In this document: positions 1 through 11,238 of the stretch, piece after piece | How the letters are laid out: every line of letters starts with the position of its first letter | Numbering within the stretch: the first letter of the stretch is position 1 | DNA from: a virus | Lineage: Duplodnaviria; Heunggongvirae; Uroviricota; Caudoviricetes | Reading direction: 5' to 3' (one strand) | IMG/VR virus record: IMGVR_UViG_2802429224_000011 | DNA length: 11,238 nt | Program-made: the position numbers and the translations under genes | The notes under the pieces: model-generated | What the model was told of the DNA's origin: nothing | Seen by the model: the letters and a program-made list of their open reading frames with translations, nothing else | Databases searched by the model: none

Positions 1-513
1 ATGTTTAAACTCAATAAATTGACTATTTCTTTATTAGCTATTTTTGCTCTAAGTGGATGTCAATCCAATGCAGATAATTTTGCAGCTGATGTTTATGACA
101 CCACCCAAGTTAACTCTAAACAAGAAACCAAAATGGTAACTATTGTTTCTGTTCTTCCAGCCAAAATTGCAGTTGACAATAAAGCAAATAAAGAAGCTGC
201 ACAAACATTCGGAGCTGTTGTTGGTGCTGTTACTGGCGGAATTATTGGGCATAACACCAAGAATGGTTCGAAGTTAGCAACTGCTGCTGGCGCCGCAGGA
301 GGAACCGCACTTGGTGCAGCTGCTGGTTCATTAGTCAAAGATAAAACAATTGTTGAAGGCGTTTCTCTAACGTACAAAGAAGGTACAAAAGTTTATACAT
401 CGACTCAAGTTGGTAGAGCTTGCCAATTTGCGCCTGGATTAGCAGCCATGATTTCAACTAAAGAAAACGAAACACGTATTCAACCAAATGCAACATGCCC
501 TGATAATAAATAA
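1..513 (+). CDS. Outer-membrane lipoprotein, glycine-zipper (SlyB/Pcp-like) family
   Basis: N-terminal signal peptide with lipobox LSGC (MFKLNKLTISLLAIFALSGCQSN). Central glycine-zipper tract GAVVGAVTGGIIGH...AAGAAGGTALGAAAGS. Overall layout matches SlyB-like 17-kDa lipoproteins as I remember them. AT-rich codon usage, unlike the rest of the window. Confidence 0.75.
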   Translation: MFKLNKLTISLLAIFALSGCQSNADNFAADVYDTTQVNSKQETKMVTIVSVLPAKIAVDNKANKEAAQTFGAVVGAVTGGIIGHNTKNGSKLATAAGAAGGTALGAAAGSLVKDKTIVEGVSLTYKEGTKVYTSTQVGRACQFAPGLAAMISTKENETRIQPNATCPDNK

Positions 514-525
514 TGGTCATTTCAG

Positions 526-1071
526 ATGACACGTCTTGCTTTATATATACTATTAGCTTTGCCGTGCCTAAGCACTTTTTACGTTAACGCGTCTTCTTTA
601 CAGGAACAATTAGCGGCTATTGCGCGAGCCGAAAATGAAGGTAAAGCCGAAGAAAAACGTATTGAAGATGCACGTAAAGAACAAGAGCGCCAACGTGCCA
701 ATGCGGAAAGGATTCGCAAAGAGAAAGCAGCGGCTATGGCAGCAGCAAAAGAAAAACAACGACGAGCGGCTGAGTTTGAGCGTAAAGCTAAGCTCGAAGC
801 AGAGATGGCGGCAGATAAAAAACGCGATCAAGATTATGAAGATCAATTACGCCAACTTGAACTAGAAAACCGAAAACTCGAGCTCGAAGCTAAAAGGGCC
901 AGAGTAAATAGAGCAAACGATTTTCTGGACCAAGAACTCAAGGAGCGAGCTGCACAAACTGACGTTATTCAATCAGAAGCGGACGCTCGGCGTAATATTT
1001 CAACTGGTACCAAAGAATTGTTGCAAAGTGAGGGAAAAGCGAGAGAGAGTAAAGCTGATAGCTGGTGGTAA
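526..1071 (+). CDS. Secreted or periplasmic coiled-coil protein, unknown function
   Basis: 181-aa ORF starting 13 bp after the lipoprotein stop. Sec-type signal peptide (MTRLALYILLALPCLSTFYVNA|SS) followed by highly charged K/E/R/A-rich heptad-like sequence. No strong Shine-Dalgarno seen, so the start is uncertain. AT-rich like the preceding gene. Confidence 0.55.
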   Translation: MTRLALYILLALPCLSTFYVNASSLQEQLAAIARAENEGKAEEKRIEDARKEQERQRANAERIRKEKAAAMAAAKEKQRRAAEFERKAKLEAEMAADKKRDQDYEDQLRQLELENRKLELEAKRARVNRANDFLDQELKERAAQTDVIQSEADARRNISTGTKELLQSEGKARESKADSWW

Positions 1072-1077
1072 TAATAT

Positions 1078-1099
1078 AGTGAGGGGTGCTCCCCTCACT
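1078..1099. terminator. Perfect palindromic hairpin between convergent genes, candidate bidirectional terminator
   Basis: AGTGAGGGG-TGCT-CCCCTCACT: 9-bp perfect stem, 4-nt loop. Lies 7 nt after the plus-strand gene stop (1069-1071) and about 40 nt after the minus-strand operon's last stop (1140-1142). A/U-rich flank on the minus-strand side (ACUAUAUUAUUA). Confidence 0.5.
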
Positions 1100-1139
1100 A
1101 CCGCTATAATATGACAACTTGTTATTTGCATTTTCTGAG

Positions 1140-1718
1140 TTAATTACTGCTAATTGCAATCGCTCTGATTGAGCGTAAATCATCAAGATTATTCAGTTCT
1201 TCCTTCATCTCCCGCTGACGTTGATAAATCTCGTCATTGCGATCGACCTGTGCCTGCGCCATTACTACCGCCAGTTCTTCCAGTTCCGGCATCGACAGTT
1301 TCACCTGTTGATTATTGGCGTCACCCCATGCAAGGGCGGTTCGTGCCGTATCGGATTTCGCCGCCATTACTACCGGATAAAGACGAGCCAGTGAGTCGGA
1401 GCCAGCATTCCAGGTGCGGCCGTTCCATTCGAACGTGAACGGCTGCGCCTCCTGTTCTGTGCGCCACGCCTCGATTTCCATCTTTTTGGCATCTTTTGCC
1501 TCTGCGATAAGTTCGGGCGTGACGGTGAACGGGGCAATTTCACCCCATTTGCCGCTCTGTAACTCTTCCCAGATGCGCTGGCCTGTCGGTGCGGTATCAT
1601 CCTGCATGGCGGTATACAGGACGAATTCCGTTTCACCTTCAAATAACACCTCGCAGTCAACCGCACCATTTTCAAGATAATGCGCGTTTCTGATGCCTTT
1701 TACCGCTCTGATTTTCAT
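1140..1718 (-). CDS. Putative tail fibre chaperone/assembly protein (DUF4376-like), partner of the upstream Stf-type fibre
   Basis: 192-aa ORF starting 13 nt after the tail fibre stop with RBS GGGGAA 7 nt upstream of ATG. Position immediately downstream of a tail fibre is typical for fibre chaperones. Lacks the classical Tfa C-terminal ...W-P motif, so the functional call rests on position and weak resemblance. Confidence 0.55.
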   Translation of the reverse strand: MKIRAVKGIRNAHYLENGAVDCEVLFEGETEFVLYTAMQDDTAPTGQRIWEELQSGKWGEIAPFTVTPELIAEAKDAKKMEIEAWRTEQEAQPFTFEWNGRTWNAGSDSLARLYPVVMAAKSDTARTALAWGDANNQQVKLSMPELEELAVVMAQAQVDRNDEIYQRQREMKEELNNLDDLRSIRAIAISSN

Positions 1719-1731
1719 GTTTTATTCCCCG

Positions 1732-4700
1732 TTACTCGATGCGCACAAACAGGCATGTTAAAGCCCCATTGGTAGCCACGCCGCTGTAACCGGACAGCGC
1801 CATATAACGCCCCGGAAAACTGTAGCTGCCTGCACCATAAACTGTAAGTTGTGCTGAATAGGTGTATGAGCCCGTCTCACTGAACATGGATGCGATACGA
1901 ACCGGCCCCAGACGGGACCCCGGCACCACGTCGCCCAGACCAATTTTTATGGACGTATCACCCGTCTCAGTTCCCTGATATGCCGCCAGTATTGGCACAC
2001 CAACCGCCGGATATTTGTAATATGAGCCTGAGCCCGCCATCCTGGACAACAGGTACGCCAGTGAATCTCCGTCGTAGACAACTACCCGCGATGACATGTT
2101 CCAGCTGTTATCGCTGTCGTTGTACCGGTACTGCATATAGTGAATACAGTGTTCACCCTGATAATACTGGTTGTAACACATCAGGGTTTTAAATTTGCGG
2201 ACTGTGTCAGATTCACTGTTGGCGTACGGGGACCACATCACGTCAATAATGCCGTTAAATTGCGTGGTACCGGTAAGCAGTTGTGATGAATCTGTAATAC
2301 TGACCGCATACCGCCCCGGCGTGACTTTCTTCAGCCATTCAACGAAATCAGACAGTCCCTCAAACGCCAGGGCTTCAGTGCTGGCAAATGCCTGACCAAA
2401 TCCATGCATACCGGACAGCGCCAGCCTGCCCGGTGTACGGTCGCGGATATCGCTCTGGGGTTCCATCGTCGCAGCCGCTTTCAGCTCAAGCTCCGTGCGC
2501 ATGGCTTCAGGTGTGTCCAGTGCCAGTAATGCGCGGGCTTTTTCTGACAGCTGCGCCAGTAAAATCCGGCCCTCTTCACTGAAATAAGGCAGTGTGTTTT
2601 CTTCCGGTGTTATCTGGCTGACAGCCGTTAACACGCCATTAAGCGGCTGTTTACCTGCCAGTGCATTAGTGACCGTTGTCGCAAAGTTCGGGTCATTACC
2701 CAGCGCCGCTGCCAGCTCGTTCAGCGTGTCCAGGGCTTCAGGTGATGAGTCAACCAGCGCAGCGAGCAGTTTGCGGACAAACGCCGCATTGGCTATTTCA
2801 TTACCTGCTGCATCATCCGGTGGTGTTGGCGTGGACGGTGTTCCGGTCAGTGCCGGGCTTTTCAGTGGCGCACGGGTTTCAATCAGCGCCCTGAGTGAGG
2901 CCTCATCAACCTTCAGGTTTTCCCAGCCAACCAGATAACCACCATCTGATGACACCGCGCAACGGTTATAATAAATATGACCATTAACACCGTAATAAAT
3001 AATTATCTTATAGGCATTCTCATCATTCGGGCTGGTTTTAGGTTGTGGCCAGATAATTTCAATAACACCGTTTGTCTGTATGCCAGGCACCACCACATTT
3101 GTGTCCGCAAATACGGCATAACGACCGGGTTTTGCTGTTTTTACCCAGCGGAGAAAATCAGTTCCTGATTTAAATTCTTTTCTGTCGCTGCTGGAAAACA
3201 GGCTCCCGAAGCCGAACATACCAGGAATCGCCAGTCGGCCTTCGGTGCGGTCGTAAATATTCTCCTGTGCATCCTTCTGTGCTGCATTGCCAAGTTGTGG
3301 CGTCAGATTCGTCCAGGTGACCGGGGCGGTGATATTATCGCCACGAACGGTCATAAGAATCCGTCCGTCTTTTCCAAAAAACAGAACCAGCTTTGTTGCT
3401 GTCTGGCTGGTTTTGTCGCCCCAGCCATTATCCAGCCAGATAATTTCTGTTATCCCGGTTGTTTCTTCCGTTTGTGTGGAAAAGGTGTAATACCGTCCCG
3501 GATGTACGTTGTGCGCAGTTTTGGCTATGGTCACCATATCGCGGGCAATAATTGTCGTGCCTCCGGGATTCGTCATTCCGTAACCAAATGCACCAGGCAG
3601 CGCAACACGACCTTCCGTGCTGTCGTAAAGGTCTGTCTGTATGTCCCTTACCGCTGCGCTTTTCAGCTCAAGCTCATTACGCATGGCTTCCACTGTGGCC
3701 TGTGCCAGCAGTGACCGGGCTTTTTCTGACAGCGGAGACAGTGAAGCATTCCCGTCCTGATTAAAGCACAGAAGATTATCCGCCCGTTCTTCCAGATTAC
3801 TGATTGCGGTTAACACGTCACTGAGTGGTTGTTTACCCGCCAGCGCGTTCATGATTGTTGTCGCAAACTCCGGGTCATTGCCCAGCGCAGCTGCCAGCTC
3901 ATTCAGCGTGTCCAGGGCTTCCGGGGACGAGTCAACCAGTGCAGCGAGCAGTTTGCGGACAAATGCCGCGTTCGCTGTTTCCAGACCGGCAGCATCGTCC
4001 GGTGGGGTTGGTGTGGTGGGCGTGCCGGTGAATGCCGGGCTGTCCAGCGGCGCTTTTGTTTTCGTCTCGTCCATGACGGTTTTGACGGCCTTCGGTGTGG
4101 CTGCCAGTTCTTCGCTGTCGTTATCCGTATCACTACAGAGTTGCACCAGGCCTTTTTCTGTCGTGGAAGCATTGCTTCCCTTCAACTCATCAACTATCCG
4201 TTGCGCCTCGTCCCTGTGCTGTTTTGCGCCCTGCTCGCTTTTTGCTGCCGCTTCTGCACTGGCCTTTGCCTCGCCGCTCAGCGTTGCGACTTCACCGAGT
4301 TTATCAACAGCCTTATCGACGATTTTGTCTGCGTCCTTAACGGCCTGCTCTGCGCGAGCCGCATCCTGTGTGGCAGATGATGCCAGCTGTGCCACCTGCC
4401 TTTTATCTTCAGCAACGGCCTCGGCGTTCTGCTGTACGTTATCCGCCAGCGTCTCGCAGTCGCTCTTGATTTGTTGCGCATCAGCGACATGTTGCCCGGC
4501 CTGTCGTTCGCTTTCCGCTGCCGCCTCCGCGCTCTGCTGCGCCTGCGCCACCAGTTCTTCGAACCGCTTAACGACATCCGGTTTTAAATCGCCTTCATCG
4601 AGGGCGGTCAGAAAGTCGTTCAGTGTGCCGGGCTTTGAATCGTCGTAAACCGAAATATCACCAACACAATATTCTCTTTCAATACATGACCGAAGATAAA

Positions 4701-4878
4701 CGTCATATCTTCCGGTCTGAGCCTCAAATGCATATTCTCCTGCCGGCCCCGTCAAAACTGTTGCCACCGTTCTCATAACCACTGCGGATGTATTCTGTCG
4801 GGCTTTCAGAATAATATGGTATCCGGACATGGGGAGTCCCGTGCCATCCGTCAGCACCCCCGAAATTAATACAGACAT
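1732..4878 (-). CDS. Side tail fibre protein, lambdoid Stf-type, with duplicated collar repeats and three tip modules
   Basis: N-terminus MSVLISGVLTDGTG...ILKARQNTSAVV...YDDSKPGTLNDFL matches the N-terminal domain of E. coli prophage Stf proteins such as StfR. A/E/Q-rich helical shaft. Two copies of the fibre collar motif KGLVQL...ATPKAVK / APLxSPAxTGTP(T/S)TPTPP...AALVDSSPEALDTLNELAAALGNDP(E/N)FATT. RBS AGGAA 6 nt upstream of ATG, 24 nt after the D stop. Confidence 0.9.
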   Translation of the reverse strand: MSVLISGVLTDGTGLPMSGYHIILKARQNTSAVVMRTVATVLTGPAGEYAFEAQTGRYDVYLRSCIEREYCVGDISVYDDSKPGTLNDFLTALDEGDLKPDVVKRFEELVAQAQQSAEAAAESERQAGQHVADAQQIKSDCETLADNVQQNAEAVAEDKRQVAQLASSATQDAARAEQAVKDADKIVDKAVDKLGEVATLSGEAKASAEAAAKSEQGAKQHRDEAQRIVDELKGSNASTTEKGLVQLCSDTDNDSEELAATPKAVKTVMDETKTKAPLDSPAFTGTPTTPTPPDDAAGLETANAAFVRKLLAALVDSSPEALDTLNELAAALGNDPEFATTIMNALAGKQPLSDVLTAISNLEERADNLLCFNQDGNASLSPLSEKARSLLAQATVEAMRNELELKSAAVRDIQTDLYDSTEGRVALPGAFGYGMTNPGGTTIIARDMVTIAKTAHNVHPGRYYTFSTQTEETTGITEIIWLDNGWGDKTSQTATKLVLFFGKDGRILMTVRGDNITAPVTWTNLTPQLGNAAQKDAQENIYDRTEGRLAIPGMFGFGSLFSSSDRKEFKSGTDFLRWVKTAKPGRYAVFADTNVVVPGIQTNGVIEIIWPQPKTSPNDENAYKIIIYYGVNGHIYYNRCAVSSDGGYLVGWENLKVDEASLRALIETRAPLKSPALTGTPSTPTPPDDAAGNEIANAAFVRKLLAALVDSSPEALDTLNELAAALGNDPNFATTVTNALAGKQPLNGVLTAVSQITPEENTLPYFSEEGRILLAQLSEKARALLALDTPEAMRTELELKAAATMEPQSDIRDRTPGRLALSGMHGFGQAFASTEALAFEGLSDFVEWLKKVTPGRYAVSITDSSQLLTGTTQFNGIIDVMWSPYANSESDTVRKFKTLMCYNQYYQGEHCIHYMQYRYNDSDNSWNMSSRVVVYDGDSLAYLLSRMAGSGSYYKYPAVGVPILAAYQGTETGDTSIKIGLGDVVPGSRLGPVRIASMFSETGSYTYSAQLTVYGAGSYSFPGRYMALSGYSGVATNGALTCLFVRIE
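2677..2871. repeat. Intragenic direct repeat copy 2 (collar-encoding) within the tail fibre gene
   Basis: About 195 bp, roughly 85-90% identical to 3859-4053 (offset 1182 bp), with perfect runs such as gcagcgagcagtttgcggacaaa and ttcagcgtgtccagggcttc. Also visible as near-identical antisense ORF translations (GSLPSAAASSFSVSRASGDESTSAASSLRTNAA in ORFs 2594..2938 and 3851..4648). Weaker similarity continues to about 2400. Confidence 0.85.
3859..4053. repeat. Intragenic direct repeat copy 1 (collar-encoding) within the tail fibre gene
   Basis: Partner of 2677-2871. Weaker similarity (about 75-80%) continues to about 3590, covering the ELELK...DRTxGR(L/V)A motif. Confidence 0.85.
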
Positions 4879-4902
4879 GTTTATTTCCTGATTCAGAAAA
4901 CA

Positions 4903-5991
4903 TTAACCAAAATAATTGACGCCTTTTTTCTTGCCACTGGCTTTCCCCTTTGCAGAAATATCCGTGGTCAGTGACAGATTCAGCGTAAATCCCTGTCCCG
5001 GTACCAGTGAAAACTCCACAGACTCAGCCTGCCAGTGATGGTCCTCACGCACACCAAATCCCTGCGTGACAAAACGCATCTCCGCCCCTGCTTTCAGCAG
5101 TTCCGGCCTGCAGGGCAACGTTATCGTCATCTGGCGTCCGGCTTTCTGCACACGTTTAACCTTCGACTCTGCACAGTGTTTTGCGGTGCCCTGGTCAGGC
5201 TGGGTAAACGGATGCCGCTTATCTGTTGACTCCACGTCAACTTTAACTTCACGTGTGCGTCCGTCACGAGCATCAAAATACCGGACCCCAACTTTCCCGC
5301 TCTTTTTATCCCCCTTCGCACCACCCGCAGCGCCCTGTCGCTCACCTTCACGATAATCCCAGTCTGATACCATACCCGGCGTAATGGTTATCTCGGGCGC
5401 ATTTCTGCCCCCCGTACTCTGTGATGCCCCGTATTCCAGAAATAACCAGTAGCCATTGGTCGGTTTACTGGTGGCGCCGTACATACCTGCAATGCGGGAT
5501 AAGAGGGCAGCATCAGATTCTGATGACTGCATCACCCACGGGATATGAATATCAGCAAGCACCGATGAGACGCGCGCCACCAGATTATTTTCAGTGGCGA
5601 TGGTTTTCACCAGGTCGCCCAGTGTAATATCGCTGAAAGCCCGGGTTTTCAGTGCGGTCACGTCTGCGCCATGTTTTGACGCATTCATGGGGGCTGCGGT
5701 GGCATAAATGGTGATTCGGCGGGGAGGACCTCCACTTGCCACCTGACAGACGGTAAAACTGCCTTTATTTACCAGGTTTCCGTTGAATCCCAGCCCCAGC
5801 GTTAATACCGCGCCTTTTGGTGGCAGCGCCATCGTCTCACTGAACAGGGTTATCATCAGTTCATCGGAGCGCTTTGTGGCAGCACCATTATCGGTATATC
5901 GCAGCTCAGCCAGCCCCCGCTTTATGGCCTTCGTGATATCCTCACCCTCTGCTGTCAGGCTGAAATCCGGCTGATACTCATTCAGTCCCAT
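4903..5991 (-). CDS. P2 gpD-like tail protein (late control gene D family)
   Basis: 362 aa with the gpD-family motif ...QSSESDAALLSRIAGMYGA.... Position directly after X in a FI-FII-E-T-U-X-D order. RBS AAGGAG upstream. Start overlaps the X stop. Confidence 0.88.
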   Translation of the reverse strand: MGLNEYQPDFSLTAEGEDITKAIKRGLAELRYTDNGAATKRSDELMITLFSETMALPPKGAVLTLGLGFNGNLVNKGSFTVCQVASGGPPRRITIYATAAPMNASKHGADVTALKTRAFSDITLGDLVKTIATENNLVARVSSVLADIHIPWVMQSSESDAALLSRIAGMYGATSKPTNGYWLFLEYGASQSTGGRNAPEITITPGMVSDWDYREGERQGAAGGAKGDKKSGKVGVRYFDARDGRTREVKVDVESTDKRHPFTQPDQGTAKHCAESKVKRVQKAGRQMTITLPCRPELLKAGAEMRFVTQGFGVREDHHWQAESVEFSLVPGQGFTLNLSLTTDISAKGKASGKKKGVNYFG

Positions 5992-6200
5992 AACTGAAAC
6001 GTCTCCTTCACTTCCGGTTCATATACCCAGTCCGGCAACACGATTTCCACTCCCGCCGGATAGACCGGACCAAGGTCAGCCAGTCCGGGATTGGCTTCCA
6101 GTACCGCCGCCAGTGACTGGTTAAGCCCGGTACTGCCATAGTGTCTCTGGCAGATGTCATCCAGCATATCGCCGTCAGTAGTCCGCCAGTTTTTCGCCAT
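5982..6200 (-). CDS. P2 gpX-like tail protein X (LysM-like small tail protein)
   Basis: 72 aa. GDMLDDICQRHYG...LEANPGLADLG...GVEIVLPD matches the gpX pattern (GDTLDAICxRYYG...ANPGLA). Overlaps U by 26 nt and D by 10 nt. Confidence 0.85.
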   Translation of the reverse strand: MAKNWRTTDGDMLDDICQRHYGSTGLNQSLAAVLEANPGLADLGPVYPAGVEIVLPDWVYEPEVKETFQLWD

Positions 6201-6663
6201 AGTATTTCAGCTCCAGTGTGAACGTTTTGTTCTTCGGCGCACCGCCGGGAAGAAAGGACGTGGTGTTATCTGAATAGGCAGTTGCCACGAAATACCCCAT
6301 CACATCACCTGTGCTCGAGACCAGAAGATGCGGGGCCGGATTGTCATCCACCATCTGAACCAGTGTATCAAGAGCGTCCATTCCCACACCGTCACGAAAT
6401 CCTGCATGCGCCATACCTTCAAGGGTTATTGTTCTGGCCCCCTTGCCGGTATACTGCAGCAGGTCGTTTTTTCCGATAAGCTGTTGTTCATCCCATCGCC
6501 ATTCCATCGTGCGCTTCATGGCGTTATAAGCAGCAGTATCAATACTGAATTCAAACTCACCAAACGACAGCATGACGCGAGAGGCGACATCCGTTAATGA
6601 TCCCACCGCGTCCCATGCTTCACGCTCAAGCCGGTTTACGCCCCAGCCCAGCAAATCCACCAT
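6175..6663 (-). CDS. P2 gpU-like tail protein
   Basis: gpU-family layout (F.F..D......EWRW...G......TGKGxxTITLEG...FLPGGxPK..TF.L.L). Start called at ATG 6661-6663 (protein MVDLLGWG...), preceded by GGGGG 7 nt upstream inside the T 3' end. The ORF track's 6669 start is an upstream GTG. Confidence 0.82.
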   Translation of the reverse strand: MVDLLGWGVNRLEREAWDAVGSLTDVASRVMLSFGEFEFSIDTAAYNAMKRTMEWRWDEQQLIGKNDLLQYTGKGARTITLEGMAHAGFRDGVGMDALDTLVQMVDDNPAPHLLVSSTGDVMGYFVATAYSDNTTSFLPGGAPKNKTFTLELKYYGEKLADY

Positions 6664-6665
6664 AT

Positions 6666-8318
6666 TCACCCCCAGAATGCATCACCATCAGTCATGCGGG
6701 AACGCTGACCAAAATTAATATCTCCCAGATTTTTCGTTACCCTGTCTGCCAGTTGTCCGGCATCCTCGCCGGGCTTCTGAGTGATGTTAAATTCCGCCCG
6801 TATCTGATACGTGGGTTTTACTTCCACCTGGCTGACACTGCCGGGGGTATACTGAAGAGCCGAGAGAGGATCCGAATTACCCTGCCCCTGAACTGCTGCA
6901 GGTAGTCCGTCAATATAGGTGCGGGATTTCTCTTTTATCGCCTTAAAATCAGGTTCTTCTTTCGGCCCCAGCAGAGGGTCGAGAAATGCATCAAACTTTT
7001 TATCGTCATGATTCCAGGGGAGATAACCGCGGGTGTCTTTATAGGCCTGTACAACCTGTTTTGTCAGGTCAGGATTTTGCCTGAGCAGTTCATCAAACCA
7101 TTCACCCTGACCGTTTTTCTGCGCCACTGCTCTCGCCAGCTCCGGCGACCCCATTTTTGCCAGATACTCCAGCACTTCCCGTCGGTCCTCTCGCGGATCA
7201 TCCGCCAGCCCCCACTCAATGGCTTTTTGTGTAATTCCGGCAAGAACTTTTCCAAATTTCCACATCCAGGCAGCCATGTCGATCAGCGCCGGCAGGGCAT
7301 CATCACGAATAAATGCCCGGATTTTTTCCAGCCCACCATTCTTAAACCAGGCCGCAAGGTCATCCGTCACCTGTTGAATATGTGGGGCAAGTTCATTACC
7401 CAGCTGTCCGCTGATTTCATCAATGGAAGAACTCAGAACATTACGGAGATTTGACAGTGCCACATGTCCCTGAACTGCGCCATCAGCCCCTGCCTTTGTC
7501 ACCAGGTTATAGCGTTTCTGCTCACTGATAAGCTCCCGATAAGTTTTCCCTGACAGACGCATCCAGGTCAGAATTTTATTGGCCTCACCACCGAACAACG
7601 CATCTGCCATCCCCGCCGCCTGCTGCTCATTCTCAACCTGCAGTAAGCGATCAAACAAAAATTCGACCTGCTCCTGGTTGTTTTTTCCGGCCATTACGCC
7701 CGCTTTCAGCCCCAGTTTACCGAATACCTCCTGAATGGCTCCTTTGTCCGTGGCACCATTATCATCGTCAAAAACCTTGTTCCGGTATTCCTCAAACAGA
7801 TCACCGATGTTTTCACCGTTTAACCCCATCTGACGGCCCAGTGAATCCCACGCCGCATAGGTTTCATAGTCCACCCCGTAGCTCCGCGCTATCCCTGCAC
7901 GCTCTGCTGTTTCCGAATTCCGGTTCAGTACCGCACTTGCACCTGCTGCCAGCGTAAGCCCGGAACCAACCGAAAGCCCCAGCCCGGTCTTAAGAACGGT
8001 CCCGGCCCACCCTTTCCAGCGAGCCAGACGTTCCGCGCGCGCCAGCTTACGGTTGAATTTGTCCTGCTCTCCGGTGGCATCATGAATTTTTTTACCCAGC
8101 TTTTCATACTGCTTTCGCAGATCAGTAATATTCTGTCCAGCCAGAACGCCAGCCTGAATTTTTCGTTTCAGTACGTCCTGCTGGCGTGTCAGACGAGCCA
8201 CTTCCTGTGTTGCCCCTGATAATCCGTGCTTCAACCCATCAACCGATTTTTTCCACGACGGATCTATCGTGCCTCCGATCCGGATATTCGCTTTAAGGTT
8301 ATCGCCCACCGTTGCCAT
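6666..8318 (-). CDS. Tail tape measure protein (gpT-like), short variant
   Basis: 550-aa protein in the position between E/E' and U. Internal Gly-rich hydrophobic segment (GWAGTVLKTGLGLSVGSGLTLAAGASAVL) typical of tape measure proteins. RBS GAGGAA 8 nt upstream of ATG. Confidence 0.82.
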   Translation of the reverse strand: MATVGDNLKANIRIGGTIDPSWKKSVDGLKHGLSGATQEVARLTRQQDVLKRKIQAGVLAGQNITDLRKQYEKLGKKIHDATGEQDKFNRKLARAERLARWKGWAGTVLKTGLGLSVGSGLTLAAGASAVLNRNSETAERAGIARSYGVDYETYAAWDSLGRQMGLNGENIGDLFEEYRNKVFDDDNGATDKGAIQEVFGKLGLKAGVMAGKNNQEQVEFLFDRLLQVENEQQAAGMADALFGGEANKILTWMRLSGKTYRELISEQKRYNLVTKAGADGAVQGHVALSNLRNVLSSSIDEISGQLGNELAPHIQQVTDDLAAWFKNGGLEKIRAFIRDDALPALIDMAAWMWKFGKVLAGITQKAIEWGLADDPREDRREVLEYLAKMGSPELARAVAQKNGQGEWFDELLRQNPDLTKQVVQAYKDTRGYLPWNHDDKKFDAFLDPLLGPKEEPDFKAIKEKSRTYIDGLPAAVQGQGNSDPLSALQYTPGSVSQVEVKPTYQIRAEFNITQKPGEDAGQLADRVTKNLGDINFGQRSRMTDGDAFWG

Positions 8319-8738
8319 AACATCGCTTCCTCTCTTCCGACTCCGCCAGCATCATTGCCACAAAATCCGTATACGGCAGCGCCATCACATCTCCGGGAGA
8401 CCACCCGAACCAGGCACCGGCACGCCGTATCGCTGTCAGGATGCTTTCTTCTTCCGCCGGACCGGCGGCAGCAAAAAAACATTAAACTGACGCTCCAGGG
8501 CCAGGTAATCACACGCTTCCATGTTCATCATGTCTGCCGCGTCCATCCCACACAGACCGGCAATCATATCCAGATCAGCCTCTGCTTCCGGTTTGTTACT
8601 CCGGCGATGCAACAGACGATCGCGGACAGTGGGCGCACGCATAGTGACGTGCGTGATCGTCTGTCCTGATGCGGTGACATACGGCACGGATAACACAATT
8701 TCCACGCTGCTGGCAGGAACACTGTTTTTTTCCGACAT
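8299..8738 (-). CDS. Predicted E+E' fusion product made by programmed -1 frameshift
   Basis: A -1 slip at TTTTTTG (minus strand, 8472-8478) opens a frame reading AAAGPAEEESILTAIRRAGAWFGWSPGDVMALPYTDFVAMMLAESEERKRCYGNGGR and stopping at TAA 8299-8301, just inside the T start. This mirrors the known P2 E/E' arrangement. Coordinates derived by hand translation. Confidence 0.6.
8436..8738 (-). CDS. P2 gpE-like tail assembly chaperone
   Basis: Motifs ...TASGQTITHVTMRAPTVRD...LDMIAGLCGMDAADMMNMEACDYLALERQ consistent with the gpE family. Start called at the second ATG (8736-8738, MSEKNSV...) because AGGAG lies 6 nt upstream of it. The ORF track's 8744 start is the alternative. Contains the TTTTTTG slippery site near its 3' end. 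Confidence 0.85.
   Translation of the reverse strand: MSEKNSVPASSVEIVLSVPYVTASGQTITHVTMRAPTVRDRLLHRRSNKPEAEADLDMIAGLCGMDAADMMNMEACDYLALERQFNVFLLPPVRRKKKAS
8472..8478 (-). other. Slippery heptamer TTTTTTG (programmed -1 ribosomal frameshift site)
   Basis: mRNA reads AAT GTT TTT TTG CTG CCG in the E frame. T-TTT-TTG is the heptamer used for the E/E' frameshift in P2-like phages. Confidence 0.6.
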
Positions 8739-8761
8739 AAGCATCTCCTTTAAAAAGAAAA

Positions 8762-8777
8762 GGCGGCCTGAGCCGCC
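8762..8777 (-). terminator. Intrinsic terminator/attenuator-like hairpin between tube and E
   Basis: On the minus strand: GGCGGC-TCAG-GCCGCC followed by UUUUCUUUUUAAA, located between the tube stop (8798-8800) and the E RBS. Confidence 0.5.
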
Positions 8778-8797
8778 TGAATGACAGGATCCCCGGA

Positions 8798-9316
8798 TTA
8801 AACCCGGATGATTTTTTTCAGATCCGCCAGAACATTAACGCCGTTAATACGACGCACAAATTCCTCCGGAATAATGCAGATGGTTTCCACACCGTCAACA
8901 GCCTGACGGTAATAACTCAGTGACATTTCCACCGTCACCGAAGCCTCTGCCTGTGACGTTGCGGGACGCGCATCCGGCGTGATACTGGTGATCATCCCCT
9001 GCAGAGTTTCCACCTGCCCGCTGGTCGCATTCCCCACCTGGTAAGCCTGGCGGACAACAATCTCCGGCGAATAAAGCCCGGCCTGTAATCCCAGCAGCGT
9101 AAGCATGGCAACATCATAACCATAAATCTTAAACGAACAGGTCAGCGCTTCCATGCCGTCATCCACTGCCACCGGTGCATCCATTGCGCCAGTTTTGATA
9201 TCCACTGTCGTGATATTAATGGCAGGTGGCGTGTATTCATGTGCCCCCTGAAGGCGGATCCCGCCAGGAAGAAATAACGCCCATGCGCGCAACAGTTTTT
9301 TTTCACCCGTAATCAT
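8798..9316 (-). CDS. P2 gpFII-like tail tube protein
   Basis: 172 aa, the same length as P2 FII as I recall it. C-terminal ...NGVNVLADLKKIIRV resembles the FII-family ending (NGVD.LAQHRRNIGL). Start overlaps the sheath stop by ATGA. Position directly after the sheath. Confidence 0.85.
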   Translation of the reverse strand: MITGEKKLLRAWALFLPGGIRLQGAHEYTPPAINITTVDIKTGAMDAPVAVDDGMEALTCSFKIYGYDVAMLTLLGLQAGLYSPEIVVRQAYQVGNATSGQVETLQGMITSITPDARPATSQAEASVTVEMSLSYYRQAVDGVETICIIPEEFVRRINGVNVLADLKKIIRV

Positions 9317-10788
9317 ACCGTCAGTTCCTCCAGCGCCAGTTTATTGTTAATCATTGCCCGCAGTGTCAGGCGCTCCAGTGGTGACTTCGGCCCAAAGTCA
9401 TAATCGATATACAACTGCCCTGCCGCCAGGGTTTCTGCAGTGTTCAGTTCATCGTTCAGCCATGCACTGCCACCGTGGATCGCGCCCAGATTTTTAAGCT
9501 GACGCATATAGGCATTAATGCTGCCAAGAATGTCGTCTGCCACATCCCGATCAAGCGGGCGATCGACATAAGGCAGCATGGCCTCCTGGATGCTGTCCTC
9601 AATCACATCTGCAGTGCGGCGTACCGGCTCAAAACGCCACTGACTGTGGGATGTGCACAGACGGTTACCCCAGTGTTTAAAACCGTCATGGCGAATAATG
9701 GTGGAGATATTTTCCATGTTCAGCAGGTTTGCCGTGCAGTTCTGCTCCCCGAGAATAAACGTATCCACCTGCTCCAGACCGGTGATATTCATCACGTCCT
9801 GGTTTGATTTGGACCACCACCACCCTTTTTCGTAATCAATACGGGCACGCAGCCCGGCAGCACGAGCCGAATATGGACGAAATATAGTTTGCCCGCTGTC
9901 ATCCGTCACTGACACGCGCGGACGCAGCAGCTCCACACGCCCACCAAATGACGCGCGCCGCTGAACCACATCCTGCGGCGTTGCCATTGAAGGCGAGTCA
10001 ATATAGGCCACAGCCCGCAGCTTCACGGCATACGTTTCCAGCGCCTTTGCCACGCCATCATCCTCACTGTACCCCGTGGCAATGAGGATGCGCGGTTGAT
10101 AGCCTGTCACGCCCTTACTTTCTGTCAGCGCCTCCATGGCCTGAATCACCGCCGCACGCTGTTCGGCCTCTTTCGTCTTTGTTTTACTTTCTGCGCGCAC
10201 CACAATCACCAGCGCACCAGTCTGGTCAAAAATATCTCGCAGGGCCGGGTATAATGTTCCGGCTGTGCCCAGTTTCCCTGCCTGAGTAATGGCCCCTGCC
10301 ACCACCACTGGTGTATTGACCGGGAACGCCTCATCTTCTCCGCCGGATAACGTCAGGCTGAACGGCAACACCACTTTATTTTCAGCGTCTCCTGCATTCA
10401 GGGTGCTGACAGCCGCCGTCACAGGCGAATCCCCCAGCGCATTCACCACTTCAGTCACACGGTCCGCCGTGGCGTTAACCTGGCTGTGTTCGTCCGTCCC
10501 CAGTGTTATCGTCAGGGTCGTACCTTTCAGCGAGGCCACTGTCTGCGCGTTTTGTTCTGTGGCAGCCACAGCAACAACCGAAATCTTATTACCGGCCCGA
10601 CCTTCCTGTTTCGCCGTGAAATCCAGCGCCGTTCCCAGCAGCCAGGAGCCGGCTGTGCCGGAAGCGCACACACCACCAGAGGCGTCCGGCGCTGTCCCCA
10701 CCAGGCCAATCACTGCCGTGGAGATGGTCTGCACGGCAACCGTGCCTGTCGTCAGTTCAATGGTTTCAACACCATGTAATCCGGGCAT
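9313..10788 (-). CDS. P2 gpFI-like contractile tail sheath protein, with an extra internal segment
   Basis: N-terminus MPGLHGVETIELTTGTVAVQTISTAVIGLVGTAPDASGG and C-terminus ...ETLAAGQLYIDYDFGPKSPLERLTLRAMINNKL closely mirror P2 FI termini ([34 protein letters not shown]; ...ETLKAGKLYIDYDYTP...LENLTLRQRI). Also ...ILIATGY... and WGNRLCTS motifs. RBS GGGAG upstream. Confidence 0.9.
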   Translation of the reverse strand: MPGLHGVETIELTTGTVAVQTISTAVIGLVGTAPDASGGVCASGTAGSWLLGTALDFTAKQEGRAGNKISVVAVAATEQNAQTVASLKGTTLTITLGTDEHSQVNATADRVTEVVNALGDSPVTAAVSTLNAGDAENKVVLPFSLTLSGGEDEAFPVNTPVVVAGAITQAGKLGTAGTLYPALRDIFDQTGALVIVVRAESKTKTKEAEQRAAVIQAMEALTESKGVTGYQPRILIATGYSEDDGVAKALETYAVKLRAVAYIDSPSMATPQDVVQRRASFGGRVELLRPRVSVTDDSGQTIFRPYSARAAGLRARIDYEKGWWWSKSNQDVMNITGLEQVDTFILGEQNCTANLLNMENISTIIRHDGFKHWGNRLCTSHSQWRFEPVRRTADVIEDSIQEAMLPYVDRPLDRDVADDILGSINAYMRQLKNLGAIHGGSAWLNDELNTAETLAAGQLYIDYDFGPKSPLERLTLRAMINNKLALEELTV

Positions 10789-10801
10789 ACATTTCTCCCA
10801 T

Positions 10802-10823
10802 AAAAAAACCGCCCTCAGGCGGT
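10802..10823 (-). terminator. Intrinsic terminator between the G-like gene and the sheath gene
   Basis: Minus-strand mRNA: ACCGCC-UGAG-GGCGGU followed by UUUUUUU, then GGGAGAAAUGU-AUG (sheath RBS and start). Confidence 0.55.
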
Positions 10824-10842
10824 CAGATGATTAACTTCTTTT

Positions 10843-11238
10843 TCAGGTATTTTGTGGCTGCTCAGGCCAGCTAATATTGTTGTAAGTGGTCTTATCCGTA
10901 ATAGCGCTGAAATCCATCGCCTGCAGCGATTTCGCGTAAATGCGGTACGCTTTGAGCTTTTCCCTGTCTTCGTCGCTGATTAAACCCAGCAGCAGGTCTT
11001 TTTCCCATTCGCTGGTCATGATACTGACCTGTTTTAACAGTGCGTCACGCTCATCTTCCGCTTTAAGTTTGTAGTCGAAAACAAATTCATCATTGCGGTA
11101 GAACCAGTATCCCGACGCCTCAATGCGACGATTAGCGGTAATATCCGGCAACTCAATCACACTTTTATTTTCCGGGCAGATTGAGGTGATGTCTTTTCCA
11201 ACCCAGACCACTTCGCCAGTTTCAACATAAATAACTTT
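10843..11238 (-). CDS. P2 gpG-like tail fibre assembly protein, 5' end lies beyond the window
   Basis: Reading frame stays open to the window edge (..KVIYVETGEVVWVGKDI..). VIELPDITANRRIEASGYWFYRNDEFV resembles P2 G ([27 protein letters not shown]). C-terminal KAYRIY...D.S......ISWPEQP matches the Tfa-family ending (KYRV.L.RVD.S.....WP..P). Confidence 0.8.
   Translation of the reverse strand, partial: KVIYVETGEVVWVGKDITSICPENKSVIELPDITANRRIEASGYWFYRNDEFVFDYKLKAEDERDALLKQVSIMTSEWEKDLLLGLISDEDREKLKAYRIYAKSLQAMDFSAITDKTTYNNISWPEQPQNT

Follow-up and report, generated by a model that had tools for sequence, protein, structure and literature searches.

The step in GC content close to position 1,100 of the window (the whole 11,238-nt stretch of DNA analysed here) is, with a probability of roughly three in four, the joint between the tail genes of a prophage and an acquired two-gene cargo cassette, a moron as defined previously (PMC3594210), and not the edge of the prophage. 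The window is 100% identical to an Escherichia contig (L008) from position 9476 to its end, and coordinates to the left of the window are given on L008. The initial annotation had offered two explanations for the boundary, a mobile-element edge against host DNA or AT-rich cargo at the distal end of the tail operon, and the second is borne out by related prophages in which the same slot is empty or otherwise filled. To the right would lie the late operon (53% GC) of a temperate phage that combines a lambda-like head with a P2-like contractile tail and has an additional distal fibre and DUF4376 chaperone; to the left, a probably horizontally acquired cassette (~39% GC including its leader) would occupy a variable slot bounded by the final tail gene and the phage attachment arm, and may be transcribed independently from its AT-rich leader in lysogens (Table 1).

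Table 1. Features of the window, in order of position
Feature	Position	Strand	Remarks
yfgH-like outer-membrane lipoprotein gene (predicted)	1..513	+	170 aa; lipobox LSGC, Cys20; glycine-zipper 2TM hairpin; C-terminal beta domain
yfgI-like DUF5384 gene	526..1071	+	181 aa; predicted signal peptide (...VNA/SS); ends WW; GC 44.5%, GC3 0.31
Hairpin	1077..1100	.	perfect 10-bp stem, 4-nt loop: TAGTGAGGGG TGCT CCCCTCACTA; arms 1077-1086 and 1091-1100; putative terminator-like insulator in 68-nt convergent gap
DUF4376 tail-fibre assembly/chaperone	1140..1718	-	192 aa; Pfam PF14301 at 4e-16; PHROG 1141 tail fibre protein
AT-shifted 3' chaperone segment, cargo-unit recombination joint	1143..1218	-	76-bp remnant copies in ompW-site loci; homology starts
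Distal (second) tail fibre	1732..4878	-	1048 aa; internal repeat; Pfam phage_tail_N 1.7e-54, Phage_fiber_2
P2-type contractile tail module	4903..11211	-	Pfam and PHROG matches
gpD	4903-5991	-	Pfam/PHROG
gpX	5982-6200	-	Pfam/PHROG
gpU	6175-6669	-	Pfam/PHROG
Tape measure	6666-8318	-	Pfam/PHROG
gpE-like	8436-8744	-	Pfam/PHROG
Tube	8798-9316	-	Pfam/PHROG
Sheath	9313-10788	-	Pfam/PHROG
Caudo_TAP fibre chaperone, 3' part	10843-11211	-	Pfam/PHROG

The gpD to tape-measure part of the tail module (4903-8318) was found in 74 of 5426 complete E. coli genomes at 93-99% identity, and at megablast level the pair was present in one of these 74. In relatives that are 97-99% identical (L100, L101, L102) the slot holds nothing (tRNA-Ser site), DinI, ferredoxin and hydrolase genes (prfC site), or ash and Rha (ompW site). 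Presence or absence at the same map position among close relatives, together with a GC content unlike that of the neighbouring genes, is characteristic of morons. An identical DUF5384 protein and the same tail module also occur at a second site, trp-yciGFE-ompW, and all ompW-site loci carry upstream of the cassette a 76-bp remnant of the chaperone 3' segment that is 84-85.5% identical (L001:19671-19746; 9145-9220 in L006, L007, L009 and L015). No such remnant was identified upstream of the pair in the yecE-site loci, the group to which the window belongs. Relatives lacking the cassette become homologous to the window from 1143 or 1165 onward. For the ompW lineage, alignment of these loci shows that the cassette entered by recombination, whereby the chaperone gene was cut ~76 bp before its stop and a replacement 3' end was supplied. 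The transcription units do meet at the hairpin, but the joints of recombination fall at 1143-1218, within the terminal part of the chaperone gene. Comparable transcription units added to a conserved late-gene order are HK97 gene 15, lambda bor and lom, and Cor of HK022, N15 and phi80, which share with the cassette a deviating GC, their own leader and hairpin, presence/absence among relatives, envelope proteins as products and a position beside tail genes. They differ in that the cargo described here is an operon of two genes, a copy of one that is widespread on chromosomes, rather than an orphan phage gene, and in that its promoter and terminator are putative, the hairpin having no plus-strand U tract.

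By profile and predicted fold, the first cargo gene encodes a SlyB/YfgH-type glycine-zipper outer-membrane lipoprotein. The protein matches Pfam PF05433 at 27.4 bits (cut-off 24.2), a 24-sequence profile aligns with SlyB (7OJF) over its full length (residues 10-161; E 4.4e-9), and a Foldseek search with its model (pLDDT 61) returned SlyB as the best and sole significant match (E 5e-7, probability 1.00). The lipobox, LSGC-Q, has no Asp at position +2, and Cys20 is invariant in the 24 homologs, as are G71, G75, G79, G101 and G105. SlyB (PDB 7OJF/7OJG) and the window lipoprotein have in common the lipobox, the N-terminal strand, the glycine-zipper hairpin and the C-terminal beta domain; however, they are only ~24% identical, the latter belonging to the YfgH branch. 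Membership of the TraT family (PF05818) was rejected at 24.5 bits (cut-off 31), with fold matches to TraT decamers at E 0.04-0.4. TraT is likewise a ring-forming outer-membrane lipoprotein, acting in surface exclusion and carried on a mobile element, with weak resemblance in sequence and fold. The label "DNA methyltransferase" attached to the lipoprotein in PHROG/RefSeq is contradicted by all domain and structure results. The second product matches PF17358 at 145 bits (cut-off 25), has a hydrophobic N-terminus, is conserved in its C-terminal half, and is modelled by AlphaFold (pLDDT 85) as one continuous helix spanning residues 2-180. No paper using the term "DUF5384" was found in the literature searched, and little is known of YfgI beyond the reported DNA-damage sensitivity of yfgI mutants. 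A dN/dS of 0.10-0.12 for the lipoprotein gene and <=0.03 for the DUF5384 gene indicates purifying selection on both.

The two cargo genes follow each other on the same strand with a 12-nt gap, an arrangement that is widely conserved. A lipoprotein homolog lies immediately upstream of DUF5384 in 79 of 80 species-level loci, the lone exception being truncated by a contig end, and yfgH-yfgI, which has been treated as an operon (PMC11619404), is located between yfgG and guaA in 5422 of 5426 E. coli genomes. In 80 species the pair is found as a core or chromosomal operon, and none of these loci showed a phage context. K-12 yfgH-yfgI (srgI-srgL in S. Typhi) and the window pair have the same gene order, spacing and Pfam families, both encode a predicted lipoprotein with an exported helical partner, and both are followed by a hairpin at a convergent junction. 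They differ in sequence (66% and 53.5% identity for the lipoprotein and DUF5384 protein, respectively), in GC3, in location (guaA versus a prophage cargo slot), and in leader and terminator. These comparisons identify the cargo as a diverged paralog of core yfgH-yfgI that is maintained by purifying selection. Two other candidate relatives were discarded: yfjS/yfjT of the K-12 prophage CP4-57 have no similarity to the pair by BLASTP, and phage TL-2011b is not an independent phage carrier, as its last ~3.5 kb are 99.2% identical to the K-12 chromosome (pdeF-yfgG-yfgH-yfgI) and represent host flank.

A second phage family does carry the pair, namely P7-type phages together with ~200 plasmids. The P7 genes upf50.5 and upf50.0 (also in SJ46, RCS47, JL22 and phi456) are, within the phage collection, the nearest relatives carried by phages (72% and 71% identity), have a similarly low GC3 (0.24/0.31) and likewise form a replaceable cassette beside tail genes. 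In contrast to the window pair, they sit in another backbone, in a slot between immI and LPsit where they are co-directional with the tail-tube operon, and they are followed directly by a late promoter with no hairpin. The pair cleanly replaces simABC of P1, with P1/P7 homology breaking at Oc4 and LPsit, and in P1-like phage-plasmids the sim region is known to be hypervariable and low in GC (PMC9603915). The superimmunity genes simABC are dispensable for P1 lytic growth. The window prophage is unrelated to P1, and the likeness to simABC is one of slot position with no sequence relationship claimed.

The function of the cassette in lysogens may be outer-membrane stabilisation or superinfection exclusion, extrapolating from the 66%-identical paralog YfgH as characterised in one preprint. 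YfgH resides in the outer membrane, where it stabilises outer-membrane proteins under stress and binds OmpF/C/A and BamA; it is set apart from SlyB by genetics (clsA versus Mla suppressors), its leaky extra expression rescues knock-downs of outer-membrane biogenesis, and its ring is an AlphaFold3 proposal only (bioRxiv 10.64898/2025.12.22.696046). By analogy, the cargo lipoprotein would be targeted to the outer membrane and build SlyB/YfgH-like rings of the glycine-zipper type that encircle outer-membrane proteins and patches of lipid, the DUF5384 product would act with it as an exported long-helix partner, and the extra phage-supplied dose could harden the outer membrane of the lysogen. We consider it rather unlikely that the role is superinfection exclusion instead of general envelope hardening, with SlyB-like rings sequestering or masking outer-membrane protein receptors, or blocking a post-adsorption step, against competing phages and possibly colicins or conjugation. 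Exclusion functions are common among known morons (PMC3594210), the cassette adjoins receptor-binding fibre genes, the P7 pair occupies exactly the slot of P1 simABC, and the binding of OmpF/C/A and BamA by YfgH and the weak TraT resemblance (24.5 bits, fold E 0.04) point the same way. However, PADLOC returned no match for either protein, the TraT score falls under the curated cut-off, sharing a slot with sim is circumstantial, and the chromosomal distribution of the pair suggests a housekeeping envelope role. Bolder still, and in our view unlikely, is the proposal that at least two unrelated temperate phage families (the lambda-head/P2-tail phages and the P7-type phage-plasmids) captured the YfgH-YfgI envelope module of the host and use it as an "armour" of the outer membrane or an exclusion device made of two components, in which SlyB-like rings would enclose outer-membrane protein receptors and be connected to the periplasm by the ~25-nm DUF5384 helix, and the lysogen would be protected from superinfecting phages or membrane-damaging agents. 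If true, the pair would be functionally analogous to P1 Sim, whose slot the P7 copy fills. The cargo is of modest interest in its own right, since the description of YfgH as a SlyB-like stabiliser of the outer membrane is very recent. Copies carried by phages, which are under strong purifying selection and in one case occupy the place of a locus known for superinfection exclusion, offer a natural gain-of-function handle on YfgH-YfgI and allow one to ask whether ring-forming lipoproteins serve as phage exclusion or fitness factors.

The GC step itself is robust. Positions 1-1139 have 41.6% GC against 53.0% for 1140-11238, which places the left block ~7 sd below the 1100-bp windows to the right of the step (50.3%-57.5%, mean 53.3, sd 1.6), and the step is visible at synonymous sites, with a GC3 of 0.20 (ORF 1-513) and 0.31 (ORF 526-1071) versus 0.52-0.63 in every tail gene. 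By segment, GC is 51.1% in the host flank, 23.9% in the leader, 38.8% in the cassette and 53.2% in the tail genes. The step and the AT shift at the 3' end of the chaperone-like gene (last 111 nt 40.5% GC, remainder 53.8%) were both correctly recognised in the initial annotation, and the latter agrees with a maximum-likelihood change point at 1208-1238, to the right of the ~1100 originally proposed. The estimate of roughly 55% GC for the tail genes was too high, and the description of the first gene as strongly AT-rich, at 25-40%, holds for the direction of the bias and overstates its extent (38.8% overall, 29% to 50% in 100-bp windows). A low GC could conceivably be an intrinsic or selected trait of the yfgH-yfgI family, as for H-NS-silenced AT-rich envelope genes, rather than a mark of recent transfer. 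The GC3 of core E. coli yfgH and yfgI (0.43/0.49 in K-12) is indeed lower than that of neighbouring guaA (0.60), perhaps making low GC partly a family trait, and among 80 loci there are 21 in which the pair falls short of its flanks by more than 3 GC points, against 9 in which it exceeds them. We nevertheless regard this explanation as very unlikely: across species the GC of the pair follows the local genome from 0.33 to 0.68 (mean difference -0.013), the GC3 of the window copy is far under that of the resident core copy, and the presence/absence polymorphism and 76-bp footprint record an actual insertion. Returning to acquisition, the low GC3 of the cassette shows that the resident Escherichia copy was not its origin, and a lower-GC enterobacterial or phage gene pool is its probable source.

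The convergent units end at stops at 1071 (plus strand) and 1140 (minus strand), as first annotated, and meet at a hairpin that begins 6 nt past the cassette stop codon and has a GC-rich stem. The palindrome previously described at 1078-1099 with a 9-bp stem is the same element, one outer T-A pair short of the actual 10 bp. It is the sole 10-bp perfect hairpin of the window, for which simulation gives a chance expectation of 0.063 per window and ~4e-4 per 68-nt gap, and the folding energy of its 61-nt context is -23 to -24 kcal/mol (z = -3.6 and -4.5). On the minus strand the hairpin is followed by UAUUAUUA and on the plus strand by CCGCUAUA, the latter without a U tract, and a consensus terminator scan called it on neither strand. 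Among the cassette-bearing loci (11 distinct loci and the window) the stem is invariant, and therefore lends no covariation support, with a loop of TGCT or CGCC; L015 is missing one base next to the loop. The hairpin is absent from aligned cassette-free relatives, two of which (L003 and L102) have a different hairpin at the same position. We propose that the hairpin separates the cassette from the convergent late operon, probably terminating late transcripts on the minus strand and capping or stabilising the cassette mRNA on the plus strand. It is highly improbable that it is instead a chance palindrome or a recombination or att-type site, as might be suspected from its location at a module junction, the missing canonical U tract and the silence of the terminator scan. 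Against this stand the low chance expectation for the gap, the minus-strand tail, homology breakpoints at 1143-1218, away from the hairpin, and the different GC-rich hairpins found at the same position in two other convergent junctions (L003/L102 and K-12 yfgI/guaA).

The poorest alternative, that the ~1.1 kb boundary is the prophage edge, with the AT-rich pair belonging to the host chromosome, draws on the GC step, the convergent genes, the hairpin at their joint and the core chromosomal status of the pair's homologs in E. coli, and is refuted to the point of being extremely improbable by host synteny (aspS-yecD-5' yecE) that stops at L008:~9080, ~395 bp before the window starts, by the pair and tail module recurring at ompW, by the location of core yfgHI at guaA with only 66%/53.5% identity, and by the GC of the pair, ~10 points below that of the host flank as well. 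The junction was placed by comparison with ~5,300 E. coli genomes, whose homology covers yecD and ~100 bp at the start of yecE and ends at L008:9074-9080. Compositionally the feature is routine, a GC step and hairpin being able to mimic a prophage edge yet mark an internal cargo joint. Between the yecE junction and the cassette leader lies a ~170-bp att-proximal arm common to another yecE prophage; no att repeat was identified within the window. The leader upstream of the cassette, also left of the window, is 226 bp long (24% GC) and includes sigma-70-like matches at L008:9371-9407, although its 8 promoter-like matches are not clearly above the 4.3 +/- 2.3 obtained in shuffles. Leaders of the yecE-site, ompW-site and P7 versions have no reliable homology when aligned, and the left edge of the cassette is therefore set only by the end of homology to the other yecE prophage (L008:9249).

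The remainder of the window is occupied by late genes. No close relative of the tail module was found among deposited phages, where matches are limited to the chaperone genes. Rfam gave zero matches anywhere in the window, and NCBIfam models contributed nothing of use. The tail module has the same annotation in E. coli 52F4, where the genes past it are lambda-like head genes. The late tail operon ends with the DUF4376 chaperone gene, which has counterparts of 80-89% identity in phiP27, Rac-SA53, SerU-LTIIb and an Actinobacillus phage, and the adjacent distal fibre gene has an internal repeat in which 2479-2871 is ~76% identical to 3661-4053.

The two AT-rich genes at the left end of the window, encoding a lipoprotein and a DUF5384 protein, belong to the prophage as optional cargo. 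GC content is 41.6% over positions 1-1139 and 53.0% over 1140-11238, where the lowest 1100-bp window has 50.3%. The step described in the initial annotation stands, although its figures were slightly exaggerated and it falls ~100 bp to the right of the proposed position: the best single change point is 1208-1238, in the 3' portion of the chaperone gene. Third-position GC is 0.20 and 0.31 in the two genes versus 0.52-0.63 in the tail genes, indicative of mutational history rather than amino-acid content, and since the host flank has 51.1% GC, the cassette is richer in AT than host and phage alike. The final 111 nt of the chaperone gene have 40.5% GC, an AT shift that is partly intrinsic; a weaker one is also present in cassette-free chaperone genes (44% in L002, a locus with a Mu-like tail, and 48% in the ompW-site phage L003).

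Features of the window and of related loci (positions are those of the window unless a locus is named)
Feature	Position	Strand	Evidence or content
Lipoprotein ORF	1-513	+	ORF + Pfam/PHROG
DUF5384 ORF	526-1071	+	ORF + Pfam/PHROG
Convergent gap, DUF5384 ORF to chaperone gene			68 nt
DUF4376 fibre chaperone	1140-1718	-	
Fibre, 1048 aa	1732-4878	-	'prophage tail fibre N-terminal' domain
P2-type gpD, X, U, tape measure, E, tube, sheath	beyond 4878	-	
Caudo_TAP chaperone, partial	10843-11211	-	last of the minus-strand gene run
76-bp chaperone-gene remnant	L001:19671-19746; 9145-9220 of L006, L007, L009 and L015		
Slot between chaperone gene and att, CEA224S	tRNA-Ser site		nothing
Slot between chaperone gene and att, 16F5M1D1	prfC site		DinI-like, 'ferredoxin' and alpha/beta-hydrolase genes
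Slot between chaperone gene and att, STEC316	ompW site		ash + Rha
Lipoprotein mislabelled 'DNA methyltransferase'	1-513; P7 upf50.5, L004:3446-3967; SJ46, RCS47 and TL-2011b RefSeq records		

An exact-protein look-up placed the DUF5384 protein on many Escherichia contigs, the matches carrying the source names 'unclassified Escherichia', E. marmotae and E. coli. One of these contigs, L008 (GCA_002965365.1, PTST01000003.1), agrees with the window at every one of the 11,071 bases compared (100% identity) and ends where the window ends. To the left it contains aspS, yecD (about 88% identity with K-12) and ~100 bp from the start of yecE. Similarity to the host chromosome, judged against about 5,300 complete E. 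coli genomes, runs only as far as L008:9074-9080, a point about 395 bp short of the first window base. The following ~170 bp (to L008:9249) are common to another prophage integrated at yecE, which has a ykgJ fragment in place of the cassette, and we read this stretch as a probable att-proximal arm; beyond it a 226-bp leader of 23.9% GC precedes the lipoprotein start codon. Further upstream, nhaB-dsbB lie directly beside ruvB in this genome (L008:1-3500) and in the yecE-site locus L014, where the yecE-site loci L010-L013 and E. coli Z1324SEC0014 (L098) have znuB or znuA-C-B, a difference between lineages or a rearrangement in the host. A 2.7-kb gene in the yecE-prophage tail region of Z1324SEC0014 (L098:10459-13161) is annotated 'sulfur carrier protein ThiS', almost certainly a misannotation.

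The identical DUF5384 protein also accompanies this tail module at another chromosomal site, trpA-yciGFE-truncated ompW, with an ORF6N gene between the att site and the pair. The gpD-to-tape-measure segment was found in 74 of 5,426 complete E. coli genomes (93-99% identity), only one of which (52F4) has the pair at the megablast level, and the slot contents vary among the closest relatives. Morons have been defined as extra DNA relative to related phages, with deviant GC and their own promoter and terminator (PMC3594210), a description that the pair matches with a promoter and terminator that are here putative. The suggestion that ~1.1 kb marks the edge of the element is refuted, and the alternative offered with it, AT-rich cargo, is supported. 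The pair adds one more case to the morons already known, here occupying a prophage cargo slot; the compositional finding is ordinary, and modest interest attaches to the cargo's identity and to its counterpart in the sim slot of P7.

A recombination footprint is preserved in the ompW lineage. In all five cassette-bearing ompW-site loci, 76 bp left over from the 3' end of a chaperone gene (84-85.5% identity with window 1143-1218) lie between the terminator hairpin of the ORF6N gene and the cassette leader. This remnant codes for ...ELNNLDDLRSIREMTISGNHAR*, a C-terminus of the type seen in the cassette-free ompW phages L003 and L102, so the ancestor resembled L102. In this lineage the cassette brought along a new 3' end for the chaperone gene, with one crossover about 76 bp ahead of the old stop codon. 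The breakpoint (window ~1218) and the GC change point coincide, and homology to cassette-free relatives starts at 1143 or 1165. No such remnant was identified in the yecE-site loci, including the window. Divergence between the yecE- and ompW-site cassettes (L001/L015) is itself a mosaic, with dS of 0.45 for the lipoprotein gene and 0.07 for the adjacent DUF5384 gene, implying a further recombination breakpoint between or within the two.

The hairpin noted at ~1.1 kb is real and stable: its arms (1077-1086 and 1091-1100) pair perfectly around a TGCT loop, and together with its surroundings (61 nt in all) it folds at about -23 kcal/mol. The window has no other hairpin of this kind, against a simulated chance expectation of 0.063 per window and about 4e-4 for the convergent gap. 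The stem is invariant across cassette-bearing loci (the window and 11 other distinct loci; L015 lacks one base beside the loop) and the loop is TGCT or CGCC; as there is no covariation, conservation is its sole support. Aligned cassette-free relatives lack this hairpin, and L003 and L102 have a different one, CCCCGG-N6-CCGGGG, at the equivalent convergent position. The K-12 yfgI/guaA junction is served by a separate, classic bidirectional terminator; in P7 the pair leads straight to the late promoter LPsit without a hairpin. Downstream of the stem come UAUUAUUA on the minus strand and CCGCUAUA on the plus strand, and a consensus terminator scan called the hairpin on neither. We infer a putative terminator-like insulator that would mainly halt read-through from the late operon and may also cap the cassette mRNA.

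The pair is paralogous to yfgH-yfgI, a core operon of E. coli located between yfgG and guaA in 5,422 of 5,426 complete genomes, with identities of 66% to K-12 YfgH and 53.5% to YfgI, and of 72% and 71% to Upf50.5 and Upf50.0 of P7. A DUF5384 profile scan using one genome per species returned 80 loci spanning Enterobacterales, Pseudomonas, Aeromonadales, Pasteurellaceae, Nitrosomonas, Rhodospirillales and others. In 79 of these a lipoprotein homolog directly precedes the DUF5384 gene on the same strand (the remaining locus is interrupted by a contig end), no homolog of the window's tail proteins was detected within 8 kb of any, and GC of the pair tracks the local genome from 0.33 to 0.68. This pairing and tracking indicate that the low-GC copy is one variant of a widespread two-gene module. 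Named non-Escherichia homologs include Salmonella (84% for both proteins) and Xenorhabdus (73% lipoprotein, 58% DUF5384), these being the top two for the lipoprotein, and the source may reasonably be sought in an enterobacterial or phage gene pool of lower GC. Low dN/dS (0.10-0.12 for the lipoprotein, at most 0.03 for DUF5384) indicates purifying selection on both genes.

The lipoprotein has an LSGC-Q lipobox and invariant zipper glycines, passes Pfam PF05433, and matches SlyB (7OJF) over its full length by profile (E 4.4e-9). SlyB is also the sole significant PDB match (E 5e-7) of its predicted model (pLDDT 61); TraT decamers came next (E 0.04), and TraT membership was rejected on a score below cut-off. 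The label 'DNA methyltransferase', carried by PHROG 1277 (phrog_1277) and several RefSeq phage records, is contradicted by all domain, profile and fold evidence and is a propagated misannotation. The DUF5384 protein has a signal peptide and a single predicted ~180-residue helix (pLDDT 85; residues 24-181 unbroken, about 160-180 residues), which if extended would measure an estimated 24-27 nm, comparable to the width of the periplasm. Its N-terminal half is variable and Lys/Glu/Ala-rich, and its C-terminal half is conserved with an aromatic terminus (WW/WF motif). No published mechanism for DUF5384 was found in the literature searched, and the element matched no PADLOC defence or Rfam family.

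The pair is also present in phages P7, SJ46, RCS47, JL22 and phi456 and on about 200 PLSDB plasmids, 173 of them predicted to be non-mobilizable; most of the plasmid records listed have ~90-150 kb. P1 and P7 match at 96.5-98.5% identity as far as the Oc4 operator, and do so once more from LPsit; in between, simA-simB-simC (33.6% GC) in P1 and a leader plus the pair (42.6% GC) in P7 form a clean cassette swap (L103:863-2375 in P1, L004:3163-4538 in P7). P1 can do without its sim 'superimmunity' locus in lytic growth. The locus falls within one of the eight hypervariable regions described for P1-like phage-plasmids, and the simABC region has been tied to low GC (PMC9603915). The yfgHI copy of phage TL-2011b (NC_019445.1) was rejected as phage genes, since ~3.5 kb at the end of this 'complete genome' (L005 1-3534) is 99.2% identical to K-12 pdeF-yfgG-yfgH-yfgI, indicating host flank and a prophage between yfgI and guaA.

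We propose that the cassette would be expressed independently in lysogens from its AT-rich leader, and that the lipoprotein would go to the outer membrane, form SlyB/YfgH-like rings there and work jointly with the exported DUF5384 helix. YfgH localises to the outer membrane, a yfgH deletion mutant is SDS/EDTA-sensitive and loses outer-membrane proteins, and merely leaky extra YfgH expression rescues outer-membrane biogenesis knock-downs (10.64898/2025.12.22.696046). By analogy with these preprint results an added phage copy could plausibly harden the lysogen envelope, a tentative reading to which we assign a probability of roughly 0.4-0.45. We consider superinfection exclusion by the same physical mechanism less likely; the slot that the pair in P7 shares with the P1 superimmunity genes is only circumstantial evidence. 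Mutants of yfgI are reportedly DNA-damage sensitive and the S. Typhi yfgHI orthologs SdiA-regulated (PMC11619404), neither of which accounts for a mechanism.

The prophage has two fibre/chaperone sets (10843-11211 and 1140-4878), a P2-type tail-collar fibre with its Caudo_TAP chaperone upstream of the sheath gene and a distal set after gpD, the latter shared with Mu-like tails (L002) and with Stx2e phages (L003). The DUF4376 chaperone gene contains a 14-nt imperfect inverted repeat (1412-1425/1437-1450, 86% complementary), probably by chance. Two copies of a ~390-bp direct repeat (2479-2871 and 3661-4053, about 76% identity) lie within the distal fibre gene, and across related loci this gene is split or highly variable in length, with products of 537 to 1048 aa.

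Follow-up and report, generated by a model that had tools for sequence, protein, structure and literature searches.

Gene content of the window

The window, a stretch of 11,238 nt from a Caudoviricetes record in IMG/VR (IMGVR_UViG_2802429224_000011), holds on its minus strand a contractile-tail gene block followed by a large fibre gene and a putative fibre chaperone gene (Table 1). All ten minus-strand genes listed in the first-pass annotation are present where it placed them, and their long frames and strong profile matches establish them as real genes, far beyond chance. Two low-GC cargo genes occupy the plus strand at the prophage end, the first (1-513) encoding a glycine-zipper lipoprotein and the second (526-1071) a DUF5384 protein; they adjoin the chaperone gene also in the related prophage 52F4 and in three further relatives (L010, L012, L013). 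The DUF4376 and DUF5384 genes converge on a GC-rich hairpin that is likely to mark the end of the late operon.

Table 1. Genes and other features of the window, with the principal match or basis for each.
Feature	Position	Strand	Match or basis
Tfa (P2 G / Mu U type)	10843..11238, runs past window end	-	Caudo_TAP E 1e-20
Terminator-like hairpin, 54-nt Tfa-sheath spacer	10807..10824	-	
Tail sheath, 491 aa	9313..10788	-	PF04984, PF17482; PHROG 23 E 5e-109
Tail tube, 172 aa	8798..9316	-	PF04985 E 4e-24
Terminator-like hairpin, tube/E interval	8761..8778	-	
Chaperones E and E+E'	8299..8744 (E, 8436-8744)	-	PF10109
Tape measure, 550 aa	6666..8318	-	PHROG 3654 E 7e-214 and several tape-measure PHROGs
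gpU-like tail protein	6175..6669	-	PF06995 E 3e-27
gpX-like tail protein	5982..6200	-	PF05489 E 1e-19
gpD-like baseplate hub protein	4903..5991	-	PHROG 52 E 3e-95
Stf-type fibre, 1048 aa	1732..4878	-	PF08400 E 1.7e-54 (residues 1-134); Phage_fiber_2 (238-277)
Stf-type collar (anchor) domain, fibre residues 1-95	4594..4878	-	PF08400
DUF4376-type fibre chaperone, 192 aa	1140..1718	-	PF14301 E 4e-16; PHROG 1141 E 2e-87
GC-rich hairpin between convergent DUF4376 and DUF5384 genes	1079..1098		Direct reading
Two low-GC cargo genes, prophage end	1..1071	+	

From the sheath to D, the block is distantly P2-like as judged by sequence comparison, and it includes an E/E' frameshift ahead of the tape measure gene. 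Direct reading and translation place a T_TTT_TTG slip site at 8472-8478; the zero frame of E stops at 8436, and reading on in the -1 frame after the slip site adds 57 aa; this extension reaches 8299 and so runs over the beginning of the tape measure gene. The earlier assignment of this block to the P2 type agrees with the identities to P2 of the sheath (35%), U (33%), X (51%) and D (38%); the match of D to its P2 counterpart has an E-value of 2e-28, and its Pfam GPD match falls under the cut-off (22.9 vs 30.1 bits). The gene order given with that assignment, FI-FII-E/E'-T-U-X-D, is that of P2 except for X, which in P2 sits in the O operon and here lies between U and D.

Only the C-terminal 131 aa of the Tfa, which matches Mu gpU (5YVQ_B, E 2e-14), fall inside the window, the N-terminus lying past its end. 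An identical contig (L007) carries the complete 181-aa Tfa with the C-terminus of a fibre before it, and in another relative (L016) the genes upstream of Tfa are W, J, I and H, the last of which carries PF12571. The second, P2 H-type fibre that had been postulated just outside the window is thus found, as a gene with a PF12571 anchor, in the identical contig and in close relatives, and the flanks inspected pair the G-like gene with this fibre rather than with a non-fibre protein. Two fibre-chaperone sets are present, as had been proposed: an H-type fibre with its Tfa upstream of the tail block and the Stf-type fibre with its DUF4376 protein downstream.

The terminal fibre cassette and its distribution

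The N-terminal domain of the 1048-aa fibre is of the lambda Stf type, as the first-pass annotation had recognized. In addition to its Pfam match, the anchor domain resembles the Ur-lambda Stf collar (9E7M/9MGH) in sequence (phmmer E 1.7e-19, 47% identity) and, as a structure model of moderate confidence (pLDDT 77), in fold (Foldseek E 3.6e-9, TM 0.88 normalised to the target). The domain is under purifying selection, with a dN/dS of 0.12 against 0.08 for D. Beyond the anchor, the protein has a coiled coil, a shaft module that occurs twice (aa 273-481 and 667-882), a knob in three copies and a distinct tip, and the gene contains a direct repeat of 254 nt that is 82% identical. Residues 135-626 are 94.5% identical to Rac-SA53 tail3, part of the fibre is 51% identical to P2 H, and the last 250 aa reach at most 36% identity to any deposited phage fibre.

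The fibre ATG lies 24 nt from the D stop and is preceded, 6 nt ahead, by AGGAA. This spacing had been read as a translational link; the gap and the AGGAA are as described, but the fibre gene has its own Shine-Dalgarno sequence and so only co-transcription with D is implied. The DUF4376 gene follows 13 nt after the fibre stop and is the only chaperone-type gene there, with no Caudo_TAP Tfa directly downstream of the fibre. PF14301 covers residues 73-178 of its product, for which no sequence relative was found in the PDB. Initially described as a non-canonical chaperone, the protein belongs to a published and experimentally supported class: DUF4376 chaperones are required for the fibres of Alteromonas phage V22 and Campylobacter CJIE1. 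Identity over the N-terminal 65 aa of the chaperone correlates with identity of the fibre tip (Spearman 0.83, n = 13 phylogenetically non-independent relatives).

The D gene occurs in 78 complete E. coli genomes and is followed by a Stf-type fibre in 74 of them. Among IMG/VR loci extending past D, all 28 carry a Stf-type N-domain 27-29 nt downstream, clearly so in 27 and as a weak match in the distant L036, and the distal part of the fibre is mosaic across these relatives. The succession of D and fibre, first taken for a singular mosaic fusion, is hence standard for a whole E. coli prophage lineage. The first-pass annotation had also envisaged that the order might be that of a well-described phage group; the order did prove standard, but the lineage that shares it is undescribed. 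The locus itself is ordinary.

In no fewer than five tail architectures the late genes end with the fibre and DUF4376 pair: those of phiP27, Rac-SA53 and a lambda-like E. coli C5 prophage, that of a sister lineage whose genes are ordered as in Hafnia phage yong2, and that of the present lineage. This cassette is absent from E. coli A19, from two Serratia relatives with the P2 order (L131, L133) and from 15 of the 16 yong2-order relatives from other genera. Since most relatives in other genera lack it, the pair is accessory, in keeping with the earlier suggestion that an accessory module sits at the operon's 3' end.

Prophage context and docking of the Stf-type fibre

The window stops inside Tfa, and its prophage context was read from relatives. 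The closest complete one, 52F4, is a prophage of ~48.6 kb in ompW, covering 98% of the window at 94.7% identity. It has int, xis, cI/cro, RusA, holins and an endolysin as well as terS, terL, portal, S49 protease, decoration protein, major capsid protein, FI and FII-like genes; after these come V-W-J-I-H-G and the sheath-to-D block, and then the Stf-type fibre gene with that of the DUF4376 protein. Identity to lambda is 59% for the capsid protein, 53% for the decoration protein and 34% for the FII-like protein. The 52F4 copy bears an IS21 insertion in its late region, so some copies of the lineage may be defective. As regards membership in Peduoviridae, the relatives carry lambda-type head and packaging genes (terS, terL, W, portal, S49 protease, decoration protein, capsid protein, FI, FII) and not the P2-type Q, P, O, N, M and L.

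This context bears on late transcription. No Ogr-type zinc-finger ORF follows D in the window, and the Ogr-type TGT-N12-ACA motif occurs in none of its spacers, appearing only within coding regions at chance frequency; the hairpin in the Tfa-sheath spacer is strong and terminator-like. The missing ogr, which had been noted as a puzzle, ceases to be one because the prophage, as the 52F4 gene set indicates, is lambdoid in layout and not P2-like in regulation. Late transcription would probably proceed by lambdoid read-through of the internal hairpins rather than depend on Ogr.

We consider it probable that the window represents the distal part of the late structural operon in a temperate, lambdoid prophage of Escherichia, an operon that ends in an add-on cassette providing a second fibre system. 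The phage would combine a lambda-type head with a contractile tail that is distantly related to that of P2 and has its genes in the P2 order, its operon running through V-W-J-I-H-G and sheath-tube-E/E'-T-U-X-D to a two-gene cassette composed of a mosaic fibre with a lambda-Stf-type N-terminal anchor and its own DUF4376-type chaperone. The cassette appears to be a portable add-on that takes the last late-operon position in several unrelated tail types; D is the last tail gene in this lineage, which is why the fibre stands after D. The particle would carry two fibre systems. H-type fibres would be anchored to the baseplate via PF12571 and folded by the Mu-U-type Tfa, and trimers of the Stf-type fibre would attach by a ring of their N-domains, with the DUF4376 protein folding or capping them. 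By analogy with lambda, in which Stf is dispensable and speeds adsorption 10-30-fold, the Stf-type fibre may be a dispensable extra device for adsorption and host range.

Where this second fibre would dock admits different answers. On lambda, the N-domain ring of Stf wraps the junction between the tube and the distal tail protein, and anchor-domain docking has been solved only on this non-contractile tail, in 2025. The equivalent junction of a contractile tail lies under sheath and baseplate, so the lambda docking mode is not simply transferable; moreover, lambda V and M, the docking partners of Stf, have no tblastn match in the 52F4 prophage. Fold matches of the modelled domain to the neck-fibre anchors of two myophages suggest instead a neck or collar fibre, with N-domains forming a ring around exposed neck proteins between head and sheath, and we put this forward tentatively. 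The virion would then bear H fibres on its baseplate and whisker-like fibres at its neck, a refinement of the two-fibre explanation and not a replacement for it. The second Foldseek match is the collar spike gp40 of Vibrio myophage XM1 (7KJK_A3, E 5.9e-7, 25% identity over 130 alignment columns) and the third the neck fibre gp82N of cyanophage A-1(L) (8KEG_a, E 5.5e-3), followed by tail-tip chains of mycobacteriophage Bxb1 (9d93_Ka, E 7e-3), of which 9d93_La is named 'Tail collar fibers, gp4'. At the neck of XM1, gp4 and the terminator gp5 hold six trimers, and in A-1(L) gp5 holds five. The burial of lambda's ring site in a myophage favours a neck position, and near-identical anchor types on very different tails fit a self-assembling ring. 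Against it, the link to XM1 may be structural only, residues 1-103 yielding no XM1 match with phmmer (gp40 is matched at E 9e-8 with residues 1-190, coiled coil included); the N-domain model has only the moderate confidence given above; the neck proteins of a relative gave no informative PDB matches except for FII; and, by a rough estimate, a fibre of ~1000 aa may fall short of the cell from the neck.

A second possibility, also doubtful, is attachment at the periphery of the baseplate, or else to the first fibre or the Tfa retained on it; the baseplate would then bear branched fibres or a second set of them, as T5-like and other multi-fibre phages do. In four of the five architectures a Caudo_TAP Tfa gene stands immediately before the fibre gene, at a constant distance of 27 nt, and in E. 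coli A19, without the cassette, gpI is extended by ~850 aa with Ig-like and LRR domains, suggesting that the baseplate wedge can accommodate a second binding function. Within the lineage, however, the anchor does not track Tfa (88-100% against 33-100% identity), and the solved anchor homologues all ring the tail axis, none being attached to fibres.

It is improbable that the fibre is not built in alongside H and that its gene is kept as a spare or alternative, either as a reservoir for recombination or for use in only a subset of particles. The distal fibre is indeed highly mosaic, being nearly identical over long stretches to fibres from other kinds of phage, and its internal repeat could drive length variation; but the gene lies inside the late operon, where no terminator precedes it, and has a ribosome-binding site of its own, its cognate chaperone is intact, purifying selection on the anchor is as strong as on D, and the arrangement is kept in 74 genomes. 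That the locus is an R-type tailocin (phage-tail-like bacteriocin) and not a prophage tail, an option left standing in the first-pass annotation, is highly improbable: its sole support is a window without head or lysis genes, and against it 52F4 is a single ompW-flanked element with head, packaging, lysis, immunity (repressor) and integration genes, and several IMG/VR relatives lie on predicted viral contigs of 40-48 kb. The capsid, terminase, lysis and integrase genes that the first-pass annotation had advised looking for in the flanks were all found, in relatives rather than at the locus itself.

The value of this ordinary locus is as a clear example of a rule that holds across the related loci compared, whereby the late genes of E. 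coli temperate phages close with a Stf-anchored fibre and a DUF4376 chaperone, spanning lambda-like, phiP27/Mu-like and Rac-SA53-like tails and two P2-like gene orders. On a more speculative and rather unlikely reading, the Stf-type N-domain would be a generic ring-forming plug for at least five unrelated tail architectures, assembling at the neck on contractile tails; if true, common E. coli temperate myophages would be 'whiskered', with a second, freely exchangeable host-range fibre. How the anchor mounts on sheathed tails bears on the prediction of prophage host range and on fibre engineering for phage-derived delivery particles and tailocins.

Comparison with known systems

P2 has homologues of the sheath, tube, U, X and D at 22-51% identity (tblastn), and shares the E/E' slip-site type, an H-type fibre (PF12571) accompanied by a G-type Tfa, and the order V-W-J-I-H-G then FI-FII-E-T-U-D seen in 52F4 and L016. 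In contrast to P2, the sheath here has ~95 aa more and the tape measure, at 550 aa against 815 aa for T, is shorter by 265 aa, the fibre cassette after D is an extra gene pair, and the head is of lambda type in a lambdoid layout, as read from relatives. The closest deposited phages, Hafnia phage yong2 and Citrobacter phage Chris1, combine lambda-type head genes with the same sheath-tube-E-T-U-X-D block (sheath 63% and 61% identical, D 50% and 48%, respectively), but their order is V, sheath to D, then W-J-I-H-G, and both lack the cassette.

Conversely, phiP27 (L54-L57) and Rac-SA53 (tail1-tail4) have tail modules unrelated to the present one and the same four gene types: fibre, Caudo_TAP Tfa, fibre with Stf-type N-domain and DUF4376 chaperone. 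Tfa is 91% identical to phiP27 L55 and the chaperone 77% identical to its counterparts in both, whereas their anchor domains belong to another clade, 74-76% identical to the present one over residues 1-95. The four genes are contiguous at the operon end in these two phages; here, the sheath-to-D block separates the two sets.

The Ur-lambda Stf (PDB 9E7M/9MGH; PMC12617516) shares the collar domain, the coiled-coil shaft, conserved fibre motifs and a position at the late-operon end. It is, however, 774 aa long against the 1048 aa of the present fibre with its duplicated modules and unrelated tip, it is partnered by a Caudo_TAP Tfa instead of a DUF4376 protein, and it is mounted on a non-contractile rather than a sheathed, contractile tail. 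XM1 gp40 (PDB 7KJK; PMC10457771) has a similar predicted fold over the N-domain and following helix, and is a trimeric fibre of a contractile-tailed phage, seen on the neck. The pairs gp26/gp27 of Alteromonas phage V22 and gp8/gp9 of A5 (PMC7289586, PMC10579305) likewise place a ~190-aa protein right after the fibre gene and have the DUF4376 C-terminal domain in common with the protein described here; they bear no close sequence relation to the present pair, for which the chaperone role is predicted. Theirs too is a module common to unrelated tail types.

Gene content and prophage context

ORF listing and translation resolve the window into ten co-directional minus-strand genes and two plus-strand genes. 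The gene set given in the first-pass annotation, with its 24-nt gap between D stop and fibre start and the AGGAA located 6 nt ahead of the fibre ATG, is borne out by ORF calls, profile searches and direct reading. Direct reading also places the E/E′ slip site and an E′ product in the −1 frame, where 57 aa are added and the start of the tape-measure gene is overlapped. Terminator-like hairpins are present at three places (Tfa/sheath, tube/E and 3′ of the DUF4376 gene); the first two are strong and internal to the late operon, and may set expression ratios or create a need for antitermination. Scans for tRNAs, Rfam families and PADLOC systems returned no matches, and NCBIfam profiles yielded nothing beyond the other profile searches.

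Features of the window and of related loci, with coordinates
Feature	Locus	Coordinates	Strand	Remarks
Tail fibre assembly protein (Tfa), Caudo_TAP	window	10843-11238, continues past window end	-	profile search
Sheath, 491 aa	window		-	profile search; 2nd in transcription order
Tube protein	window		-	profile search; 3rd in transcription order
Tail chaperone, E type	window		-	profile search; 4th in transcription order
Tape measure, 550 aa	window	6666-8318	-	profile search
gpU-, gpX- and gpD-like proteins	window		-	profile search; transcribed in that order
Fibre, 1048 aa	window		-	PF08400 over first 134 residues, E 1.7e-54
DUF4376 protein, 192 aa	window		-	profile search; last in transcription order
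Glycine-zipper lipoprotein and DUF5384 protein	window	1-1071	+	both low GC, 40-44%
E/E′ slip site	window	8472-8478		T_TTT_TTG
Hairpin, Tfa/sheath	window	10807-10824	-	
Hairpin, tube/E	window	8761-8778	-	
Direct repeat, 254 nt, 82% identity	window	2618-2871 and 3800-4053		within fibre gene, 1182 nt apart
ISEc12 (IS21 family)	L112 (E. coli 52F4)	3089-5391		
Lambda-like prophage at ssrA	L114 (E. coli C5)	9496-14437		
Extended gpI, 1047 aa	L115 (E. coli A19)	4260-7403		
Block inserted into H gene	L017	58-5144		

The closest complete context is provided by an element of ~48.6 kb in E. coli 52F4, flanked by ompW and an ompW fragment; 98% of the window aligns to this genome, with 94.7% identity. Its early part encodes integrase, excisionase, cI/cro-type regulators and RusA, then holins and endolysin. 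The head block (terS, terL, W-like, portal, S49 protease, decoration, major capsid, FI and FII-like) is followed by V-W-J-I-H-G, the sheath-to-D genes, the fibre, the DUF4376 gene and the two plus-strand cargo genes of the window. Identity to lambda reaches 59% for the capsid, 53% for the decoration protein and 34% for the FII-like protein. A tailocin, which had been left open, is rejected on the head, lysis and integrase genes of this relative, and by its gene content the element reads as a lambdoid prophage with a contractile tail in P2 order. ISEc12 is inserted 5′ of the holin and endolysin genes, on the regulatory-gene side, and given this insertion the 52F4 copy may be non-inducible.

The late genes share one orientation. 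No ogr-like ORF was found and none of the spacers contains an Ogr-type TGT-N12-ACA motif, which speaks against P2-type regulation. The absence of ogr had been recorded correctly, but it is no puzzle: it is expected from the lambdoid layout, the strong Tfa/sheath hairpin and the lack of an Ogr-type spacer motif. We infer that late transcription proceeds by Q-type read-through.

An H-type fibre had been predicted just beyond the window, and it is indeed encoded there. The IMG/VR contig L007, identical to the window where they overlap, continues through the Tfa N-terminus and, 2 nt further upstream, reaches the end of a fibre gene, and in a near-identical relative the genes upstream of Tfa encode a gp25-like W, J, Tail_P2_I and a 461-aa fibre with the PF12571 anchor of P2 H. 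The Tfa itself is a clear homologue of Mu gpU. In the IMG/VR relative L017, which also keeps a Stf-type fibre and DUF4376 gene after D, the H gene is interrupted by a block composed of a fibre C-terminus, Tfa, a fibre with a lambda-Stf-type N-terminal anchor (StfN) and a DUF4376 gene; this block looks like the recombination import of a contiguous phiP27-type cassette.

The low-GC cargo pair converges on the tail operon and adjoins the fibre and DUF4376 genes in 52F4, L010, L012 and L013. Besides its glycine-zipper domain, the lipoprotein gives a weak, sub-threshold TraT-like match, and the DUF5384 protein has a signal-like N-terminus; PADLOC had no match to either gene.

The tail lineage and its D-fibre junction

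Identity to P2 is 35% for the sheath, 22% for the tube, 33% for U, 51% for X, 38% for D and 30% for Tfa, with no match for E or the tape measure. The window has the order U-X-D, whereas in P2 X lies elsewhere, and the P2 tape measure is longer (815 aa); from the ratio of tape-measure lengths, the tail should be about one-third shorter than that of P2. The nearest deposited phages, Hafnia phage yong2 (D 50%, sheath 63% identical) and Citrobacter phage Chris1 (D 48%, sheath 61%), share the sheath-to-D block with U-X-D, but they carry W-J-I-H-G 3′ of D and have no Stf-type fibre. Megablast of the sheath-to-D DNA matched no deposited phage. The E. coli fibre and Tfa genes examined here also show 82% nucleotide identity to a phage (PP818812.1) whose recorded host, surprisingly for so close a match, is Actinobacillus pleuropneumoniae.

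Of 5426 complete E. coli genomes, 78 carry the D gene of this lineage, and a query spanning the D-fibre junction was covered to at least 80% in 74 complete genomes. E. coli CEA224S matches this junction at 99.9%. IMG/VR holds 31 loci with this D; 28 of them reach past it, and every one of these shows a Stf-type N-domain 27-29 nt 3′ of D. This domain is 88-100% identical in 27 of the 28, the match being weak in the distant relative L036, and there is wide variation in the chaperone and in the fibre beyond the domain. In L036 (D 49% identical), H, Tfa and the sheath-to-D genes precede an 881-aa protein whose N-terminus weakly matches PF08400/CarboxypepD_reg. The singular mosaic fusion proposed in the first-pass annotation is thus rejected on the recurrence of the junction: D followed by StfN is the usual arrangement in a prophage lineage that is fairly common, though undescribed.

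A terminal fibre-chaperone cassette

The StfN fibre and DUF4376 genes form the final late-gene pair in five settings: 3′ of L54 and L55 in phiP27; 3′ of tail1 and tail2 in Rac-SA53; 3′ of J, lom, Stf and Tfa in the lambda-like prophage carried by E. coli C5; 3′ of H and Tfa in a sister lineage, also in E. coli, that has the gene order of yong2 (V, sheath to D, then W-J-I-H-G); and 3′ of D in the lineage of the window. A Caudo_TAP Tfa precedes the cassette in the first four; in the fifth the cassette follows D because the P2 gene order ends with D. In the C5 prophage, Stf has 774 aa and the StfN fibre of the cassette, the second of its kind there, has 474 aa; the anchor of this second fibre is of the type that follows D in the lineage of the window. 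From these genes, a single siphophage tail would carry two fibres of Stf type. The C5-type junction is full-length in just 2 complete genomes, and we found nothing specific in the literature on dual fibres of phiP27-like phages.

In E. coli A19 the operon stops at D, adjoining host genes, with no cassette. An alignment-based contig search identified 18 relatives in other Enterobacterales genera (a single D protein as query gave none). Both P2-order Serratia loci (L131, L133) are without the cassette, as are 15 of 16 yong2-order loci, the sole carrier being Erwinia endophytica. The cassette is therefore dispensable for the tail lineage, and its terminal position in five settings and absence from relatives uphold the second option of the earlier reading, an accessory module gained at the 3′ end of the operon. 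In E. coli it is an old feature of the whole lineage, not the trace of one recent acquisition.

The DUF4376 family has published precedents as fibre chaperones: in Alteromonas phages, the V22 fibre requires gp27 and A5-type chaperones have been proposed to act as transient caps (PMC7289586, PMC10579305), and the H-fibre of Campylobacter CJIE1 depends on its DUF4376 neighbour. Across 13 non-independent relatives, fibre-tip identity correlates with identity of the first 65 chaperone residues (Spearman 0.83) and less well with that of the C-terminal DUF4376 part (0.58), which fits a conserved module bearing a putative N-terminal part specific for the tip. An AlphaFold model of the DUF4376 protein (pLDDT 78) had no convincing solved relative.

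Fibre architecture and docking

Fibre residues 1-93 align with the collar domain of Ur-lambda Stf (PDB 9E7M/9MGH; E 1.7e-19). In lambda, 12 copies of this domain (four trimers) encircle the tail where the last tube ring meets the distal tail protein gpM (PMC12617516), and the Stf fibres are dispensable, adsorption being 10-30-fold faster with them. Median dN/dS within the lineage is 0.12 for the collar domain and 0.08 for D, which argues that the domain is functional. The anchor is followed by a coiled coil and a duplicated shaft module (aa 273-481 and 667-882, 57% identical), beneath which lies the direct DNA repeat; recombination between the repeat copies would remove 394 aa in frame. Fibre lengths in relatives range from 467 to 1061 aa. 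A knob of ~100 aa occurs in three copies. Residues 135-626 share 94.5% identity with Rac-SA53 tail3 and part of the shaft shares 51% with P2 H, while the tip does not exceed 36% identity to the fibre of any deposited phage, a pattern of mosaicism typical of fibres.

The 52F4 relative encodes no homologue of lambda V or M. The myophage counterpart of the lambda ring site lies beneath sheath and baseplate. A Foldseek search with a model of anchor residues 1-134 (pLDDT 77) matched the lambda collar (E 3.6e-9), the collar spike gp40 of myophage XM1 (PDB 7KJK; E 5.9e-7, 25% identity), the neck-fibre anchor gp82N of cyanophage A-1(L) (E 5.5e-3) and Bxb1 tail-tip chains (E 7e-3). Since such domains fix fibres at the neck in XM1 (PMC10457771) and A-1(L), a neck collar is a reasonable hypothesis for where the Stf-type fibre might sit. 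Sequence searches with residues 1-103 did not recover XM1 gp40, so that we claim the structural match alone. The candidate neck proteins of the relative are the FII-like protein and two proteins of 240 and 183 aa; in PDB sequence searches with its neck proteins, only FII matched.

Neither tail type nor head type cleanly separates the anchor clades: the one located after D is carried by a lambda-like siphophage as well, and that of phiP27 L56 type spans four tail types. This favours a tolerant, self-assembling ring but would also agree with docking on a fibre-region partner that these phages share. In A19, gpI combines Tail_P2_I with an Ig-like and leucine-rich-repeat extension (Big_2, BspA-type LRR), which may be an alternative way to add a second receptor-binding function; as A19 has no cassette, such a function could also sit on the baseplate.

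The docking site on a sheathed tail and a proposed general rule of last-gene plug-in fibres are the most interesting residue of this locus. The observed arrangement is real, was mostly well read and is unexceptional, combining known kinds: a lambdoid prophage, a contractile tail in P2 order, a fibre set of H/G type, and a Stf-anchored fibre paired with a DUF4376 chaperone.

Follow-up and report, generated by a model that had tools for sequence, protein, structure and literature searches.

Two diverged joint copies in a side-tail-fibre gene and the probable recurrent deletion of the 394 codons between them

Within a stretch of viral DNA of 11,238 nucleotides assigned to the Caudoviricetes (IMG/VR record IMGVR_UViG_2802429224_000011), hereafter the window, a side-tail-fibre gene encodes the same type of shaft joint twice, and natural relatives of this gene lack exactly the 394 codons that separate the two copies and retain a single, chimeric joint. 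The explanation considered probable as a whole is that the gene encodes a mosaic side tail fibre of a P2-like-tailed prophage from an Escherichia strain, that its pair of joints is old, and that recurrent one-way deletion between them gives rise to a polymorphism of fibre length and knob content, rather than to a programmed or reversible host-range switch. Deletion of this kind is among the ordinary ways in which fibres evolve.

The fibre gene and its setting

The gene is a single open reading frame of 1048 aa at 1732..4878 on the minus strand, as are all features described below, and was identified from the list of open reading frames, its translation, Pfam and PHROG searches, and its orthologues. 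The protein matches the Pfam profiles PF08400 (phage_tail_N; E 1.7e-54, spanning profile positions 1-134 of 134) and PF03406 (E 2.6e-15), is assigned to tail fibre families by PHROG, and has full-length orthologues in more than 115 clusters. The gene provides a second set of fibres and is preceded by gpD from a contractile tail module of P2-like type. Directly downstream, at 1140..1718, lies a gene for a DUF4376 protein of 192 aa (PF14301, E 4e-16; phrog_1141), which carries the PHROG label 'tail fiber protein' and adjoins the fibre gene in every relative examined; its product is a putative assembly chaperone of the fibre.

Domain organization

From the N- to the C-terminus, the fibre is composed of an N-anchor, a coiled coil, joint 1 with its linker, knobs A and B, joint 2 with its linker, knob C, and a tip. 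The N-terminal anchor (aa 1-134; 4477..4878) is defined by the PF08400 match, and its PDB matches include the N-terminus of the 'tail fiber protein' 9e7m (94 aa, E 1.5e-17) and the 'collar spike protein' 7kjk (E 9e-8). It is followed by an Ala/Gln/Glu-rich segment, read from the sequence as a putative coiled-coil shaft (aa 135-237; 4168..4476), which differs in length between relatives (+103 aa in the OkiPb01701 fibre), and by the PF03406 match, a single stretch with the Phage_fiber_2 motif (aa 238-277; 4048..4167) that precedes joint 1 only. The two repeat copies, one comprising the core of joint 1 and linker 1 (aa 276-406; 3661..4053) and the other the core of joint 2 and linker 2 (aa 670-800; 2479..2871), were delimited by nucleotide and protein self-comparison. 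Joint 2 matches the PDB entry 9d93, 'tail collar fibers gp4' (E 3.4e-11), and a Pfam search of the fibre at E up to 0.01 gave no match to PF07484 (Phage Tail Collar Domain). The name 'collar' for the joint is a label of the preliminary description only.

Internal blastp, the AF2 model and the variability profile place knob A at aa ~411-540 (3259..3648) and knob B at aa 541-656 (2911..3258), while knob C was located at aa 801-935 (2074..2478) by internal blastp and AF2. In blastp between the protein segments, the three are 26-37% identical in pairs; they are homologous knobs rather than tips, and only the last ~113 aa form the tip. This distal domain (aa 936-1048; 1732..2073 with the stop codon) ends in ...LFVRIE and was delimited by sequence comparison, AF2 and the variability profile. 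With modest fold scores (<8), the knob models match domains of the R-type pyocin fibre PA0620 and of two receptor-binding proteins of staphylococcal myophages, phage K gp144 and the phi812 RBP, as candidate members of one domain family; no sequence similarity of the knobs to these three is detectable. In the AF2 secondary structure, the helix DEASLRALIETR (2872..2910) links knob B to joint 2 and occupies the place equivalent to that of the tip domain's first helix after knob C.

According to the variability profile, knob A is conserved across orthologues and the tip is variable, and knob B is the most variable portion across long-form orthologues, as variable as the tip. Knob B is also carried by 404-aa DUF3751-type fibres, at 85% identity. 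Its tip-like variability hints at a second ligand-binding site in the long form, the loss of which could change host range. The order given in the preliminary description, collar 1, linker, A and B followed by collar 2, linker and C, holds at the protein level, with A, B and C being knobs and not the tips they were taken for. The gene does have two tandem cassettes, each beginning with a copy of the repeat. The in-frame fusion of two fibre distal halves that was envisaged is not supported: since cassette 1 is devoid of a tip, the gene does not unite two whole distal halves.

The direct repeat

Repeat-finding aligned 2618-2871 with 3800-4053 over 254 nt without gaps, at 82% identity and a spacing of 1182 nt. 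The 195-nt core (2677-2871 and 3859-4053) is 84.6% identical on recount, and the entire repeat (2479-2871 and 3661-4053, 393 nt) is 75.6% identical; upstream in the gene the similarity ends sharply, with 24% identity over the next 100 nt. A blastn comparison of the gene with itself, which the preliminary description had proposed as a check, returned the repeat at E = 1.6e-81, and a scan of all offsets left 1182 as the sole outlier (0.846; the runner-up, offset 810, which pairs knob B with knob C, reached 0.528). These analyses bear out the earlier claim of two ~195-bp direct repeats 1182 bp apart, with an identity at the low end of the 85-90% that had been claimed. The reported perfect runs of 20-23 nt were located as in-register exact runs of 23 and 20 nt, accompanied by runs of 18 and 15 nt, and the weaker similarity reported for a further ~270 bp is present at 62.6% identity. 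At the protein level, the copies (aa 276-406 and 670-800) are 74% identical (E 1e-54). The spacing of 1182 nt equals 394 codons, so that a deletion between the copies stays in frame.

Sequence comparison further indicates that the joint is a generic unit of fibre shafts and is not specific to this gene. It constitutes a repeat unit of ~74 aa that is found in 2-13 copies in many fibre proteins and matches 18,750 cluster representatives; 118 of the top 148 carry 2-11 copies, some of them 74 aa apart. A contiguous block of knob, helix, joint and linker is present in gp90 of the jumbo phage Goslar, with 46% identity over 306 aa (window fibre aa 526-814), and the shared block includes ...GWENLKVD..AL..LI..-APL/ADL.SP..TG.

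Short forms and chimeric joints

Short forms that lack exactly 394 aa are known from complete genomes and from one phage. The SC418 fibre has 654 aa, which is 1048 minus 394, and the fibres of phage pPE4 and of STEC313 have 667 aa, compared with 1061 aa in Rac-SA53, on whose fibre a literature search found no paper. The single joint of each short form (SC418, pPE4, STEC313, and the loci L008 and L010, both from draft contigs ending within the gene) is chimeric, being of type 1 on its 5' side and of type 2 on its 3' side. In pPE4 and STEC313, maps of informative sites show type 1 giving way cleanly to type 2 within gene nt 966-990. In the comparison of the short L010 with the long L011, the change lies at gene nt 967-1000, inside a 32-nt identical stretch, and in that of L008 with L009 it lies at gene nt 916-940.

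The natural crossovers map to a zone of copy 1 at gene nt 916-1000 (3879..3963), which contains the 23-nt and 20-nt exact runs, and its partner in copy 2, delimited by the short-form maps and the exact runs, is at 2697..2781. They coincide with the longest identical runs and involve at least two different positions and two tip types, and identity between short-form and long-form tips reaches 100%. In-frame bordering repeats and junctions inside the repeat, the marks of cassette gain or loss, are thus both found in the window gene and the short forms. The in-frame deletion of ~1.18 kb put forward in the preliminary description is corroborated by SC418, pPE4 and STEC313, with their chimeric joints and their crossovers in identical runs, and the comparison of orthologous fibres that it recommended has revealed both long and short forms. 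The outcome it foresaw is right as to a shorter fibre keeping the frame, knob C and the tip, and wrong as to the exchange of one tip for another.

Age and stability of the long form

The fibre has ~8000 homologues. In the best 120 orthologue clusters, nearly all proteins have 1035-1050 aa and are 79-94% identical, and 118 of these clusters have a pair of joint cores distinguished by fixed differences between type 1 and type 2. Within each of the five long genes compared, joint 1 and joint 2 share 78-83% identity, whereas orthologous joints are 85-98% identical, which argues that the joints do not undergo concerted evolution. These comparisons indicate that the long form is old and stable, persisting through ~20% protein divergence. 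Among complete genomes, A36, E. coli W, DH5alpha and others share the two-joint architecture, and so does phage Rac-SA53.

The abundance of the two forms was assessed in 5426 complete E. coli genomes with longer queries and with matches sorted by span. The long form, with knob B, joint 2 and knob C contiguous, occurs in 25 of these genomes, and the short form with knob C in ~25 records, which were sorted by match span, one being checked individually. An earlier census with a 619-nt synthetic deletion product at >=80% coverage (79 records, 93 genomes) was ambiguous because long forms reach ~84% coverage via joint 1 and linker 1. Protein searches with knob C plus tip and with knobs A plus B were rejected as a length census, since the proteins retrieved did not exceed ~450 aa and were often cut by contig ends; fibre proteins of ~420 aa recorded as 'complete' were in fact gene calls at contig ends.

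Proposed mechanism and alternative readings

The two joints are diverged copies of the ~74-aa shaft unit, most likely united by module shuffling between parental fibres that would have differed in the placement of the joint relative to the knobs; a recent in-place duplication is probably not their origin. The nucleotide similarity of the cores (~82-85%) would largely be a side effect of purifying selection acting on the protein, and identical runs of 20-30 nt persist between the joints despite divergence. At these runs, rare homologous recombination, probably by phage Rad52-type recombinases during replication, would remove exactly 394 codons. The resulting shorter fibre would keep its N-anchor, knob C and tip and lose one joint together with linker 1 and knobs A and B. 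Parsimony points to the direction from long to short, the rate is presumably low, and an effect on host range may be supposed. With several natural deletions, long and short forms coexist among strains. For efficient pairing, RecA needs at least 31-34 bp and Red-beta at least 23-27 bp, and recombination falls steeply with divergence (PMC3945230); the longest exact run here, 23 nt, is below the RecA minimum and at the lower Red-beta limit. In lysates, the deletion frequency could become appreciable through a phage recombinase.

The chimeric joints could also have come from recombination between two different single-joint fibre genes. Long and short forms would then have arisen independently by recombination of two single-joint parental types, N-joint-linker-A... 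and ...B-joint-linker-C-tip: the short form through a crossover within the core of the joint, the long form through one within the conserved inter-knob motif. A knob does stand ahead of a complete type-2-like joint in the single-joint fibres Goslar gp90 and P0239, the latter a partial protein from Salmonella. Many fibres conserve the inter-knob motif D.YDRT.GRLA.PG.FG.G, and phages and prophages are known to exchange sequence particularly often in their fibre genes (PMC3945230). However, L010 and L011 lie at one and the same locus of the chromosome; their flanks match at 97.5-98.3% on both sides, the type changes cleanly in the 32-nt stretch, short-form tips can equal long-form tips at 100%, and three crossover intervals with two tip types are simpler as deletions from an abundant long form. 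Independent origins are regarded as unlikely.

The preliminary description had considered a recombination-based host-range switch plausible. In a fuller version of this view, the repeats would be kept so that a lysogen or phage population yields short-fibre variants usefully often, as a form of bet-hedging. Such a role, which we hold to be quite improbable, would accommodate short forms with chimeric joints of more than one origin, the roughly equal frequencies of both forms in complete E. coli genomes, the position of the hypervariable knob B within the deleted part, and the kb-scale in-frame heterogeneity of fibre copy number, tied to infectivity, within a phage population (PMC6365445). Against it, the event is one-way and leaves the distal tip the same, the core has diverged by 15-18% and its 23-nt run is short for the enzymes considered above, the concerted evolution that would keep the repeats alike is absent, and the long form has been maintained in more than 115 clusters despite ~20% divergence of the protein. 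Additionally, the list of open reading frames, Pfam and PHROG revealed no recombinase gene among the 10 window proteins scanned. A bivalent long fibre, acting through knob B and the tip, with the joints kept similar and phage-encoded recombinases yielding short variants measurably often in lytic growth, is likewise a doubtful proposition; if it were true, a lysate would be a standing mix of long and short fibres that hedges on host range without a site-specific recombinase.

In-frame direct repeats exactly 394 codons apart might also be expected of a recent in-place tandem duplication of a fibre segment with borders still nearly identical. This origin is highly improbable, given that only ~393 nt of joint and linker are repeated, with A and B after copy 1 and C and the tip after copy 2, that the knobs are so dissimilar, and that the copies are 78-83% identical in each orthologue and differ mainly at synonymous sites. 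Although the window forms one end of a draft contig, a false join or duplicated segment in the assembly can practically be dismissed, as the same architecture recurs in the complete genomes named above, in phage Rac-SA53 and in more than 115 clusters.

Two further mechanisms were considered and rejected. The preliminary description had rightly set the proposed deletion apart from invertase-driven switching: no invertase gene and no bracketing inverted repeats are present, the repeat search of the window having found no inverted-repeat pair with both arms inside the fibre gene, and each of the five weak pairs detected (20-29 nt, 73-81% complementary) having at least one arm outside it. A diversity-generating retroelement was discarded because the mismatches between the copies cover all 12 types, 34 of the 46 core mismatches fall at codon position 3, and no reverse transcriptase-like open reading frame was found in the window (ORF list, Pfam).

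Significance for fibre evolution and engineering

On the preferred reading of recurrent deletion, a conserved shaft joint serves as a recombination site inside one fibre gene, seen at nucleotide resolution. The separate crossovers, at least three, fall in identical stretches ~23-32 nt long, in line with the measured pairing limits of phage recombinases. Rather than revealing a new kind of switch, the fibre adds to the known cases of cassette gain or loss by recombination at repeats. Natural pairs of long and short fibres with the same tip offer a ready system for studying the effects of fibre length and mid-fibre knobs on adsorption and host range. The motif 'MDETNR', which we take to be a fusion point used in engineering, gave no match in a literature search. 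Chimeric Stf proteins have been made through N- and C-terminal fusion (PMC11338833), and the joint and the inter-knob motif represent natural fusion points for chimeric fibres.

Comparison with known systems

The window fibre resembles lambda Stf and Rac StfR (PF08400) in its N-anchor, its Ala/Gln/Glu-rich shaft, the chaperone-like gene downstream, and a Phage_fiber_2 motif followed by an APLxSPxxTG...LDTLNELAAALGNDP joint. Unlike these, it follows a P2-like gpD as a second fibre set, possesses knobs, the ...LFVRIE tip and two joints, and is accompanied downstream by DUF4376 rather than Caudo_TAP. Goslar gp90, a 'tail fiber repeat protein', shares the contiguous block of knob, helix, joint and linker, but comes from a virulent phage, carries only one joint, and departs from the window fibre at the N-terminus and, markedly, in its long distal part.

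Rearrangements of T-even gp37 at conserved motifs were reportedly described by Tetart et al. (cited in PMC3157838), and the window fibre has in common with gp37 the in-frame gain, loss or swap of segments by homologous recombination at short conserved motifs. The T-even case concerns virulent phages, small adhesin-tip domains and experiment, whereas the present one concerns a 394-codon joint-and-knob cassette, prophages and purely comparative evidence. As in the Mu G/Gin, P1 C/Cin and p15B Min systems, alternative distal fibre parts occur on one proximal part, and the Phage_fiber_2 region matches Mu gpS (PDB 5yvq/8ju3, E 6e-5); unlike in those systems, the window lacks an invertase gene, inverted repeats flanking the fibre gene and an alternative exon on the opposite strand, and the change is a one-way deletion. 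In the Enterococcus phage EfV12-phi1, in-frame tandem duplications of 1.8 kb lie in the tail fibre gene, and long reads demonstrate copy-number heterogeneity within the population that is linked to infectivity (PMC6365445). Both fibres thus exhibit kb-scale in-frame copy-number change inside the gene; the copies of EfV12-phi1 are identical, recent and dynamic, whereas the repeats of the window are old and diverged by 15-25%, and the only change observed is loss.

Direct Repeat and Domain Organization of the Fibre

The side-tail-fibre gene, recognized as a large ORF and by its translation, occupies 1732-4878 on the minus strand and encodes 1048 aa. A repeat search of the window places a direct repeat of 254 nt at 2618-2871 and 3800-4053, with 82% ungapped identity and a spacing of 1182 nt, equal to 394 codons. 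The two near-identical 195-nt segments of the preliminary description were correctly observed, with 84.6% identity on recount, a blastn match of the gene to itself at E = 1.6e-81 and 1182 as the sole outlier in an offset scan of the gene. The full repeat of 393 nt (2479-2871 and 3661-4053) is 75.6% identical, exact in-register runs between the copies measure 23, 20, 18 and 15 nt, and the gene-upstream edge is abrupt, with 24% identity in the next 100 nt. A 40-nt family is present in four copies (2474-2513, 2705-2744, 3656-3695 and 3887-3926), 231 nt (77 codons) apart within each cassette. Manual translation shows that it encodes PEAMRTELELKAA and PEALDTLNELAAA, so that a helical motif recurs inside the unit of joint and linker itself; the family is a possible further site of in-frame recombination.

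The protein begins with phage_tail_N (aa 1-134; Pfam, E 1.7e-54) and carries one Phage_fiber_2 motif (aa 238-277; Pfam). The first 190 aa match the myophage "collar spike protein" PDB 7kjk (E 9e-8), and the 94-aa N-terminus of the "tail fiber protein" PDB 9e7m matches the same N-terminal domain (window 4477-4878) at E 1.5e-17. In segment-wise blastp, the two joints with their linkers (aa 276-406 and 670-800) are 74% identical, and knobs A, B and C emerge as three homologous domains of about 120 aa with mutual identities of 26-37%. AF2 models (pLDDT 82 for knob C with the tip, 69 for knobs A and B) give all three knobs a common pattern of a strand, a 10-residue helix and four to five strands, with a helix following knob B and knob C. 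The tip is a separate domain of about 113 aa (...LFVRIE/A), C-terminal in all relatives, whether behind one knob, two knobs or no joint. Cassette 1, which opens with joint 1, lacks this domain, knob B being followed only by the helix DEASLRALIETR and then joint 2; the gene therefore does not consist of two distal halves that are each complete, and knobs A and B, contrary to the earlier proposal, are not tips.

In a comparison of 115 long orthologues, knob A is conserved, whereas knob B (window 2911-3258) reaches an entropy of up to 1.16 bits and so matches the tip in variability. In view of this, knob B may bind something and losing it may matter, which speaks against a wholly neutral reading. 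Fibres of the DUF3751 type, 404 aa long, carry a near-identical knob B (85%) immediately ahead of another tip. A fibre gene annotated as a pseudogene in E. coli STEC711 (3001-4965 of its record) matches the window gene as far as gene nt 1962, where knob B ends, and diverges from there on, which is another rearrangement point, at the border of knob B and joint 2.

Natural Short Forms

The in-frame deletion predicted between the repeats is borne out by natural variants with a single joint. The fibre of the complete genome of E. coli SC418 measures 654 aa, that is, 1048 minus 394, with knob C and the tip as in the long, two-joint form, while those of phage pPE4 and E. coli STEC313, 667 aa long, amount to the Rac-SA53 fibre (1061 aa) less 394 aa; their tip differs from the window and SC418 type. 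The STEC313 prophage lies, as does that of the window, at the yecD-aspS locus. The single joint of all three is chimeric, of type 1 on its 5' side and type 2 on its 3' side. A site-by-site map places the switch at gene nt 966-990 in pPE4 and STEC313. Two pairs of short-form draft contigs and long-form partners give switches at nt 967-1000 (L010 and L011, one chromosomal locus with 97.5-98.3% flank identity; 56/56 upstream sites type 1, all downstream sites type 2) and nt 916-940 (L008 and L009). In the window, these intervals fall at 3879-3963 and 2697-2781, where the identical runs are longest. Given two or more crossover positions and two tip types, no fewer than three events are implied.

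Among 5426 complete E. coli genomes, the long form (knob B, joint 2 and knob C contiguous) was found in 25, and the short form (Phage_fiber_2, joint and knob C contiguous) in about 25 records, a count obtained from 38 records at ≥80% coverage less 13 with the long-form span, with one record checked individually. This record (E. coli OkiPb01701, 1002-3275) encodes a short-form fibre of 757 aa whose coiled coil is 103 aa longer than that of the window; the coiled coil is a second, independent axis of length variation. The fibre region of pPE4, deposited as "Actinobacillus phage vB_Apl-pPE4" (PP818812.1), shares 94-95% identity with the STEC313 prophage and with E. coli phage Rac-SA53, and its stated Actinobacillus host looks doubtful.

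Age and Origin of the Two-Joint Gene

With few exceptions, the best 120 protein clusters at the 90% identity level measure 1035-1050 aa and show 79-94% identity; their sources are E. coli, E. marmotae and Salmonella. In 118 of them two joint cores are present, told apart by fixed differences (...ETKTK|APLDSPAF... versus ...IE[TA]R|APL[KN]SPAL...). In five long genes compared at the nucleotide level, orthologous copies of joint 1 share 91-98% and those of joint 2 share 85-96% identity, whereas joint 1 and joint 2 within each of the five genes share 78-83%. A recent duplication is rejected, since orthologous identity exceeds paralogous identity in every long gene compared; concerted evolution is likewise excluded, and a DGR fails on core mismatches that include all base types and lie mostly (34/46) at codon position 3. 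What the similarity of the joints reflects is constraint on the protein, the two copies themselves being old.

Used as a phmmer query, joint 2 plus linker matched 18,750 proteins out of 1.84 billion cluster representatives (E up to 0.001). Most of the best 150 have 2-13 matched stretches, and a strict motif count gives 2-11 copies in 118/148. Spacings range from 74 aa in pure tandem arrays through 130 and 268 aa up to 393-394 aa in the two-joint fibre family. The joint core lies within fibre genes of about 2100-2300 of the 5426 E. coli genomes, P1-like plasmids included. Goslar gp90, from a virulent jumbo phage, has in common with the window fibre (aa 526-814) a contiguous block of knob, helix, joint and linker at 46% identity, and a Salmonella partial protein reads N-terminus, coil, knob B and joint 2 without joint 1. 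As the joint is widespread and placed before or after knobs in other fibres, the two-joint gene is most simply a mosaic of such fibres, probably fused at the conserved inter-knob motif D.YDRT.GRLA.PG.FG.G.

Prophage Context

The window forms the end of a GCA_002965365.1 draft contig. The host aspS adjoining the prophage (L003, 12610-14382) is at most 95.9% identical to that of any of the 5426 complete E. coli genomes, which places the host in Escherichia but outside E. coli sensu stricto. The gene order is that of a P2-like tail module (sheath, tube, chaperone, tape measure, gpU, gpX, gpD), then the fibre and a DUF4376 gene. The 550-aa protein in the tape-measure position (6666-8318, minus strand) has weak PHROG tape-measure matches, a strong match to phrog_3654, a family of unknown function, and no Pfam match. 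The region upstream of the sheath gene encodes the C-terminal portion of a tail fibre assembly protein of the Caudo_TAP type (10843-11211, minus strand; PHROG, compared with the long-form L011), which belongs to another fibre set, making the 1048-aa fibre the second of the prophage; two fibre-plus-chaperone sets are also found in Rac-SA53. At the prophage end, two small plus-strand genes at 1-513 and 526-1071 are probably phage cargo, listed in order as a glycine-zipper/17-kDa-antigen-like protein (170 aa; strong match to phrog_1277, whose label "DNA methyltransferase" is odd for such a match) and a DUF5384 protein (181 aa; strong match to phrog_1094). Many records of fibre orthologues bear the NCBI name "shikimate transporter", a propagated annotation error.

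Mechanism and Comparison with Known Systems

Efficient pairing takes a minimum of 31-34 bp with RecA and of 23-27 bp with Red-beta, and recombination drops 100-fold at 12% divergence with phage recombinases and 10,000-fold at 4% in E. coli plasmids (PMC3945230). With 15-18% divergence and a longest run of 23 nt in the window, deletion between the joints should be rare, and a Rad52-type phage recombinase is more likely than RecA to be the agent; the window contains no gene for such a recombinase. The proposed host-range switch is not upheld: the deletion is one-way and leaves the tip unchanged (short-form and long-form tips are up to 100% identical), and persistence of the long form counts against frequent loss. 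The system is, as first suggested, distinct from invertase-driven switching: a scan of 10 window proteins gave no recombinase match, and the repeats are direct.

No paper on the two-joint fibre family was found. In T-even gp37, fibre segments are reportedly gained, lost or swapped via homologous recombination at conserved motifs. Exchange of stf occurs between lambda and defective prophages (PMC3945230), and 1.8-kb in-frame duplications in a fibre gene are heterogeneous within one phage population (PMC6365445). All three exemplify an established principle, in which homologous recombination between conserved motifs adds, removes or exchanges parts of a fibre.

Follow-up and report, generated by a model that had tools for sequence, protein, structure and literature searches.

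A three-module Stf-like fibre of an Escherichia prophage, probably derived by end-to-end fusion of two fibre types

The fibre locus and its setting

The window (the whole 11,238-nucleotide stretch of DNA that was analysed) carries a gene for a side-tail-fibre protein and, directly downstream of it, a gene for a DUF4376 protein (Table 1). The fibre protein is an exact database match to WP_105288726.1 of Escherichia sp. MOD1-EC5948 and is recognised by PHROG tail fibre families (e.g. phrog_2636, E=8e-283). Upstream of the fibre gene lies gpD, part of a P2-like contractile tail module identified with Pfam, and the gene is carried by a P2-like prophage in cryptic-clade Escherichia. In databases, members of this fibre family go under the bare label 'prophage tail fiber N-terminal domain-containing protein', or in some cases under the erroneous 'shikimate transporter'.

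Table 1. Features of the fibre locus, with positions in the window.
Feature	Position (nt)	Strand	Residues or size	Basis
Side-tail-fibre (Stf-like) gene, whole	1732..4878	(-)	1048 aa	ORF list and translation
N-terminal attachment domain, PF08400 (prophage tail fibre N-terminal, lambda Stf type)	4477..4878	(-)	aa 1-134	Pfam
Ala/Gln/Glu-rich segment, presumed coiled-coil shaft	4168..4476	(-)	aa 135-237	Sequence
Phage_fiber_2 repeat, PF03406	4048..4167	(-)	aa 238-277	Pfam, E=2.6e-15
Stem copy A: APLDSPAFTGTP..AALVDSSPEALDTLNELAAALGNDP, then helical linker	3649..4068	(-)	aa 271-410	DNA repeat D1 and similarity to stem B
Module M1, putative proximal knob	3277..3648	(-)	aa 411-534	HMM mapping
Module M2, putative knob, with stem copy B in place of a head	2884..3276	(-)	aa 535-665	HMM mapping
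Stem copy B, duplicate of stem copy A	2467..2883	(-)	aa 666-804	Protein and DNA similarity
Module M3, putative distal knob, penultimate domain	2089..2466	(-)	aa 805-930	HMM (maps 805-936)
C-terminal head domain CT, proposed main receptor-binding domain	1735..2088	(-)	aa 931-1048	Family scaffold, model, variability
DUF4376 protein, directly downstream, presumed tail-fibre chaperone	1140..1718	(-)	192 aa	Pfam PF14301, E=4.2e-16

The three-module architecture is maintained across many genomes. At least 80% of the fibre query is covered in 21 E. coli genomes, and the 90%-identity cluster containing the fibre has 78 members. Intact three-module ORFs are found in E. coli, E. marmotae, Salmonella and cryptic Escherichia, a taxonomic spread drawn only from cluster names and the E. 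coli genomes, and their carriers comprise Mu-like and P2-like prophages and phage Rac-SA53. Scans of genome contigs with the protein query matched 26 patterns, none of which was confirmed by tblastn.

The fibre and DUF4376 genes occur as a pair in every intact related locus examined. In the Alteromonas phages V22 and A5, DUF4376 proteins are tail-fibre chaperones which accompany fibres built of one or more knobs plus a head, and duplication of a knob through an insertion has been described there (PMC10579305). By analogy, the DUF4376 protein of the window is presumed to be a tail-fibre chaperone. It barely co-varies with the C-terminal domain of the fibre (72-98% identity by segment, compared with at most 67% for CT), and with co-variation this weak or absent the comparison cannot be used to name the partner domain of the chaperone.

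The proximal parts of the fibre are of familiar types. The match to the PF08400 domain spans the whole Pfam model (E=1.7e-54; score 183.9 bits, cut-off 26.6), and residues 1-93 match the 'Tail fiber protein' of PDB entry 9e7m (E=1.5e-17, PDB sequence search). The same kind of search aligns the Ala/Gln/Glu-rich segment with the coiled region of the collar spike 7kjk, while the region of the Phage_fiber_2 repeat matches residues 99-155 of Mu gpS. AT skew is strong at positions 4001-4500.

Three paralogous modules and a duplicated stem

The distal part of the fibre contains three copies of one module, from which a module HMM was built. The junction pattern D.T.GR.A..G..G.G is found exactly three times in the protein (aa 419-434, 543-558 and 813-828; nt 3577-3624, 3205-3252 and 2395-2442); each occurrence is followed by PGRY (aa 460, 584 and 854), and all three modules contain an (I/V)..(I/M)W motif (ITEIIW, VIEIIW and IIDVMW). 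Pairwise BLASTP aligns M1 with M2 at 31% identity (E=1e-15), M1 with M3 at 29% (E=3e-8) and M2 with M3 at 38% (E=3e-23), far beyond chance. M1, M2 and M3 are therefore true paralogous copies of one uncatalogued alpha+beta domain of ~125 aa. This bears out the sequence-only reading, which had described three paralogous modules in one fibre, each with the PGRY core and the tryptophan motif, and an extra C-terminal domain of about 120 aa on the last module only (118 aa, following M3). Its junction, written as DRTxGR, does occur three times, but in M1 it reads DSTEGR, and the junction positions that it gave overlap the motif while falling slightly short of it. A fourth PGRY (aa 1022) and a BLAST match at E=0.008 had suggested CT as a degenerate fourth module; this was rejected, as hhalign matches only 10 columns with a probability of 0.9%.

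The positions conserved across the module family lie in the Q..DIYDRT.GR.A.PG.FG.G junction and, after it, in PGRY, FYG and W. Gly, Pro and aromatic residues predominate among them, and to judge from this composition they look structural, with no catalytic-looking pattern. An AlphaFold2 model of the M3+CT monomer, built on a 36-row alignment (a single-sequence run gave pLDDT 37), has one helix and about five strands in M3, with a core pLDDT of ~85-90, and a beta-rich CT at pLDDT 90-97; the junction segment is of low confidence in this monomer model (pLDDT 59-72). Foldseek returned no PDB match to the model below E=0.1, and the fold matches of the modelled region to fibre domains are weak. A PDB sequence profile search with module+CT gave only a spurious ice-binding protein (E=0.25), Pfam searches with 36 members of the module family gave nothing below E=0.04, and no lectin or carbohydrate-binding family was matched by the module+CT region in Pfam or among PDB sequences. 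A known shaft or structural domain, which the sequence-only reading had named as the outcome that would count against distal receptor-binding domains, was thus not returned by the Pfam and PDB sequence searches, and the fold matches to fibre domains, being weak, do not strictly amount to one.

The stem that precedes M1 is present a second time between M2 and M3. Stem copies A and B share 73% protein identity (E=5e-57) and 76.6% DNA identity over 401 nt, within which lies an in-frame direct repeat of 254 nt (82% identity, 1182 nt spacing); the longest identical run is 23 nt. The earlier description mentioned neither this duplication nor the 139-aa segment (aa 666-804) that separates M2 from M3.

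Module family, fusion origin and possible roles of the modules

An exhaustive profile search of 1.84 billion representatives placed the module in 106 protein clusters; it replaced a word-indexed homologue search with M2 as query, which had returned only 10 fragments. Among 101 near-complete copies, 60 are followed by a C-terminal tail of 85-130 aa, mostly ~95-115 aa, so the module is normally the penultimate domain; 11 are internal tandem copies and another 11 are followed by a copy of the ~139-aa stem. The module almost never forms the end of the protein. Fibres of the family have one, two or three modules, and they include one with three stem-module units in series (P0014) and two with the order module-module-head (P0016 and P0017, 571 and 530 aa).

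The three module types keep to different positions. M1-type copies invariably occupy the first place of a tandem pair (every relative with more than 45% identity is an internal tandem copy) and never adjoin a head; M1 is also conserved among three-module relatives (86-92%), which together with its position fits a structural role. M2-type copies are found elsewhere directly before a head, as in P0002, where a module 91% identical to M2 is followed by a 98-aa C-terminal domain, and in P0026, where the likewise terminal module is 62% identical. M3-type copies are always terminal, all close relatives being followed by 112-119 aa. M2 varies among close relatives (54-96% identity), its core being replaced as a cassette between near-identical flanks, and this turnover of alleles leaves the reading frame and flanks intact; identity in M3 ranges from 41 to 99%.

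CT has a scaffold that is conserved across the family, PxVGGLILAAY...GSRL...LPGxYxALSG...GLFxRxA, and is nevertheless the most variable part of the fibre (identity among the seven close relatives compared does not exceed 67%), with the changes clustered in variable segments between invariant ones. In three relatives (L003, L004 and P0013) M3 is 98-99% identical and identity falls where CT begins, and the CT allele of the window fibre is shared, at 98.4% nucleotide identity, with a single-module lambdoid fibre. This variability and the breakpoint at its start make CT the likeliest main specificity determinant, and we propose it, from these sequence comparisons, as the main receptor-binding domain.

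Fibres resembling both putative parents of the gene exist. P0016 and P0017, with two modules and a head, represent the double-knob type, and the other type is found in a lambdoid prophage of E. coli 08-00022 (gpJ, Lom, fibre, DUF4376). This 696-aa, single-module fibre is 90.6% identical to residues 667-1048 of the window fibre, over 382 aa. From this match, the stem duplication and the positions of the module types, the gene looks like [N-terminus-coil-stem-M1-M2] joined to [stem-M3-CT]. The proximal portion would be what remained of a double-knob fibre (N-terminus, coil, stem, M1, M2, head) after loss of the head, and the distal half (stem, M3, CT) would have been joined on from an ordinary single-knob lambdoid Stf. 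Such a fusion of two ordinary fibre types looks like fairly ordinary phage tail-fibre mosaicism.

The reading that we consider probable is thus of a three-knob homotrimeric fibre that arose by end-to-end fusion, in which CT makes the primary receptor contact, M1 is a spacer and M2 and M3 are possible accessories. The PF08400 domain would dock the fibre, presumably a homotrimer, to the tail, and the distal chain would run stem A, knob M1, knob M2, stem B, knob M3, head CT, with M3 in the module's normal place just before a terminal head of ~105 aa. The DUF4376 protein may help the folding or capping of the distal end. The variable segments of CT would provide the primary contact and M1 would serve as a structural spacer, while accessory contacts may come from M3 and especially M2. 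With one more stem and two more knobs, the fibre would be about 395 residues longer. The cassette exchange of the M2 core is not predicted for a purely structural internal knob and counts against this explanation, as do the low confidence of the junction segment in the monomer model and the slight co-variation of the DUF4376 protein with CT.

That exchange is what would be expected of a specificity determinant, so that accessory binding by M2, and hence some multivalency, is possible. The sequence-only reading had gone further and seen three receptor-binding tips in series. The modules are indeed paralogous and distal in a tail fibre, but they are not complete tips, since M1 and M2 have no head and the module normally stands before one. 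The conservation of M1 and the greater variability of CT stand against the multivalent recognition also proposed there, of which a possible accessory role for M2 survives. In its full form, with each module (or, at the minimum, M2 and M3 along with CT) acting as an independent lateral receptor-binding site for several surface structures or for higher avidity, multivalency appears unlikely. The swapping of M2 and M3 cores between conserved flanks and the intact three-module architecture of many genomes argue for it, as does the suggestion that the second knob of R-type pyocin fibres aids binding alongside their lectin-like foot (PMC11871291); the conservation and headless position of M1, the rarity of terminal modules, the structural look of the conserved residues and the lack of any lectin or carbohydrate-binding match in the Pfam and PDB sequence searches argue against it. 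We regard as similarly unlikely the broader view in which the internal knobs, and above all M2, serve as functional sites of lateral receptor binding and the stringing together of stems and knobs would then be a general route to multi-specific prophage fibres in enterobacteria. If it is true, the uncatalogued ~125-aa module would represent a new kind of swappable cassette for host range, with the conserved DIYDRTxGRLAxPGxFGxG and GWENLK joints as its boundaries. Should M2 prove to bind a receptor, the fibre would illustrate serial multivalent recognition in nature.

The fusion might also have been a recombination accident in which M1 and M2 were carried along, with no function other than not disturbing folding. 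Fibre genes of this family are certainly highly mosaic, as their one to three modules and the serial units of P0014 attest, but an intact three-module ORF in both Escherichia and Salmonella and in several prophage types, and the turnover of M2 alleles with frame and flanks preserved, make this improbable. A reservoir of alternative tips, also raised by the sequence-only reading, in which stored internal tips become terminal by programmed rearrangement (as with Mu G and P1 C) or by deletion, is largely refuted and very improbable: no mechanism for it was found, since positions 1100-5000 contain no pairs of inverted repeats and a Pfam comparison of the ten larger ORFs turned up no invertase, M1 and M2 do not have the head that completes a tip elsewhere, and the one repeat that could mediate an in-frame deletion, that of stems A and B, is direct, so that its recombination would remove M1 and M2 and leave the M3-CT tip unchanged, altering length and not specificity.

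The value of the analysis is mainly practical whichever role the internal modules have. Domain boundaries are now set for a fibre family so far labelled by its N-terminal domain alone, and the module plus a head of ~105 aa emerges as a distal unit that recurs and has no Pfam family; it is always accompanied by the presumed DUF4376 chaperone, and the prophages among which it moves are lambdoid, Mu-like and P2-like. Its natural recombination joints, after GFG (module start), after GWENLK (module end) and after AAYQGT (head start), offer obvious places for splicing when the host range of phages or tailocins is to be engineered.

Comparison with known fibre systems

The distal region of the window fibre showed no sequence relation to any catalogued family, and the systems it can be set beside differ from it in various respects. 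The Mu fibre gpS/S' (PDB: 5YVQ, 8JU3) gives hhalign probabilities of 0.1% against the module+CT profile. Mu switches its tips by inversion of the G segment, and its fibre genes adjoin Gin and the G-segment boundaries, whereas no such system was found in the window. R-type pyocin fibres (R1/R2; PDB: 6CL6, 6CU2) consist of knob1, knob2 and a lectin-like foot, but their fold match to our model is weak and not assigned to individual domains, their chains were not matched by the whole fibre or by the module+CT profile in PDB sequence searches, and they have another chaperone family and another N-terminal attachment domain.

Lambda Stf shares the PF08400 N-terminus, the Phage_fiber_2 repeat and stem motifs with the window fibre, and tblastn matches the latter over aa 1-786, in pieces, but finds no match to the modules or CT. 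The settings also differ, lambda Stf following gpJ/lom and being paired with a Caudo_TAP-type Tfa, whereas the window fibre follows a P2-like gpD and has DUF4376 downstream; the single-module relatives do lie behind gpJ and lom, where lambda has stf, yet with DUF4376. The likeness to Alteromonas V22 gp26 and A5 gp8 is one of published description. These fibres are described as shoulder, stem, neck, knob(s) and distal head, an extra knob having been gained by insertion (PMC10579305), whereas the window fibre has three knobs and a duplicated stem. As in the window, a DUF4376 gene lies directly downstream of them, and the fibre and chaperone genes travel as a pair among phages of unrelated types (PMC10579305), just as the window-type fibre and its DUF4376 partner are found in lambdoid, P2-like and Mu-like prophages and in phage Rac-SA53.

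The fibre gene and its three modules

The window carries a contractile tail module of the P2-like kind, with every tail gene on the minus strand. A Phage_fiber_2 repeat and an N-terminus of the lambda-Stf type (PF08400, E=1.7e-54) are present in the 1048-residue fibre, which is an exact match of WP_105288726.1 from Escherichia sp. MOD1-EC5948 and falls in a 90%-identity cluster of 78 proteins found in E. coli, E. marmotae and Salmonella. The E. coli 52F4 prophage (L003) is syntenic with the window at ~92% nucleotide identity and carries at 17734-19667, upstream of its sheath gene, a P2 H-like 'tail-collar fiber' gene and then a Caudo_TAP chaperone. Because this fibre and chaperone are separate, the Stf-like fibre is taken as a second system, and the phage probably carries two fibre types, P2 H-like and Stf-like, the latter unusually placed after gpD. 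In P2-like phages a programmed frameshift of -1 (E/E') takes place where the window has its tail assembly chaperone ORF (region 8318-8798). Beyond the DUF4376 gene, a presumed fibre chaperone, lie two plus-strand genes (1-513 and 526-1071), one glycine-zipper 2TM/TraT-like, for which the PHROGs family label 'DNA methyltransferase' looks wrong, and the other encoding a DUF5384 protein. GC here is 0.40-0.44 versus ~0.53 in the tail genes, and E. coli 52F4 has the pair too, at the end of its prophage and close to a truncated ompW; these are probably prophage cargo genes.

Tail genes of the window and regions of the fibre, with identity to the window fibre across seven close relatives (L001, L003-L007 and P0012)
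Feature	Position (nt)	Strand	Residues (aa)	Identity	Remark
Caudo_TAP fibre-assembly protein	10843-11211	-			C-terminal part only (window edge); upstream of sheath gene
Sheath	9313-10788	-			
Tube	8798-9316	-			
E-type tail assembly chaperone	8436-8744	-			Phage_TAC_7, P2 gpE-type; between tube and tape-measure genes
Tape measure	6666-8318	-			
gpU	6175-6669	-			
gpX	5982-6200	-			
gpD	4903-5991	-			
Stf-like fibre	1732..4878	-			next after gpD
DUF4376 protein	1140-1718	-			192 aa; next after fibre
Stem A			271-410	96-99%	
Module M1			411-534	86-92%	
M1 junction pattern	3577-3624	-	419-434		
Module M2			535-665	54-96%	
M2 junction pattern	3205-3252	-	543-558		
Stem B			666-804	73-97%	
Module M3			805-930	41-99%	
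M3 junction pattern	2395-2442	-	813-828		
C-terminal domain (CT)			931-1048	at most 67%	no detectable match in Rac-SA53

The sequence-only reading had described three paralogous modules sharing a junction, at coordinates that proved essentially right, and this observation is confirmed. The fibre has exactly three instances of the pattern D.T.GR.A..G..G.G; the pairwise alignment which that reading had proposed, run by BLASTP, matched M1 to M2 at 31% identity (E=1e-15), M1 to M3 at 29% (E=3e-8) and M2 to M3 at 38% (E=3e-23); and an HMM built from the three modules places copies at residues 411-534, 535-665 and 805-936. As described, PGRY (~40 residues past each junction) and then an (I/V)..(I/M)W motif are present in all three modules, and the extra C-terminal domain after M3, put at ~120 residues, spans 118. 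The copies are barely recognisable as repeats in DNA comparison, so they are paralogues of long standing rather than products of recent tandem duplication.

Absent from that reading was stem B, which separates M2 from M3 and duplicates stem A (73% protein identity; 76.6% DNA identity over 401 nt). The stems contain an in-frame 254-nt direct repeat (82% identity, spacing 1182 nt) whose longest identical run is 23 nt. The proposal that the modules are a reservoir of alternative tips is rejected: no inverted repeats were found in 1100-5000 of the window, a scan of the ten larger ORFs showed no invertase, and recombination at the sole repeat, being direct, would delete M1-M2 in frame and leave the tip unchanged.

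The module family and the candidate receptor-binding head

When 1.84 billion cluster representatives were searched exhaustively with a profile, the module turned up in only 106 proteins, a small family whose members, where they could be placed taxonomically, are all enterobacterial. Domains were mapped on every match, giving 101 near-complete copies. A C-terminal tail of 85-130 residues (mostly ~95-115) comes after 60 of them, another module directly after 11, and a ~139-residue stem copy and then another module after a further 11; the other 19 are last copies with tails outside 85-130 residues, including truncated fragments and much longer tails. None of the complete proteins examined ends with the module, which is usually the penultimate domain. 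Alignment of 33 terminal representatives shows the tail to be one conserved domain family (consensus PxVGGLILAAY...RG....GSRL...LPGxYxALSG...GLFxRxA), and profile-profile comparison ruled out CT as a degenerate module copy. Profile searches had been named as the means of exposing a known shaft or structural domain; neither module nor CT matched Pfam families or PDB sequences. The most conserved parts of the module are the junction (Q..DIYDRT.GR.A.PG.FG.G), PGRY, FYG and a Trp, and these glycine, proline and aromatic residues, with variable stretches between them, appear typical of a structural core. Weak profile matches also occur in long proteins (P0032, P0086, P0091-P0097, P0101-P0106 and P0111-P0115), in many short stretches that all cover only profile positions ~45-86 (PGRY to IIW); P0032 (2775 aa) has 23 such stretches and P0097 four consecutive ~90-residue copies of positions 48-118. 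They may be repeats of a remotely related family, or an artefact of composition.

In three relatives (L003, L004 and P0013), M3 is 98-99% identical to the window up to ...PILAAYQGT and identity collapses inside CT, where the differences are concentrated in three or four stretches separated by invariant sequence (IGLGD..PGS.LG, FPGRY.ALSG and CLFVRIE). A fixed scaffold bearing variable segments and swapped as a whole points to CT as a candidate receptor-binding head; in R-pyocin fibres, which have a comparable arrangement, subtype is defined by the C-terminal foot (review, PMC11871291). The interpretation of the modules as three tips in series is partly supported: the modules are paralogous, but in the family the module is usually penultimate and it is CT that varies most. 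One finding speaks for the sequence-only reading. Starting immediately past ...PGMFGFG and running to ...GWENLK, the M2 core is exchanged as a cassette while its flanks stay nearly identical, with at least four alleles among eight fibres; M1 has no such turnover. Since cassette replacement is unexpected for a purely structural spacer, an accessory binding role for M2 is plausible, as has been suggested for Knob2 of R pyocins (review, PMC11871291). The DUF4376 protein shows little or no co-variation with CT, which makes the conserved scaffold the probable surface that it binds; DUF4376 proteins have a documented role as tail-fibre chaperones and can cap the distal head of knob(s)-plus-head fibres (PMC10579305).

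An AF2 monomer model of M3+CT (36-row alignment) was good overall, with mean pLDDT 84.8. The module core is predicted as one helix packed on approximately five beta strands, joined by a short helix to a beta-rich CT (pLDDT 90-97). Confidence is low for the junction segment (pLDDT 59-72), which could reflect a joint that depends on the trimer.

Origin and spread of the fibre

Each window module was compared by BLAST with all family copies, which defined three subtypes. All M1-type relatives above 45% identity are the leading copy of two modules in tandem; M3-type relatives are always terminal and followed by 112-119 residues; M2-type relatives are internal or directly before a head, as in P0002 (91% identity to M2, then a 98-residue CT) and P0026 (62%, terminal). 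Module-module-head fibres exist (P0016, 571 aa; P0017, 530 aa), and a lambdoid prophage of E. coli 08-00022 encodes a 696-residue single-module fibre whose stem-M3-CT is 90.6% identical over 382 residues to window residues 667-1048, its CT DNA being 98.4% identical. On these grounds the window fibre is best read as a double-knob fibre that lost its head (N-terminus-coil-stem A-M1-M2) fused, right after GWENLK, to the stem B-M3-CT of a single-knob fibre. Module-stem-module-head arrangements (P0013, P0018 and P0022) and a stem-module unit repeated three times in series (P0014) are also found, and it would appear that recombination at the conserved stem is a general means of altering the length of these fibres.

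The fibre and DUF4376 genes occur as a pair after gpD in P2-like prophages, adjoining com and mom in a Mu-like prophage (E. coli ETEC1732, L007), and in phage Rac-SA53 (L001; fibre 75.6% identical over its full length); single-module fibres with DUF4376 occupy the classical gpJ-lom-stf position in lambdoid prophages (among them E. coli 08-00022, L012). From these placements, which also draw on loci L008-L010, the pair appears to be a cassette for host recognition that passes horizontally between phage backbones. Some STEC genomes have an intact DUF4376 gene beside a fibre homologue and adjacent tail genes (sheath, gpW) that carry the annotation of truncated pseudogenes, as at 3885-5849 of the E. 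coli STEC308 locus (L002); there the same prophage, again at trp/ompW, is in decay. Fibre homologues P0001, P0003, P0005, P0120, P0121 and P0127, fragments or full-length, bear the NCBI name 'shikimate transporter', evidently a propagated misannotation; a sugar/MFS transporter gene downstream of a related fibre gene (L011) may be its source.

Comparison with known fibres

What the gene encodes is a Stf-like tail fibre of mosaic build. Its uncatalogued domain, penultimate in most relatives, is present three times, probably because two fibre types were fused at a duplicated stem. Matches in a viral structure library were limited to fibres related in sequence, those of phages Av-05 and Goslar, and hhalign found no match between the module+CT profile and Mu S or S'; the likeness to knob-and-foot fibres therefore stays one of architecture and a weak fold-level match, with homology not demonstrated. 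The result is of use for annotation and fibre engineering, and would gain greater significance only if receptor binding by the internal knobs were established. Phage tail fibres are known to multiply knobs and to exchange cassettes, and what is new here is a well-delimited example. The closest published parallel is the DUF4376-chaperoned knob(s)-plus-head fibre of the type found in phage A5, which gained an extra knob by insertion (PMC10579305).

Follow-up and report, generated by a model that had tools for sequence, protein, structure and literature searches.

A conserved -1 reading frame at the tail chaperone locus of a mosaic Escherichia coli prophage and its probable expression by programmed ribosomal frameshifting

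Introduction

In the prophage studied here, a stretch of exactly 117 nt separates the stop codon of the tail assembly chaperone gene E from the start codon of the tape measure gene T. The RefSeq annotation of the 99.8%-identical prophage of E. coli A36 (NZ_CP028739) contains E and leaves this stretch blank. Is it a spacer between two genes, or does it encode the second half of a protein that begins with E? A preliminary description of the DNA had favoured the latter and proposed that a conserved TTTTTTG heptamer causes a programmed -1 frameshift, which generates an E+E' chaperone as in phage P2. All positions given below refer to the window, i.e., the whole stretch of 11,238 nucleotides that was analysed, and every feature at this locus is carried by the minus strand, which the preliminary description had left out. 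With a probability of about 0.9, we infer that the tail assembly chaperone gene gives rise to two proteins, E and the fusion E+E', by programmed -1 ribosomal frameshifting. The arrangement is a known and ordinary phage mechanism, which was previously unannotated at this locus.

Organization of the tail module

The locus belongs to a temperate, myovirus-type prophage of E. coli, which is integrated next to ssrA, and its tail genes are found in the order sheath-tube-E-(E')-T-U-X-D. Two overlapping frames, E (8738..8436) and E' (8472..8299), lie between the tube gene (9316..8798) and T (8318..6666). The tube gene, which is located directly upstream of E, is of the FII type (PF04985, E = 4.4e-24). 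T is flanked by E and gpU and encodes a protein of 550 amino acids, which matches phrog_3654 at 7e-214 and several further tape-measure PHROGs at 1e-9 to 1e-5; RefSeq labels it as 'hypothetical protein' in most genomes and as 'phage tail tape measure protein' in some.

The E protein matches the Pfam family PF10109 (Phage_TAC_7) with 47.2 bits (E = 2.2e-12), which is above the gathering threshold of 25 bits, and the match covers profile positions 2-78 of 79. Its counterpart in the A36 prophage is RefSeq WP_001291421.1, a 'phage tail assembly protein' encoded by 303 nt. The longest E open reading frame (8744..8436) starts with a first ATG at 8744 and would yield 102 amino acids. A Shine-Dalgarno sequence, AAGGAG (8745..8750), which was read directly from the DNA, is spaced 6 nt from a second ATG at 8738 and 0 nt from the ATG at 8744; the E protein probably starts at ATG 8738 and consists of 100 amino acids. 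E ends with a TGA at 8438..8436.

The slip site and the -1 frame

The slippery heptamer T_TTT_TTG is located at 8472..8478 and has the X_XXY_YYZ phase, with the 0-frame codons GTT (8480-8478), TTT (8477-8475) and TTG (8474-8472). It forms part of a run of seven T (8479-8473), and its TTG is the 12th codon counted back from the TGA of E, the distance given in the preliminary description. In the -1 frame, a TAA (8482..8484) precedes the heptamer by two codons and sets the 5' limit of the possible shift region; a -1 frame stop just upstream of the heptamer is likewise present in Trabulsiella. Since the first open position of the -1 frame is 8481 and the 0 frame runs to its stop at 8438, any shift must fall in 8481..8439, and TTTTTTG is the sole slippery site inside this interval.

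The E' extension (8299..8471) comprises 57 sense codons, including the re-read G8472, followed by a TAA at 8301..8299. The 58 open codons noted earlier correspond to these 57 codons plus the stop, and the earlier coordinates, 8299-8478, run from the E' stop through the first base of the heptamer. The ATG of T (8318..8316) is located 17 nt upstream of the E' stop, so that both frames overlap by 20 nt and the -1 frame ends just inside the T start, as had been described. A second overlap is found at the other end of E', where the DNA at 8436..8471 codes in two frames, with the 0-frame E tail LPPVRRKKKAS* lying over the E' start AAAGPAEEESIL. The conserved motif of E' is AWFGWxPxEVMALPxxDF.

Neither the heptamer alone nor the open -1 frame alone is remarkable. 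The genes of the window contain nine in-phase X_XXY_YYZ heptamers in approximately 3,400 codons, a -1 frame of 59 or more codons without a stop is found at 4.7% of in-frame positions, and the gap in the window is free of stops in the +1 frame as well. One further heptamer, A_AAA_AAC at codon 5 of E (8730), was treated as a chance occurrence. The feature at the end of E counts as more than chance because it is conserved in relatives.

Coding selection and conservation in relatives

The pattern of substitutions in the 117-nt gap was analysed among 25 unique relatives. The variable sites fall on -1 frame codon positions 1, 2 and 3 in the proportion 7/8/25 (chi-square p = 8.6e-6). The ratio of synonymous to non-synonymous changes is 66:65 in the -1 frame; the 0 and +1 frames have 21:133 and 17:138, respectively. 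Stop codons interrupt the +1 frame in nine of the 25 relatives and the -1 frame in none. Thus, the gap codes for protein in the -1 frame and is under purifying selection; codon periodicity is seen in this frame only. A -1 frame stop soon after the heptamer, which the preliminary description had named as evidence against recoding, is absent from the window and from all 25 relatives. The +1 frame ORF 8512..8264 (82 amino acids) was considered as an alternative product and rejected due to its stops in 9/25 relatives and its substitution ratio.

Conservation of the heptamer together with the -1 frame extends well beyond the window. All 33 IMG/VR relatives, whose E proteins are 56-100% identical, have TTTTTTG in phase and a -1 ORF of 55-57 codons ending at the T start, and the two-frame arrangement is also present in 74 complete E. 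coli genomes. Heptamer and -1 ORF are kept in Trabulsiella guamensis (L156/L037), whose E is 56% identical, and in the metagenomic locus L154; a scan of a genome collection with a narrower E' alignment found only Trabulsiella. The proposal of a conserved -1 frameshift, which would yield the E+E' chaperone and account for the 117-nt gap, is supported by the computational tests, namely the position between the tube and tape measure genes, the PF10109 membership of E with the slip site placed as in P2 gpE, the closure of the -1 frame ahead of the heptamer, the codon periodicity, and the retention of heptamer and ORF. In one relative (L033), the 0-frame stop is located four codons further upstream and the -1 frame is intact. 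The 0-frame tail past the heptamer (LPP..R.K) is itself conserved in Trabulsiella and in the phages Chris1 and yong2, so that both termination points are maintained. In another locus, L153, the -1 ORF is kept and the slip site reads CAA_AAG; together with the non-canonical sites of Chris1 and yong2 described below, this indicates that a canonical heptamer is not strictly required for the family.

Alternative readings of the locus

The rival reading that survives best is transcriptional slippage, in which RNA polymerase adds one U at the T7 run (8479..8473) in some mRNAs, and normal translation of these mRNAs then yields E+E'. Homopolymer runs are known as polymerase slippage sites (review PMC5009743), and the run consists of seven rather than six T in the window and its close E. 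coli relatives. However, Trabulsiella (L156/L037), L154 and P2 retain the arrangement with a run of six T. RNA polymerase of E. coli usually slips efficiently only on runs of around nine or more, which counts against this reading as well. Furthermore, the T_TTT_TTG phase is held in every case, which is relevant to tRNA re-pairing and irrelevant to a polymerase. The variation between T7 and T6 with a constant phase thus fits ribosomal rather than polymerase slippage, and we regard a transcriptional origin of the fusion as improbable.

A still smaller chance is given to the idea that E' is an independent small gene with its own internal start in the gap, which is translated without fusion to E. 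Gene callers have sometimes called such ORFs where a Met occurs (P0072, P0077 and P0082; 41-45 amino acids), and in the P2 family, E' ORFs frequently have an annotation of their own, 'GpE family phage tail protein'. However, the Met of the called variants represents a Thr/Met polymorphism and no conserved start. E' of the window offers no usable start: the earliest in-frame start codon is GTG 8388, which is located 28 codons in, lies past the most conserved residues IRRAGAWFGWSPGD and lacks a Shine-Dalgarno sequence, and the conservation of amino acids begins at the heptamer.

It is hardly credible that the gap is a non-coding spacer or a regulatory sequence, beside which heptamer and open -1 frame occur by coincidence. 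The chance frequencies given above, the open +1 frame and the blank RefSeq annotation would be compatible with such a spacer, but the reading is effectively refuted by the substitution pattern, namely the periodicity and synonymous excess confined to the -1 frame and the distribution of stop codons, and different genera have kept the E' peptide. The objection that the relatives are too close is countered by the divergent loci L037, L154 and Chris1. Just as implausible is the view that E and E' descend from a single gene which a frameshift mutation has turned into a pseudogene, or which is split only through an error in sequencing the T homopolymer. Such runs are indeed error-prone, and the short Logan contig L152, set aside as a probable assembly error, has a T6 run plus a second frame break. 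However, the two-frame arrangement recurs in the 74 complete E. coli genomes, 33 IMG/VR contigs and other genera, and the 0-frame tail is conserved.

Proposed mechanism of E and E+E' production

Under programmed -1 ribosomal frameshifting, most ribosomes would stay in the 0 frame up to the TGA of E (8438..8436) and produce the chaperone of approximately 100 amino acids, whose expected role is to coat the tape measure protein. In a minority of cases, the ribosome would slip with UUU in the P site and UUG in the A site of U_UUU_UUG (8478..8472), whereby tRNA-Phe and tRNA-Leu would move back by one base and pair again on UUU UUU. The ribosome would then read on from GCU through 57 codons of the -1 frame and terminate at the TAA inside the T start. 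The predicted product is an E+E' fusion of 146 amino acids (148 if counted from ATG 8744) with the junction ...QFNVFL|AAAGPAEEES... and the junction peptide QFNVFLAAAGPAEEESILTAIR; if the P-site tRNA alone slips, QFNVFFAAAG... would be expected instead. No fused E+E' protein is on record in a database of 5.8 billion proteins, and the fused protein has no match among PDB sequences.

The fusion would combine the E chaperone domain with a C-terminal domain of about 57 amino acids, the core of which is AWFGWSPGDVMALPYxDF. By analogy to G/GT of lambda and E/E+E' of P2, E and E+E' are presumably needed in a fixed ratio. By the same analogy, E would bind the tape measure protein, and the E' domain may recruit or position tube subunits. 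Neither E nor E+E' is expected in the finished tail.

Candidate stimulators of frameshifting

The preliminary description had suggested a search for a stimulatory RNA structure downstream of the heptamer; this search yielded none with statistical support. The RNA downstream of the heptamer folds no better than shuffled sequence (z = -0.33 for 52 nt and +1.66 for 92 nt), and an Rfam scan of 8150..8850 returned solely a chance-level match to isrK (E = 0.86). One candidate is a GC hairpin, CCGCCG-GUC-CGGCGG (8454..8468), which is located 3 nt past the heptamer and reaches -11.4 kcal/mol in the first 30 nt. Five to six base pairs of this hairpin are retained in the E. coli and Trabulsiella relatives; it is absent in L154 and yong2, and compensatory changes are lacking. 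The hairpin was thus rejected as an established stimulator and is a possible one at most.

The second candidate is located upstream. A GGAG (8492..8495), which is part of the codons CTG GAG, lies 13 nt upstream of the heptamer and is invariant in eight aligned relatives, at a distance of 11-14 nt from the slip site. A role as a Shine-Dalgarno-like stimulator is speculative, as the conservation of GGAG is inseparable from that of the Leu-Glu codons.

Relationships of the E' peptide and annotation of the locus

Searches of Pfam, NCBIfam and PHROGs with the E' peptide of the window gave nothing significant. For the Pfam family PF06528 (Phage_P2_GpE; gathering threshold 23 bits), no match to the window E' was obtained even at E <= 10, in contrast to the E' of P2, which reaches 78.7 bits; among the E' peptides of relatives, four of 12 match this family weakly (best E = 0.0072). 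A scan of IMG/VR with P2 gpE returned only sequences that are at least 99% identical and of no use for a profile, and the P2 GpE family was therefore collected separately. Alignment of the E' profile with the profile of this family by hhalign gave a probability of 88% (P = 2.8e-6) over 32 columns, in which AWFGWSPGDVMALPY is paired with VIFHWPPSELYPMSL; the score of 35.3 compares to 10.6 +/- 2.4 for 100 column shuffles, whose maximum was 19.9. As E' matches neither PF06528 nor an NCBIfam model, its homology to the E' of P2 rests on this profile-profile comparison and the weak matches of the relatives, which are suggestive of common descent rather than of membership in the family. The similarity to gpE' sequences that had been expected in the -1 frame is accordingly found in part: PF06528 gives no match, but the -1 ORFs of Chris1 and yong2 are homologous, and the P2 GpE profile can be aligned.

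The position of E' outside PF06528 and the absence of an NCBIfam model are part of the reason why it is annotated neither by RefSeq/PGAP nor by phage depositors. If the fusion is produced as proposed, an essential tail assembly protein has its second half encoded in the 117-nt 'gap', both in the 74 complete E. coli genomes and in the records of related phages. A ribosomal-slippage CDS together with an HMM for this branch of E' would close the annotation gap and help automated frameshift finders.

Comparison with known tail chaperone systems

Among the closest known parallels is P2, which uses TTTTTTG for E/E+E' according to a statement in PMC3091744 that cites Christie 2002 and Xu 2004. In the P2 sequence (GenBank AF063097), the heptamer has the same phase as in the window, the codons being GGT TTT TTG in P2 and GTT TTT TTG here. 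P2 gpE matches PF10109 with 47.8 bits and, like the window E, over positions 2-78; both matches end on the Leu of the heptamer TTG, which places the slip site at profile position 78 in both proteins. Both systems furthermore share the -1 direction of the shift, 57 residues after the slip, an E' stop that overlaps the T start and a locus between the FII tube gene and T. They differ in the 0-frame tail past the slip (11 codons here and six in P2), the T run (seven and six) and the length of the tape measure protein (550 and 815 amino acids). The window E is approximately 30% identical to P2 gpE, a pairwise similarity that is not significant (E = 0.29).

The P2-type tail order FI-FII-E-E'-T-U-D is present here except that gene X is inserted between U and D. 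P2-type head and packaging genes are not: upstream, the A36 prophage carries gpFI DNA-packaging and head-tail joining genes of the lambda type. At the DNA level, the E region matched none of 50,697 phage records, P2 included, and DNA matches of the tail module are limited to Chris1, yong2 and vB_EcoM fragments with 66-71% identity. The P2-type assembly pathway claimed in the preliminary description thus holds for the gene order of the tail module, which is P2/R-pyocin-like, but not for the head and packaging genes or for DNA similarity. The prophage is a mosaic with lambda-type head genes and a P2/R-pyocin-type tail and not a P2 relative overall. The tail-chaperone frameshift would thereby extend to a mosaic prophage lineage, while knowledge of the mechanism itself is unchanged.

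In lambda, gpG and gpGT are likewise two products with a common N-terminus, which arise because a low level of -1 slippage occurs close to the end of a gene upstream of the tape measure gene. Lambda gpG/gpGT and the conserved tail-chaperone frameshift of tailed phages were reportedly described by Levin in 1993 and by Xu, Hendrix and Duda in 2004, 2013 and 2014. In the proposed division of roles, the short form coats the tape measure protein, and the long form connects it to the tube or major tail protein (PMC5009743). Sequence similarity between lambda G/T and the window proteins is undetectable, and lambda differs in its slip site (G_GGA_AAG), its chaperone family and its non-contractile tail.

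The closest sequenced phages are Citrobacter phage Chris1 and Hafnia phage yong2, whose sheath, tube and E genes have 66-71% DNA identity and whose E proteins are 36-43% identical to that of the window. Both encode a homologous E' peptide in the -1 frame, which ends at the T start, and the frameshift is unannotated in their records, too. Their slip site, GTT_TTT_ATG (T_TTT_A), is non-canonical and leaves P-site slippage on U_UUU as the only option. The Mu/BcepMu-type gp41-like chaperones, for example those of Escherichia phage PhiKM and Klebsiella phage KP12, share the N-terminal domain PF10109 with the window E, and their E'-like peptide ARWFRFQPGEIDAL is related to the window E'. Unlike in the window, this extension is encoded in the +1 (= -2) frame, which agrees with the -2 shift that Xu et al. 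proposed for Mu, as cited in a passage of PMC2628397.

These comparisons allow a broader proposal, which we consider conceivable but rather doubtful. The E' of the window (core RxGAWFGWxPxEVMALPYxDF) might represent a distinct branch of tail-chaperone extensions outside the current Pfam and NCBIfam models, within a homologous family in which one recoding signal has repeatedly given way to another: the window has T_TTT_TTG, Chris1 and yong2 have T_TTT_A, L153 has A_AAG, and the BcepMu-like phages show a -2/+1 shift. Slippage in the E. coli and Trabulsiella branch may be boosted by the upstream Shine-Dalgarno-like GGAG (11-14 nt) and the GC hairpin 3 nt downstream, in contrast to P2, for which no stimulator was reported. 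If this holds true, the E' family would provide a compact natural series on the evolution of frameshift signals in which the protein product is kept.

Organization of the E/E' locus

All elements of the proposed frameshift lie on the minus strand, which the preliminary description did not specify and which is the coding strand for the tail genes in this part of the window. The genes for the tail sheath (10788..9313, PF04984/PF17482) and the tail tube (9316..8798, PF04985) are followed by E (8744/8738..8436, 100-102 aa), whose product matches PF10109, 'Phage tail assembly chaperone proteins E, 41 or 14' (E = 2.2e-12, 47.2 bits), by a 117-nt gap without an annotated gene and by a 550-aa ORF (8318..6666) with matches to tape measure PHROGs. 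Genes for gpU (PF06995), tail protein X (PF05489) and a gpD-like hub protein are located downstream of the tape measure ORF. E likely starts at ATG 8738 (100 aa) and not at ATG 8744 of the longest ORF, since the AAGGAG at 8750..8745 leaves no spacer before 8744 but one of 6 nt before 8738, which is also the start used by RefSeq (WP_001291421.1, 100 aa).

The 3' end of E reads TTT AAT GTT TTT TTG CTG CCG CCG GTC CGG CGG AAG AAG AAA GCA TCC TGA and contains the slippery heptamer TTTTTTG (8478..8472) in X_XXY_YYZ phase and, as initially described, 12 codons before the E stop; the run of T at this site is seven long (8479..8473). A one-base backward slip leads into the frame GCT GCC GCC GGT..., which comprises 57 codons, or the 58 reported previously if the stop is counted, and ends just inside the tape measure gene with the TAA at 8301..8299, 17 nt past its ATG. 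Another -1 frame stop (TAA 8484..8482) is located two codons upstream of the heptamer, so that the frames can only be joined by a shift within 8481..8439, where the heptamer is the sole slippery site. An additional in-phase heptamer, A_AAA_AAC at 8730..8724 (minus strand; E codon 5, or codon 3 counted from ATG 8738), was regarded as a chance occurrence, since no conserved alternative frame follows it.

A strong intrinsic-terminator-like hairpin is found between the tube gene and E (8778..8752, minus strand; AGGCGGCTCAGGCCGCCT then TTTCTTTTT), with a similar one at the equivalent place in Citrobacter phage Chris1. It could attenuate transcription, thereby yielding sheath and tube in excess of chaperone and tape measure protein. 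A second strong hairpin of this kind lies in the interval that separates the sheath gene from the tail fibre assembly gene (10824..10798, minus strand; GACCGCCTGAGGGCGGTT then TTTTTT).

Coding capacity of the gap

Taken alone, the heptamer and the open -1 frame are no more than chance: the genes of the window contain nine in-phase X_XXY_YYZ heptamers, the -1 frame is open for at least 59 codons at 4.7% of in-frame positions, and the +1 frame of the window is likewise open across the gap (ORF 8512..8264, minus strand, 82 aa, MITWPWSV...). At the level of sequence comparison, the evidence from relatives is decisive. Scanning IMG/VR with the E protein yielded 33 relatives with E proteins 56-100% identical, and in all 33 TTTTTTG is in phase, with a -1 ORF of 55-57 codons that ends at the tape measure start. 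Across the 25 unique sequences, the variable sites in the 117-nt gap fall on -1 codon positions 1, 2 and 3 in numbers of 7, 8 and 25 (chi-square p = 8.6e-6). Codon changes in the gap, counted against the window sequence as reference, gave synonymous to non-synonymous numbers of 66:65 (-1 frame), 21:133 (0 frame) and 17:138 (+1 frame). Stops within the gap are present in none of the 25 unique relatives in the -1 frame, in all of them in the 0 frame and in 9/25 in the +1 frame; the latter, together with mostly non-synonymous changes, marks the 82-aa +1 ORF as spurious. In the IMG/VR relative L033, the 0-frame stop is shifted four codons upstream and the -1 frame is untouched. Codon periodicity, the synonymous excess and the lack of -1 stops show that the gap, whose size had been given correctly, is protein-coding in the -1 frame.

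Trabulsiella guamensis (GCT TTT TTG, T6 run) and the metagenomic locus L154 (AAT TTT TTG) have the same heptamer and arrangement, which upholds the original proposal of a conserved frameshift at TTTTTTG. In the IMG/VR locus L005, the tape measure ORF is apparently interrupted (about 1927..2045), with no further long ORF beginning until 2045; the Logan contig L152, whose T run is six long, shows a further frame break inside E, which is probably an assembly error.

Proposed mechanism of E+E' synthesis

The arrangement is best explained by a tandem -1 slip on U_UUU_UUG, in which tRNA-Phe and tRNA-Leu move back together and E+E' (146 aa) would be made as a minority product beside the 100-aa E. If the pair works like lambda G/GT and P2 E/E+E', coating of the tape measure protein would fall to E and contact with the tube protein to E'. 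Transcriptional slippage could also be considered as the source of E+E', but is disfavoured, since relatives with only six T still hold phase. Independent initiation of E' is excluded: the first start codon in the -1 frame is GTG 8388, which lies downstream of the best conserved residues of E', and conservation runs on from the heptamer. A non-coding gap or a chance arrangement, although compatible with the heptamer and open frame alone, is excluded by the codon periodicity, and a pseudogene or sequencing error by the conservation of both termination points. The observation is real and was interpreted correctly in the preliminary description.

A convincing stimulatory RNA structure, for which a search downstream of the heptamer had been proposed, did not emerge: folding of this region was no better than that of shuffled sequence, and an Rfam scan of the region returned nothing. 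A 6-bp GC hairpin (CCGCCG-GUC-CGGCGG, 8468..8454, minus strand, -11.4 kcal/mol) begins 3 nt past the heptamer, which falls short of the usual heptamer-to-structure spacing of 5-9 nt. It sits within the doubly coding stretch and is retained as 5-6 bp in E. coli and Trabulsiella relatives, but is absent from L154 and Hafnia phage yong2, and no compensatory changes were found among the relatives compared. A GGAG 11-14 nt upstream of the heptamer is invariant in eight aligned relatives and also forms a conserved Leu-Glu codon pair. Both hairpin and GGAG are unproven candidate stimulators. For the P2 slip site, PMC3091744 reports no downstream structure.

Prophage context and annotation

A prophage located beside ssrA in E. 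coli A36 matches the window at 99.8% identity, and the E region is present in 74/5,426 complete E. coli genomes. RefSeq annotates E alone ('phage tail assembly protein') and shows nothing in the gap, and no fused E+E' protein of this lineage occurs in a database of 5.8 billion proteins. Most RefSeq genomes label the tape measure gene 'hypothetical protein'; its 550-aa product (8318..6666) has no Pfam or NCBIfam match, and its best PHROG is phrog_3654 (7e-214, 'unknown function'), tape measure families being matched only more weakly.

Downstream of gpD, the window encodes a second tail fibre of 1048 aa (854 aa in E. coli A36) with a prophage tail fibre N-terminal domain (1732..4878, minus strand) and a DUF4376 protein (1140..1718, minus strand), which come on top of the fibre and assembly genes that precede the sheath gene (10843..11211, minus strand). 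Beyond the tail fibre module are genes for a glycine-zipper/TraT-like protein (1..513, plus strand; PF05433 3e-6, PF05818 2.6e-5) and a DUF5384 protein (526..1071, plus strand; 2e-42). Both are missing from the otherwise 99.8% identical region of E. coli A36, where ssrA directly succeeds DUF4376, and may be prophage cargo (moron).

Slip sites of wider relatives and comparison with P2

When 1.84 billion representative proteins were searched exhaustively with HMMER, the E' peptide matched only a handful of short ORFs, which are gene calls made where a Met happens to be present. In the closest sequenced phages, Chris1 and yong2, the -1 frame at this place codes for a homologous E' peptide. Unlike the window, they have the non-canonical slip site GTT_TTT_ATG (T_TTT_A; 4265..4273 in Chris1 locus L002), which permits P-site slippage only. 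The frameshift is unannotated in both records, and that of yong2 has a 39-aa 'hypothetical protein' in the gap. The metagenomic locus L153 (2462..2480) has the same gene order and CTG_CAA_AAG where the -1 frame opens, so that here tRNA-Lys likely slips on A_AAG instead of a T-rich heptamer. In the BcepMu-like Escherichia phage PhiKM and Klebsiella phage KP12, a related peptide (ARWFRFQPGEIDAL) is found in the +1/-2 frame, with the E'-like peptide LLARWFRFQPGEIDALDTDDLEMWLEQAEEQ at about 1750..1960 of loci L069 and L070 shifted in this way against the PF10109 gene. The frame relation fits a Mu-type -2 shift; a slip site was not identified. PMC2628397 quotes Xu et al. as having proposed such a shift for Mu.

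The P2 record AF063097 annotates an E+E' CDS with a -1 shift at GGT TTT TTG. P2 gpE and the E protein of the window both match PF10109 profile positions 2-78, and both matches end at the Leu of the heptamer's TTG, which makes the two slip sites positionally homologous; pairwise, the proteins share 30% identity, which is not significant (E = 0.29). The similarity of the -1 frame to gpE' anticipated at the outset is suggested at the profile level only. The P2 E' segment matches PF06528 at 2e-22; the E' of the window has no PF06528 or NCBIfam match, and the E' of 4/12 relatives gave sub-threshold PF06528 matches. Profile-profile comparison of 12 E' sequences of the window's family with 49 P2-family GpE proteins resulted in an alignment with a probability of 88% (P = 2.8e-6, score 35.3; 100 column-shuffled controls: 10.6 +/- 2.4, maximum 19.9), which pairs AWFGWSPGDVMALPY with VIFHWPPSELYPMSL. 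The E' of the window can therefore be read as distantly homologous to P2 GpE, yet not as a member of PF06528. The tape measure protein (550 aa) is much shorter than P2 gpT (815 aa), and in the A36 prophage a contractile tail of the P2/R-pyocin type goes together with lambda-type genes for head and packaging (gpFI, head-tail joining). The P2-type assembly inferred earlier is supported by the frameshift for the tail assembly step, but not for the phage as a whole. Frameshifting of this kind is textbook knowledge and had simply gone unannotated in this lineage.
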